Shown here in pieces: positions 1-64,000 of a DNA stretch of 64,000 bases (the first letter of the stretch is position 1; every line of letters begins with the position of its first letter). Made by a program: the position numbers and the translations under genes. Under the pieces are notes generated by a model, which did no database searches, was not told the origin of the DNA, and saw only the letters and a program-made list of their open reading frames with translations. This stretch comes from Mustelus asterias (Eukaryota): NCBI RefSeq assembly GCF_964213995.1, contig NC_135819.1:45942001-46006000 (forward strand). Direction: 5' to 3'.

Positions 1-54
1 CCTGACAATTTTTGTGTTTTTCCACACCTTTCGGCCTTGCACCATGAAACTTTT

Positions 55-1229
55 TGTTATTTGTTTGGAAATAGAGTTAGCTTAAACAATTTATATTTCT
101 ATTGTGGGTACTATAAATAGGGTATACGGTTAGGTTTAAGCATAATTTGTGTTTTTGCATTGGTATGCTAAGGAAGGGTTCAAACTTCAGTTAGCATCAT
201 GTTAAGCAAAGGCGCCTGCATGTCTATAGATTTTAGTTTCACTTTATGTTTGCCTGCATAGTAAATAGATTGATGATTAAACAATTAGAGGTTAAAAAAA
301 GGAAGCTTTTGCTTGCCAACCAGTGGCCCATATTGAAAAGTTGAAGCAGTTGTTTTCAGTTGGAACCAGGTAACCCAATATTCAAGAGGCTGCCATTACA
401 GGCAAGACAGTAAAGTAAGTGTCAGGAAGCAAGTTCCAGAAGTTAAGGATCAGTCAGAAACCAAGGAATGCAAAGAGGAAGATTGACATAAAAGGGACAA
501 AGAACCAGAATCTGAACAGGGTACTGTACACGGAAGTGAAAGAAAGGGGCTTCCAGTTAAAGTCAGAGTGGCAAGATGCAGGCCTGGAGATGTCACTGAG
601 TGAGAAGCCAGACATCTGAAGTAATCATAAGGTTGGTGACACCTTAATACAACCTGGGAGACAGTGGTGTTCTTTTGGTGTGGTTTGGTAACTGAGGAAC
701 TGTATGGAAGTTTGAATATATGTGGTGTTTCAGGGCAGAGGAACACCGAAAGAAGAGGTTGAAATCCCGGATGTGGATTCTTGGTGATTGCATCCGAGAA
801 TCAGCGTTGTCTGGAAGAAGATTCCAAGTGTGTTCTTTGAGGGTGGAACTTAGAAACCCTACTGTGAAAGTCAGAGTTCCAGTGAGATCAGTTGAATCTC
901 AGTGTAACAAACATTTCATAATGAGAAAGCTACAGAAGTTGTTTGGGTGGCATCGTTCACTTTGTTCCAGAGTATGGTTGTGCCAGGCCACATTTCACAT
1001 GTGCATTTACTGAGAGCCTCAGAGTATCAGATAGATTTTGTAATTCATGTTATTCTTACAAATCTGTATATATCTGTAAAGGTATAGCTGGGGTGAAGGA
1101 ATGGTGCATTATAGTTAATCTTTTCACACTTAATAAATGTTTTATTCTTATGCTAAAAGTTAATCAGCAGTCCTGTGACTGTTTATCAGTGTCTCCAAAA
1201 TAAAAGTTACAATCCATCAAGCCAGGATT
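55..1229 (+). mobile_element. LTR-like repeat (probable solo LTR, 3' end truncated by CR1)
   Basis: Begins TGTTAT. Has a purine-rich body and AATAAA signals at about 1132 and 1199, and no recognisable coding. It ends abruptly where the CR1 sequence begins. Family recognition only. Confidence 0.4.
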
Positions 1230-1974
1230 TGTTAATGGCAGGTTGTGTCTGACTAACTTCATAAAATCCTCTGATGATGTTAATACAGAAGATTCATCCA
1301 GCTAATGCAGGAAAGCATGATGGTGGATAGATATTCTTCAGACTGGAAGGTGATTTGCAGTGTTATTCCTCAAGGATCAACCTTGGGTCCATAGCCTTTT
1401 CATTTTTTAAAAATAAATGACCTAGACTCACGTGGAGGGAGCTGTATTATAAAGACTGCAGATGACACAAAACTTGGCAAGGTGTGAGATCATGACAAGG
1501 ATATCTTCAAGATGAAATTGACTGGCTGGTAAATTGGGCAGAAGCCTGGCAGATGGAGTTCAATATGGAGAAGTGTGGAGTGATGCCAGTTGGTTGCCAT
1601 AGAGACAGTCGAGTTGGTGTCCAGAAGTGAAAAATCCTTGAAGGTGGAAGTTGAGAAGGTGATTAAAAAAGCATCTGGGTTACTTGGGTTTATTGGGAAT
1701 AGAATATAGAAGAAAAGAGAACATATTGAAACTTTATAAGTTATTGGTTAGGCCTCAGCTGGAACACTCTGGACAATTCTGGTCACCATACTTCAAGAAG
1801 CTGTAAAGGCATTGAGGAGATTTCCCATCAAAGCTGCCCAAATGTGCAACAGCCCAAAGGTCCCGACACAGGCCACGCACAGGTCAGTCCCTTTAAATAA
1901 CCAGAAGCGTGACCATGCAAAATAAAGGTAAAGGAACCATGCAAATAAAGAATTCAAAGGGAGCTGCATACATC

Positions 1975-2147
1975 CAAAGATGTGCGGGTTAGGTGGATTG
2001 GCCATGCTAAATTGCCCCTTAGTATCAGGGGTACCAGCTAGGGTAAATGCATGGGATTATGGGGATAGAGCCTGGGTGGGATTGTAGTCGGTGCAGAATC
2101 GATGGGCCGAACGGCCTCCTTCTGCACTGTAGGATTCTATGATTCTA
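1975..2147 (+). mobile_element. HE1-type V-SINE, 5'-truncated
   Basis: Core ttaggtggattggccatgctaaattgcccct plus CR1-type tail gattctatgattcta. Confidence 0.85.
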
Positions 2148-2434
2148 CCTGTGCACTCGGAAAAAAATTGAGAGGAAACATTGTTTGCCAGAATGCCCCC
2201 ATAAGTGAGGGACTTCATTTATGAGGAGAGGTTGGGAAAGTAAAATCTGCTCTTCTTGGCAGGTTATGAATTGATTTAATGGAGATTTCAGGATGATGAC
2301 TGGTTTTGACGGAATAAATAGAGAAAAATGATTCTTGTAGCGGGTGGGTCGATACAAGGTCAGAGCTTCAGAATCATTGGCAAAGGATCTACAGGGGAAA
2401 TGGGAAGAGGAATTTTCACTCAGTGAGTTTAGTG

Positions 2435-2720
2435 TTCAAAGTTTATTTATTAGTCACAAGTAGGCTTACATTAACACTGCAATGAAGTTACTGTGAAAAT
2501 TCCCTAGTCGCCACACTTCGGCACCTGTTCGGGTACACTGAGGGAGAATTTAGCATAGCCAATGCACCTAACCCGCACGTCTTTCAGACTGTGGGAGGAA
2601 ACGGGAGCACACGCAGACACGAGGAGAAGGTGCAGACTCCGCACTGACAGTGACCCAAGCCAGGAATCGAACCCAGGTCCCTGGCACCATGAGGCAGCAG
2701 TGCTAACCACTGTGCCACCG
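2435..2720 (-). mobile_element. HE1-type V-SINE, alternative-tail subfamily
   Basis: tRNA-like head (reverse of ggtggcacagtggttagc, B box ggttcgattcc), V-core, and tail gtaagcctacttgtgactaataaataaactt. Confidence 0.85.
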
Positions 2721-3029
2721 AGTTGTCAGAACATGCTACCAGAAAAAGTGGTAGAAGCAGATTCCATAAATTATTTTAGATGGACGAATAGCTGGAGGGT
2801 GACAAACTTACAGGGTAATGGAGGAAAAGCGGTGAGGTTGGACGAAGCACTCTCAAGGAGTCAACATACACACGATGGACTTGATGGCCTCCTCCTGCAA
2901 ATCTCTTACATTCTATGATCGGTGCCAGTCGCTGGTTCATACTTTAGCTTCCATCAGAGCTTTTTAACAACTGAGAGCTGACAACTATAAATTGTGTACA
3001 CAATCAGTTTTGAATAAATTGTGGTTAAC

Positions 3030-3198
3030 TGTTGTGCAGTGAAGGAAGAATACATATTAATTAATGTTGACATCCCTAGGCCATTATCTATTCACTGTAT
3101 AAAGAGAGCTAGGGTGCCAAAGTGACTTCAATAAAACATGGTTCAGAATAAAACTGAATGGTAGCCTCCTATATGTTCAATGGCAGATTTACACAACA
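3030..3198 (+). mobile_element. Possible short solo LTR
   Basis: Termini TGTTGTG...CACAACA form a 7-bp inverted repeat. TATAAA at about 3098, AATAAA at about 3130 and 3147. No TSD found. Confidence 0.3.
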
Positions 3199-4102
3199 TC
3201 TAATTAGGGAGAACACAGGGACAAACACATTTATCTTAATATAGTGAAATGTTGGCAATATCAGATATGCTCAATTATCCAAATTTTTGTGTATGTTGCT
3301 TTAACCACATGGTGTTTGTCAATGAACCCCACATTGTCATTGACCACCTTTACAGCACTAATTCCAGTTTCAACGGGATCTTCCAAATTCTTTGTGCCAT
3401 TTCTTTGCTTCTTTTGTCTTCTTTCACTTCAATATTTTTGGGGATGGTTGCAGAGGGGGAGAGAAACGGTCTATTTAAGCGTTTTTCTTTACCACATGTT
3501 ATCATTCCACCGAATCACACCATCTGTCATTGCTTTTTGTACCAGCTGCAAATTTTAAATCGAAATACATCAAAAATCTTGCATCAGTGTTCATTCCCAG
3601 TGTCAACTCTCCGTTAGAGATTCCTAGCGTACATACCACCTGCCACCACTAGGGGTGCTGTGGTGCTTCAGTTCGCGTCTTCCAGCATCTCTGAATAGAC
3701 TGCAGGGTAACTCCTGCGTTGTTACTAATCCTACTTCTCTGTTGCTCAATTTCATAGCAGCGTAACTTAGAAATCATGAATGATTTGAAAATTGGGACTG
3801 AATTATCTTAACACACCCTGGTTTACTTACACCTCACATCTGAATTCTTTCAACTTCATTCCCGATGTGCAACATTATCATAAATTTACACCTTTCCAAA
3901 ATGAAGTTTCTAGCATTACATATCAACTCATGACAATGAGGTTTGTGAGGACGTTCAGGTCATGTTCGCTCACTATGGTATTTTATGTGTCCTCCCCACG
4001 TGACATGTTTGGAGGGGAGGAGGGTATTTTATTGGGTGGAGTGCTAGCCACCTTCCCACCTCCACCCCAAGGCAGGAGAGCCCACAGCAGCCACCTGCGA
4101 GC

Positions 4103-4245
4103 AAAAGATCTAAAGCAAAACACTGCGGATGCTGGAATCGGAAACAAAAATAGAAACTGCCGGAAAACCTCAGCAAGTCCACCAGCATCTGGGGAGAGAG
4201 AATAGAGCCAATGTTTTGATCTGAATAACACTTTGTCATCGCAGG
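4103..4245 (-). mobile_element. Old Penelope-type pseudo-LTR fragment (second family)
   Basis: Reverse complement resembles 54225-54330 (ctctattctctctccacagatgctg...ttttcc...ttttg). Confidence 0.5.
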
Positions 4246-4623
4246 ATGGAGGGGGAGGGGGGAGGATGTAGATCAGCACTGGCCCGGGGGTGGGGGGGGG
4301 GGGAGCAGGGAGGTCAGGACTGGCCCAGGAGGGAAGGATCCAGTAGGCCAGCAAATCAAGGAGGTTACGAGGAAGGCCAGCAATCAGGGGCCAGCAATGA
4401 GCGGGGTGGTGGGGACGGGGGACAGTGCACATGCGGCGATTCTCGGCACTGACAGATCAGCACAGGCGTAATGGCCCACTCAGCACTATGTTCCCTACCT
4501 CTCGGGTGGGAATAGCACCCCCCCCACCCCACACCACCACCCTTTACCAGCAAGAATCAGTCTAAGGCACTCTGCATTACACAGAGTGTTGGAGATTAAT
4601 TCCGGTAAGTACAGTCAAAAAAC

Positions 4624-4687
4624 GGGTGGGAAATTCTCCCGTTTCTCTGCCCATTGGGCACAGTTTTGTTTTGGGAGAATCCCGGCC
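4624..4687. mobile_element. Miniature inverted-repeat element (GGG..ATTCTCC / GGAGAAT..CC termini)
   Basis: Hairpin-like termini aattctccc...gggagaat, shared with the other GC-rich MITE-like copies in the window. Confidence 0.45.
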
Positions 4688-4895
4688 TATATCTTCCTGC
4701 AATCTAAGACCGTTTTTCCTTGTGTCATCCACCCACAAATCCTCCCCACATTCTCATCTATATCATTTATGTACATCACAAACAACAATGGGCCTAGCAC
4801 TGATCCCTGTGTTACGCCATTGTACACCTGCCTCCAGTCACATAACCAGTCACATATACAGCCTTCTACCACCACCCTCTGTCTCCTACCATTAC

Positions 4896-5126
4896 GATGT
4901 GGAGATGCCAGCGTTGGACTGGGGTAAACACAATAAGAAGTTTAACAACACCAGGTTCAAGTCCAACAGGTTTATTTGGTAGCAAAAGCCACACATGCTT
5001 TCGGAGCCTTAAGCCCCTTCCCCACTCACCTGAGGAAGGGGCTTAAGGCTTCGAAAGCTTGTGTGGCTTTTGCTACCATATAAACCTGTTGGACTTTAAC
5101 CTGGTGTTGTTAAACTTCTTACTGTG
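4896..5126. mobile_element. Fold-back Penelope pseudo-LTR mini-insertion
   Basis: Inverted pLTR at 4896-5020 followed by a direct pLTR at 5021-5126. TSD tcctaccatta at 4884-4894 and 5127-5137. Confidence 0.9.
5027..5063 (+). ncRNA. Minimal type I hammerhead ribozyme of Penelope pLTR
   Basis: cac-CTGAGGA-aggggc ttaag gcttc-GAAA-g-CTT-gtg: catalytic core, stem II, palindromic AAGCTT stem III, and stem I cac/gtg. Confidence 0.75.
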
Positions 5127-5282
5127 TCCTACCATTATGCCAGTTTTGGATCCATCTTGCCAGATTACCCTGCTTTTGCCTTCTTTGATGTGGAGATGCC
5201 GGCGTTGGACTGGGGTAAACACAGTGCGGTTTTTCGCTGTGGCGCGTCGGAACCGTCGATCGATGAGTCCTGTTAAAATGTT

Positions 5283-6183
5283 AAAGCCCACGGATAACCT
5301 CACAATGCTCCACTTCTCCAGCTTCCACCCTAAACACGTAAAAGAAGCCATCCCCTACGGACAAGCCCTCCGTATACACGGGATCTGCTTGGAGGAGGAG
5401 GATCGCAACAGACACCTCCAGACGCTGAAAGATGCCCTCATAAGAACAGGATATGGCGCTCGACTCATCGATCGACAGTTCCAACACGCCACAGCGAAAA
5501 ACCGCACCGACCTCCTCAGAAGACAAACACGGGACACAGTGGACAGAGTACCCTTCGTTGTCCAGTACTTCCCCGGAGCGGAGAAGCTACGGCATCTCCT
5601 CCGGAGCCTTCAACATGTCATTGATGAAGACGAACATCTCGCCAAGGCCATCCCCACACCCCCACTTCTTGCCTTCAAACAACTGCACAACCTCAAACAG
5701 ACCATTGTCCGCAGCAAACTACCCAGCCTTCAGGAGAACAGTGACCATGACACCACACAACCCTGCCACAGCAACCTCTGCAAGACGTGCCGGATCATCG
5801 ACACAGATGCCATCATCTCACGTGAGAACACCATCCACCAGGTACACGGTACATACTCTTGCAATTCGGCCAACGTTGTCTACCTGATACGCTGCAAGAA
5901 AGGATGTCCCGAGGCATGGTACATTGGGGAAACTATGCAGACGCTGCGACAACGGATGAATGAACACCGCTCGACAATCACCAGGCAAGACTGTTCTCTT
6001 CCTGTTGGGGAGCACTTCAGCGGTCACGGGCATTCGGCCTCTGATATTCGGGTAAGCGTTCTCCAAGGCGGCCTTCGCGACACACGACAGCGCAGAGTCG
6101 CTGAGCAGAAACTGATAGCCAAGTTCCACACACATGAGGACGGCCTCAACCGGGATATTGGGTTCATGTCACACTATTTGTAA
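5283..6183 (+). pseudogene. Penelope ORF C-terminus: RT thumb, Cys linker and GIY-YIG endonuclease
   Basis: KPTD..MLHFSSFHP, PCHSNLCKTC linker, VVYLIRC...WYIGET, RQRMNEHR, LPVGEHF, GLNRD. The first ~75 aa of ORF 5059-6183 are read-through from non-coding junction sequence. Confidence 0.92.
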
Positions 6184-6392
6184 CTCCCACAGTTGCGTGG
6201 ACCTGCAGAGTTTCACTGGCTGTCTTGTCTGGAGACAATACACATCTTTTTAGCCTGTCTTGATGCTCTCTCCATTCACATTGTTTTGTTTCTTGAAGAC
6301 TTGATTAGTTGTAAGTATTCGCATTCCAACCATTATTCATGTAAATTGAGTCTGTGTCTTTATAAGCTCTGTTTGTGAACAGAATTCCCACT

Positions 6393-6429
6393 CACCTGAA
6401 GAAGGGGCTAAGAGCTCCGAAAGCTTGTG
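6393..6429 (+). ncRNA. Minimal hammerhead ribozyme (Penelope pLTR, subfamily A)
   Basis: cac-CTGAAGA-aggggc taaga gctcc-GAAA-g-CTT-gtg. Confidence 0.8.
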
Positions 6430-7091
6430 TGGCTTTTGCTACCAAATAAACCTGTTGGACTTTAACCTGGTGTTGTTAAACTTCTTACTGTGTTTGCCTT
6501 CTTTCACAGTATCCTATGTAGGACCTTGTCAAAGGCTTTGCTGAAATCCATAGAAACTACATCAACTGCACTACCCTCATCGACACATCCAATCACCTCC
6601 TCGAAAAATTCAATCAAATTTGTTAGGCATGATCTCCCTCTGACAAAGCCATGCTGACTACCCCAGATCAAACCTTGCCTTTCTAAATGGAGATTAATTC
6701 TCTCCTTCACAATTTTTTCCAATAGTTTCCCTACCACCGATGTGAGATTCACTGGTCTGCAATTCCCTGGTTTATCTTTACCAGCCTTCGTGAAAAGTGG
6801 AACCACATTAACTGTCCTCCAATCCTCTGGCATCTCCCCTGTGGTCAGATAGGAATTAAAAATTTGGGTCAGAGCCCCTACAATCTCCTCCCTTGCCTCG
6901 CACAACAGCCTGGGAAAGAACTCATCCGGACCTGGAGATTTGTCCACTTTTAAGCCCACCACGATCTCCAATACCTCCTCACTCCCTATGTCAAACTGTT
7001 CAGTAATCTCCCTCCCTCCCCGAATTCTGTACCAACATCTTCCTTCTTCCGAGTAAAGACAGATGTGAAGTAATCGTTTAACATCCTGAAG

Positions 7092-7410
7092 TAGCACTGC
7101 TGCCTCACAGCGCCAGGGACCCGGGTTCAATTCCGGCCTCGGGTCACCGTCTGTGCGGAGTCTGCACGTTCTCCCCGTGTCTGTGTGGGTTTCCTCCGGG
7201 TGCTCGTTTCCTCCCAGAGTCCAAAGCTGTGCGGGTTAAATTGATTGGCCATGCTAAATTGCCCCTTAGTGTCAGGGGATTAGCAGGATAAATACATGGG
7301 GTTAAGGGGATATGGCCTGGGTGGGATTGTGGTTGGTGCAGACTCAATGGGCCGAATAGTCTCCTTCTGCACTGTAGGGATTCTATGATCTATGATTCTA
7401 TTTCTATGAC
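7092..7410 (+). mobile_element. HE1-type V-SINE inserted in CR1
   Basis: B box ggttcaattcc, V-core and (attctatg)n tail. CR1 sequence resumes after 7410. Confidence 0.88.
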
Positions 7411-8139
7411 CTTACCAATGTCCTCCAGCTCCAGGGAGGGATTATCCCTTGATCCCTAATGGATGTGGGATTGGGGCACATGAGTGGGATTGTGCTGAAA
7501 GATCAGTGCCAGTCTAATCAAACTGTAGAGCATTGGGACCTGCTTCTGTTTCTTGTGTTATTTCTAAAGCACCAAAATCAGCTTCTGAAAATCATTTAAT
7601 CAAAAGTTCTTGCTACCCAAGGGGTGCTGTCAGGGACAATATGTCCCCATCCATCTTCAAATCTCCCAACCATTAACAAACATTGCTTGCTCTTACAAAC
7701 TCGCTAACACCTTTGGGGCTAGCCATAGTTTTCAGCTGCTTTTCTATGTTAAAGACGCAACATAAATGGAAATTGCTTATTTTCTTCTTATTGTTGGGCA
7801 GCCAAAACTACTGGAGTGTGATTTTCTTTCTCCAATATTTTAAGAAACAATTACTGATGGATAAAAACATGCTTGATGTTTTGATTAAAGCACATTGCTC
7901 TGTTAAACATACATGTTGTACGAACACTGATCATGTATTTTTGGAGTGTTTTACTCACGGCCTCAACTCTTTGGCAGTTTAGTGATCACACACACAAACT
8001 GTTCCAAATGCACTAACTATTTCACATGCAATCATCGTGTAACGACATGAAAACACTGACAACCTTGGTTGTAAACTTAATGAAGTTTTAACTTGTTGAC
8101 TTTACAAGTAAGTGCTCTTGGCCACTTCAACACAACACA

Positions 8140-8625
8140 AAAAAGAGTGCAGAAGAGATTTACTAGGATGCTACCGGGACTTGATGGATTGAGTTGTAAG
8201 GAGCGGCTGGACAGACTTGGACTTTTTTCTCTGGAGCATAGAGGCTGAAGGGTGATCTTATAGAGGTCTATAAAATAACGAGGGGCAGCTAGATAGTCAA
8301 TATCTTTTCCCAAAAATAGGGGAGTCTAAAACTAGAGGGCATAGGTTTAAGGTGAGAGGGGAGAGATACAAAAGTGTCCAGAGGGCCATTTTTTTCACAC
8401 AGAGGGTGGTGAGTGTCTGGAACAAGTTGCCAGAGGTAGTAGTTGAGACACGTACAATTTTGTCTTTTAAAAAGCATTTAGACAGTTACATGGGTAAGAT
8501 GGGTATAGAGGGATATGGGCCAAATGTGGGCAATTGAGATTAGCTTTGGGGTTTAAAAACGAAGGGCGGCATGGACAAATTGGGCCGAAGGGCCTGTTTC
8601 CATGCTGTAAACCTCTATGACTCTA
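8140..8625 (+). mobile_element. CR1 LINE 3' end
   Basis: RVQKRFTRMLPG, LGLFSLE, FFTQRVV..WNKLP, and tail ctctatgactcta. Confidence 0.9.
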
Positions 8626-9171
8626 AGTCTGGTCCAGCTCCCACAATCTCCATTTCAGTCAGGTTTCTGACCATAGAAAGTTCCAAAAACCTTGATGGAA
8701 TTTGAAGAAAATATATTGTTACATGGCAGCCCATTGCCCAAGTAGAAAATGTCGACACAGCTCCTTCGTTTGCCCAAATTTCAGTGGTTCATGAAAATAA
8801 CAGTTGTCATCTCCATGCTTTTAGATTCTGTGACATTAAATCATTACAGTCAAAACTGCTACAACTGAATGTAACAAAGACTGAAGCTATCAATTCAGAC
8901 CCTGTCAAAAACTCATGCCCTTGCGTTCAATTCCATTCCTGTAACTCCTTCCTCGTGCACCTCCAATTAATCTCCTCACTCATACTCAACCAGACTGCAC
9001 CTCAGCATTCTCTTCACCCAAAACTACAATTTTAACCCCATACCTTTGCCACATCCGCATTTCCTGACTTCATCCCTACCTTATCCTCAAATGTTCTCAT
9101 TACCCTTCATCCATGCCTTCCTCTGGACTTGAACTCCTCAACAAATCATTAAAAGTTCTGCTGCACGATCA

Positions 9172-9507
9172 TCATAGAATCCCTACAGTGCAGTAGGAGG
9201 CCATTCAGCCCATTGAGTCTGCAACAACTCTCCAACAGAGCATCTTACCCAAGCCCTATCCCTGTAACCCCACATATTTACCCCACTAATGCCTCCTAAT
9301 CTACACATCTTGGGACACTAAGTGGTAACTTAGCATGGCCAATCCACCTAACCTCTCCATCTTTGTATTGTGGGAGGAAACCGGTGCACCGGGATACAGG
9401 GAAAAGGTGCAAACTCCACACAGACAGTGACCCAAGCCGGGAATCGAACCCGGGGGTCCCTAGAGCTGTAAGGCAGCACTGCAAACCACTGCGCCACCGT
9501 GCCACCC
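9172..9507 (-). mobile_element. HE1-type V-SINE
   Basis: Reverse tRNA head, core and atcatagaatcc tail. Confidence 0.88.
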
Positions 9508-9544
9508 GCACAAAGCAGGGTGGCAGGGTCTTGGGCATAGAAAG

Positions 9545-9636
9545 CAGAGAATAGCAGTGAAAGGGTATTTTTTTAACTGGAGGTCTGTGACAAGCGTTGT
9601 TCCACAAGGATCAGTGCTGGGGCCTCTGTTGTTTGT

Positions 9637-9670
<34 letters not shown>

Positions 9671-10615
9671 AATGATTTGGAGAAAAATGTAGGTGGTCTG
9701 ATTTGTAAATTTGCAGATAATAGATAAATTGGAGAAGTAGCGGATAATGAGGAGGGTTGTCAGAGGATACAGCAGGATATAAATCAGCTGGAGACCTGGG
9801 CCAAAAGATGGCAGATGGAATGTAACCCAGACAAATGTCTGGTAATGTGATTTAGAAGGTCTACTACAGAAGGAAAGTATATACAGTAAATGGTAGAGTG
9901 CTTAGAAATATTAGCATACAGAGGGATCTAGGCGTGCAGATCCACAGTTCCCTGAAGGTGGTAACTCAGGTGGACAAGGTGGTCAAGAAGGTGTTTGGCA
10001 TGCTGGCCTTCATTGGTCGGAGCGTTGAGTATAGGAATTGGAAAATCATGTTGCAGTTGTATAAAACTTTGGATAGCCACACTTGGAGTATTGTGTACAA
10101 TTCTGATCGCCCCACTACCAGAAGGGTATTGATGCATTGGAAAGGGTGCAGAAGAGATTTACCAGGATACTGCCTGGGTTCGGAGGATATGGACTACAAA
10201 GAAAGGTTGAACAAACTTGGATTGATTTCATTGGAGCATTGGAGGATGAGGGGGACCCGATAGAGGTTTACAAGATTATGGCAGGCTTGGATAGATTAGA
10301 TCATCAGAGTCTTTTTCCCAGGGTCGAAGGGTCAATTACTCAGGGGCATAGGTTGAAAGTGAAAGGGGGAAAGTTTAAAAGAGATGTAAGGGGAAAGTTT
10401 TTGATGAATGCCTGGAACGTGCTGCCAGAGGAGGTGGTGGAAGCAGATTTTATAACAACGTTCAAGAGGCATCTGGATAGATACATGAATAGGCAGGGAA
10501 TAGAGGGATATCCATCTCATAGAGGCAAGAAAATATTAGATTAGAGGCATCTGTGCCAGCACAGACTTGGTGGGCCGAAGGGCCTGTTCCTGTGCTGACA
10601 CTGTTCTTTGTTCTT
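9545..10615 (+). mobile_element. CR1 LINE 3' half with frameshifts
   Basis: VPQGSVLGPLLF, RDLGVQIH, LERVQKRFTR, GHRLKVKGG, and a 3' tail. Confidence 0.9.
9637..9670. repeat. (TA)n microsatellite expanded inside the CR1 VIYIND codons
   Basis: tatatata run between ttgtttgt and aatgatttgga. Confidence 0.9.
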
Positions 10616-11660
10616 AAGTCTATTCCTTCTCAACAAATTTTAAAAATCGTGAAATAAATGGCACATATTTAAAAATTGGGTAAAGCATTGTAAAGTTATG
10701 GTATTATGTTATGAGTTCAGAATTTCAACTAATTTCATTTTGCTTATTTGAATTGCAAATCCATGCGCCTATTACAATAGCAGGTGTTCCGTGGAACTGA
10801 ACATGTTAATTGAGTGTCAATTCTGAAATGTCTGGCTCAACCCGAATTTAGAGAGCCACTGTAGAAGGTACTTAAAATTCTATCAGACATAATCTCTGTG
10901 CACAATATACGGCTATCAATTATGAGCTGCAAACTCACTTGTGAAAGTGCTGTCGTCTCTTATTGCCCAGATATTGTGCATTTATCACTATCTTTAGCAT
11001 GTACAAATCAATGTACAACTACAGATTGCACATGGGGGGAAAATGCTTACTTGCCCATCCGTTTAGCATTTTACCCAATTAATCACCTAACCCATTCAAG
11101 TTATTGATTCCTGAAGGGTTCCAGCTATTCAAGGCAAGTGCTTTCTCTCATTCATAAAGGAAGATCAGAGAAAAAGAGTCAAGCCAAGTCTACTGCGGCT
11201 TTTCTAAATATAACCAGCAACAGCTTTTCCAAATAGGCAGGCAAAGAAGAATATAGTCCACTGGGCTCTATGCATACTTCTTTTTGATTGTTTAACATCT
11301 CCAAGGCAACACTTTTCAACTGAAGTGCATAAGCGCATTGACAAATTTTGCACTGAATTTGTCAAAGGAGCAGCTGGTTCTGAAGTAAACATATCCAAGC
11401 AAAATGGGGGAGATCTTCACTGCAGCTAAATTTTGGGCAGAGCTACATAATAAAAGAGAGGCCAGGTGCATTTTAAATTAGTGCAAGGCCAGCAGGCTGA
11501 GTGTTAGGGAGGGGGTGGGGTGTTCAAATTAAGCATCCGGACATAACATAGTCTATTGGCTCTGGGCTGTAAGGGAGGTAAGAGGAGAACGGAGCCGGGG
11601 TGAGAAATTGAAAGAGGCACCTGTTCTCAGGAGGAGAAAAGAACTGAATCCAACTGCAGC

Positions 11661-11980
11661 GGGCGGCACGGTGGTCAGCATGGCTGCCTCACGGCGCCAG
11701 GGATCCGGATTCGATTCCCGGCTTGGGTCACTGTCTGTGTGGAGTCTGCACCTTCTCCCCGTGTCTGCGTGGGTTTCCTCCGGGTGCTCCAGTTTACTCC
11801 CACACTCCAAAGGTGCATGGGTTAGGTGGATTGGCCATGCTAAATTGCCCCTTAGCGTCAGGGGGACTAGCTAGGGTAAAGGCATGGAGTTATGGAGGTA
11901 AGGGCCTGGGTGGGATTGTGGTCGGTGCAGACTCGATGGGCCAAAAGGCCTCCTTCTGCACTGTAGGATTCTATGATTTC
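11661..11980 (+). mobile_element. HE1-type V-SINE, full length
   Basis: gggcggcacggtggtcagc head, core and gattctatga tail. Confidence 0.9.
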
Positions 11981-13220
11981 ATGCAGCCTAAGGTTCTGTG
12001 CAATCTGGAGAATGTGATAAGGACACAGATCTGGTTATGAAAGGAGTTACTCTCTCCCTTGGTACAGTTGTCAGCCCTTCCAAAGTTGTCACCAGTTGGA
12101 TCAGGAACAGGGATGTTTCGCCCCACTGCATTCGTGGAGGTTCTGCTCAGCAGTACTGGTGAATATTCTACCCAAATACAAGAAAGATTTTCCCCCGTCC
12201 ATGAGTGGGAAACTGGCAGGCTGGGCAGTAGGTTGTAAGACAATGTCTATCATAGCATTCCTGCACATGAAATACAACACCCTTAGATCCAACGTACTTG
12301 GCAGCGGATAAGAAAAAGGTTCAACGACATCAGGTAAGCATACGTGCCTTTGTGCATGAGTAGCCTCCACAATAGAATGGGTGGACCAATGTTCAACTGC
12401 TATATCATTCAGTGAGATAAAAGCTGCAAGTCCTGCCAGCAGTTTTCACCTGCTTTTCAACCATCCTTTATTCAGCAAAAAAAAAAGCACATTTGCAGTA
12501 GGACAGAGCGAGATCAGGCGGCTGATAATTCACAGGTCGCCTGCAACACATTCGTGCCATGTTAGATGTGAACTAATGCGAGATGGCATGTACACAGCTG
12601 TGTTGTTTAAAAGGTGCTCAGCCACTTGCAAACATTTTCATTAATGCGTTCTGCCAGCAGGCCAAAGCTACTCACAGCCAGCAGGGGAGGATCCAGCCAG
12701 GTGCTGCAGCAGCCAAGCTCATGCAGCTGTCTAAATTGAAGGAAACGGCCAACATTCTCTCTCTGTGTGTGAATCTGTAGAAGGCATTGGACAGTCGCTA
12801 TCATCATCCAGCAAAAATCTGAGTTTATCACAATCCAATTTAGGACATTATACATCTAAAGCCCCTTTAATAGATTTGCCAGCCAGCCACAGGATGTACA
12901 GGGTTTAATGATATGACCCATCCGTTAGGTATTGTCTGGAGAATGCATCGTAAATCATTTTCCTTTAGATTCTTGTAGAAGATTCATCATGCCTCTCACA
13001 CTTCACAACGTATTAGCTTAAGTGCTCCAGCATCTTGCAGCGCTAACAAAGATATTGGCATGACCTAGAATGTCATAACTTAAGTTTAAGGAAAGGTCAT
13101 TGGATGCAGGAGAAGCCACAAGTAAAGAGAATTCTGGCAGGAAACTCTGTCTTGAGTGTGGTTGGATCATTAAAGAAAGTCAAAGGTAGAAAGGTCAGCA
13201 TGAAAATCCTGGAATACTCG

Positions 13221-13354
13221 TGCTGTGGGTGTACCCACACCTCGACAATTCTGTGGGTGTACCCACACCTCTACAACGCTGTGAGTGTACCCATGCCTCT
13301 ACAATACTGCGGGTGTACCCACACCTCTACAATGCTGCGGGTGTACCCACACCT
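13221..13354 (+). repeat. 28-bp minisatellite, about 4.8 copies
   Basis: Unit tgctgtgggtgtacccacacctctacaa at 13221, 13249, 13277, 13305 and 13333 (partial), embedded in a LINE 3' tail. Confidence 0.9.
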
Positions 13355-13514
13355 TGTGGACTGCAGTGATTGAAGAAGGTGGGCTCGCCATTACTTTCTC
13401 AAAGGCAATCAGGAATAATTGGATGCCGCATCCCTAGAATGGACTTAAAAGATGGGAAGGGAAATAGATTTGGCGACCATAAAAGTAGTGGGGATCACTT
13501 TTGAGGAAAAAACA

Positions 13515-13720
13515 CCGGCACCTTTTGGGGCACACTAAGGAAGAATTTAGCATGGCCAATGCACCTAACCAGCACGTCTTTTGTACTGTGGGAGGAAACT
13601 GGAGCATCTGGAGGAAACCCACACAAACACGGGGAGAATGTGCAAACAGTGACCCAAGTGAGGAATCGAACCCGGATCCCTGATGCTGGGAGGCAGCAGT
13701 GCTAACCACTGTGCCACTGA
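13515..13720 (-). mobile_element. HE1-type V-SINE (alternative-tail type, tail missing)
   Basis: agaatttagcatggccaatgcacctaaccagcac core and reverse tRNA head. Confidence 0.8.
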
Positions 13721-14049
13721 TTAACACAATAGACTAGATTCGAGGATAACGATAACTGTGGTCGCAGATAACACTGTGAGAAAGCAAATGTATCAATGTT
13801 GCATCTCTTTGCTGCTGCAGAAAATCATCTGAATGACAGCAAGCAGTAAAATTTGGGATGGGGAGAGAACGAATGAACATTTTAATGGAGGGTTTGCTCA
13901 AACACTGCAGTCAGCGGTGGTGGGGAAATGAGTCTGGGGTAGGGGAGGTTAGACACAACACAAATCGGAAAAAGCTCACTTTGAGGGAATGAGAATTGAA
14001 GAAAGAAACAGAACTGACAGACAAAGAGAGAGCAGCAAAGGGAAATGTC

Positions 14050-15620
14050 TAAAGAGGTGATCAATACAGTTGAGAAGAAATATATTCCACGAAAAAAGCA
14101 GCCCAAATGAAAGAATGAGTAAGGGCAAAATTGAAACTGAGGACAAAGCATATAACCAAAAGAGTGGATAATAAAAATACAAAGAGCCGAGGAAAGAAGT
14201 TTAAAAAAAAGCTGTTAGGAAAGCAGAGAGGAAATATGAAATTAAATTGTCAAGGCATGTAAAAAGTAATAAATAACAAAAGAAATGTCAGGATAAGGTA
14301 ATGCCACCGAGGAATGCGCACTATGAATTCCCAGGTAATGACAGCAAACTGGCAGAAATAGTGAATAATTATTTTGTCTCAGTATTCAGAATGATTCTTC
14401 ACGTGGTGATATGTAATATGAAGAATTCAACAGCTGCCTGCAACCTGGCTACAAGTCAGAAAATAGGGAGCAGGGGAAAAAGGTCACAACTCAAACTGGC
14501 AGAAGGTGAGAAGAGGTTTTCCACAGGGATCGGTGCTGGAATTACGACTGCTCACTATTTACATCAAGGATTTGGACTTGAATTGGAAGTGCAATTTCAA
14601 GACTGACATATAGCTAAATAGTGCAGAAGGCTGCATGAATAAAGCAATGGGTGTGTAAGTGGCAAATTAATTTTAATAAAGATGTGGGCACGGTGAGGCA
14701 TTTTGGTGGGAGGAATAAGGAGGCCAACTGCTCATTGCAAAAATGAGCAGAAATGTGGTGGATGGGCAAAAGGACAGATTACCGAAAGTAATAACGCAGG
14801 TTAACAAATCTAAAGAAAGTGCAACTTCAACACTGGGGTATTATCTTGATAGGAATAAAGCTGAATGGTAGAGAATAGTGGCACAGTGGTTAGCACTGCT
14901 GCCTCGGGTTCAATTCCAGTCTTGGGTGACTGTCTGTGTGAAGTTTGCACATGCTGCCCGTGTTTCCTCTGGGTGCTACAGTTTCCTCCCACACTCTAAA
15001 GATGTGCAAGTTAGGTCGATTGACCATGCAAAATTGCCCCTTTGTGTCAGGGGCATGGGGTTACAGGGATAGGGCCTGGATAGGATTGTCGTCAGTGCAG
15101 GCTCGATGGGCTGAATGGCCTCTTTCTGCACTGTATGATTCAGTTATACTATGTGATGTTAAGCATGTTCAATCTTGCTCAAACCACATTTTGAAGTACT
15201 GAGTATAGATCTGGCCTCTATATCACAAAAATACAGAGGAAATTACAAAGGTACAAAAATGATTTCGAAGGACAGTGCAAGAACTGAAAGGTCAGAACTA
15301 TCAGGAAAGGCTGAACCAGCAGGGGTGCTTGAAGACCGAGGGGTGACTGACCTCATTGAGGACCTGAAAATTACAAAGTTGTTTGACAGGATAGTTGTAG
15401 AGACAGCTAGGGAGAGGAATCCACAAAGGAGTCGTAGATAGAAGATACAATCACTCAGAAATCCATTAGGGAATTTAGGAGAAACATTTTTTCTAGAGAA
15501 TGATTGGAATGTGGAACTTGCTATCCTGTGGAGTACTTTAGTTAAATTCCTTTAAAGAAAATGAGATAAATACTTGATGGAGAAGGAATAGAAGGATATG
15601 GTGACAGGGTAAGATGACAT
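14050..15620 (+). mobile_element. Highly degraded CR1 LINE with HE1 SINE at about 14878-15150
   Basis: Remnants such as AEIVNNYFVSVF and a CR1 3' region (ttaggagaaacatttt...ggaatgtggaac). SINE head and core are recognisable. Confidence 0.6.
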
Positions 15621-17974
15621 CATGGAAACATAGAAACTAGAAGCAGGAGAAGGCCATTCGGCCCTTTGAGCCTGCTCCACCATTCATCTTGATCATGGCT
15701 GATCACTGAATTCAATATCCTGATTCCCCCTTCCTCCTATATCCCTTGATCCCTTTAGCCCCAATAGATGGGGAAGGGGAGGTTCATGTGGGGCATAAAC
15801 ACCAGCACAGAGTGGTTGGGTTGAACAGCCTGGTCCTGTGCTGTAAATTCAATGTACAAATGACCTGCCAGACTGAGGTTAGTGGGACAAGGAAGGAAAT
15901 GAAAGACTCTGTACGTGAGGGTGTGTGTGTGGGGGGGGAGAGATTCTTCCTGATGTAGATAAAAACAGCATAGTTGATGCCAAGAGCAGGATAAAATAAG
16001 TAAGGACGTAATTCAGAATAAGATCAGAAAATCAGCTGAGCAGGTTGACAGCACCAAAGTTCTTAAGAGGCCCAATCTGATGATATGTTCAATTTACCTG
16101 GAGTGACAGCAGCTTTCTTCGTGCATGTACAAGTCAAACATCAAGTTAAACTTAGTAACATATCGCCGAAAAAATTAGTGCTTTTTCAGCTTGAAGTCAT
16201 GAGATTAGGAGTTAAATAAATTTGAAATTGCAAAAGTTATCCTTAATGACTTGGTTCATGTGCTAGTAAAAACAGATGACAAAGATTTGGATCAATGTAG
16301 TTCATCGGAATTTTAAAGACAAAAAAATTGCATTACCCACAGGACACTGGTTTAAAATTAAAACTTAATAAAATTTAACTTGCATGGGGTCTTGGTTGTC
16401 ATCGAAGAAACATTATTTCCAAAAAGCTGTCATCACTATCCACAGAAACTCCTGGTTTTGCTTTTTATCAGTAACTGATTAAAGATGCACTTTATATCTT
16501 CTACTGTATCTGAGATTCCTCCTCTAGTATTACAACATGTAAGTAGACAGTCACTATATCCTCATGTTTAACCCCTTCAAGGTGGCATTGGAGGCACACC
16601 TTGCTCCCCCTCGGACAATATCAACACATCAAACTGTGAAAAAAAAACCTGCAATTCTTTCAGAGTTAACTCGGACAGATAATGAGCTATAATCAGTGCG
16701 GGCTATGCAAGCAGCAAGAATGAACATTCAAGGCGGTTAATTCAAGAATTTTACAACAACTGAAACATGAATTATTCAATTTTCATTAATGAACAATTAG
16801 ATGCTATTGAGTAAAGGATATTTGAAAAGTCACTGAGAAGAGCAATTATATCCGCTTCTGAATACTCTTGCATGCTTTGAGATTTGATCTCCTGTGAAAA
16901 ACGTGGGATTTACTTAATTTCACAATAGATACACACAGCAAGCAAAAAAAGTGTTTATAAAATTGCATAATATAACCTATAATACCCAGCAAAAGATTCA
17001 TCCACAGAGCAGTTTTTTTTTCCTATTAATAGATGTGTGTACGTGTTCTCCAGTCTTTGTTGCATTAAAGATATGATATAGTGTGCACAGAGCACATATA
17101 AAATCTGTTGAACAATTAACTTAGAAGTGAAAATGCAATAGGGGCTATTTGCCATCTCAGGGTGAGGTTTTCTCCCGCTGGATATTTGCAAATATTTTGC
17201 AGTCACAATGCCAACAAAACTTACCAGTGTTCACCATCATTATAACTGGGAAACTGATCGTAACGTCTAGTGTCCACACACACATGGTTAAATGGAGCTG
17301 ACAGTGATTCCCTCCACCTCCAAGCGGCACCCTGTTCAACTCTCCACAGCTGGATGTCTTTGGAAAGCACTAAGCTCTCATTGTTTGAAAACGTTCGAAA
17401 ACATTCTGCTTCATTTAATGAACTTTCAGAGAGTTTTTATTGGCAGACTAAGTTCATTTTTTTTTCACTTTATTTGGGATATTTCTGCTTCTACCTTATT
17501 CCCATGTCTGTGCCTTAGATATGAATTCAAAATCTTAATTTTGCTGTGTCAGTAATTCAAAAGTGTAGGGCAATAAGTTCTTTCTTTACTTCCTGGTCAG
17601 CTGTCTGTGGGAATTCTTCAGTGTGATTGGCTGCGTAGCCTGCTTCCTAATGTCACTTTTGCTGGACCCCAGAGATAACCTTCAGCTGACACCAGAATTA
17701 AATTAAAATCGCAAAAGTTAAAAATGACACCACAGGAATCGCTAAACCTGGGCCTGGTGAGTGCCGTCACATTGTAATTGGCCATAAAATTCGAGCCATT
17801 ATTTTAAAAGATTCTTGCATTTAAAACCTAATTTCTATCTGTTCAAACATTGGACTCCTGTCTCAACAATCACAATATTAACACGTCATTCGCATGTAAT
17901 GTTTCTCTGAGCCAAACGATACAACTGAATGGTTGCCACGAATCGGGAAGAGGTAATTACATGCAATTGTTAAA

Positions 17975-18955
17975 AAATTATTCATGGGATGTGGGCATCA
18001 GTGGAAAGGCCTGCATTTTTTTACCTGTCCTTAACTGTCTTTGAGAAGGTGGTGGTAAACCACATTATGGAACCATCACAGTCCGTGTGGGGTAGATATA
18101 TCCAGAGTGCTATTAATTAGGTAGGGAGGTACAGGATTTTGACCCAGCGACAATGAAGGGTCTGCAATATATTTCAAAGTCTGGGGGATGTGTGATTTGG
18201 AGGGGAACCTGCTGATGGTCGAGTTCTTGCGTTCCTGCTGTCCCTGTTCTCGGTGATAGAGGTCATGATAGAGGTCCCTCATGGGTGTGGAAGGTGCTGT
18301 CAAAGGTGATTGCTGCATATTGTATGTGGTATCCTGTATGTGGTGCACCTGCCACCACTGCGCACAGGTGGTGGAGAAATGAATATTGAGGGAGGTTTGT
18401 CGATTGCCAATCAAGAGGATTGCTTTGTCCCAGATGGTGTCAAGCTTCTAGAATATTGTTCATCTAGGCAACTGAAGAATATTCCATCACAGTCCTGACT
18501 TGTGCCTTATTTATTTATCAATTCATGTCACAAGTAGGCTTACATTAACACTGTAATGATGTTACAGTGGTTCCATATTGTAGCTTCACCAGGCTGGCAC
18601 CTCATCTTTAGTTATGCCTGTAGCAGAACTGGCATTACACCCCTATACTCCTCATTGAACCAAGATTGATCCCCTGTCTTGATGGCAGTGGTGGAGTGAG
18701 GGATATGCCAGGCTATGTTTTTACAGGTTGTGTTGGAATACAATTCTGCTACTGCTGATGGCTCACAGCGCCTCATGGATGCCCAGTTTTGACCCATTTG
18801 ATCTGATCCGAATCTACCAATTTCGGACAGTTGTACCATCACCCAAAATGATGGGCAGTGCCTTTAGTGCGAAGAAGGAACTTTGCCTCCACAAGGACAG
18901 TGTTGTGGTCTCTCCCAGCAACACTGTCACAGACAAATGCATCTGTGGCAGGTAT
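17975..18955 (-). mobile_element. Degraded CR1-clade LINE 3' region (second family)
   Basis: Tail ttcatgggatgtgggcatc...gagaaggtggtgg...ggattttgacccagcgaca, shared with 21610-21950, 25175-25395 and 34130-34325. Confidence 0.7.
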
Positions 18956-20074
18956 CACGGTATGCTGCGGTTACTCGCAATCGTCCTGTCTGAAAATAAA
19001 ATCATTGTATAGGTGATGTTCGGCGCATGAGAAACCCAAATTATATTCGTAGCCACATCGTCAAGAATTGAGAAAAAGGAGTGTTTTCAGATATTTTGTT
19101 CATATGATTCAGAAATACCCGTATTATCATACCTATCTCAGCAGCAATATCTGCAGTCAACTTATCTATTTATATACAAAGCTGCCAACTGTTAAAAGAT
19201 AAATCCTATGATTCCATTTACTCAGATTATATATATTAACCTCAATTTTAAAAACATGTGCCCACTTGGAGATTCAGGCTCACAGTATGATCATAGACTT
19301 GTCTCCACAAACCAATTTTATAGTAAACACCATCACTAGAGACCTCATTTTATTGTTTATTTTCACTTATTTTCTAATAGTTAGATAAAGAGTAACGGCA
19401 TTCCAGAGCTTCATTGCCTGTCACATCCCCACAGATTATGTCTCAAAGTTTTGGTTGTATCTTTTCAAATGATCCCAGCGATCACAGACTTTCAGGGACG
19501 GGAGAAAGGATTAATTTTACAGTTGAACCTTCATGATGGCTATCAGCAACTTAAATCGGTCTTCGTACATATTCGCAACGTGCAATCAAAGATGTGAGTG
19601 TATCAACCCACCCTACATACGTTCTACAATATTAATTAGATAAATTGATTCCAATTAATCCAACAATAATTTTTCCCTCTTGTGCTGTGACCTATCTTGA
19701 GTTTGCCCACCAGCTTTGTTGCAATGCCAACAGCACCTTTAGAAAAAAATCACTGTAAATGGGAATTAAGAACCAAGGATTCAACAGTAAGACAGGAGAA
19801 AGAAATTTCAACGGGAAAGTCAATATGCAGTGCCACTCGGCTGTGACGAAACAGCAAAAACTTACACAATGGTTTCAAAGTAAAAAAACGGATATCCTTC
19901 TTTCCTCTTGGCCCTTCATGTGAAAAGAGTTCTGGCCTTGACCTAACTAGCTGTAAAACATTTTACTGTTCGAGTACAACAGTATACGTCCAAAACACCT
20001 TAAATGCAGTAAAATATTCCAAGCTGTTTCATAAGAGCATTCTCAAACAAAGTTTAACAGACAGAGGGAGATAT

Positions 20075-20390
20075 AGAATCCCTACAGTGCAGGTGGTGGT
20101 AATTCAGCCCATTGAGTCTGCACCAACCACACTCCCATCCAGACACTATACCCATAACCACACGTACTCTGCTAGTCCCCCTGACATTAAGGGGCAATTT
20201 AACATGGCCAATTCACCTAACACGCACATCTCTGGAGTGTGGAAGGAAACCAGAGCACCTGGAGGAAACCCACGCAGACACTGGGAGAATGTGCAAACTC
20301 CACACAGACAGTAACCCAAGCCAGGAATCAAACCCGGGCCTCTGGCGTTGTGAGGCAGCAATGCTAACCACTGTGCCACCATGCCGCCCA
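20075..20390 (-). mobile_element. HE1-type V-SINE
   Basis: Reverse head, core and tagaatccctacagtgcag tail. Confidence 0.88.
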
Positions 20391-20394
20391 TAGG

Positions 20395-20760
20395 ACATAG
20401 GACAGATAACCAAAAGCTTGATCAAAGATGTGGGTCTTAAGGAAAGTATTAAAGAAGCAGTGAGAGATAGAGGCGCTCAGGAGTTGAGGCAGGGATTCTC
20501 AGACCTTAGGGCCAATGGTGGAGGCTATGATCAGAGATGTACAAGAAGACAAAATTGGAGGAGTGCAAAGACTACTAAGGCTTGGAGGACAGGAGGAGGG
20601 AACAAAGGTAGGAAATGGTGAGGATATGGAGGGATTTGAAAATAAGGATGAGAATTTCAAAATGAATGCGCTGCCAGACTGAGAGCCAATGTAAGTCAAT
20701 AAGCAAGCACAGGGATGGTGGGCCAAAAGCACTTGGTGCAAGTTAGGGTATGGACAATAG
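20395..20760 (-). mobile_element. Degraded L2-like LINE 3' fragment
   Basis: ggtcttaagga...gagggatttgaaaataaggatgagaattt...gagccaatgtaagtc pattern typical of old L2 3' ends. Recognition only. Confidence 0.5.
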
Positions 20761-21284
20761 GGTTTCATAAATATCAGAAAGGCCTCATCATTTGGCTTTC
20801 ATGAAAATAACACACATTTTACAACATTTCTAAAAAGTTGCCAACTTTCTTTTTAAAGCTTGGAAAAGACACGGAAGCTTACAACAGCTCAAATCATTTT
20901 GATTTTTTTCACCCTCGTCCATTCCCACTAATTGCATGGCAATTCCGAAATAATCATTTTAGCTGTACCTAATTCAGTAGCAATTTAATTACATTTGCAT
21001 TTGGCAGCATAGCAAATTGACAATATGAAGAGAAGGGGACGTGATTGCTACTTAATAATGATCATAAAATAATAATTAATTGATTGGGAACTGATTCCTA
21101 AAGCCCTTTGTGACTTTCAGTGTTGGTCTTTTAATAAAGCTGCTCTGGCCCAGGAAATACCCTCTTCACAGGTTTCCTGCCCCATGTTAAATCATCCCTC
21201 CCTGACACTCAGGAATCCACATTTGGTCATGCATAATATGTATGACAAATAAAGGAGGATCTTTTATTTAATTCATTTACGGCC

Positions 21285-21610
21285 AGCGCGGGTGGTTAGC
21301 ACTGCTGCCTCACAGCAGCAGGGACCTGGGTTCGATTCCCGACTTGGGTCACTGTCTGTGCGGAGTCTGTATGTTCTCCCCGTGTCTGTGTGGGTTTCCT
21401 CTGGGTTCTCCCGTTTACTTTCACAGTCCAAACGACGCGCTGGTTTGGCCATGGTAAATTCTCCTTCAGTTTGGATACCCAAACAGGCGCCGGAGTGTGG
21501 CGACTAGGGGATTTTCACAGTAACTTCATTGCAGTGTTAATGTCAGCTTACCTGTGACTAATAAACAAATAAACTTTAAAAAAACTTTAATAAACTTTAA
21601 AACTTTAAAA
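21285..21610 (+). mobile_element. HE1-type V-SINE, alternative-tail subfamily
   Basis: Head and core, then gccggagtgtggcgactaggggattttcacagtaacttc...(taaactt)n. Confidence 0.88.
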
Positions 21611-21950
21611 GGGATGTGGGCATCACTGGCGAGGCCAGCATTTATTGCCCATGCCTAGTTGCTCTTCAGAAGGTGATGGCAAGCTTCTTTCTTGCAATCC
21701 CCACTACTGTCATGGAGGGAGTTCCAGGATTTTGACCAAACGACAGTGAAGGAAGAGCAATATGTTTCCAAGTCAGGATGGTGAGTGAGTTGAAGGGGAA
21801 GCTCCAGGTGGTAGTGTTTCCAGGTATCTGCTGCCTTTGGTCCTGCGAGATGGTAGGGGTCATGAGTTTGAAAGGTGCTGCCTAAGGAACCTCGGTGAGT
21901 TCCTTCAGTGCATCTTGCAGATGGTACACACGGCTGCCACTGTTCGTCGG
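21611..21950 (-). mobile_element. CR1-clade LINE 3' fragment (second family)
   Basis: gggatgtgggcatcactggc...ttccaggattttgacc tail. Confidence 0.75.
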
Positions 21951-22639
21951 TTAACAAATAATAACCTCCATGTGCATCATATATATATTCATCACTGATT
22001 TAACATATTTATATTTATTCATACACCACTAATTTTATGCCATGGTGCTGAGACTCAAACTGTACCAAGAGGAGCAAGAGCCTAAACATTGCACAGGCAG
22101 AGCAGCAGTGATAGCAATTTATTTCACTGCAGTTTGTGTCTGCTCATGTATATTCACAGAGAATCATAAATATTTCAGCACAGGAGATGACCACTCACCC
22201 TAGTTGCTAGTTCCACATCAAAGCTATCTCCATTTTCCCATCTCGCTTGGATCCTTGAATATTTTCTTCTACTATTTTCGGTTAATCAAGGCCTTTTAAT
22301 TCTATTGTTTTATTTCCATTCAGCACATAAATCAGAATAATCATTATAATAAATAATAAAGTGTTTATTGTAACTAAAAAAGCTAACAAATTATGAGTAC
22401 AGGATGCTGCGTTGAAATACTCCCACTGAAAACCTCCTCATAGTAAAGAAGTTAATGACAGCCACTTTTCTGAGCATGGCAAACTCTGAAATCCAATCCC
22501 CGCTGATGAAGCCAGTGCGGAGGCTGTTAAACTTTGCACCGCAAGTTAATTGCCTTCGAAAACCAGCCAATTACTGAGTCCTGAGCCTTTTAAAAAAATA
22601 TAATAACATAAGCCTAAGGTCTCTGTTCCAAAAGAAAGT

Positions 22640-22805
22640 CTGAAAGACGTGCTGATTAGGTGGCTTGGCCACGCTAAATTCTCCCTCCGTGTACCTGAAC
22701 AGTTGCCGGAGTGTGGCAACTAAGGGATTTTCATAGTAACTTCATTGCAGTGTTAATGTAAGCCTACTTGTGACAATAATAAATAAACTTTACAAAAACT
22801 TTACA
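22640..22805 (+). mobile_element. Alternative-tail V-SINE, 5'-truncated
   Basis: ctgaaagacgtgctg...aagcctacttgtgacaataataaataaacttt. Confidence 0.8.
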
Positions 22806-23189
22806 AAGTGTGAAAGACTAAAACACAACACTTCAAGTGGTTTGAGTCGTAGGATTCAGATTATTATAAAATCAAAGTGGCAATATTGACATATTGTGAT
22901 CGTTTACTTCTCATAATTTTGTCTCAAAGTACAGAAGAATCAACGGACTTTACAAGGAGAGATGAAGACAGAAAGCTGACACGGATGGTGACTGGCTCGA
23001 TATGGCTTTTCAGACTGAAGCGTGATGCAGCCTGTATAACCGGTGGCCTGCTTCCGCTGGCTTAGAAATAGAACCATTTAAAGCTCCATTCTGTAACCTC
23101 GTCCAATCCAGTAAACTGTAACATATCAAAATTCACTTTTATCAAATTTGCAGGAGGCAACGTTTTGTCACGCTGAGGTGCAGGGAAAC

Positions 23190-24715
23190 AAAATTGTGAA
23201 AAAAGTTGCTTTCTCACATTATATTTGCTTCTTTTGCAAAGTAATTTAAATCTGTGACCTCTTGGTCTTGATCCTTTTCTGAGCAGGAACTGTTTCTCCC
23301 TATCCATTCTGTTCTGCCCCCTCATGATTTTGAACACCTCCATCTATGTTCTATCAAATCTCCTTTTAGCTTTTTCCTCTTGAAGGAGAACAGTCCCAAC
23401 TTCTCCAATCCATCCACATAATTTCTCATCCCTGGAACCATTCTAGTGAACCTCTTCTCTCTACAACGCGTTCACATCTTTCCGAAAGTATCGCACCCAG
23501 AACTGTACACAGTACTCCAGCTGAGGTTTGACTGGTGTCCAAACAAGTTCAGCATAACCTTCTTACTCCTGTGCTCTATGCCCACATTAATGAAGCCCAG
23601 AATACTGTATGCTTTATTAACTGCCGCCTCCACCTGTCCTGCCACCTTCAATGATCTGGACACATATATAGCAAGCCCTCTCTGCTCCTGCACCTCCTTT
23701 AGAGCTGTACCCCTTACTTGATATTGTTTCTCCACGTTCTTCCTCCCAAAATGAATCATCTCACAATTCTACACTATTCTCCTCACAGTTTACAATGCTT
23801 CCAAGTTTTGTATTATCCACAGAGTTTGAAACTGCCCCTCTGGTCTCGATCTTCATATATAATCAGGAAAAGCAAGGTTCCCAATACTGACACCTGGGGA
23901 AATCCACTACAAACCTTCCTGCAGCCTGAAAAATATCCATTAACCAGCACACACAGTTTGTTACTATTCAGCCAAATTTGTATCCATATCCTTTTTATTC
24001 CATGAGTTATAATTTCTCGCACAGATCTGGGGGCGATTCTCCCAGTCCGCTGCGTTGCCAGGAGACTCAAGCAGAGGCTATTTAGCCGGATTCCTGCTGG
24101 GTGCCACGGCCTCCACACGTCTCCGGCCGCCGGATTTCCGGATTATGTTAATGTTGATTTACATCTTCTGAGCAGGCCTGAACTGAAGTCTCTGGGCCCA
24201 CTAGCCTCCCCCCCCAAATCGCCCCCCCGCCCCCCCCACCACCACCACTCCCCCCCAAGCAGGGTTTACAACAGCTCCCCACCAGCGGGGAGTTGGCGGC
24301 CCACTGGAGTGAAGGGGGACCATGGAGGCCCCCCAGAATGTCTGGGGTAAGGGGGGGGGGGGTTCCCCCGGGGCGTTGTCAGCTTGGCAGTGCCAGCCTG
24401 GCCCCTGGCACTGCCCAAGCAGCAAAATGGCAATGCCCAGGGGGCACCTTTGCACTGCTCACCAGGCATCAGGCAGTGCCAAAGTGCCCCCTGTTTACTC
24501 CAATTTTTATGTGAATTCGACACTTAGAATTTTTTTTGGGGGGGATTCTCACTGTATGGCACTGTTTTTGAAATTCCATGTACACCACACCAACAGCGTT
24601 ACGCTCATTAGCCCAATCTGTTGCCTCTTGAATAAAATCCAACATGCTCATTAAACATGATTTTCCTTTAAGAAATCCATGCTGGGCCTTCCTAATCAAC
24701 TGATCCCACTTTGAA
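23190..24715 (-). mobile_element. Degraded CR1 LINE interrupted by a MITE-like element
   Basis: ORF remnants EVFKIMRG..RGHRFK, AVNKAYSILGFI, GFPQVSVLGTLLFLI, QHGFLKGKSCL. Confidence 0.85.
24029..24550. mobile_element. GC-rich MITE-like non-autonomous DNA element (possibly PIF/Harbinger-type)
   Basis: Starts gggggcgattctcc, GC-rich internal palindromes (ttggcagtgccag / tggcactgcccaa), and splits the CR1. Confidence 0.55.
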
Positions 24716-27621
24716 AAACCGACCCTAAGTCTGGAATTTCGAAAGAGAAGGCTAATTAGAAGGGTGGTAATTCCTTTACCCTTCAACATCTTTCTTCAAT
24801 TTCTCATTTTCTCTTAAAATGTTGTGATTAGCTAAGATTCAACGGCTACATGTGCAAGATCCACAAACATAACCGGGTCCTGATTTGAGAAACAATTTGC
24901 TTCTGACAGTATTTTAATGTAACCGTATTCTACTCATGATTTTTTATGTGTTGGTTAACAGAACAGGATTCAGATTTAATGAAGGAGATTTAATAAACCT
25001 CTTCACTAGGTGAGAAATAAATATTACAATTCTTCTATAGTGCATAAGTGGTGGTAACATTTCTGATTATATTGCAGTGTTGAAGTAATAAAATCAACGA
25101 TTTGTATTTACACATTATCATTCTTTTCTTTAACAAGTTAATCTTCTGTACAAAAGATTATCCAAACAATATACATGGAAACACCATCCAGACTTGGACA
25201 TACATCACCATTCCTTCATTGTGGCTGGGTCAAAATCCTGAAATTCCATCCCTAACAGCACTGTGGGTGAACCTACACCTCATGGACTGCAGCGTTTCAA
25301 GAAGGCAGCTTACCATCATCTTCTCAAGGGCAATTAGGGATGGGCAATGAACGTTGGCTTGTCAGCGATGCACGTATCACATGAATGAAAAAAAAGTCGA
25401 AGGAATGCTATACCTCAATCAAGATTTCTATAAACTACAGATAGAAGCAAAAAACTTTATACCTTAATCAATTTAATAATTTATTGAACACTTCAATGTG
25501 AACGCCAAACTGATCAATCTGATCAGGTGAAATTACTTTGCTCTTTCAGAATATATTTAGCACATTAAGAATTAAAAACCTGATAGCTGCATAATGTTTT
25601 TATGCTTGGACCAGCAGTTATTTTTAATGCAAGAAGTGATTTATTATCATTGACATGTGGATATAGAAGGCACAATGGTTAAATGTGCTTGCACCAAAAG
25701 CAGTTTTCCACTGAGTTATCTGCCTGCATCCCATACACTTGCTCTTTGTGTTGGCTTTAATGCCTTCCATTTTTAAGCATTTATTTACTTCCTTCCAAAT
25801 GTGCTAATTCACAGCTTCAGTTGCCGCCTGTGGTAAAACATTCTATTCCAGAACGTCATTGTGCACAAAGATTCCTTCTAAACTCGCTTTTTGATAATTC
25901 CTGATCAAATCCTGTGTTTTTTTTTAAAATAGACTTTTTTTAAACTTATTTATCAATGGAAATAATCCTTCCTCTTCAGAGTTTAGGCCTTCAGTTCTAT
26001 CACATTCTAGCCTCAATTGCTTACACAGGGCTTGTCTGAATGAAGAAACTCAACTCCTAATCCTCTGAGCCTACAGAAGTGAAAAAAAAGTGAAAAGAAT
26101 CTCATGCCTGAGCCTCTTCTGGAGTCAACTCCTCTTTCTTCTAAATTCACTTGAAAGAAAAGCCAGCACAGTCCTCGCTCAGGTCACCAGTTAAGAACAG
26201 TCAAGCCTTGTTACTGTCTTCAGATCTCAATCTGTATATCTAAGAAGTGCCGTAGGAATAGCCTAGAAAGGGCTATTGTGCAGATCTGGGTTTTGCTGTC
26301 TGCTCATGGTGGATGCTGAGAGAGTTGGCATGGTAAACGCAAGGACAAAGGGTCATGAAACAGGTTAACATGAGTTGGCACTAAGTTGGCATTGAGGTGA
26401 TAAAGGGCCATGGAGGGTGGGCAGAAAGGCAGAGGTTGGAAGTTGAGGGTATGGGGGTCATGGTGGTGGGTAGAAGGGCATGAATGCAATGGAGGGGTGG
26501 ATTGAGGGTATGAGATGGCATGAGTTAACATGAAGAGTGTGTGGGGAGGTGAGGAGGTGTGAGGAATAAGGGTTAGAGGATCATTCCTTTGTTTTTTAAA
26601 AATAAATCTTAGACATGGTGCCAGAGCACAGGAGCAGGCCCTCCACCAGCCTGCCTCCCTTTTAGATAGCCTTTGCACTCATTCCAGGGTAGGTGAGCCC
26701 AACTCCCAGAGAACCTTGCCAGCTCAGAATGAAAATCTGACCTTCCGAAGAATGTTCTCAAAGGTCAGGTTTGCAAAGCCGGACAATGGCCCAATTAAGT
26801 CCAGGCCCGAGTGTGTTTTGTTGCGTTAATTCGGGGTAAGTGTGGGGAAATAAATAATCTTCCTTATTTTAAACTTATGAAAGCTTGCTGCTGAGTTATT
26901 TAATTGGAATGCACACTCCAAGGATAAATCAAGACACACCTCTTTCCATAGAAAACATACTGATTACGAGCAACATGAGTGTAGATACATTTTGTCAGTG
27001 ACAAGATACTTTTCATCCCATTTACACACCGCCTTTAACTGATTTTGTAGACCACTACCCAAATATTTTGCAAATTCGACTGCCGCACACAGAGCTTCTT
27101 AATTCAAGTCACTAATATAAATGAAAGCCAATGGGATCCCAACAATGAAACAGCTTACTCAACCATTTCCCTTAAAGGCGAGTCTCCAAGCAATCGGTTA
27201 TTTTAAAAAAATCAATCCGCCAATTTATTTGCAGATTCCATCTTGAATCCTCGTAATGTTAAAATGGCAGCCTTTTGTGTGGAACTTCATCAGATGCAGC
27301 ATCATCCAGCCAATGCCAACTCCTCAAAAACGTCAAGGAAGCTGGTCATTTAGAACTTCCCCGTCTAAATCACTGTTGGCTATTTGCCTGGTTACCATTG
27401 AAGTAATCTTCAGCTATACCTTGTATTGTTGTGGTGCTGATGCACCTTTATTGCTCAGTTCCTTTGGTGCCCTTGCTAACACTCCTCTCAAGCAATACCA
27501 TCAAGCACGAGTTTGCATTTCACCGCTGTTCATGTGATCTTGCTGGGTGCATCATAACTGCATATGAATCACTGCAAGACACTCCTGAGAGGTATGGTAA
27601 GGCGCCATACAACATTTTGCA

Positions 27622-27920
27622 ATCATAGAATTCCTACAGCGCAGAAGAAGGCCATTTGGCCCATCAAGTCTGAACCTACAACAATCCCACCCAGGCCCTA
27701 TCCCTATGTATTTACCCTGCTAACCCCTTCCAATACTAAGGGTTAATTTAGCATGGCCAATCAACCAAAGCCACACATCTTTAGACTGTAGAAGGAATAT
27801 GGAGCACCCAGAGGAAACCCACACAGACACGGGGAGAAAGGGCAAACTCCTCACAGACCTGAGGCCGGAATTGAACCCGGGTCCCTGGCGCTGTAAGGCA
27901 GCAGTGCCACCTTGCTGCCC
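27622..27920 (-). mobile_element. HE1-type V-SINE
   Basis: Reverse tail, core and head. Confidence 0.85.
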
Positions 27921-28974
27921 TTGGAAAGAAGTACATGAGTTTTTTGAGTATGTGAGGAATTTTGTTTCATCCCCATCAGTGCCTCTTCAGTGCCCTCATG
28001 ATGATGAGCATCAACAACTCACAAATCCCATCCTTCATCCCTCTCTTCGTACTGTGGAATAGAGATCATCCATCACTGGGAATTTAGCCAGTTTGATCTA
28101 TTTTTCCCTTTTCTATGATTTCCAACTCATTAATAGTCCTGCTTGGATTATCATCAACCAAGGAAGACACATGGCTCCAGTCTTCTCTGACGAATATTTA
28201 AAAGTACTGATACCATGAATTAATCATTTATGCTTGTCTTCAGTTGTGGTCCATAAACACCTTTTAGAATACTCAGTCTCGTTTATCTTCCTCCTGACTA
28301 TCACAGTGCACAAATAAATTATTCTTGTTCCGCTTTGCATTTGCAGATACATGTATTTTGAGATTTCTCTTTGCACCTTCGACCGCCAATTTAAAGGGGT
28401 TCCGACACTGATCTCACACCGGTCGTCCTAAAAGATGTGTGAAGTTAATTCTTTTAAAAAAAATTTCACCTCTAATTACCTTGTTCATCCACTTAAGTTC
28501 ATGTTTGGACGATGCTTGCTACCCTAGGTTTGTCTTTCTCCTACTGTTAGAAGACACATAGAAAGGGTTAATAAACAGCTTCTTGAAATAAAAACAGACG
28601 GTCAACGTTTGAGATTCTCATGCCCTGTGTCAGAATATTTGCGTTTGCCTCAAGGAAGAGATAACAGCTACGACTTATCATGCTTCTGGCTCACAGAAAC
28701 CATATATGGTACAGATCGGCACTAACTGAACTGAAGGCTGGTTGACGGCCTTGCGAAAGAGTGATAAGGAAGCTAAGAATGTGTAAAATAGCATCATGGA
28801 AATTGAAAAAAAAAATTCCCATTGATGAACTTGCATACTTACGCAAACAGCCAGAAGTTACATACATATATATTAGCTCCAAGAAGTACAGTTGCATGCC
28901 TTATAAGGACATTTAGAGTTGTGATCAAGAAAGGTATAAAGACCAGCGAATTGCAGTGGGAATAAGGTTTTGAC

Positions 28975-29153
28975 AGTCAGAAATTTAATAACACCAGGTT
29001 AAAGTCCGACAGGTTTATTTGGTAGCAAAAGCCACACAAATCTACACAAAGCTATATATGCACAAAGCTACCAAGTAAACCTGTCGGACTTTAACCTGGT
29101 GTTGTTAAACTTCTTACCGTGTTTACCCCAGTCCAAAGCCGGCATCTCCACAC
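28975..29153. mobile_element. Fold-back Penelope pLTR mini-insertion
   Basis: Inverted pLTR arms around a short filler. TSD aataaggttttgac at 28961-28974 and 29154-29167. Confidence 0.9.
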
Positions 29154-29460
29154 AATAAGGTTTTGACCCAGGATGATTGCAATGAAGTACCGTAAACTTG
29201 AAGGACCTTGTTTCCCCATCAGTTTTACCCGGCTGCAATTACTTTACCATTTATGGGGAGGTAAACTTGAATCAGTGAAACTTTGCTTGGGAGTATTGTT
29301 TGTGTATTTATAAATGCTATTGCGAGATAATACTCCATGTTCAATGGTGTACACTGATAATACTTACATTTACTTTCACTGAAGAGGTGGTTTAAAAAAA
29401 TCTGCACCCACTGTAGACGCCGTTTTGACATCACATTGCAATGGTTGCATGTTTTGACAT

Positions 29461-29673
29461 GGGGTGGGATTCCGGCGCAGGGGCCCAATAATGGTACTCA
29501 AATGTATTACAATGAGGTCCCAGCGTTGAACGGCACGAAACACAGCCTGCCACTGGGGGGAGGGGGCAATCGCTTCCTGCTTTTACGTCAATGTGAAACG
29601 CGACTTTGGCCTTCTCTGATATTTATCCGCTCTCGTCGCTAAACCTGCCCAACGCGAGCGGAAAATCCCAGCC
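29461..29673. mobile_element. MITE-like element
   Basis: Termini ggggtgggatt... and ...gaaaatcccagcc. Confidence 0.5.
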
Positions 29674-30007
29674 TCAGTTTCCGACGCACATCCATTGCTG
29701 CAAGGCCTGTGCCACCAGCAGGGTTTCAAAAAATATTCTTCAAACCTTGAATGCTGCCCAAGGTACAAATATTTCTCCTGCAATCACCTATTTTGGGATT
29801 CTACAAAATTACTAATACATCATCATTTCCCACTGTTATACCTCTACATGAAACTATGATTATATTGATAGTTGACTGCAGGTGACAAGGCGGGAAATGA
29901 AAATATGCATATAATTTAATTATAAAATACATTTAAAACACTTTTATTTTGTTGGTTAAGGAACTATGTGTGTGTGTATATATGTATATATCATATTTGC
30001 TTACACA

Positions 30008-30134
30008 GGACAGGATTTTCTGGCCGCGCTCGCCCCAAAAGCGGAAAATCCCGCCCGAGATCAATGGGTCTTTGCATGGTCTACCCCTTGCCCACTACGA
30101 TTCCCGTAGCAGGCAGGATGGGAAAATTCAGCCC
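30008..30134. mobile_element. MITE-like element
   Basis: Termini ggacaggattttc and gaaaattcagccc, plus an internal gaaaatcccgccc copy. Confidence 0.55.
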
Positions 30135-31129
30135 ACAGAGTTTGTAAGGACTTTTGCAAAAATAGTAATTCAAGGATTCAACTGGTGTGGCCAGTTGCTA
30201 ACCTTTATAATTATGTTTAATGATATCATATCATTGAGTTGGTTTTCACTCATTTCAAATGATAATTCATGGTTAAATACAAACGGTAATTAATATTACA
30301 TGCAAAATTAAGAATGGAATTAAATATACATATGGAATTTTAGGAAATCATGAGTTTTGATCTAGCTTTGACCATGTAAAATCACACCATCTCCCAATAC
30401 ATGAAGAGAAAAAGAAATAGTTGCTTGGTATTATAGAACTTGAGTATTGTTGAAAAAAAAATACATGCTGCCAAAGCTTTTGGTCTTGTGCTCACCAGGA
30501 CAGATGCAAGAATACCAAATTTCAAACCCATTCTGTACAAAGATGGGGAATATGTTCAATCTTTCTTTTTTAATTACCCAAAGACATGCAGTCTTACAAT
30601 TCCCTGTTGCTTTCACCATTACAATACCCCGGCCAATCAGAGTCTACTTGCTAACCAATCAGCACCCCTTTCCTCCTGTGGTATAGATTGTGATTGTTTG
30701 AAACTTGGCATTCTTGTGTTTGTCCCAATGTGCACAAGACAAAGAGCTACATGGAACAAAAGCTGTGGTATGATTTTGCACTCAGAGACAGGAGTCATTT
30801 CATTTTAAAAGTAAATCATTGATGTGATTTTAAAAGTATATCATTGATGATTGTGCAAAGCCTCAAAGCAGTGTGAATAATGTAATCGTCATCAAATCAA
30901 CTTATAGGTAGACTATAATAGCAAGATCGGGCCACAGATATATTGAGCAAGGGAATCTCCTGCATGAGAGAGACTACACAGCCCAACTTTCCATAAAAAT
31001 TAGTCATCCCCCATCAGAGCATCCAATTACCTTTCTAAGTATTTTAGGGTTATAGTGCCCAAAGAAGAGAAAGACAGCTAACATAAAAGTGAATGTGAAT
31101 TATTCTACACGCATTCAAGTCTAGTAAGA

Positions 31130-31510
31130 AACACTTGCATTTATATAGCACCTTTCATAATGATAGGGCATCTCCAAACCAATAAAGCAGTCACAGCTAG
31201 CTCCCACAAACAGCACCATGAAAAAGGCCAGATACTTTCTCTTGGTGATTTTAATTTGAGGGATAAATATTGGCCAGGACATTCGGCATAAGCCTCCTTG
31301 TCTTTTTCAATGCAGTGTCACAGGAACACTTATGTCCACCTGAGAGAACAGATGGGGCCTTGGTTTAACAACTATCTGAAAGGCAGCCCCTCTGACAGTG
31401 CAGCATGCCCTCAGTATTACGCTGCAATGTCAGCTTCAAGTCCTGGAATGAACCTAGAACCCTCTTACACAGAGAGGGGAGAGTGCTTCCAACAGATCCA
31501 CAGCTGACAC
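31130..31510 (-). mobile_element. Deu-domain SINE (SacSINE1/AmnSINE-like)
   Basis: gtccacctgagagaacagatggggccttggtttaac...tctgacagtgcagcatgccctcagta Deu core and L2-type tail cttgcatttatatagcaccttt. Confidence 0.75.
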
Positions 31511-34500
31511 AAGAAATCTGTCTTCAGCATCCAGAAGACTGGTCCAAGTGTCAATCCTGTAGATATCAGCTGGATCTCAGTGGGTATCACTCAGTGGGTT
31601 CAGGCCCAGGATGGGGCCAATTAGGGGCCAAAAAGATGATCTACACATGAAGGTAGGCAATATAGTTGTGGTGTTAAATTTGCATATGTCTTTACCAAGG
31701 AAGTAGAGACTACAGAAGTCACAGTGAAAGAGGAAATAGTTGCAATACTTGAGGGGCTAAAAACGGTACTTAATAGTTGACAAGTCACCAGGACCAGATG
31801 TGATGCATCTGAGGATAAAAACCATAGAATTCTGATAGGAAGAGTGAGGAAAGGCAATATAAAATAAATCCTACAATCCTAAAGGGGTACAAGAACAGTG
31901 ACACATGGCGATATATGGCACAAATTGTTGAAGGCGACAAGGCAGATTGGGAAAGTAGTTAAAAGCATTTAGGGTCATGGATTTTTATAACTAGAGACAT
32001 AAAGTACAAAAGTGACCACCCAACCACCCCCCTGACTTTCTCCCATCCTATCCCCTCATCAGCCAACCACTGCACCCCATGCTACCCACTTACCTTACAC
32101 ATTTACCTTCTCCCTGCCTTCTGAAAGTGACTGGGAACTTTAAACTTACCTGCTTTACGGCAGCCAATGCAGTTAAAAAAAAACGGGGGCATGGCTTCCT
32201 TTTCCCCAAACACTGCTGGACTCGACCCAAGGCCTGGGGAAGCTGCTGCACTGTGCTATTCTTACCCGGCCCAAGTGGAAGGTTGAGTGAAAAAGTTGCA
32301 GCTACAGTGTAAATAAATCAGAGGGGGATGGCAATCCAACTGTGCTCGTCACTCCATGGTGGTCATGGCCCAAGATGTTTTCTTTCAGTTTCCTGGTTTA
32401 TTTTTAAAACTTCCTCTCAATCTTTATGCCCCAATCTTTATTTTGTTTCCTGTAAGGTAATTTCAATGCAATTTAATTCCTAGTTTGATTTCCTGTAGCA
32501 AGTACACATTGAAACACACAGCCAATTAGTCAAATCTCTGCTGCCAAGCCTGCAAAGTTACCTGTGGGTAACTATATGGAAAATCTGGGCCATAATGTGC
32601 ACTGTTAAATATGTACTTTCATTAATCATTCGTAAAGTCTCCATGTACTGCACCTCAACCACTAGACTTCTAATGCTAATTGTGCTCTGAAGATCCAAAC
32701 TACAACAATTGAGGAACCTTCTCCCAAAGTATTTATCCAGATGAAACTACACTTAACATTTAGTAGGACACATCCTCTGACAGTGAACCCAAGTTACTTT
32801 ATTATTAACACTAGGCCACCAAATGTAGGGACCAGCTATTGGCACATTCTCTCAAAACAGCAATGTGCAGTACCTGGGTTAATATTTTGTTTTAGTTCTG
32901 AAGGAACCTGAATTCAGGAAATCAATTGTTAAGCTGCATTCAGTCACTTCAACATTGATATCCGTCAACAGTACTAGCTGCCATCTTTTCACTTCACATA
33001 GAAGGACAATGTAGAGATACATATTCTCCCAATGATAATTATTTGGTCAAACTAGTTGGCTGTCAATCCTGCTGGATGGGGAATGGTCACTTAAATCAAA
33101 CATAACTCCACAACACGGGATCAGGGGTCACATTATGCTGAACGGTGGATTCCACCCCCAGTGCCCTCCAACTTTCTCACAAGTCACTGCGCATAAGTCA
33201 GTCAAATTTCTGCCCATTATCTCAGGCTATAGGGATAACCTATCTTGTGCATTGATGAGCCTTCCGAATTTAGGGGTAAAATTAATTCAATCTAATGATT
33301 ATTCCTGAACAGTCGAATTTCAACATTTGTGTCATACCCAGCTAAAGACGTGAGGTTAGTTTGGGGTTCTGGTGTAATACACAGAACCTTCCCCCTGCTT
33401 GACAGGGGATATACCAAATCGCTCAGTACTGATGGACAGTATCATCTGCCCCTGTTGGCTGGTTGAATAAACTGTCATGGCCAGGAGCACTAATGGGTTG
33501 CAGCTAATGATTCTTTACCATAATACTCTGAAAACAGTTAAGCGCTCAATTACTTCAGGCATTTTATTTGTTCCTTCCAAAATAATTTAGCTAATTTAAC
33601 AATTTTTTTTTGATTACAGAATATTTTGAAATACAAGAGAGCACTTAACTGCTCACAGTTGAATGAGTAACTTCCCTGAGCTGAATTCGGGAAAAAACAA
33701 AACCCAAAAAAACAAAAGACCACTTTGGATTTGTGTCATTAACATGAATATTCCACCAAACATTAGCTTGCTATTTTAATTGCTGCTGACAGAAGTCTTG
33801 TCAACATATTTAAAATGCTGGATGCTTCCTTCAGCATTTTGATATTCAGTTAGTGAGGCAGCAGTGCTAACCACTGTGCTACCGTGCCGCTTTAATGGTA
33901 CACATTGGAGAGCAGCAGGCAGATTGCATCTGTAGGGGTATGTTCCCATAAAGAACAACTGCATTTTTATATTAAATCATGCCTTCTGTTCAGCCTTATT
34001 TCATGTTTTAAAATTCACAATTAACACAGTTTAAATTCGGATAAATAAAGTACATTTTGGGTTTTCAATGAACCAACAGACCATCACTAACCAAAAAGGT
34101 ACCTCAACATTCTCCCTCTTCCAGTTTGTTTTTCATTCAAAGGAAGCAGGCTTCCCAGGGTAGGCCATCATTTATTGCTCTTCCCTTGAGAACGTGATGG
34201 TGAGCTGCCTTCTTGAGCCACTGCAGTCCCTGCAATGAAGGTACACCCACAGTGCTGTTTGTGAGGGAGCTCTAGGGTTTTGACCCAGCAACAGTGAAGG
34301 AACTGTGCTGTATTTCCAAGTCATCTGGGCACTCTTCACTTCCTCCAACCCAGTAAAGACCCTTTCCCCTCTCTCCTCCATCCAAGCTGTTGCTCTTCCG
34401 TCTTCTACCCATTTCATTCTTGCCTTCTGCCACCTCAGCGGGCATTTTCCCTCTCCCAGAGATCTGCTTCCAGCTGCTGCCCCCACCCCACTCTTGTGAC

Positions 34501-34799
34501 TAGCACCCATTTTCTTCCTGTGATTCCTGTGTTCGTAATCCAATAACCATCCATTTCATTTCCATTGATATCTGCCTTCCTTTCATTTGGCCGTGCATTT
34601 TTCTGCACCTCTCCCTTTACCATGCCTTTGGCCCCATCACCTCCATTGCATTCTGTCTCTTGTGTCTCTGTCTACAGAATGCAGAGCTGTCAATTTAGGT
34701 TATTCAGAACAGAGGGGCTGAGTTATTTTTTGACATCAATGTCTATAATTTCAAAGCACTTAATTGGCTGTAAATGATTTTGGGAGATATTTCCTTTCT

Positions 34800-35150
34800 G
34801 ACACATTAAGCACCAGACTAAGGAGGAATGAAAGTGGGTGGCAGAAGCAGAGAAGTTTTTGAGGAAATCTGGTGGTGCTACCTCTGAGGTGAGGCAAGAA
34901 ACCAAGGTGCTGTCTGGTTGCTTGGGTGATCCCAATACCTTCAATAAAAAAAAGAGGTTCACCAGTGCCTCGAACAACAATCTTCCCCCAATCCACGGCA
35001 CCAAGACTTATTTAACTGGTAATTCTTCTCATTTAGCATGAACATTCGTTCACATATCACCAGTGACAACACTTCAAACAGATCCATTGGGTGTGAACCA
35101 TTTTTGGGATACTACAGAAAGGCAGTTATATAAACATCAGTCTTTTTTTA
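34800..35150 (+). mobile_element. Degraded Deu-domain SINE
   Basis: Degenerate Deu core (ggtgctacctctgaggtgagg..aaaccaagg..gtctg) and tail acttcaaa...gaaaggcagttatataaa. Confidence 0.5.
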
Positions 35151-35530
35151 ATAGTAAGGTTCCACAGGTTCATCAATGCACTCCAGCCTCTTGAATTCAA
35201 TTCAGACACTGTTGCACGTGCACTGACCAGTAAACAACTCCTTTTAGTTGGTAGCATTCCAAATTTAATATCTGCAATTCTGGGTCCACATCCGGGCTTG
35301 AAACTACCATGATAAATCTTGGCAATGTCAACCTGTTTTGTTTCAGTGGACTTTTGCACTGAGTGTATCTTCATTTTCTCGTTTCTGAATTCCACTCGGT
35401 TACCTTCTTATGTAATTGGCAGATGGCTTAGGTCAATGAATCACACATTAGGCAGATCCAGTATCCTGTCCTTCCGCAGGAGTGGGGAGAATTCATGTAC
35501 GGCATGTTCACAGCTGTTTAAAGTACATCA

Positions 35531-35642
35531 GTAAGAGTTTTAACAGCACCAGGTTAAAGTCCAACAGGTATTTGGTAGCAAATTGCCATTAGCTTTCGGA
35601 GCGCGGCTCCTTTGTCAGATGGAGTGGATATCTGCTCTCAAA
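35531..35642 (-). mobile_element. Penelope pLTR fragment (subfamily B) with mutated hammerhead
   Basis: Matches 44522-44630. Core reads CTGACAA instead of CTGACGA. Confidence 0.85.
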
Positions 35643-35644
35643 AT

Positions 35645-35783
35645 ATCCCTAGCTATGACTGTCACACTATATTCTGCACCCTCTCCCCTATGTACTCTAT
35701 GAACTGTATACTCTGTATAGTGCACAAGAAACAATACTTTTCACTATATCCCAATACATGTGATAATAATAAATCAAATCAAA
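35645..35783 (+). mobile_element. LINE 3' tail ending (aaatc)n, possibly Rex1/Babar-like
   Basis: aatacttttcactatatcccaatacatgtgataataataaatcaaatcaaa. The clade assignment is a guess. Confidence 0.45.
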
Positions 35784-35972
35784 CAGAAAGGAAATTGGAG
35801 CTACCTTAGGAATTTCTTTGAAAGTGTGACCTTCTTCGCTCCCCCCCCCCCTCCCATGAAATATTCTCGTCAACCAAGCTGATCTCTCCTAATGAAGGTT
35901 ACATTTAGCAAGTAACAACTGCAATGAATACAACCATTTCAGATGAGGAACCAAAGAGCCTTGTAGGGCTCT

Positions 35973-36252
35973 NNNNNNNNNNNNNNNNNNNNNNNNNNNN
36001 NNNNNNNNNNNNNNNNNNNNNNNNNNNNNNNNNNNNNNNNNNNNNNNNNNNNNNNNNNNNNNNNNNNNNNNNNNNNNNNNNNNNNNNNNNNNNNNNNNNN
36101 NNNNNNNNNNNNNNNNNNNNNNNNNNNNNNNNNNNNNNNNNNNNNNNNNNNNNNNNNNNNNNNNNNNNNNNNNNNNNNNNNNNNNNNNNNNNNNNNNNNN
36201 NNNNNNNNNNNNNNNNNNNNNNNNNNNNNNNNNNNNNNNNNNNNNNNNNNNN
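35973..36252. other. Assembly gap (280 N)
   Basis: Run of n. Confidence 1.
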
Positions 36253-37194
36253 CAATTTTCCGTTGGATTGCTGCCTAAATGATGGTCGAAAGAAACAATG
36301 TTCTTCGATAAACTTGAGAGATTGAAAAGGAAACAAAAAATCAGTATTGCCACTAGAAATGCCAAGCTATCCTGAAAACCTCCAACATTTTACTCAATGT
36401 GTGACTGACACGGTCATTGCAGCTGCTTCAAGTTCAACTGGAAAATTAATTCTGCAACCCTATTTATGTGTGTACCCAATACAAATCACAACATGGTCAT
36501 TATCTTTGACAGACAGCGGAACACAAAGACGCTAAACACTTTGCTCATTTTCTGGGATGAAAGAATCCAGTTGTCTCTTGCCAATTATTTTTTAAACTGT
36601 GTTTCATATCACCAGCATAAATAAGTATGGATTGAAATTTCATCCCTCTTTTAGTACAGCAGTCACCAACAAATATGATGGGCCTCGATGGGTCTATTCC
36701 GAAGAGTTCACGGAAGCGAGAAGAAACTTATAGAAAAAAAAGACTAAAATAACAAAACAGCCACTACTTGGCTTTTGTCTGACATTTGATGTACACTCAA
36801 ACTGCTCCCTAAATTATTTTTTTGAAAAGCGCTGCACACCCACTAAATTAGATTTAGCAAGCAATTGAAGTCAGTGAAATGGCATCGTGTTCTGTCAGCA
36901 GCTTAAATAACACATCGCAATGGGAGTTTATCAACATGGCTCTTAAATTGATGGACAGGCTGTAATGTCAGTTCTGCTTCCAACACAAAGCGTGCTAACC
37001 CATGTTCACCTCTGTGAACCAAGCAGAACTCACATTGATTGTGAGCAGGGGTGAATATTTAATGAAACGCACCGTGCCCAGGCACAACCCCCCCGAATGA
37101 TGCAGCACTCAGCTGGCTTGCCTGATACTTGGAAAAAGCTCATCCAATCACAGGCCGATTCCTCCCCTCCTTTGCTGCTGATAGGCTCAGTAGA

Positions 37195-37995
37195 GTAATA
37201 GAGTCAATACAGAAGAAGCCCTTTGGCCCATCGAGTCTGCACCAACAAAACTACATTAAATCTACACTAATCCCACTTCCCAGCACTTGGCCCATAGCCT
37301 TGAATGTTGTGACATTTCAGTGCTCCTCCATGTACCTTTTAAAGGTTGTGAGGTTTCCCGCCTCTACTACCCTCCCAGGCAGTGCATTCCAGACTCTGAC
37401 CACCCTGGTGATTTTTTCTCAAATTTCCTCCAGTCCTCTTGCTCCTTACCTTAAAACTACAGCCCCTTGTTATTGACTCTTCAACTAAGGGAACAGTTGC
37501 TTCCTATCCACCCTGTCCATACCCCTCATAATCTTACACATCTCATTCAGGTCCCCCTCTGCCTTCTCTGCTCTGAAAGAAAACAACCTGAGCCTATCCA
37601 GCCTCTCTTCATAGCTCAAATGCTCCATCCCAAGCAACATTGTGGCAAATCTCCTCTGCACCCTCTCCAATGCAATCACATCCTTCCTATAGTGACCAGA
37701 ACTATACACAGTACTCTAGCTGTGGCCCAACCAACATTCTAAACAACTCCAACATAACCTCCTTGCTCTTATCATCTATGCCACAACTGATAAAGGCAAT
37801 TGTCCTTTTGCCTTCCTAACTGCCCTGCTAACCTGTCCTGCCAATTTCAGGGATCTGTGGACAAGCACCCCAAGATCCCTCTGTTCCTCTGTGTTTCCTA
37901 GTGTCCTCTCATTCATTGAGTACTCCCTTGTCTTGTTACTCCTTCCAAAGTGCATCACCTCACACTTTCCAGGGTTAACTTCCATCTGCCACTGT
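37195..37995 (-). mobile_element. CR1 LINE 3' end
   Basis: WQMEVNPGKC..MHFGRSN, RDLGVLVH, LERVQRRF, and a 3' tail. Confidence 0.88.
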
Positions 37996-38322
37996 TGTAG
38001 GAAATCCATGATCAGAATCACAGCTTCATACAAGAGGTGAGCTTGGATTTCAGCAAAGCAATTATTCATACAGGCACGTTTTAACAAGTGAAGAAGCAGT
38101 GGTCAATAAGGGGATTTTCGTGGCTTGAGCCTTCATGTCCTGGGATTGGTGGCAGGCGAGGGGAGGTTTGGAGGATTTCCCCAGAAATGAAGGGGAGCAC
38201 AGGGCCCCCAGTAGCTGTAAATCTGCCTCTGATCCCGAACTGCAGGCCCAAACAAGCAAGCTGTCCAGTAGCCCTGAAAATGTCCAGAACTCAGCACTGC
38301 TGAAGTGATACGCTGCTTCTGT

Positions 38323-38632
38323 GGGCAGCACGGTGGCACAGTGGTTAGCACTGCTGCCTCACAGCACCAGGGACCCGGGTTCAATTCCGGCCTCGGGTCA
38401 CTGTCTGTGTGGAGTTGGCACATTCTCCCCGTGTCTGCGTGGGTTTCCTCCCACACTCCAAAGATGTGCAGGTTAGGTGGACTGGCCATGCTAAATTGCC
38501 CCTTAGTGTCAGGGGGACTAGCTCGGGTAAATGCATGGGGTTATGGGGATAGGGCCTGGATGGGATTGTGGTCGGTGCAGACTTGATGGACCGAATGGCC
38601 TCCTTCAGCACTGAAGGGATTCTATGATTCTA
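38323..38632 (+). mobile_element. HE1-type V-SINE, full length
   Basis: gggcagcacggtggcacagtggttagc head and gattctatgattcta tail. Confidence 0.9.
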
Positions 38633-39959
38633 ACTAAAGGCCACGTCAGTGATAACTTTAATTGCACGTAGCTCATTTCAGACAATGATAATGGACACAT
38701 TTAGCTTTAGCCAGTCAGTCAATGCTTCTTTAGCAACTGTTATGATTGCCCCAAAGGCTGTGGGGAATCGTCGATAGATCACCCTGTGGGCAGCTGGAGA
38801 TTTTCCCAATAGAAAGCGTGCAATGGGGGCTTTTACATCTGCTCCTTCACCTGGCCCAGCGTTGTAGGTCCCAAGGTGTTGCACTATCTGTGAGCCTTGG
38901 GGTTGGTCTCTTTCTTAGTACACAATAAAGGGTGAGAGGTGACGGGAAACTGGCGTTCGGCTGAATTATTACAGCAACTGAGTGTAGTAAGAGGAATAGA
39001 TCTCAGTACCTATACACAGCGTGTAGCAGTAATATCAGAGCAACAAAAAAAAACTTCGACTGAGTGATAAGCTTTGAAAGTGTCCCCCATCAATTAGCAA
39101 TACACTGACAATGAGGAAATATTTCACAATAGGAAATGAGTGGTGCATACAAACCACAGAGTGATACACACTGGGTACATGTTTCCATGTGCAATTTATA
39201 ATCTGCACCAACCGTCATTTTCCTGTTAATTTATGTTTAATTTACATTTACTTTAATGTCAGAGTTATTCGAGTCACAGTCACAAAAAGTGAATTGTAAT
39301 TTATTCCTCTGGGGTGCCACTTCATCGATTTGGTTATTTTGGTATACAGATCTCCATAGGGCTTGGAACAAAACATCAAGTCCCCAACAAAATTCAAGTG
39401 AGTTTTCAGTACACCAACAAACCTCCAAAGTCAATCGCTTTTATTGGACACATGCATTCCTTACAAATGTGAATTTACAACAGCAACTTTGGAATTTTCC
39501 CCATGGGTGATATGTCTAGCTCATATCCATATTAATTTCAAATGTCACATTATCTTTGCTTCACGCTGCAGTGGAAACAAGATATTTACTCAATTAGCAG
39601 CTTACAATAGATGGCCACAAAATTCACACCCATCTTGGGCAAAATTTACCCATTGTTCAGGCCAGTGGGATCGTCCAGTCCCGCCGAGGGCACACTCCCA
39701 CAGCGGGGTTCACAACGGCAAGGGGTGCATTCAACAGGAAACACCTTTGGCAATGGCAGGCTCAGAAGATCCTGCTGGCAGCCAATGACAAGCCATCTCC
39801 CACCGCTGCGAAACACAGCAAATCTCAACCAATGAATTTCTTCTTGACCTCATCTGAAGTCTGAGGATAGATAGCACGTCTCATCCTATTGCATTTTACA
39901 TCCTGTGTGCATAAAGAACCTCTCTCCTCTCCAGCACTTTCCATTTTTTTCTGGAAAGC

Positions 39960-40250
39960 TAATAGTATGTGATCGTTTATTGCGAGGAGAATTGACTGCA
40001 AAAGTAAGGAAGTTATGTTTCAGTTGTACAGGGCACTCATGAGACCACACTTGGAGTGCTGTGAACAGTACTGGTTTCCTTATTTGAGGAAAGATACAAA
40101 TGCGTTGGAAGCAGTTCAGAGAAGGCTAATGCCAAGAATGGGTGGGTTGTCTTATGAGGAAATGTTAGACAGATTAGGCTAGTGTCCACTGGAATTTAGA
40201 AGAGTAAGAGGCAACTTGATTGAAACATATAAGATCCTGATGTCTTGATG
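39960..40250 (+). mobile_element. CR1 LINE fragment
   Basis: LYRALMRPHLE, LEAVQRR, RVRGNLIETYKI. Confidence 0.75.
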
Positions 40251-41061
40251 GGGGTGTGGGGTGGGGGGGGGGGGGGGGGGGGGCGGCGGCGGCGGGGTGT
40301 GGGGTCATGTTCGCTTTTTAAAAATGAGTGGTCGCCAATTTAAAATGGCCTTCTCCTGTTCCTTACTGCTTAACACAGTAACCTTCAAATTATAGCCTCT
40401 GCAAGTTCCTTAAACTGCTCAGTGCTGAAGCTACCAGCTCAGTAATAGCTAAGGCACTGAAGGGCTAAAAAGATGATGAGGGATAAATCGGGCCTGGGGA
40501 AACAGAAATGAAGCAAGAGATTTTGAAAAACCAAATTCACCAGCCCTTTGGGGACGGGGTGTGGTGGTGGGGGGGGGGGGGGGGGGTAGTGGATGGCTGG
40601 AAGGCAGGAATGAAGACAAATTGGTGCAGGTAGGCAGCTGATGGCATGCCCATAGTCTTTCGACACCCATGCCGTCATGCCAGTGGAAGGAAAGATGGCG
40701 GACTGCCTTCCAACCTGAAGCCCAATTGAGCCACTTCAGGGCCTCTTCTGGCTTAAGCTCCCACTTTGTTGGGAAACCCACTGCCAGATGGAGAGACCCC
40801 TTGGGGTCAGAGGAGGAAGAGTGAAATGGGGGTGGGGAGAGACCTGGGCAATGAGGGGAAGGGAGATTCCTAGTTTATTCCTTTTCAGACTCATTAGCCC
40901 AGGAAGAGGCCCCATCCTATTATCAATGTTCTTTTTTAAAATTTAATTCTCAAGGTCAGGTCCAGGAATACTCACCATTAACATAATCAGCCTCAGCAAC
41001 AGTCACTTAATTGCACCCCCCCCAACGCACACGCGCGCGCACGCACGCACACACACACAGC

Positions 41062-41370
41062 AGTGCAGAAGCCGACCATTAGGCCCATCGAATCTGCACT
41101 GACTCTCCAAAAGATCATCTTACCTCGCTCCCCCCCTCCCGGCCCCTGCATTATTCCTGTAACCCTACACATTTACCACTTAACCTACACATCCACGGAC
41201 ACTAAGGGGAAATTTAGCTTGTCCGGTCCACCTAACTCGCACATCTTTGGACTGAGGGAGGAAACCGGAGCATCCGGGGGAAACCCATGCAGAAATGGGG
41301 AGAACGTGCAAACTCTACACCATCATCCAACGCCAGAATCGAACCCGGGTCCCTGGCACTGTGAGGGAGC
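41062..41370 (-). mobile_element. HE1-like V-SINE, diverged, next to a (CA/GC)n run
   Basis: Reverse tail, core and B box. Purine-pyrimidine repeat at about 41026-41059. Confidence 0.75.
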
Positions 41371-42164
41371 AGGATCCCTGCAGCCTACATAAAATTAATC
41401 TCCAAAACAATGGACAGACATACAACAATGGCAAAAGCATTGGAAAGTGCAAAAGAAGATCCAACAGAGGAACACTGGAAAATTTGCAAGCAAGCAAAAA
41501 TTACATGGAACTTGCTGCACAGAAGCTGCCCATTCATCTCGGTAATATTTACAATGTACATGAGTCACCTGTAACTAATTTCTTTTTTTATCCTTCTTCC
41601 ATATGCTTCTATTCTCTTTTACTTCGTGCAGACATCAAGCTTCCCCTTACACCGTCAATGTGATCGGCTATAACAATTCCATATGGCAGCACGTTTTATA
41701 TTCTTGTCACTCACTGTGTAAAGAAAAACTTCCTAAAGTTCTTCCTTCAAATTTAAACATGTGACGGAGGCTGGGATTTCTGGCTGATGTGGATAAGCTC
41801 TGTCATAGAAAGAGATGAAAGTTGTTCTCAAGCACCGAAATTTTCCAGCCTTTCCTGCTGACGGAATCTTCCAGTCCTACCGAAGACGAGACCCGTAGAT
41901 CATTCCACGGCGGCAGAGGGTGTGAGGCACTCAAAACCCTGCTTACACCAGCAGGACAGGGCCAGGAGATTCTGCCAACGGTGGGCCACCTTCACTGCCG
42001 GGTGGCTGTGTATAAAACTATAAAATTGATTCAATCACATTGAAGCAGACAGAAATGACTGGAGGCTGGAAATTGATTGTGTGAAAGCACGACACATGCT
42101 AGCTTTTGCAGTTTGCACCCACGTCTTGTGCAACAGTAATATCCGGAATGCACTGCCAAAGCTA

Positions 42165-42345
42165 GGGTGCTCCACTTTCCTCCCATAGTCTGAAAGACGT
42201 GCTGGTTAGGTGCATTGGCCATACTAAATTCTCCTTCAGTGTACTCGAACAGGCGCTGGAGTGTGACGATTAGGGGATTTTCACAGTAACTTCATTGCTG
42301 TGTTAATGTAAGCCTACTTATGACACTAATAAATAAACTTTAAAA
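42165..42345 (+). mobile_element. Alternative-tail V-SINE, 5'-truncated
   Basis: Core plus ggggattttcacagtaacttc...taataaataaactttaaa. Confidence 0.8.
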
Positions 42346-43677
42346 CATTCCTGAAGAACTAAATCCTATGAGGGACTGCATTGTTTTTTTTAAGATTGTC
42401 CCCAGCAATGGGGACCAGGCATGATGACCTCTCCAATGGAAATTGAGGCCATTGAGGACCCACACCGTGGACCCCCCCGTCGACATTATACAGGAGATAG
42501 AAGATGAACTAAACATATCTGTAAAAAATATACACTCAGTAACGTGTTACACATTTTAAATATCCATCACACAAAAACAAGGCCCTCCAGGGCCAATCAA
42601 AATTTGAATAATTCACTCCGAGTCATTGGCGTTCCTCTTATCACTCCAGCCCACCTGCCCTGCCATTACAACACAATAAACCCCAATCCATTGTGAATAA
42701 TACCAGTTATCATACAGCCATTTAACTGAATTGGCACATATATACATGTGAGCCCTCCAAGCATGGCCACCCACCATTTACAGATATCTCACAATCTATC
42801 AACGTCCAATGTATGCCACTGGAATTAATGCATGAGAGATACCTGAAGAGGTTGCTTCCCAAAGAGTATGGATAATTTGTTCGACACTGTAATACGCTCG
42901 AGGCTGTCACTATTTGGGCAGATGCTGGTTTCAACTTGCATGTAAGGAATCAATGCAATGATCAATTAGGTATCAATTCATGAAGCCTCATGCACTCAAT
43001 AACATTTGGTTAATTAGGTAAATAGCAAATCTTAAGAGTGGAGCCAGCACAGATTTTTATTCATCACAGTTCCTCGGTGCCCTGAAATTTGATGATCTGT
43101 GAAATACAACTGCAATTCATGATTCTTATTGAGCCAAATGTGAAGCTACAACTGCATTTTTAAAAGCTAAATGATTAAATTACTTCAACAGATATGACAA
43201 GCTTTCTGAAAGGTATTATTAAAGACAACTGTGAAATATGAGGAAATGTACAAACCTTTGAAGTACAATGGGAATAAATAACCTTAGCACCAGACTATTA
43301 TTTTTAAATGACTTTTGACAACGCATTGGGAGAAAATTTCATGTTCTGTGTAAGCCAAGCATGATTGTCAAAACGAATTCCCCCAGAAGTAACAGCAACA
43401 AGATGTTAGGGGAATCATCATTTCTCATTTCTACTTTACATTGTTTCCTGAGAAGGAACTCTTCAAATGCAGACAATAAAAATATAACAAAACATACTCC
43501 AACTTATAAATCAAAGAAAAGGTTTAATAAAGAAACTTCATTACTCCAAACTTGGAGCCTCGCCCTGGGCCACACCGAGCTTCCCATAATTCCCAACAGA
43601 TTCTTATTTATAGTGAGTCAGCTGACCATCACATCATTCTGTAATTGGTTCCATGGTTTACTGGGTCAGTTGACTCT

Positions 43678-44019
43678 GTAAGAGTTTTAACAACACCAGG
43701 TTAAAGTCCAACAGGTTTATTTGGTAGCAAATGCCATTTGCTTTCGGAGCGCTGCTCCTTCGTCAGATGGAGGGGGTGTCTGCTCTCAAACAGAGCATAC
43801 AGAGACACAAAATCAAGTTACAGAATACTGATTAGAACGTTCTCTTCCTGTGAATTCTTGGAGAGCGCTTGCCCGAAGATGGAGGCTGGGTGCCCGTGAC
43901 CGCTGGAGTGTGCTCCGAAAGCTAATGGCATTTGCTACCAAATAAACCTGTTGGACTTTAACCTGGTGTTGTTAAAACTCTTACTGTGTTTACCCCAGTC
44001 CAACGCCGGCATCTCCACA
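43678..44019. mobile_element. Mosaic fold-back Penelope insertion in the TRIM 3' LTR
   Basis: TSD tcagttgactct at 43666-43677 and 44020-44031. The empty site is visible in the other LTR. Confidence 0.92.
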
Positions 44020-44138
44020 TCAGTTGACTCTTACAGCTTGTTACCATTGGTCACATTACATCCAATACAAAGTTGTCACCAGTTACATTCTAACAGATAC
44101 CCTTCATTTTAAATTATTTTGAAAAAGAGAATTAAGAT

Positions 44139-44156
44139 AACCATCCTCTGCTACCA
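44139..44156 (-). promoter_or_regulatory. Primer-binding site complementary to the initiator tRNA-Met 3' end
   Basis: Minus strand reads TGGTAGCAGAGGATGGTT, 1 nt after the LTR terminal CA. The plus strand aaccatcctctgctacca equals the vertebrate tRNAiMet 3' 18 nt including CCA. Confidence 0.92.
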
Positions 44157-44521
44157 ATGTTTCTTCAAAGGGAACTTTTCAAATGCTGACAATAAAAATA
44201 TAACAAAACCTACTCCAACTTATAAATCAAAGAAAGGGTTTAATAAAGAAACTTCATTACTCCAAACTTAGGGCCTCGCCCTGAACCACTCCAAGCTCTC
44301 CACAATTCCCAACAGGTCCTTATTTATAGTGAGTTAGCTGACCATCACATCATTCTGTAATTGGTCCCACGGTTTACTGGGTCAGCTGATTCTTACAGCT
44401 TGTTACCATTGGTCACAATACATCTAATACAAAGTTGTCACCAGTTACATTCTAACATACATAAGATGGTTCACAAGAAAGCAAAGACCATCACAGAGGA
44501 AACTGGCACCTTTGCTTATTA

Positions 44522-45410
44522 AGAGTTTTAACAACACCAGGTTAAATTCCAACAGGTTTATTTGGTAGCAAATGCCATTAGCTTTCGGAGCGCTGCTCCT
44601 TCGTCAGATGGAGTGGAAATCTGTTCTCAAACAGGGCACAGAGGCACAAAATCAAGTTACAGAATACTGATTAGAATGTGAATCTCCACAGCCAACCAGG
44701 TCTTAAAGATACAGACAATGTGAGTGGAGGGAGCATTAAGCACAGGTTATTGTCTCCAGACAGGACAGCCAGTGAGATTCTGCAAGTCCAGGAGGCAAGC
44801 TGTGGGGGTCACTGATAGTGTGACATAAACCCAACATCCCGGTTTAGGCCATCCTCATGTGTGCAGAACTTGGCTATCAGTTTCTGCTCAGCGACTCTGC
44901 GCTGTCGTGTGTCATGAAGGCCGCCTTGGAGAACGCTTACCCAAAGATCAGAGGTTGAATGCCCGTGACCGTTGAAGTGCTCCCCCACAGGAAGAGAACA
45001 GACTTGCCTGGTGATTGTCGAGCGGTGTTCATTCATCCGTTGTCGTAGCGTCTGCATGGTTTCCCCAACGTACCATGCCTCGGGACATCCTTTCCTGCAG
45101 CATATCAGGTAGACAACGTTGGCCGAGTTGCAAGAGTAGGTACCGTGTACCTGGTAGACGGTGTTCTCACATGAGATGATGGCATCCGTGTCGGTGATCC
45201 GGCACGTCTTGCAGAGGTTGCTGTGGCAGGGTTGTGTGGTGTCGTGGTCACTGTTCTCCTGAAGGCTGGGTAGTTTGCTGCGGACAATGGTCTGTTTGAG
45301 GTTGTGCAGTTGTTTGAAAGCAAGAAGTGAGGGTGTGGGGATGGCCTTGGCGAGATGTTCGTCTTCATCAATGACATGTTGAAGGCTCCAGAGGAGATGC
45401 CGTAGCTTCT
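44522..45410 (-). mobile_element. Penelope-like element, 5'-truncated (subfamily B), GIY-YIG region plus pLTR
   Basis: Homologous to about 5580-6490 (VVYLICC..WYVGET, RQRMNEHR, GLNRD). TSD cctttgcttatta at 44509-44521 and 45411-45423. Confidence 0.93.
44575..44611 (-). ncRNA. Minimal hammerhead ribozyme (Penelope pLTR, subfamily B)
   Basis: ccat-CTGACGA-aggagc agc gctcc-GAAA-g-CTA-atgg: intact core, stem I ccat/atgg. Confidence 0.82.
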
Positions 45411-45767
45411 CCTTTGCTTATTACCAGTACAAGATGGGCATTTATTAATGTCAGGGCATACTTCACTTTCATGTTGTTCACTTGCCATCCTCAGGCATGA
45501 AAATGCACGAAACAGATAACGTAGAACCTTTCAGCCCAAACTGTTCACACCAGCACTTACTCCCAACACAAATAAATACTCACCCTATCACAATATCCCC
45601 TTTGACCCCTTTTCTTTCATCCACCAATCCAATCTAATCTTGAACTTTAATAATGTCTGTCTCAAATACTAATCCTGTAAGTTAATTCCACAAATCTGAT
45701 TAAAGACACTCTTCTGCAATTTATTTTAGCTCCTTCTCGCACTCTTCCCTCCGCAATGGGAGAATTG

Positions 45768-46160
45768 TGGGAAGGCAATGGCCTAGTGGTATTATCGCTA
45801 GACTATTAATCCAGAAACTCAGTTAATGTTCCAGGGACCCGGGTTCGAATCCCACCACGGCAGATGGTAGAATTTGAATGCAATAAAAAAATCTGGAACT
45901 AAGAATCTACTGATGACCATGAAACCATTGTTGATTGTCGAGAAAAACCCATTTGGTTTGTTAATGTCCTTTAGGGAAGGCAATCTGTCGTCCTTCACCT
46001 GGTCTGGCCAACAGATGACTCCAGATCCACAGCAATGTGGTTGACTCTCAGCTGCCCTCTGAAATGGCCTAGTAAGCTACTCATTTCAAGGACAATTAGG
46101 GATGGAAGATAAATGCTGGCCAGTCAGCAATGCCCATGTCCCACGAATGAATAAAAAAAT
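45768..46160 (+). mobile_element. tRNA-derived SINE sharing its 3' tail with the second CR1-clade family
   Basis: A box tggcctagtgg, B box ggttcgaatcc, and tail caattagggatgg..aaatgctggcc..cccacgaatgaataaaaaaa. Confidence 0.8.
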
Positions 46161-47267
46161 ATTCCCACACTTTTGCATGGACCCCAGTTTTCTCCATTTA
46201 TTTTCTTGCTTTCCTGTAATCTTTCAAGTTGTTCAGGAAATCTGGGCAGAGAGACTGAGAATCATTCTGGTAAAAGCCTTGATGGAGGCTTTGTTTCTTG
46301 GACATTGTGATTTTGAACCATCGCATTTCCCCACAGGAAACAGTTCCTCTTTTAACTGTGAAGTCAGATTCTTCATCAAGGTGCAGCAGCTTTCCACTGA
46401 TGGCCAGGATGTATATTCTGAGAAAGAAATCTTTCTTCTTCTTGGCCAGTCTTCGATGGATCCAGACAGACAACCTCTTCTGCTAGCCAGGTCCAAGTCT
46501 GGCTAAATTTAGAACATTGAAAGCAAACTCAATGATAGATGGTGCATATTGTGGGTAACATTTTAAAATTCAGACATCTCCCACTAAGATCTTGGTTTAT
46601 ACAAGATATCTGTTTTCAATAACTGAGCTACTAATCGTCAACATCCAATTGCAACTTGAATTCCTTATAATCCATTTGATGTCTCCTCTGTCCAAGTCCT
46701 CGACACATTTTAGCCAAAGATTTCTCAACTGGAATGATGAATTCTGCTTGGCGGACAAGTGTGATTCAAACCTAGTGATAGATAGACCTCACTTTGGCTG
46801 ACATTCAGACTGAGATCCTTTAGATACTCTCCAAAATTCTTAGCTAAGATTGCACCACCGTTCCATTTGAAATCAGGAAACAGATGTTCCAAAGTTTACC
46901 CTTTTTCTCCAAGAGCACACTGTGAAAAAAGCTCACCCATTTCATAAATGCTTATTGTCTTCACAGCTTATGTGGGCTACACTAAATTTCGCAAACAAAA
47001 GTCGACTTTTTGCATCTTGCTGTCGAAAATGCTGAGTTGCCCAATTGTCAAATTGCAACTTGCTCGATGGTAAGAAAAGTGTATGGCCCAAACTAATGGC
47101 AACACATTAAATGCATTACAACCACATCATGTGTCCCTCTGGAATAAAAGAACTGTTGCTTTAACTTATTTGTTTTGCAGTCACTTGGAACCTATATGGC
47201 ATAGTTCAGAGCTTCCATACTTGGAAATTTTGTGTGTTTCTTACTCCAGCTTTTCTGGTTTCTGTGT

Positions 47268-47595
47268 CATAGAATCATAGAATCCCTACAGTGCAGAAGG
47301 AGGCCATTTGGCCCATCGAGCCTGCACCAACCACAATCCCATCTCGGCCCTATCCCCATAACCCCGCATATTTACCCGGCTAATCCCCCTGGCACTAGAG
47401 TCAATTTAGCATGGCTAATCCACCTAACCCGCACACTTTGGGACTGTGGGAGAAAACCGGAGCACCCAGAGGAAACCCACATAGACACGGGGAGAATGTG
47501 CAAACTCCATACAGACAGTGACTCAAGGCCGGGATTGAACCCGGATCCCTGGCGCTGTGAGGCAGAAGTGCTGAGCACTGCCACTGGGCCGCCAT
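47268..47595 (-). mobile_element. HE1-type V-SINE (second tail fragment at about 47640-47730)
   Basis: catagaatcatagaatcc tail, core and head. Confidence 0.9.
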
Positions 47596-48289
47596 AAGGA
47601 CCACATTAAGTTCATTTTGCTGTATATTTGTATACATTTCATAGAATCATTGAATCCCTACAATGCAGAAGGAGACCATTTGGTCCATCAAACCTGCACC
47701 AATAACAATCCCACGCAGGCCCTATCCCCTTAGATACATCTCAAAGGATAGTTACAATCCCCTATGCCGTTAAAAATTAGGAATACAAGAAGCCCTTTCA
47801 AAGCTGTTTCTGCTATTCATTTAGATAATTGCTGATCTGCATCTTAATTCCATTTACTCACCTTTGTTCCAGATCCTTTAATACCTACATAGCTAACTTC
47901 ATATCTATCAATCTCTGGTTAAACTTTTTAATTGACGTTGCCTCAACAGCCATCTTATTCTATTGAATTACAATTGACGACACTCTACAATCACCTGGGC
48001 ACTTACTGACAAATTATCTGCGCCTCACATGCTTAGACTGCAGAAATTACTAGGCACAAGTACAGCCGGTAATTCACTTCAGCTGTCAAGAGTGAGAGCA
48101 TTGAGAAATGCAAACCTCAGGTATTAGGATCAAAAATCTTAATGTCTAGTAAAAAAACACAACCTAAAATCTTCTTACGATAACAAGGGAAAGCAAACCA
48201 CAAAGCTCAATACCCTATTCTAAGCCACCATGATAACTTGTACCTTAACTGAAACATTTTGTTTTAATACTCAGCATACCACTAATTAC

Positions 48290-48621
48290 ATGGAGGTCTT
48301 GTGGCGCAGTGGGCAGCATCCCTGCCTCTGAGCCAGAAACCCTGGGTTCGACTCCCACTCCAGGACTTGATGGCCAAGGAAGGTGCGTTCGTAACACGGC
48401 CAAACAGGTTGAGTGCCAACCATACTTTGAAACATGCCAATATCTGGCAGTAAGATCGGGAGAGACTCCTGGTCAGCCACGATTAATGCGGAGTGGCACT
48501 CTTCAAGCTCTAAAGCCTCTGGCAACAGACTAACAACCTGTTCCGGGAATTACCAGCAATGGAAACAGAGGAAAGTCTGTCTTAGTGCGCTACTAGTTGC
48601 GGGAAGAGAATTGGAATTGGA
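48290..48621 (+). mobile_element. Distinct tRNA-derived SINE with (GGAATT)n tail
   Basis: A box tggcgcagtgg, B box ggttcgactcc. TSD ataccactaattac at 48276-48289 and 48622-48635. Confidence 0.88.
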
Positions 48622-49252
48622 ATACCACTAATTACTAATTACACCATCCAATAACTACCAGCAAGAATTTAACACAAAATAGCAATTATACACGAAGAAA
48701 TCATAATATTGTTAAAAATAGCAGTGCAATGAATGTTTTCCATTGGTGACATTGATTTTATTGGATTGAATGTCAGGGTGAAAGATTAAGGGAGTTTGAG
48801 AACTAATTGCCCTCAGTTCTGCTGCAAGGAGCCGTCGAATCCCTTTTGAAGAGTTCACTGTGGCTTGTACTCATATGAATCTGAAACATATTGGAATGCA
48901 TATTCATTCCCCGTAAATATTTTAATGTTATTTTTTGCTCTCAGCACCTCAAAGTCAATTCCCTTTGAGCAAGATTTAGCCTTCTATCAAAAATATTTAA
49001 ACTCAAGATTCGCAGATGCAGCAAATATTCACTTAATGATATTAATTCACTTAATAAGAGGATAGCAAACTCCCAGGGCTGGCACTGTGACTGTTAGGCA
49101 TTTGCCTTTAGAGGTCACCCATGTCCTTTACCTATTTAACACTTTGATGGGATGGTTGTGGCATAGTGGTAATGTAGCTGAACTAGTAATGCAGAGGCCA
49201 AGCTAATGGGCAGGGGACATGGACTCAAATCCCACCAACATGACATTTAAGG

Positions 49253-49610
49253 ATGGCATGGTGACACAATGGTTAGCACTTATGCTTCACGGCGCCAGCG
49301 ACCCAGATTCGATTCTGGCCTTGGGTGACTATCTATGTTGAGTTTTCACATTCTCCCCATACCTGCATGGGTTTCCTCCGGGTGCTCTGGTTTCCCCCCA
49401 CAGTCCAAAGATGTGCAGGTTAGGTTGATTGGCCATGTTAAAAATTGCCCCTTAGGTGTCCCAAGATGTGTAGGCTAGGGGGACTACCAGGATAAATATG
49501 TGAGGTTGTGGGGATAGCGCCTGGGTAAGATAGTCCGTCAGAGAGTCGGTGCAGGCTCAATGGGCCAAATGGCCCCATTCTGCACTGTGGAAATTCTATG
49601 ATTCTATTCT
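49253..49610 (+). mobile_element. HE1-type V-SINE next to the head of another SINE (about 49150-49245)
   Basis: Head, core and attctatgattcta tail. Confidence 0.85.
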
Positions 49611-50129
49611 CTCTAAAAATATATTTTTAAAGGGCTCTAGGTGGAGCTTATTTACTGAGTGTGAAGTAGAGTTGTTTCAAAGCCATCAACCCTGAAGGAC
49701 TCTTTGGAGAATTCTTGTTCCTTAGTGTCAGCAGGGATGACTCTAACTTTTATCAGGCAGTCAAAAAGCAGATCCTTATTTTACACCTTACCGCATTCTG
49801 CTTTCCAATGTCGAGTCATCAATCACCTGATTTTCACCCACTAAGTTAAAATGATTCCATTCCATTTTTCTTTTGTTACCAAATTAATGGCAAGCGTTTT
49901 CCTTTTTATTTGCCAGAATTGCATTTGACAATTAGCTTACTTTCAAACGATCAATTCCAATGGTCTACAATCTAAATGTTTTTTTAAAAGCGAAATGCAG
50001 CTTTAATCCATGCACACACATTACTTGGAACATAGACATACCCGTGGCCAGAACAAGAAAACACAGAACAATCTCAGAAAATACTTCATCCAAAAAATAC
50101 CAGTCACATTCCTCTTTCCAAATACTTCA

Positions 50130-50437
50130 ATCATAGAATCTCTACCGTGCAGAAGGAGGGCGTTCAGCCCCTCGAGTCTGCACTGACAACAATCCTACCC
50201 GAGCCCTATCCCCATAACCCCACGGATTTACCCTCCTGACATGAACAGTCAATTTAGCATGGCCAATCAACGTAAACCACATATTTTTGGAGTGTGGGAA
50301 GAAACCCGAGCACCCGGAGGAAACCCACGCAGACACGGGGAGGATGTGCAAACTCCGCACAGTCAGAGGCTGGAATTGAACTCGGGTCCCTGGCGCTGTG
50401 AGGCAGCAGTGCTAACCACTGTGTCACTGTGCCGCCC
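50130..50437 (-). mobile_element. HE1-type V-SINE
   Basis: Reverse tail, core and head. Confidence 0.88.
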
Positions 50438-50440
50438 TTA

Positions 50441-51493
50441 TCCAAGTCGGATAGTCATTTTCTTCTATCAAACAGTTCTCCAGGTATTTATCCAACTCTG
50501 ATAGTCAGATTTTTCTATCAAATGTTTCTCCAGGTTCTTATGAACCCTGATAGTCAGATTCCTCTATCTCAAATGTTTCTACAGATACTTTTCTAACTCT
50601 GACAGTTATTTGGGACCAGATCAGAAACTCCAAGGTATATTATGAAGTTAGCTTAAACCCCAACGTTTTTTGATTTTGGCATTAGGCTGAGCATAAGGTG
50701 TTTCACTCCAGGCATAATTTGATTAATCCATGAGGAAGCTTTTATTAAAACAAACCATATTTAACAACACAGTTAGAATATAACAAAAAAAATTAGCATA
50801 ACTTTAACCAATTGAAATTCTTAAATATGACAAGGTGTAATTTTTAACAGCTAGCTATCCCTATAGTTCCAATTTAAGCAATATCCCCACAGACATAAAT
50901 CCCTTTTCTGAATAAGTTAGCACAAAAAAAAAATTGGCTCACATGGATGCTCGATTTCCAGCCTTTTAACTCCTCTGGACAGAAAGACGCTTGTCTCCTG
51001 ACACCCATACAGCAGCCTCCAGAGAAAGTGACTTCTTTCCTGGCAGATCCCAAACTCCAAAACCAGAGAGAAAAGGAAGCACAAAGAAAGATATCTCTCT
51101 CTAAAGATCTCAAGCAGTAATTGAGCTTATTTCTCCGTGTAAGCCCCGTCCTGCCCAGTCACATGATTTTTCCCATCAATCAACCTAATCAACCTTCCTC
51201 TGAAAAATCCAGGGGAAACACTAAAATAACAGAACTGCATTAATCCAGATTAAAACAAACATTCTAGCAATTAGGACTCATTATGTTTCCGCAGTATCAA
51301 CCGGTTACAGACAAAGTGGCACTGATAAATAGAACTGACTCCTGAAACAAATTCCTGCACAAGCAACATGACACAAATACATTTCTGAATGGCACAATAT
51401 CATCACATGGTCAGATTTCTCTCTCAAACGTTTCTCTGCAAACTCTGATAGTAATATTCCTCTATCCAGGTACTTAAACTCTGATATAGTCAG
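50441..51493. repeat. About 50-bp degenerate minisatellite split by an LTR-like insertion
   Basis: Unit tccaactctgatagtcagatttttctatcaaatgtttctccaggtattta at 50441, 50491 and 50541, resuming at 51408. Confidence 0.75.
50604..51407 (-). mobile_element. Solo-LTR-like element
   Basis: Minus strand starts TGTGATGA, has AATAAA near 50740-50745 and ends ...ggtcccaaataac. It interrupts the minisatellite. No clean TSD. Confidence 0.55.
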
Positions 51494-52049
51494 TTCCGTC
51501 TGTTAGCAGTATGTTTATAATTCATAATTGCATTGTTAAAGAGTATACAGATGGAGGGCATTGATTAAATATCTTGAGCATGTATAAAGAGAGGCCTCTG
51601 GTCCCCAGGGTGAGAGTTAGGAAGGAGGTGGACATATATAATGTTGCATTTTAAAATAAAGCTAGCATTAAGTTAAAAAAGGCGTCTGGTTTCCACTTCC
51701 CCATTTGACTTCTGAATGAGTTTAACACCTACTGCTTTCCTTGCAAGTGCAGTCCATGCATTTACAACCCACCATGTAAAATGGCTAAAGCTTAACTGTA
51801 ATTTCAATGTCCTTCCTCCAGGTTTAAAGCTATGGCCTTTCTGAATATGAACTGGAGCCCTCCTCTTGACTATGCTGCACTTACTATGCTGGACCACCTT
51901 AATTTGCAAATTACAAAGTAACGGGGTCAGGTGATAAAGCAAATTAGCTTCCAATTCTTACCCATGGCAAATGGTGCGCAGACAGGATTTCAGTTCATCA
52001 GGCACATTTTCCTTTAAGAAACAGTGCAGCTTTAATCCTCAGAGCAAAG

Positions 52050-52320
52050 GGACGACCTTTTAGAACTGAGGTGAGGAGGAATTTCTTCAGCCAGAGACTG
52101 GTAAATCTGTGGAATTCATTGCCACAGAAGGCTGCAGAGGCCAGGTCAATGAATGTATTTAAAGACAGAGATAGATAGATTCTTGCTTGGTAAGAGGATC
52201 AAAGGTGATGAGGTAAAAGCGGGAGAATGGGGTTGAGAAATTTATCAGCCATGATTGAATGGCGGAGCAGGCTCGATGGCCGGAATGGCCTAACTCTGCT
52301 CCTATATGTTATGGTCTTAC
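52050..52320 (+). mobile_element. CR1 3' tail
   Basis: tttagaactgaggtgaggaggaatttcttc...ggccggaatggcctaactctgctcctat. Confidence 0.85.
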
Positions 52321-52529
52321 AGCGATAGCATGCCCCTGCCAGCAATATTACAGAACCAGGATTTCTATTCATGAAAGAATGCACATCTATTTTTTTTATT
52401 TTGTTTGCTGCAACCTGTGAAGAGAAAACTCCTGGATCAAACCTCCCCTTTGCAAGAATAAACTTGGAACAACTCACTATACTTGCATATGGAAGTCATT
52501 ATGATTAATTCCATTAGTACTTAAACAAC

Positions 52530-52832
52530 AGCACAGTAGCACAGTGGTTAGCACTCTTGCCTCACAGCGCCAGGGACCCGGGTTCGATTCACGGCTTGGG
52601 TCACTGTCTGTGCGGAGTCTGCACATTCTCCTGTATCTGTGTGGATTTCCTCCGAGTGCTCTGGTTTCGTCCCACAGTCCAAAAGACATACTGGTCAGTT
52701 GCATTGACCAGAACAGGTACCAGACTGTGGCGATGAGGGGAATTTCACAGCAACTTCATTGCAGTGTTAACGTAAGCCTTACTTGTGACATGAATAAATA
52801 AACTTTAAGTTTAAAAAACTTTAAACTTTAAA
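52530..52832 (+). mobile_element. Alternative-tail V-SINE
   Basis: Head plus ttcacagcaacttcattgcagtgttaa...(taaactt)n. Confidence 0.85.
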
Positions 52833-53309
52833 ACCCAGCTCCTGAAAATGACTTGAAGTGAGGCTGATGTACTCATAATCCTATGCAGATAAAAGCAGAG
52901 ATAAGGACAATACTTCATTCAGAAAGTTATACGGGGGTGGGAGGAGGGGAGGTGTTGATTTCTATCTCTCCGCAGCTTCGTTTCCAGTGCGAATGGATAA
53001 CACCAAGACGAGAATCAAGCTTACTGCCAGCCTCAGGTCTGCAATGTTTGAGCAAGCACTCGATTCAGGCCCTCAATAATCCCACCGGAAGCAGGAGTCT
53101 CATTAATCAATGCAAGTCTGAGCCCAATGACGTCTTCAGGTTCCTGAAGACATTTTAGTCCCCTTGGTGATAAATCAGCTCGTTATTCATGTGTAATAAA
53201 GGGTGAGAAACAATCCGGTTCAGCATAAATTCAAGGGATTGTTGGAAGCAGGTCTGGAAATATTAATTTATTGATTTAGCATTCCTAAACCCTCAAGATT
53301 ACTCATTGG

Positions 53310-53616
53310 ACCATACTGTGCAGAAGGAGGCCATTTGGCCCAACAAGCCTGCACCACTAACAATCCCACCCAGGCCCTATCCCTGTAACCCCATGTATTT
53401 ACCCAGCTAATCTCCCTGACATTAAGGGGCATGACAAATCCACCTAACCTGCACATGTTTGGACTGTGGGGGGAAACCGGAGCACCCGGAGGAAACCCAC
53501 GCAGACACGGGGAGAACGTGCAAACTCCACACAGACAGTGGCCCGAGGCCGGAATTGAACCCAGGTCCCTGACGCTGTGAGGCAGCACTGCTAACCACTG
53601 TGCCACCATGCTGCCC
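53310..53616 (-). mobile_element. HE1-type V-SINE
   Basis: Reverse tail, core and head. Confidence 0.88.
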
Positions 53617-54224
53617 TCAAATTGCCTTCTGTGCCGCTGTCCAATTCCGCCCTTCATCTCCACCCTTTTAAGTTATCACTGCAAGTCCAGACTCGGTGTC
53701 GACGCTGCCAGATTTCCTGACCTTCCAAAATGGCATGCTGGCTGTCAGAACTTGGGCAGCTTCATTTCAACTATATTCCAGGTGACCTGGGCCTCAAAAA
53801 AGCCCAGGAACACCAATAATAATAAGAAGGTGTCGCAATCGGAACCTGAACTGCCTGATGCATGCTTAAAGGCCAAAATTGTGTAGAAAGGACACCATCC
53901 AACACAATCTGTATGTGTGTACAACATGCGCAAGTATACGAAACATGAGGGTTCGAAATCTTAAACAATTTACAGTCTTTGATTATTTCGTGAGAAAGAT
54001 GGTGAACAGTAGATTACCCGCATTAGCCTGTAAATTCACATTCATGACAGTTCAGCCATTGAGAGAGAGGAGTAACTTTCAACAACAAAAACCTGTCAAA
54101 TCACCTGATTTGGGATTTACCTCACATTTTATTTATTTATTTATTTATTTGATATCCGAGCTGTTGAGCAACATCTTAAACGACAAAACACAGGGCGAAA
54201 TCTTGTCCTATCTTCTTTGTCTTT

Positions 54225-54330
54225 AACTTTGATGAAGGGTAACCTAGACATGAAACTTTGGCTATATTCTCTCTCCACAGATGCTGTCAGACCTGCTGAG
54301 AGTTTCCAGCATTTTCTGTTTTTGTTTGAG
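54225..54330 (+). mobile_element. Old Penelope-type pLTR (second family) with decayed hammerhead
   Basis: tTGATGAagggt...tGAAAc followed by ctctctccacagatgctgtcagacctgctgag. Confidence 0.55.
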
Positions 54331-55667
54331 TTTGTGCTTCAATTGCTAGATCCCAACAAAGGTTTCAGGAGAAGGTAGCAAATGCATATCCTTTCAGGAA
54401 AGTCCAGGCTAACACAAAAAGGGGCCAAAAGAGTAGGATCTACAAGAAGTGGCTTAAAAGGGCTTAAATAACAGGATGAAGTAGGAAAACACGAGTGCAT
54501 TAATTTTCTAGTTTTACAACACTGAATATTTGTCAGCTCGATCTTGAGAAAAACATGTGAGCGCAGACAGACTGACCAGATGGCTGCAAGATGATCTATT
54601 AATGGAGAATGAGTACTTTGTTTATCCAGCATCCTCCATTATAATGTAAAATTACAATGGAATTAAGTTCACAGAAAGGATTTGTATATCATTATCATAA
54701 AATCAATCTGTTCCTGGAGTTTAGATGGTTAAAAATTAATTCAGCGATTCTATCTTATCCTGGTATAACACAGGACATGTTTTGAACAGTGCACATCCTT
54801 ACCTTCATCTCTTCATACACATCAATTCATTTGAACAATGTAAAGGATGAGGAGAACAAAGTACATTTTTTTGAAATGTATTGTCTCAATTAAATGTCTC
54901 TCAATAGATTCTTTTCAGCCATTCTGGACACCAGGACAAACCACCACAAATGTAACCAGTCTCACAACCTCAGGGAACCAACTTGGAGCCTGTCAGCTGG
55001 AGAGAGGAGCTTCTGCAATCAATAGTGATCTTTGACCTCTGGCCAGATCTGGGGAAATACCAGACAATCTGGGACTTGTTCTCAGAGACACACTTTAAAC
55101 AAATTTGCCTCAGAGCAGAGCAACTCTCACTCTGCTCATGAAGGGCACCCCATCCAACAGAAACACCAGAATTCAGGCCTCTCCAGACCACACCCAAACC
55201 AATATCATTGTCAGGGACAGAGCCCAAATAAAGCTAGTTCAGTCCTCAATCTACCTGTGCAAGCAAACTCTATGTAGCAATACTTTTCCCCAAGGTGTAC
55301 AAGATGCATAAGAGCATTGACTCTCATAAAATAAGTGACTAAATACTTAAACTCGAATTGCACATTATTTAGCCAAATCGATGTGTATGTACATCCGTCT
55401 GTAGAACATGCTAACATTGGTCGCTTTTGTTACAAACATCGACCTCAGGAAAAAAAGTTGACGAGGAAAGATTTCTAGACAAAGTGCAGACAGAGACAGA
55501 ATTCTTTTAAACACATTGTCAACATGTAGGATGCTTCCTCAATAAGGTCAACAGTTAACATAACATCCTTCAGATTTAAACCTTCCTGACGTATAGAAGG
55601 AAACAAAATGTTAGCAACTCGGCAGCTAATATTTTCTAGTTATATTCGTTGATCACCCAAAAAAGTC

Positions 55668-56020
55668 TTGCAATGATATAGTACTTTTCAGGACCACAGA
55701 ACATCTCAAAGCTAATGAAGTATCTTGGAAGTATAGTTGTACTGTAAGAAACAGCAGCCAATTTGCACACAGCAAACTTTCACAAGCAGCAATGTATTAT
55801 CATAATGTCCAGACGATCTGCTTCTAGGATGTTTAATGAGGGATAAATGTTGAGCACGACACTGAGGATAACTCCCACGTTCTTCTTCAAAAAAGTTCCA
55901 TGAAATCTTTTACATCTATCTGCCTGAGGGGGTATTTAAATGTCTTAGCTGAAAAACAGTGCATGCTCAGTATTGCACAGCAGTTGTCAGCCTTAATTGT
56001 TGTGCTCAAGTCTTGAACAC
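55668..56020 (-). mobile_element. Degraded Deu-domain SINE
   Basis: gcagccaatttgcacacagcaa...gagggataaatgttg...atcttttacatc...ctcagtattgcac. Confidence 0.65.
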
Positions 56021-56598
56021 AGAGATAAGGCGAGGTGCAGACTTCAAAGTGGAGTTAGAGGGCGAGGGCAATAATTGGGCCGGGCGTGCATGCAGAGTTC
56101 AACCTCCTATTTTAAAATCTTGATTTTTATATACTTCCATTAATAATTCTTGTGCCACATTAACCCATGCACGTTGCCCACATAAACTTGTCACATTGTA
56201 GTTACATCTTCAAGCCAGTAAAGACACGACAGCGCCAACACTGCTGGGAGTGTGGAATTACAGCAACATGCGCCCATAGAAGATCCAGGATCGCATCTGT
56301 GCTGAGAGAATCAGAATAGAAACTCTCTCCAAGTGTGACCAATGATGCTGCAATTGGCATCACAAATTTGCATTGCCAAAATACGTTACATGTGGACATT
56401 GGGATTTAGAACAAAAGAAAACGTGACGAAACAATGAAGTCAAGTGGCACAGACAGAAAATGCGTTTATTTGAAGTACACAAGTCACACTTTGATTACTC
56501 CTTGACTGCATATGGTATTCTTCTCCCAAACTAAAATTAGGTTTTAAAATGTTTTTTTTCTGAAAATCACTTGAGTATGGAAACATAGTGGTGATGTT

Positions 56599-57870
56599 GA
56601 CCTTGACCTTTGTCAAGGGCAGATCGTGCCTTACGAGCCTGGTGGAGTTCTTCGAAAATGTGACTAAACACATTGACGAAGGGAAGGCGGTAGATGTGGT
56701 TCATATGGATTTTAGCAAGGCGTTCGATAAGGTCCCCCATGCAAGGCTTCTAGAAAAAGTGAGAGGGCATGGGATCCAAGGGGCTGCTGCCCGGTGGATC
56801 CAGAACTGGCTTGCCCAAAGGAGGCAGAGAGTGTGTATAGATGGGTCTTTTTCTAAATGGAGGTCGGTCACCAGTGGTGTGCCCCAGGGATCTGTTCTGG
56901 GACCCTTGCTGTTTGTCATTTTCATAAATGACCTGGATGAGGAAGCGGAGGGATGGGTTGGTAAGTTTGCCGACGCCACGAAGGTTGGTGGGGTTGTGGA
57001 TAGTCTGGAGGGATGTCAGAAGTTACAGAGGGACATAGATAGGATGCAAGACTGGGTGGAGAAGTGGCAGATGGACTTCAACCCAGATAAATGCGTCGTG
57101 GTCCATTTTGGTAGGACAAATGGGATGAAGGAGTACAATATAAAGGGAAAGACTCTTAGTACGGTAGAAGATCAGAATGACCTTGGGGTCCGGGTCCATA
57201 GGACTCTGAAATCGGCCCCGCAGGTGGAGGAGGTGGTTAAGAAGGCATATGGTGTGCTGGCCTTTATCAATCGAGGGATTGAGTTTAGGAGTCCGGGGAT
57301 AATGATGCAGCTATATAAGACCCTCGTCAGACCCCACTTGGAGTACTGTGCTCAGTTCTGGTCGCCTCTCTATAGGAAGGATGTGGAAAAGATTGAAAGG
57401 GGTGCAGAGGAGATTTACAAGGATGTTGCCTGGATTGAGTGGTATGCCTTATGAGGATAGGCTGAGGGAGCTCGGTCTTTTCTCCTTGGAGAGACGAAGG
57501 ATGAGAGGAGACCTATTAGAGGTGTATAAGATGTTGAGAGGCATAGATCGGGTGGACTCTCAGAGGCTTTTTCCCAGGTTGGAAATGTCTGCTACGAGAG
57601 GACACAGGTTTAAGGTGCTGGGGGGTAGGTACAGGGGAGATGTTAGGGGTAAGTTTTTCACACAGAGGGTGGTGGGCGAGTGGAATCGGCTGCCGTCAGG
57701 GGTGGTGGAGGCGAACTCAATAGGGTCTTTCAAGAGACTCCTGGATGAGTACATGGAGCTTAATAGGATGGAGGGTTATAGGTAGGTCTAGAAGGTAGGG
57801 ATGTGTTCGGCACAACTTGTGGGCCGAAGGGCCTGTTTGTGCTGTAGTTTTTCTATGTTTCTATGTTTCT
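56599..57870 (+). mobile_element. Young CR1 LINE 3' 1.27 kb inserted in a SINE head
   Basis: ORFs 56588-57454 and 57348-57785 joined by one frameshift near 57400. Catalytic FADD reads FADA. (tttctatg)n tail. Candidate TSD atgtt at 56594-56598 and 57871-57875. Confidence 0.95.
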
Positions 57871-58250
57871 ATGTTACTGGTCTGCTGATCCAAAGGCCTG
57901 GACGTTTATCCAGTGACATGAGTACCAAGACAGTGAGGAAATTTAAATTCAGTTCATTAAATAAATCTAGAATAAAAAGCCGGTATCAGCATGGTGATTA
58001 CAAAACAAACCAATTGACATAAAAACACATTTGGCCCACACATGTTCTTCAGCGAAGGGAATCTGCCGTTATCCCCAGTCTCGCCAATATGGGACTCCAA
58101 GCCTACATCAATATGGTGAACTCAGAAGTGGCCCAAGCAAGTCATTAAGGCAGCTCAGCATCACCTTCTCATGGGCAGTTAGGCACCAACAACAAATAAT
58201 GGCCCTTTCTAGTGACATCCACATCCCATGAATAAATTAATAAAAACCTC
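57871..58250 (+). mobile_element. Remainder of a tRNA-derived SINE (same family as 45768-46160)
   Basis: aaatttaaattcag..aataaatctagaat..., tail gacatccacatcccatgaataaa. Its head lies at about 56580-56598. Confidence 0.7.
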
Positions 58251-58487
58251 AAAACACTTTTTTAAAAAAAAAAATCAATACCTGTTGGTCCCAAGAATGG
58301 AAAAAAAAAATTTAGACTGAAATATCTGGATTGAATCTCACCACACTGGACATGTCAATTCTCTTTGATTCAGCTAGCAAAGTCTAACCTGTGATGCTCA
58401 TGTATGGACCTCAGTGCTTCACTGTTTCATGATGAGGGACAAATTGTTTAACGATCTCATGGCATCATATTGGTGAGCAAAGGGATT

Positions 58488-59571
58488 TAGAAACATAGAA
58501 ACAGAGAAAACTACAGCACAAAACAGGCCCTTCGGCACCACAAGTTGTGCCGAACATATCCCTATCTTTTCGGCCTATCTATAACCCTCCATCCTATTAA
58601 GTCCCATGTACTCATCCAGGAGTTTCTTAAAAGACCCTATTGAGTTCGCCTCCACCACCACTGACGGCAGTCGATTCCACTTGCCCACCACCCTCTGTGT
58701 GAAAAACTTCCCCCTAACATTTCCCCTGTACCTACCCCCCAGCACCTTAAACCTGTGTCCTCTCGTAACCCTGGGAAAAAGCCTCTGAGAGTCCACCCGA
58801 TCTATGCCTCTCAACATCTTATATACCTCTATTAGGTCTCCTCTCATCCTACGTCTCTCCAAGGAGAAAAGACCGAGCTTCCTCAGCCTATCCTCATAAG
58901 GCATGCCACTCAATCCAGGCAACATCCTTGTAAATCGCCTCTGCACCCTTTCAATCTTTTCCACATCCTTCCTGTAATGAGGCGACCAGAACTGAGCACA
59001 GTACTCCAAGTGGGGTCTGACGAGGGTCTTATATAGCTGCATCATTATCCCCGGACTCCTAAACTCAATCCCTCGATTGATAAAGGCCAGCACACCATAT
59101 GCCTTCTTAACCACCTCCTCCACCTGCGGGGCCGATTTTAGAGTCCTATGGACCCGGGCCCCAAGGTCATTCTGATCCTCCACAATACTAAGAGTCTTTC
59201 CCTTTATATTGTACTCCTTCATCCCATTCGACCTGCCAAAATGGACCATGCATTTATCTGGGTTGAAGTCCATCTGCCACTTCTCCGCCCAGTCTCGCAT
59301 CCTATCTATGTCCCTCTGTAACTTCTGACATCCCTCCAGACTATCCACAACCCCACCAACCTTCGTGTCATCGGCAAACTTACCAACCCATCCCTCCACT
59401 TCCTCATCCAGGTCATTGATGAAAATGACAAACAGCAAGGGTCCCAGAACAGATCCCTGGGGCACACCACTGGTGACCGACCTCCATTTAGAAAAAGACC
59501 CATCTATACACACTCTCTGCCTCCTTTGGGCAAGCCAGTTCTGGATCCACCCGGGCAGCAGCCCCTTGGAT
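58488..59571 (-). mobile_element. Young CR1 LINE 3' 1.08 kb, inverted relative to 56599-57870
   Basis: ORF 58575-59513 (312 aa; GVPQGSVLGPLLF, FADDTK), nearly identical to the plus-strand copy. Confidence 0.95.
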
Positions 59572-59577
59572 GGCTAA

Positions 59578-59850
59578 TGACATAGAAACAGAAATTAGAA
59601 GCAGGAGTAGGCCATTTGGTCCTTCGAGCCTGCTCCGCCATTCATTTTGATCATGGCTGCTCATCAAATTCTATATCCTGATCCCCCGCTACCCCCCCAT
59701 TTCCCTTGATCCCTTTAGCCCCAAGAGCTATATCTAATTTCTTCTTGAAATCAGACGACGTTTTGGCTTCAACTACACTCTGTGGTAGTGAATTGCACAC
59801 ATTCAGCACCCTCTGGGTGAAGAAATTTCTCCTCACCTCAGTTCTAAAAA
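59578..59850 (-). mobile_element. CR1 3' tail (other subfamily)
   Basis: FRTEVRRNFFTQRV..NSLP and catagaaa tail. Confidence 0.85.
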
Positions 59851-60789
59851 GGTTTGAGGTGAGGTGCAAAACACCAGTTGTAATTCATTACTAATGCAGC
59901 CAACGTTCTTCGATGCAAAGAAACGCTCTCAGATTTTGACTGTAAGCAATCATATTATAGGTTTGCATTCCCACATGCTTGTATTGCAATATAAACCCCT
60001 CGGCATGGCTCCACATATTCCACACTGGCTACGGTTTTACATCCTGAAAAACGAGACCTGACAAACGACAAGTTATTGCATTGTCATTCTGAAGGCCGAC
60101 AAGTCCTGCTTTCTTCTTTCCATTTGCAAATTGTAATTTACATTTCGAAAGTGAACTTGACTATCATTGGTACTTCTCTCCCTGGGACCCATTTGTGACC
60201 TCAGCTCAGAATATTTCAAGAACAATCTACATGAATATTCATACGCGTCGAAGCACTGCTCCTTCTACACATATTGGCTGTTCTCTATTCCTCTGTATAT
60301 GATTCGGGATCATTCTCTTGTTTCCTTTTTCACTGAGATCACTCACCACACTTTAATTAGCTCATTATTATTACGATGTCCCAGGGGCTGTCATTTTCTG
60401 ACGAAGGCTTGGATATTGACACTGGGTGAGGAGAGAGAAATTCAGCTTCAAATTCCCCCCAGATTCTGGCAGAATCATGATTTTCTGGCAGTGTTCTGGT
60501 TCAGTTGAACAGAGTCTTGCATTCCTGATCTTTGACGTTAACCTTCCTTTTAGATTTCACATCTGTGTGATTTGCACAGTGTGTGTGGATGGTTCTAAAT
60601 ATTCCTTTTGAGTGCTAACAAAATGGGATTAAAAAATGATGTCTATTTTACTTCAGAATTTTTAGTTTTGTTCTAATGCCTGGAAATGATGAGCGATATT
60701 GTGATGTCTCAGTGAGGGGAAACACAGATGCCAATTTGCATTTATATAGCACCATCATGTCTCTAAAAGATATTGCAATACATTTAACA

Positions 60790-61075
60790 TTTAAAGTTTT
60801 AAAAGCTTTAAAGTTTATTTATTAGTGTCACACGTAGACTTACATTGCAATGAAGTTACTGTGAAAATCCCCCAGTTGCCACACTCCGACGCCTGTTCGG
60901 GTACACTGAGGGAGAATTTAGCATGGCCAATACACCTAACCTGCACGTCTTTCAGACTGTGGGAGGAAACCCACGCAGACACGGGGAGAATGTGCAGACT
61001 CTGCACAGACAGTGACCCAAGCTGGGAATCGAACCTAGGTTTTTGGCGCTGTGAGGCAGCAGTGCTAATCATTGT
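60790..61075 (-). mobile_element. Alternative-tail V-SINE
   Basis: aaagtttatttattagtgtcac...gagaatttagcatggcc and reverse head. Confidence 0.88.
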
Positions 61076-61172
61076 GCTGAAGTACAATGCTCTTTCACAT
61101 GTAATTACTTATTTCACCGTGCAAGAGACTGGTTTGCAGTTAGACACAGAGCAAAATGTTGCCAGGACAGCA

Positions 61173-61310
61173 GGGGTGGAATTTTCCAGTTGTTCATGCT
61201 GGCGGGATTCTCCAGTCCCGCTGCAGTGAATGGAGATTTGGTTGAGCGCCAAATTCTCTGTCCTCACTTGCAGCAGTGGCGGGCCATGAATGGCTGGAAA
61301 ATCCCGGCCC
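61173..61310. mobile_element. MITE-like element
   Basis: Termini ggggtggaattttccag and ctggaaaatcccggccc. Confidence 0.55.
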
Positions 61311-62469
61311 AGGCTTTTCCGCTCTTCTGAAAATAGTGCTGTTGGATATGCTGGCACCATCTCAATATTAAGTAGGATTTCTACTGAATGTTTCCTAAAG
61401 CGGGTAAGTTTAAAGATCCAGCCAGTTTCAGGATCCAGGGGGAAGGTAGGTTTGTCAGGTAAATGGATCGAATTGGAGGGTGTGGGCTGGTCAGGGTGAG
61501 AATTGGTCGAGTGTTGAATACTCATTGGGGGTGCTCGGTCATTGAGTGGTGGGGGAGAGGCTTGTCAGTCGCAGGTGGGCGGACAGTCAGTGGTGGGTCA
61601 GTCGGGGGGGACGGTCAGTCGAAGAGTTATTTGGGGAGGGGGGTTTGTCAGAGGGCCATTGTGGTTGTAGGGTTTGGCTGGTCGGTGGGTGGGCGGTCAA
61701 ATGGTTGTGGTCAGGGGCGTGGTGTTGTTCAGCAGAGGAGGGTGTTCAGGAGAGTGCGGTGGGGGAGTACTATAGTTACTCAGGAGTTCAGCTTTAATCC
61801 TTCTAACTTCTCCTGGGTAACTATCGACGTAAGACAGTCAGAACCATCGGAATTTGCAATTTAAATTGTACTTTCAGATGGTTCCAATTGCAGGGCAATT
61901 GCCCAAAAGAAGTTTGAACTTCCCGGATAATCGACATGCAATCCTTACCTAGAGACTGCCCTGGGATGGGGGGAGGGTTTCCCCAGTGAATCTTTGGGTA
62001 TCTCCCTGCCTCTGCCTCAAGTTACGATGCTCGTGAGCCTGGAATGGGCCACTGGTTTCAGCAGGAGATTTTCTCACTCCTGATTAACCTGATGTTTTGA
62101 GACTAATGCAATCTGTAATCAATGTTACATCCTCCTTGGACCAACCCCTTCTAGCCAGGGATCATCACGCCACCACCTCTGGTGACTTGGTCCTGCCGGT
62201 GGGAAAGGTATGGTGATAGGGGAGTCCGGAAGGTTGTCCAAATAATATCCTTCCTTGAGTGTGACTATGTCAGGCTGTTATTTGTCTGTGAGACAGCTAA
62301 TACGCATCCCAAAATGTCATTGAGGAGGAGTTTTAAGGGGTGACTCAGCTGGTTGTACCCTTGTCCCAATCTAGGTCAATGCCAGATGGTCCACTGGATT
62401 TTCTTATTAGATATTGTTTAAGCAATTTAGTATGACCGAATGTCTAGTTGAGACATTTTTGAACAAAGA

Positions 62470-62745
62470 TGAAGAAATGTACAGCACAGGAACAGGCCCT
62501 TCGGCCCTCTAAACCCATGCTGATCATGATGCCCTAATTTAACTAAAACACATCTGCCCTTACTCGGTCCGTATCCCTCTATTCCCTTCCTATTCATGTA
62601 CCCATCCAGATGCCTCTTAAATGTTGCTCATGTGCCTGCGTCCACCACCTTCTCTGACAGCGCGTTCCAAGCACCCACTACTCTCTGCGTGAAAAATGTC
62701 CCCCACACATCTCCCTTCAAGTTTCCTCTTCTCACCTTGAACTTT
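62470..62745 (-). mobile_element. CR1 3' tail
   Basis: tacagcacaggaacaggcccttcggccc...cccactactctctgcgtgaaaaa. Confidence 0.85.
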
Positions 62746-63284
62746 TGAGGGCAGTAAAGGAGTCAACTGCATTGCTATGGGTGTGCAGTCACATATAGAC
62801 CAACCCTGGTACAGAGGCTGTCTATTGGAGTGACATGAGGAATTTAAAACTTCCTAGATGTTTCAATGTCTTATGTCAGGCACCTGATAAAAACAAAACC
62901 CCAAAGAATTACTGGATTCAAGCATGAAGCATAAGTATAAGCAAGTGGTTGTATATCATCATTCTACATTTGAAAGTGGAATATGTGAATTGATAGGTTA
63001 TCCCGGAGTCATTGCTAAATCATACCTGACCTACTTATTGATTGTGGCACCTCAGTCTGACCCTATCCTTTCAGAAGATTGGACAGCCACTACCTAAGGC
63101 AATCATGAAGGATTTTCCAAGGGTGTTCCTGAAATTGGTTGCAATGTTTTTCTTTTATCTTTTTTGCCTCATGCGGGAGCAGGTCCATGAGGCTGTAAGA
63201 TCCGATTCATGGAGCTACCAGCCTTTACTTTTACTTTACATATGTCCATATGACTATATTTGAACAGAACGTACGTAAATTTTA

Positions 63285-63593
63285 TTTAAAAGTTTATTTT
63301 ATTAGTGTCACAAGTAGGCTTGCATCAACACTGCAATGAAGTTACTGTGAAAATCCTGTAGTCGCCACACTCTGGCGCCTGTTCGGGTACGCTGAGGGAG
63401 AATTTAGCATGGCCAATGCACCTAACCAGCACGTCTTTCCGACTGTGGGAGGAAACCGGAGCACCCGGAGGAAACCCAGGCAGACACGAGAGAACGTGCA
63501 GACTCCACACAGACAGTGACCCAAGCCAGGAATCAAACCCGAGACCCTGGCGCTGCGAGGCAGCAATGCTAATCACTGTGCCACCGTGCCACC
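63285..63593 (-). mobile_element. Alternative-tail V-SINE
   Basis: Reverse tail, core and complete head. Confidence 0.9.
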
Positions 63594-64000
63594 CATTCAT
63601 CAAATTCACCATGTCTTAACTGTAGCTGGAATTACTTTATTCGAATTATCTGCAGTTTAACTGATTGGCGTTTATGAGTTCAACACTTCCCCATTAGAAA
63701 TAATTCAGTTGACAGATCAAAGAAGCTGACAAGCTTCTATTTTGGGTCACAGTCTTAATAAAGGCATTTTCATGATACAGAACAGCTGTCATTAGGCTGC
63801 TATTGGCAGACCGTTTCCATTTCTCCAAACTGAATGAGTGGGATCAACGTGGATTCATCAATTACACGAGGCTCACATTGTGCTGAATTTGCAGCACGTC
63901 ACTAACGTTTAGGAATCACAAGTTAGTGTGGTAAAGGATGGTACAACAAACATCACAGCACTCAAAAGCATTGTTGATGTGATAGAAATGTGACTCTTTG

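Follow-up and report, generated by a model that had tools for sequence, protein, structure and literature searches.

TRIMs are described, in the parts of two papers available (PMC6934838, PMC10886601), as elements of less than 1 kb in which two direct terminal repeats enclose a non-coding interior running from a PBS to a PPT, bounded by a target duplication, with many solo or end LTRs and with copies hit by later insertions. For vertebrates, the excerpted text of Kojima 2024 (PMC10886601) gives TRIMs from coelacanth, sterlet, paddlefish, zebrafish and other Ostariophysi, some of them in thousands of copies. The vertebrate Helenus TRIMs, which include LTR1_LCh and LTR2_LCh of the coelacanth, families of sterlet and paddlefish and LTR-11_DR of the zebrafish, are short non-autonomous two-LTR elements of fish genomes whose LTR includes a tRNA-derived Pol III promoter and which have 4-bp duplications, His, Leu or Lys primers and Gypsy partners (PMC10886601). 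A vertebrate TRIM as such is therefore not new, and the sequence-only reading of the present locus, which had TRIMs as best known in plants and some invertebrates and suggested a shark TRIM family of which no description was known, has to be corrected on this point. Outside animals, the same source describes interiors taken from Copia ends together with 5-bp duplications, as in the origin proposed below: in the fungal pair LTR-1_PTrit / Copia-9_PGr the TRIM interior consists of both ends of the Copia interior, and the plant SMARTs are comparable (PMC10886601). These belong to other kingdoms, however, and the fungal LTR contains a tRNA-like piece. The metazoan GalEa elements of the Copia group have a conserved iMet PBS, TGGTAGCAGAGC, directly after the LTR, and the LTRs of CoRex1/2 begin with TGTTA (PMC5445492, PMC3587641, as far as these were available). 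Neither a shark TRIM nor a Copia-dependent vertebrate TRIM appeared among the titles listed in the literature searched, which covers few subscription journals.

The locus described here lies in a stretch of 64,000 nucleotides, referred to as the window, and consists on the minus strand of an LTR-interior-LTR unit of 300 + 62 + 300 = 662 bp without its nested insert, with TG...CA ends. The 5' LTR (44158..44457, 300 bp, TGTTA...AACA) belongs to a high-copy LTR family in all five sequencing runs compared, and a motif scan located in it a TATA-like box (44321..44328, LTR position 130) and an ATTAAA hexamer resembling a poly(A) signal and followed by GT-rich sequence (44239..44244, LTR position 214), both of putative function. 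One nucleotide past the LTR is an 18-nt PBS (44139..44156) complementary to the 3' end of vertebrate tRNA-iMet, which agrees at 18/18 bases with the start of that stretch of a published iMet-CAT reverse primer which is complementary to the tRNA (PMC7744096, in the part available); it occurs once in the 64-kb window, with a chance expectation of 0.05 even when three mismatches are allowed. An AT-rich filler (44111..44138) leads to a weak polypurine tract (44100..44110, 10/11 purines) positioned 4 nt from the 3' LTR, so that the interior (44157-44096, 62 bp) is made up of 1 nt, the 18-nt PBS and 43 nt at 79% AT. The 3' LTR spans 654 bp (44095-43442), being 300 bp plus a 342-bp insert and one 12-bp duplicated copy: its first 76 bp, which include one copy of the duplication, are at 44020..44095 and its last 224 bp at 43442..43665. 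The 5-mer ATGTA (TACAT on the plus strand) abuts both outer ends, upstream at 44458..44462 and downstream at 43437..43441, and an identical 5/5 match has a chance probability of about 0.001 at fixed positions. Compared site by site, the two LTRs differ at 26/300 positions (21 transitions, 5 transversions, no gaps), corresponding to a K2P distance of 0.094.

This anatomy had been proposed from the letters alone (300-bp LTRs, 62-bp interior, 18-nt iMet PBS, target duplication and nested Penelope), and every coordinate was reproduced, as were the estimate of about 26 in 300 LTR differences without indels and the perfect 5-bp duplication TACAT directly outside both ends; the putative PPT, the weakest of these features, corresponds to a purine-rich tract that stops 4 nt short of the LTR. 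Most other contigs differ from the window copy at one of the 4 nt between tract and LTR, and because of this the PPT has likely decayed in the window copy, which is itself likely dead. The element contains no ORF of 150 aa or more among the ORFs of the window, no Copia protein remnant was found in the window (best tblastn E 0.5), and the window holds no further copies of the element, only the Penelope part having additional matches. Two solo LTRs that lie side by side by chance were considered and rejected, with PBS, tract and outer duplication all exactly placed.

Compared with TRIMs in general, the element shares the size, direct repeats, non-coding interior, target duplication, solo or end LTRs and later insertion given above, and its perfect 5-bp duplication is within the TRIM range of 4-6 bp; it differs in its very low copy number and in an LTR of 300 bp, longer than the 100-250 bp quoted for TRIMs (PMC6934838), while Helenus LTRs reach up to 323. 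It differs from Helenus in having no tRNA or 5S signal, a 5-bp duplication, an iMet primer and a TATA box. An Rfam scan down to E 5 gave a single sub-threshold intron match inside the Penelope insert and neither tRNA nor 5S in the LTR, ARAGORN called no tRNA in the element, and a motif scan found no A or B box in the LTR. Membership of TRIMp3 (Helenus / Ajax / Cassandra) was rejected on the lack of tRNA- or 5S-derived Pol III boxes in the LTR. With regard to GalEa, the window has TGGTAGCAGAG(C) directly after the 5' LTR, as in the published descriptions; 11/12 bases of the published motif are shared, the 12th following the vertebrate tRNA, and so are the TGTTA start and the TG...CA ends (PMC3587641, PMC5445492, in the parts available). 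Unlike GalEa elements it is without gag-pol, and its LTR has no detected match to the sole GalEa-like LTR compared (L001, below). The metazoan GalEa clade, for which Terrat 2008 is cited, is assignable from RT/RNase H only, and the window element has neither.

Words of the stretch were contained in 23 of 24 public runs (13 studies), each with at most 44% of them, and the 17 runs with the largest word shares include organisms coded A-G. Five of the 24 (X1, X2, X3, X6 and X13) were compared, all as contigs, the depth of which was not taken as copy number; six runs that may be RNA, with word shares of 0.05-0.14, were not among them. The region 44020-44381 was aligned by 4265 contigs in X1, 6269 in X2, 6405 in X3 and 3649 in X6, and 217, 314, 312 and 200 of these, respectively, part from it at the LTR start and continue in flanks unrelated to one another (agreement 0.31-0.33), a sign that the LTR family occupies hundreds of insertion sites. 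The largest identity class among the LTR contigs is 90-95%, and thus the family is about as old as the window copy. Loose ends recur inside the LTR at 44191, 44195 and 44265 in all four of these runs and suggest the existence of LTR subfamilies that differ in their 3' ends or by internal indels. Viral contigs gave no matches to the PBS junction and none to the LTR start.

The interior most often found with this LTR is not that of the window copy. In each run 8-14 contigs keep the first 13 bases of the PBS and then pass into a different sequence that they share with each other (13 in X1, 11 in X3 and 8 in X13, with agreement of 0.75-0.94), the depth on the primer side and on the tract side is 10 to more than 40 times that of the mid-filler in X1 and X3, and four of the listed pieces extend beyond the primer or tract side by 69-153 letters and meet no LTR, with no joint listed, so that the common interior must exceed about 90-180 nt. 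The longer interior is thus commoner than the 62-bp type. At the other end, the last 25-30 nt of the window interior are common to these more numerous copies, and the polypurine-tract end of the interior is shared by 16-32 contigs per run. Such a pattern would be expected of a short form in which the two ends of a longer interior are joined, as in the fungal pair above, and the position around 44126-44134, where shared cover falls (judged by depth and contig ends), is likely the join of primer side to purine-tract side. A single X13 contig contains at 44139 the full 18-nt primer site followed by 52 letters of a third, unrelated sequence, and may represent a further type of interior for this LTR.

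The short interior is nevertheless not confined to the window. Short LTR-interior-LTR contigs number about three each in X1 and X3 and at least one in X6 (0-4 per run), the two counts of three being summed depths at 44131 resolved into contigs by arithmetic. X13 has no cover at 44130-44134, which is not proof of absence, and X2 has some filler cover with no bridging piece among the 8 listed, the pieces inspected being the 8 listed per run of thousands aligned. An X1 contig covering 44033-44190 has LTR on both sides, 21 substitutions and 8 gap letters relative to the window and an implied interior of about 54 nt, while contigs of X3 and X6 over 44044-44235, also with LTR on both sides, imply interiors of about 58 and 51 nt. 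Two further X3 contigs extend from the head of the LTR across the filler to the PBS, with gaps that differ between the two. Another X1 contig shows no difference from the window over the interior; possibly it is the source of the window itself, and it therefore does not count as independent. Several contigs thus share the short interior in X1, X3 and X6, as is characteristic of TRIMs, and none do in X13. The sequence-only reading had allowed that, were this the only copy with the short interior, it would be a one-off deletion, and with other short junctions in three runs this is not what was found. Its suggestion of a TRIM family holds as to a complete TRIM-like unit with several short copies, but not as to a sizeable family, each run having some 0-4 contigs of the short form beside hundreds of LTR junctions and a longer interior that is commoner.

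Later duplicates or orthologues would be expected to be no more diverged from the window copy than its own two LTRs are from each other, at 8.7% without gaps (in the LTR parts covered by the X1 contig 44033-44190 they differ at 8/96 sites). The other short copies are 11-15% diverged from the window copy and carry gaps in addition. The LTR-pair value was exceeded in all five pieces, with one-sided Fisher p values of 0.025-0.34 (one of five below 0.05) and in a comparison that includes AT-rich filler, which is gap-prone and may evolve faster. Because of this excess and these gaps, the comparison leans towards the other short copies being separate insertions from already diverged parents, rather than the products of later duplication. 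Neither flank nor target duplication was seen for any of them, the contigs breaking inside the LTR.

Identification of the parent relies on shared signals. A metagenome scan matched two loci, one of which (L002) was dropped as it looks like a chance match inside a bacterial coding sequence. The other, L001, has an LTR unrelated to that of the window, ending in ACA and followed by T, the same 18-nt PBS and then gag, and matches the window over this 23-nt junction only. Of 387 candidates, 43 are relatives of this gag, and those with names come from teleosts; all 15 relatives longer than 1300 aa have integrase and RVT_2 domains with KARLVA and a [ST]RPD motif, and in 14 of the 15 the integrase-type motif precedes the RT motif. 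A Pfam search assigned the L001 gag piece to no family. As a separate observation, the gag start codon of L001 (L001:695-1054, ATG at 707) lies inside the 18-nt iMet primer site, and 16/43 relatives begin with MVS, the residues opened by this PBS/gag overlap; the same ATG in the window opens an 11-codon frame only. No gag-pol linked to the window LTR was found in the contigs compared. With regard to target sites, 5-bp duplications go with Copia-type partners and 4-bp duplications with the animal Gypsy-dependent Helenus in the available text of PMC10886601. Because of the iMet PBS junction, the TGTTA start, the L001 junction and the 5-bp duplication, a GalEa-like Ty1/Copia element is the likeliest parent. 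Primer sites for iMet are also known outside GalEa.

On balance we think it probable, albeit well short of certain, that the locus is a gene-less two-LTR element with a few diverged short relatives, likely a deletion derivative of an abundant GalEa-like Copia family whose proteins are likely to have copied it a few times; a low-copy TRIM is the best reading of it. The short copies might instead never have moved as short RNAs, having arisen by recurrent loss of the interior in place or from one deletion spread by segmental duplication, which we regard as rather unlikely. Deletion in place would account for the rarity of the short form, with mid-filler depth at 0-10% of that on the primer or tract side, for implied interiors that differ (about 51, 54, 58 and 62 nt), and for a target duplication that is seen for no other copy, the contigs ending within the LTRs. 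However, the other copies can be aligned collinearly over the filler at 80% or more and carry the longer PBS match and not the common 13-base type, which argues that they share one join, and independent losses would rarely all have their ends immediately behind the PBS and in front of the PPT. Segmental duplication in turn fits poorly with a divergence from the window copy that is above that of its LTR pair in every piece, the statistics of which are weak.

A different way of reading the same contigs is that a short or slightly longer non-coding form is in fact the main two-LTR type, present in tens to hundreds of copies and hidden by fragmentation and the 80% cut-off. The similar size of the primer-side and tract-side depths, the several contigs that end at 44120-44125 or 44132 with just 13-22 loose letters, the tendency of contigs to drop and split repeats, and the lack of coding sequence seen adjoining the window LTR family would all agree with this; the four listed pieces that run on without LTR or joint speak for an interior larger than it predicts, and we judge it improbable. 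We give still less weight to a TRIM with a Gypsy-type or endogenous-retrovirus helper in place of Copia, which appears very improbable. It would be in keeping with the view that all animal Helenus TRIMs are Gypsy-dependent (PMC10886601, in part available) and with the scarcity of Copia in many chondrichthyans (found in few species, though one catshark has 719 copies; PMC11889832, in the part available), and no helper of any kind was seen directly. Against it, the 5-bp duplication, the iMet PBS 1 nt past the LTR, the TGTTA start and the weak PPT all fit the available GalEa descriptions and the L001 junction.

For the preferred low-copy TRIM, an internal deletion of a longer GalEa-like Ty1/Copia LTR element would have produced the short form, which Pol II would transcribe into an RNA of about 0.4-0.5 kb, with the TATA box in the 5' LTR as promoter and the poly(A) signal in the 3' LTR marking the end. 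A Copia helper would package this RNA, tRNA-iMet would prime minus-strand DNA and the purine tract the plus strand, and integration would generate the 5-bp duplication, with the Penelope fragment presumably inserted into the 3' LTR of the window copy at a later time. Between whale and zebra shark, separated by about 50 My, dS is 0.061-0.111 (PMC13100897, in the part available), and if shark rates apply, the K of 0.094 would place insertion of the window copy roughly 40-75 My ago. Dating by a pedigree rate of 7e-10 per generation (PMC10587355) gave 6.7e7 generations, which is implausibly old in years, and this rate was not used.

If the copies are separate insertions, TRIMs would extend to the cartilaginous fishes, a Copia-dependent type would join the Gypsy-dependent TRIMs of bony fishes and coelacanth, and the 62-bp interior would bound the cis signals that a GalEa-like Copia element needs in order to be packaged and primed. 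Insertions that are old and rare and have clean target duplications can also serve as phylogenetic markers among the slowly evolving sharks. The understanding of retrotransposition itself is unchanged by the window element. A more far-reaching proposal, which we put forward tentatively and as possible rather than probable, is that with this element a vertebrate TRIM family which depends on Copia (GalEa) and is driven by Pol II is described for the first time, as is a cartilaginous-fish TRIM, that it moved in trans tens of My ago and is common to several shark lineages, and that the hundreds of LTR copies may for the most part derive from non-coding forms and not from an autonomous element.

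Finally, the insert in the 3' LTR is a fold-back Penelope-like fragment of 342 bp (43678..44019) with 78-bp inverted arms that are 96% complementary and perfect copies of a 12-bp target duplication at 44020-44031 and 43666-43677, and because of these arms and this duplication the fragment is younger than the LTR pair. It resembles other elements of the window, the ORFs of which are weak GIY-YIG matches below the Pfam cut-off. About 60 bp upstream of the element (44520-45417, minus strand) is another Penelope-like copy, longer than the nested one and containing a 202-aa frame of GIY-YIG type; a 13-bp target duplication appears to flank it near 44509-44521 and 45411-45423. Elsewhere in the window, ARAGORN made a tRNA-Cys-like call at 9429-9511 (minus strand), which Rfam did not report at gathering score and which is likely a SINE head. 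Long frames at 6504-7235, 56564-57454 and 58575-59573 resemble, from their translations, fragments of CR1-type LINE reverse transcriptase, the latter two being close together on opposite strands.
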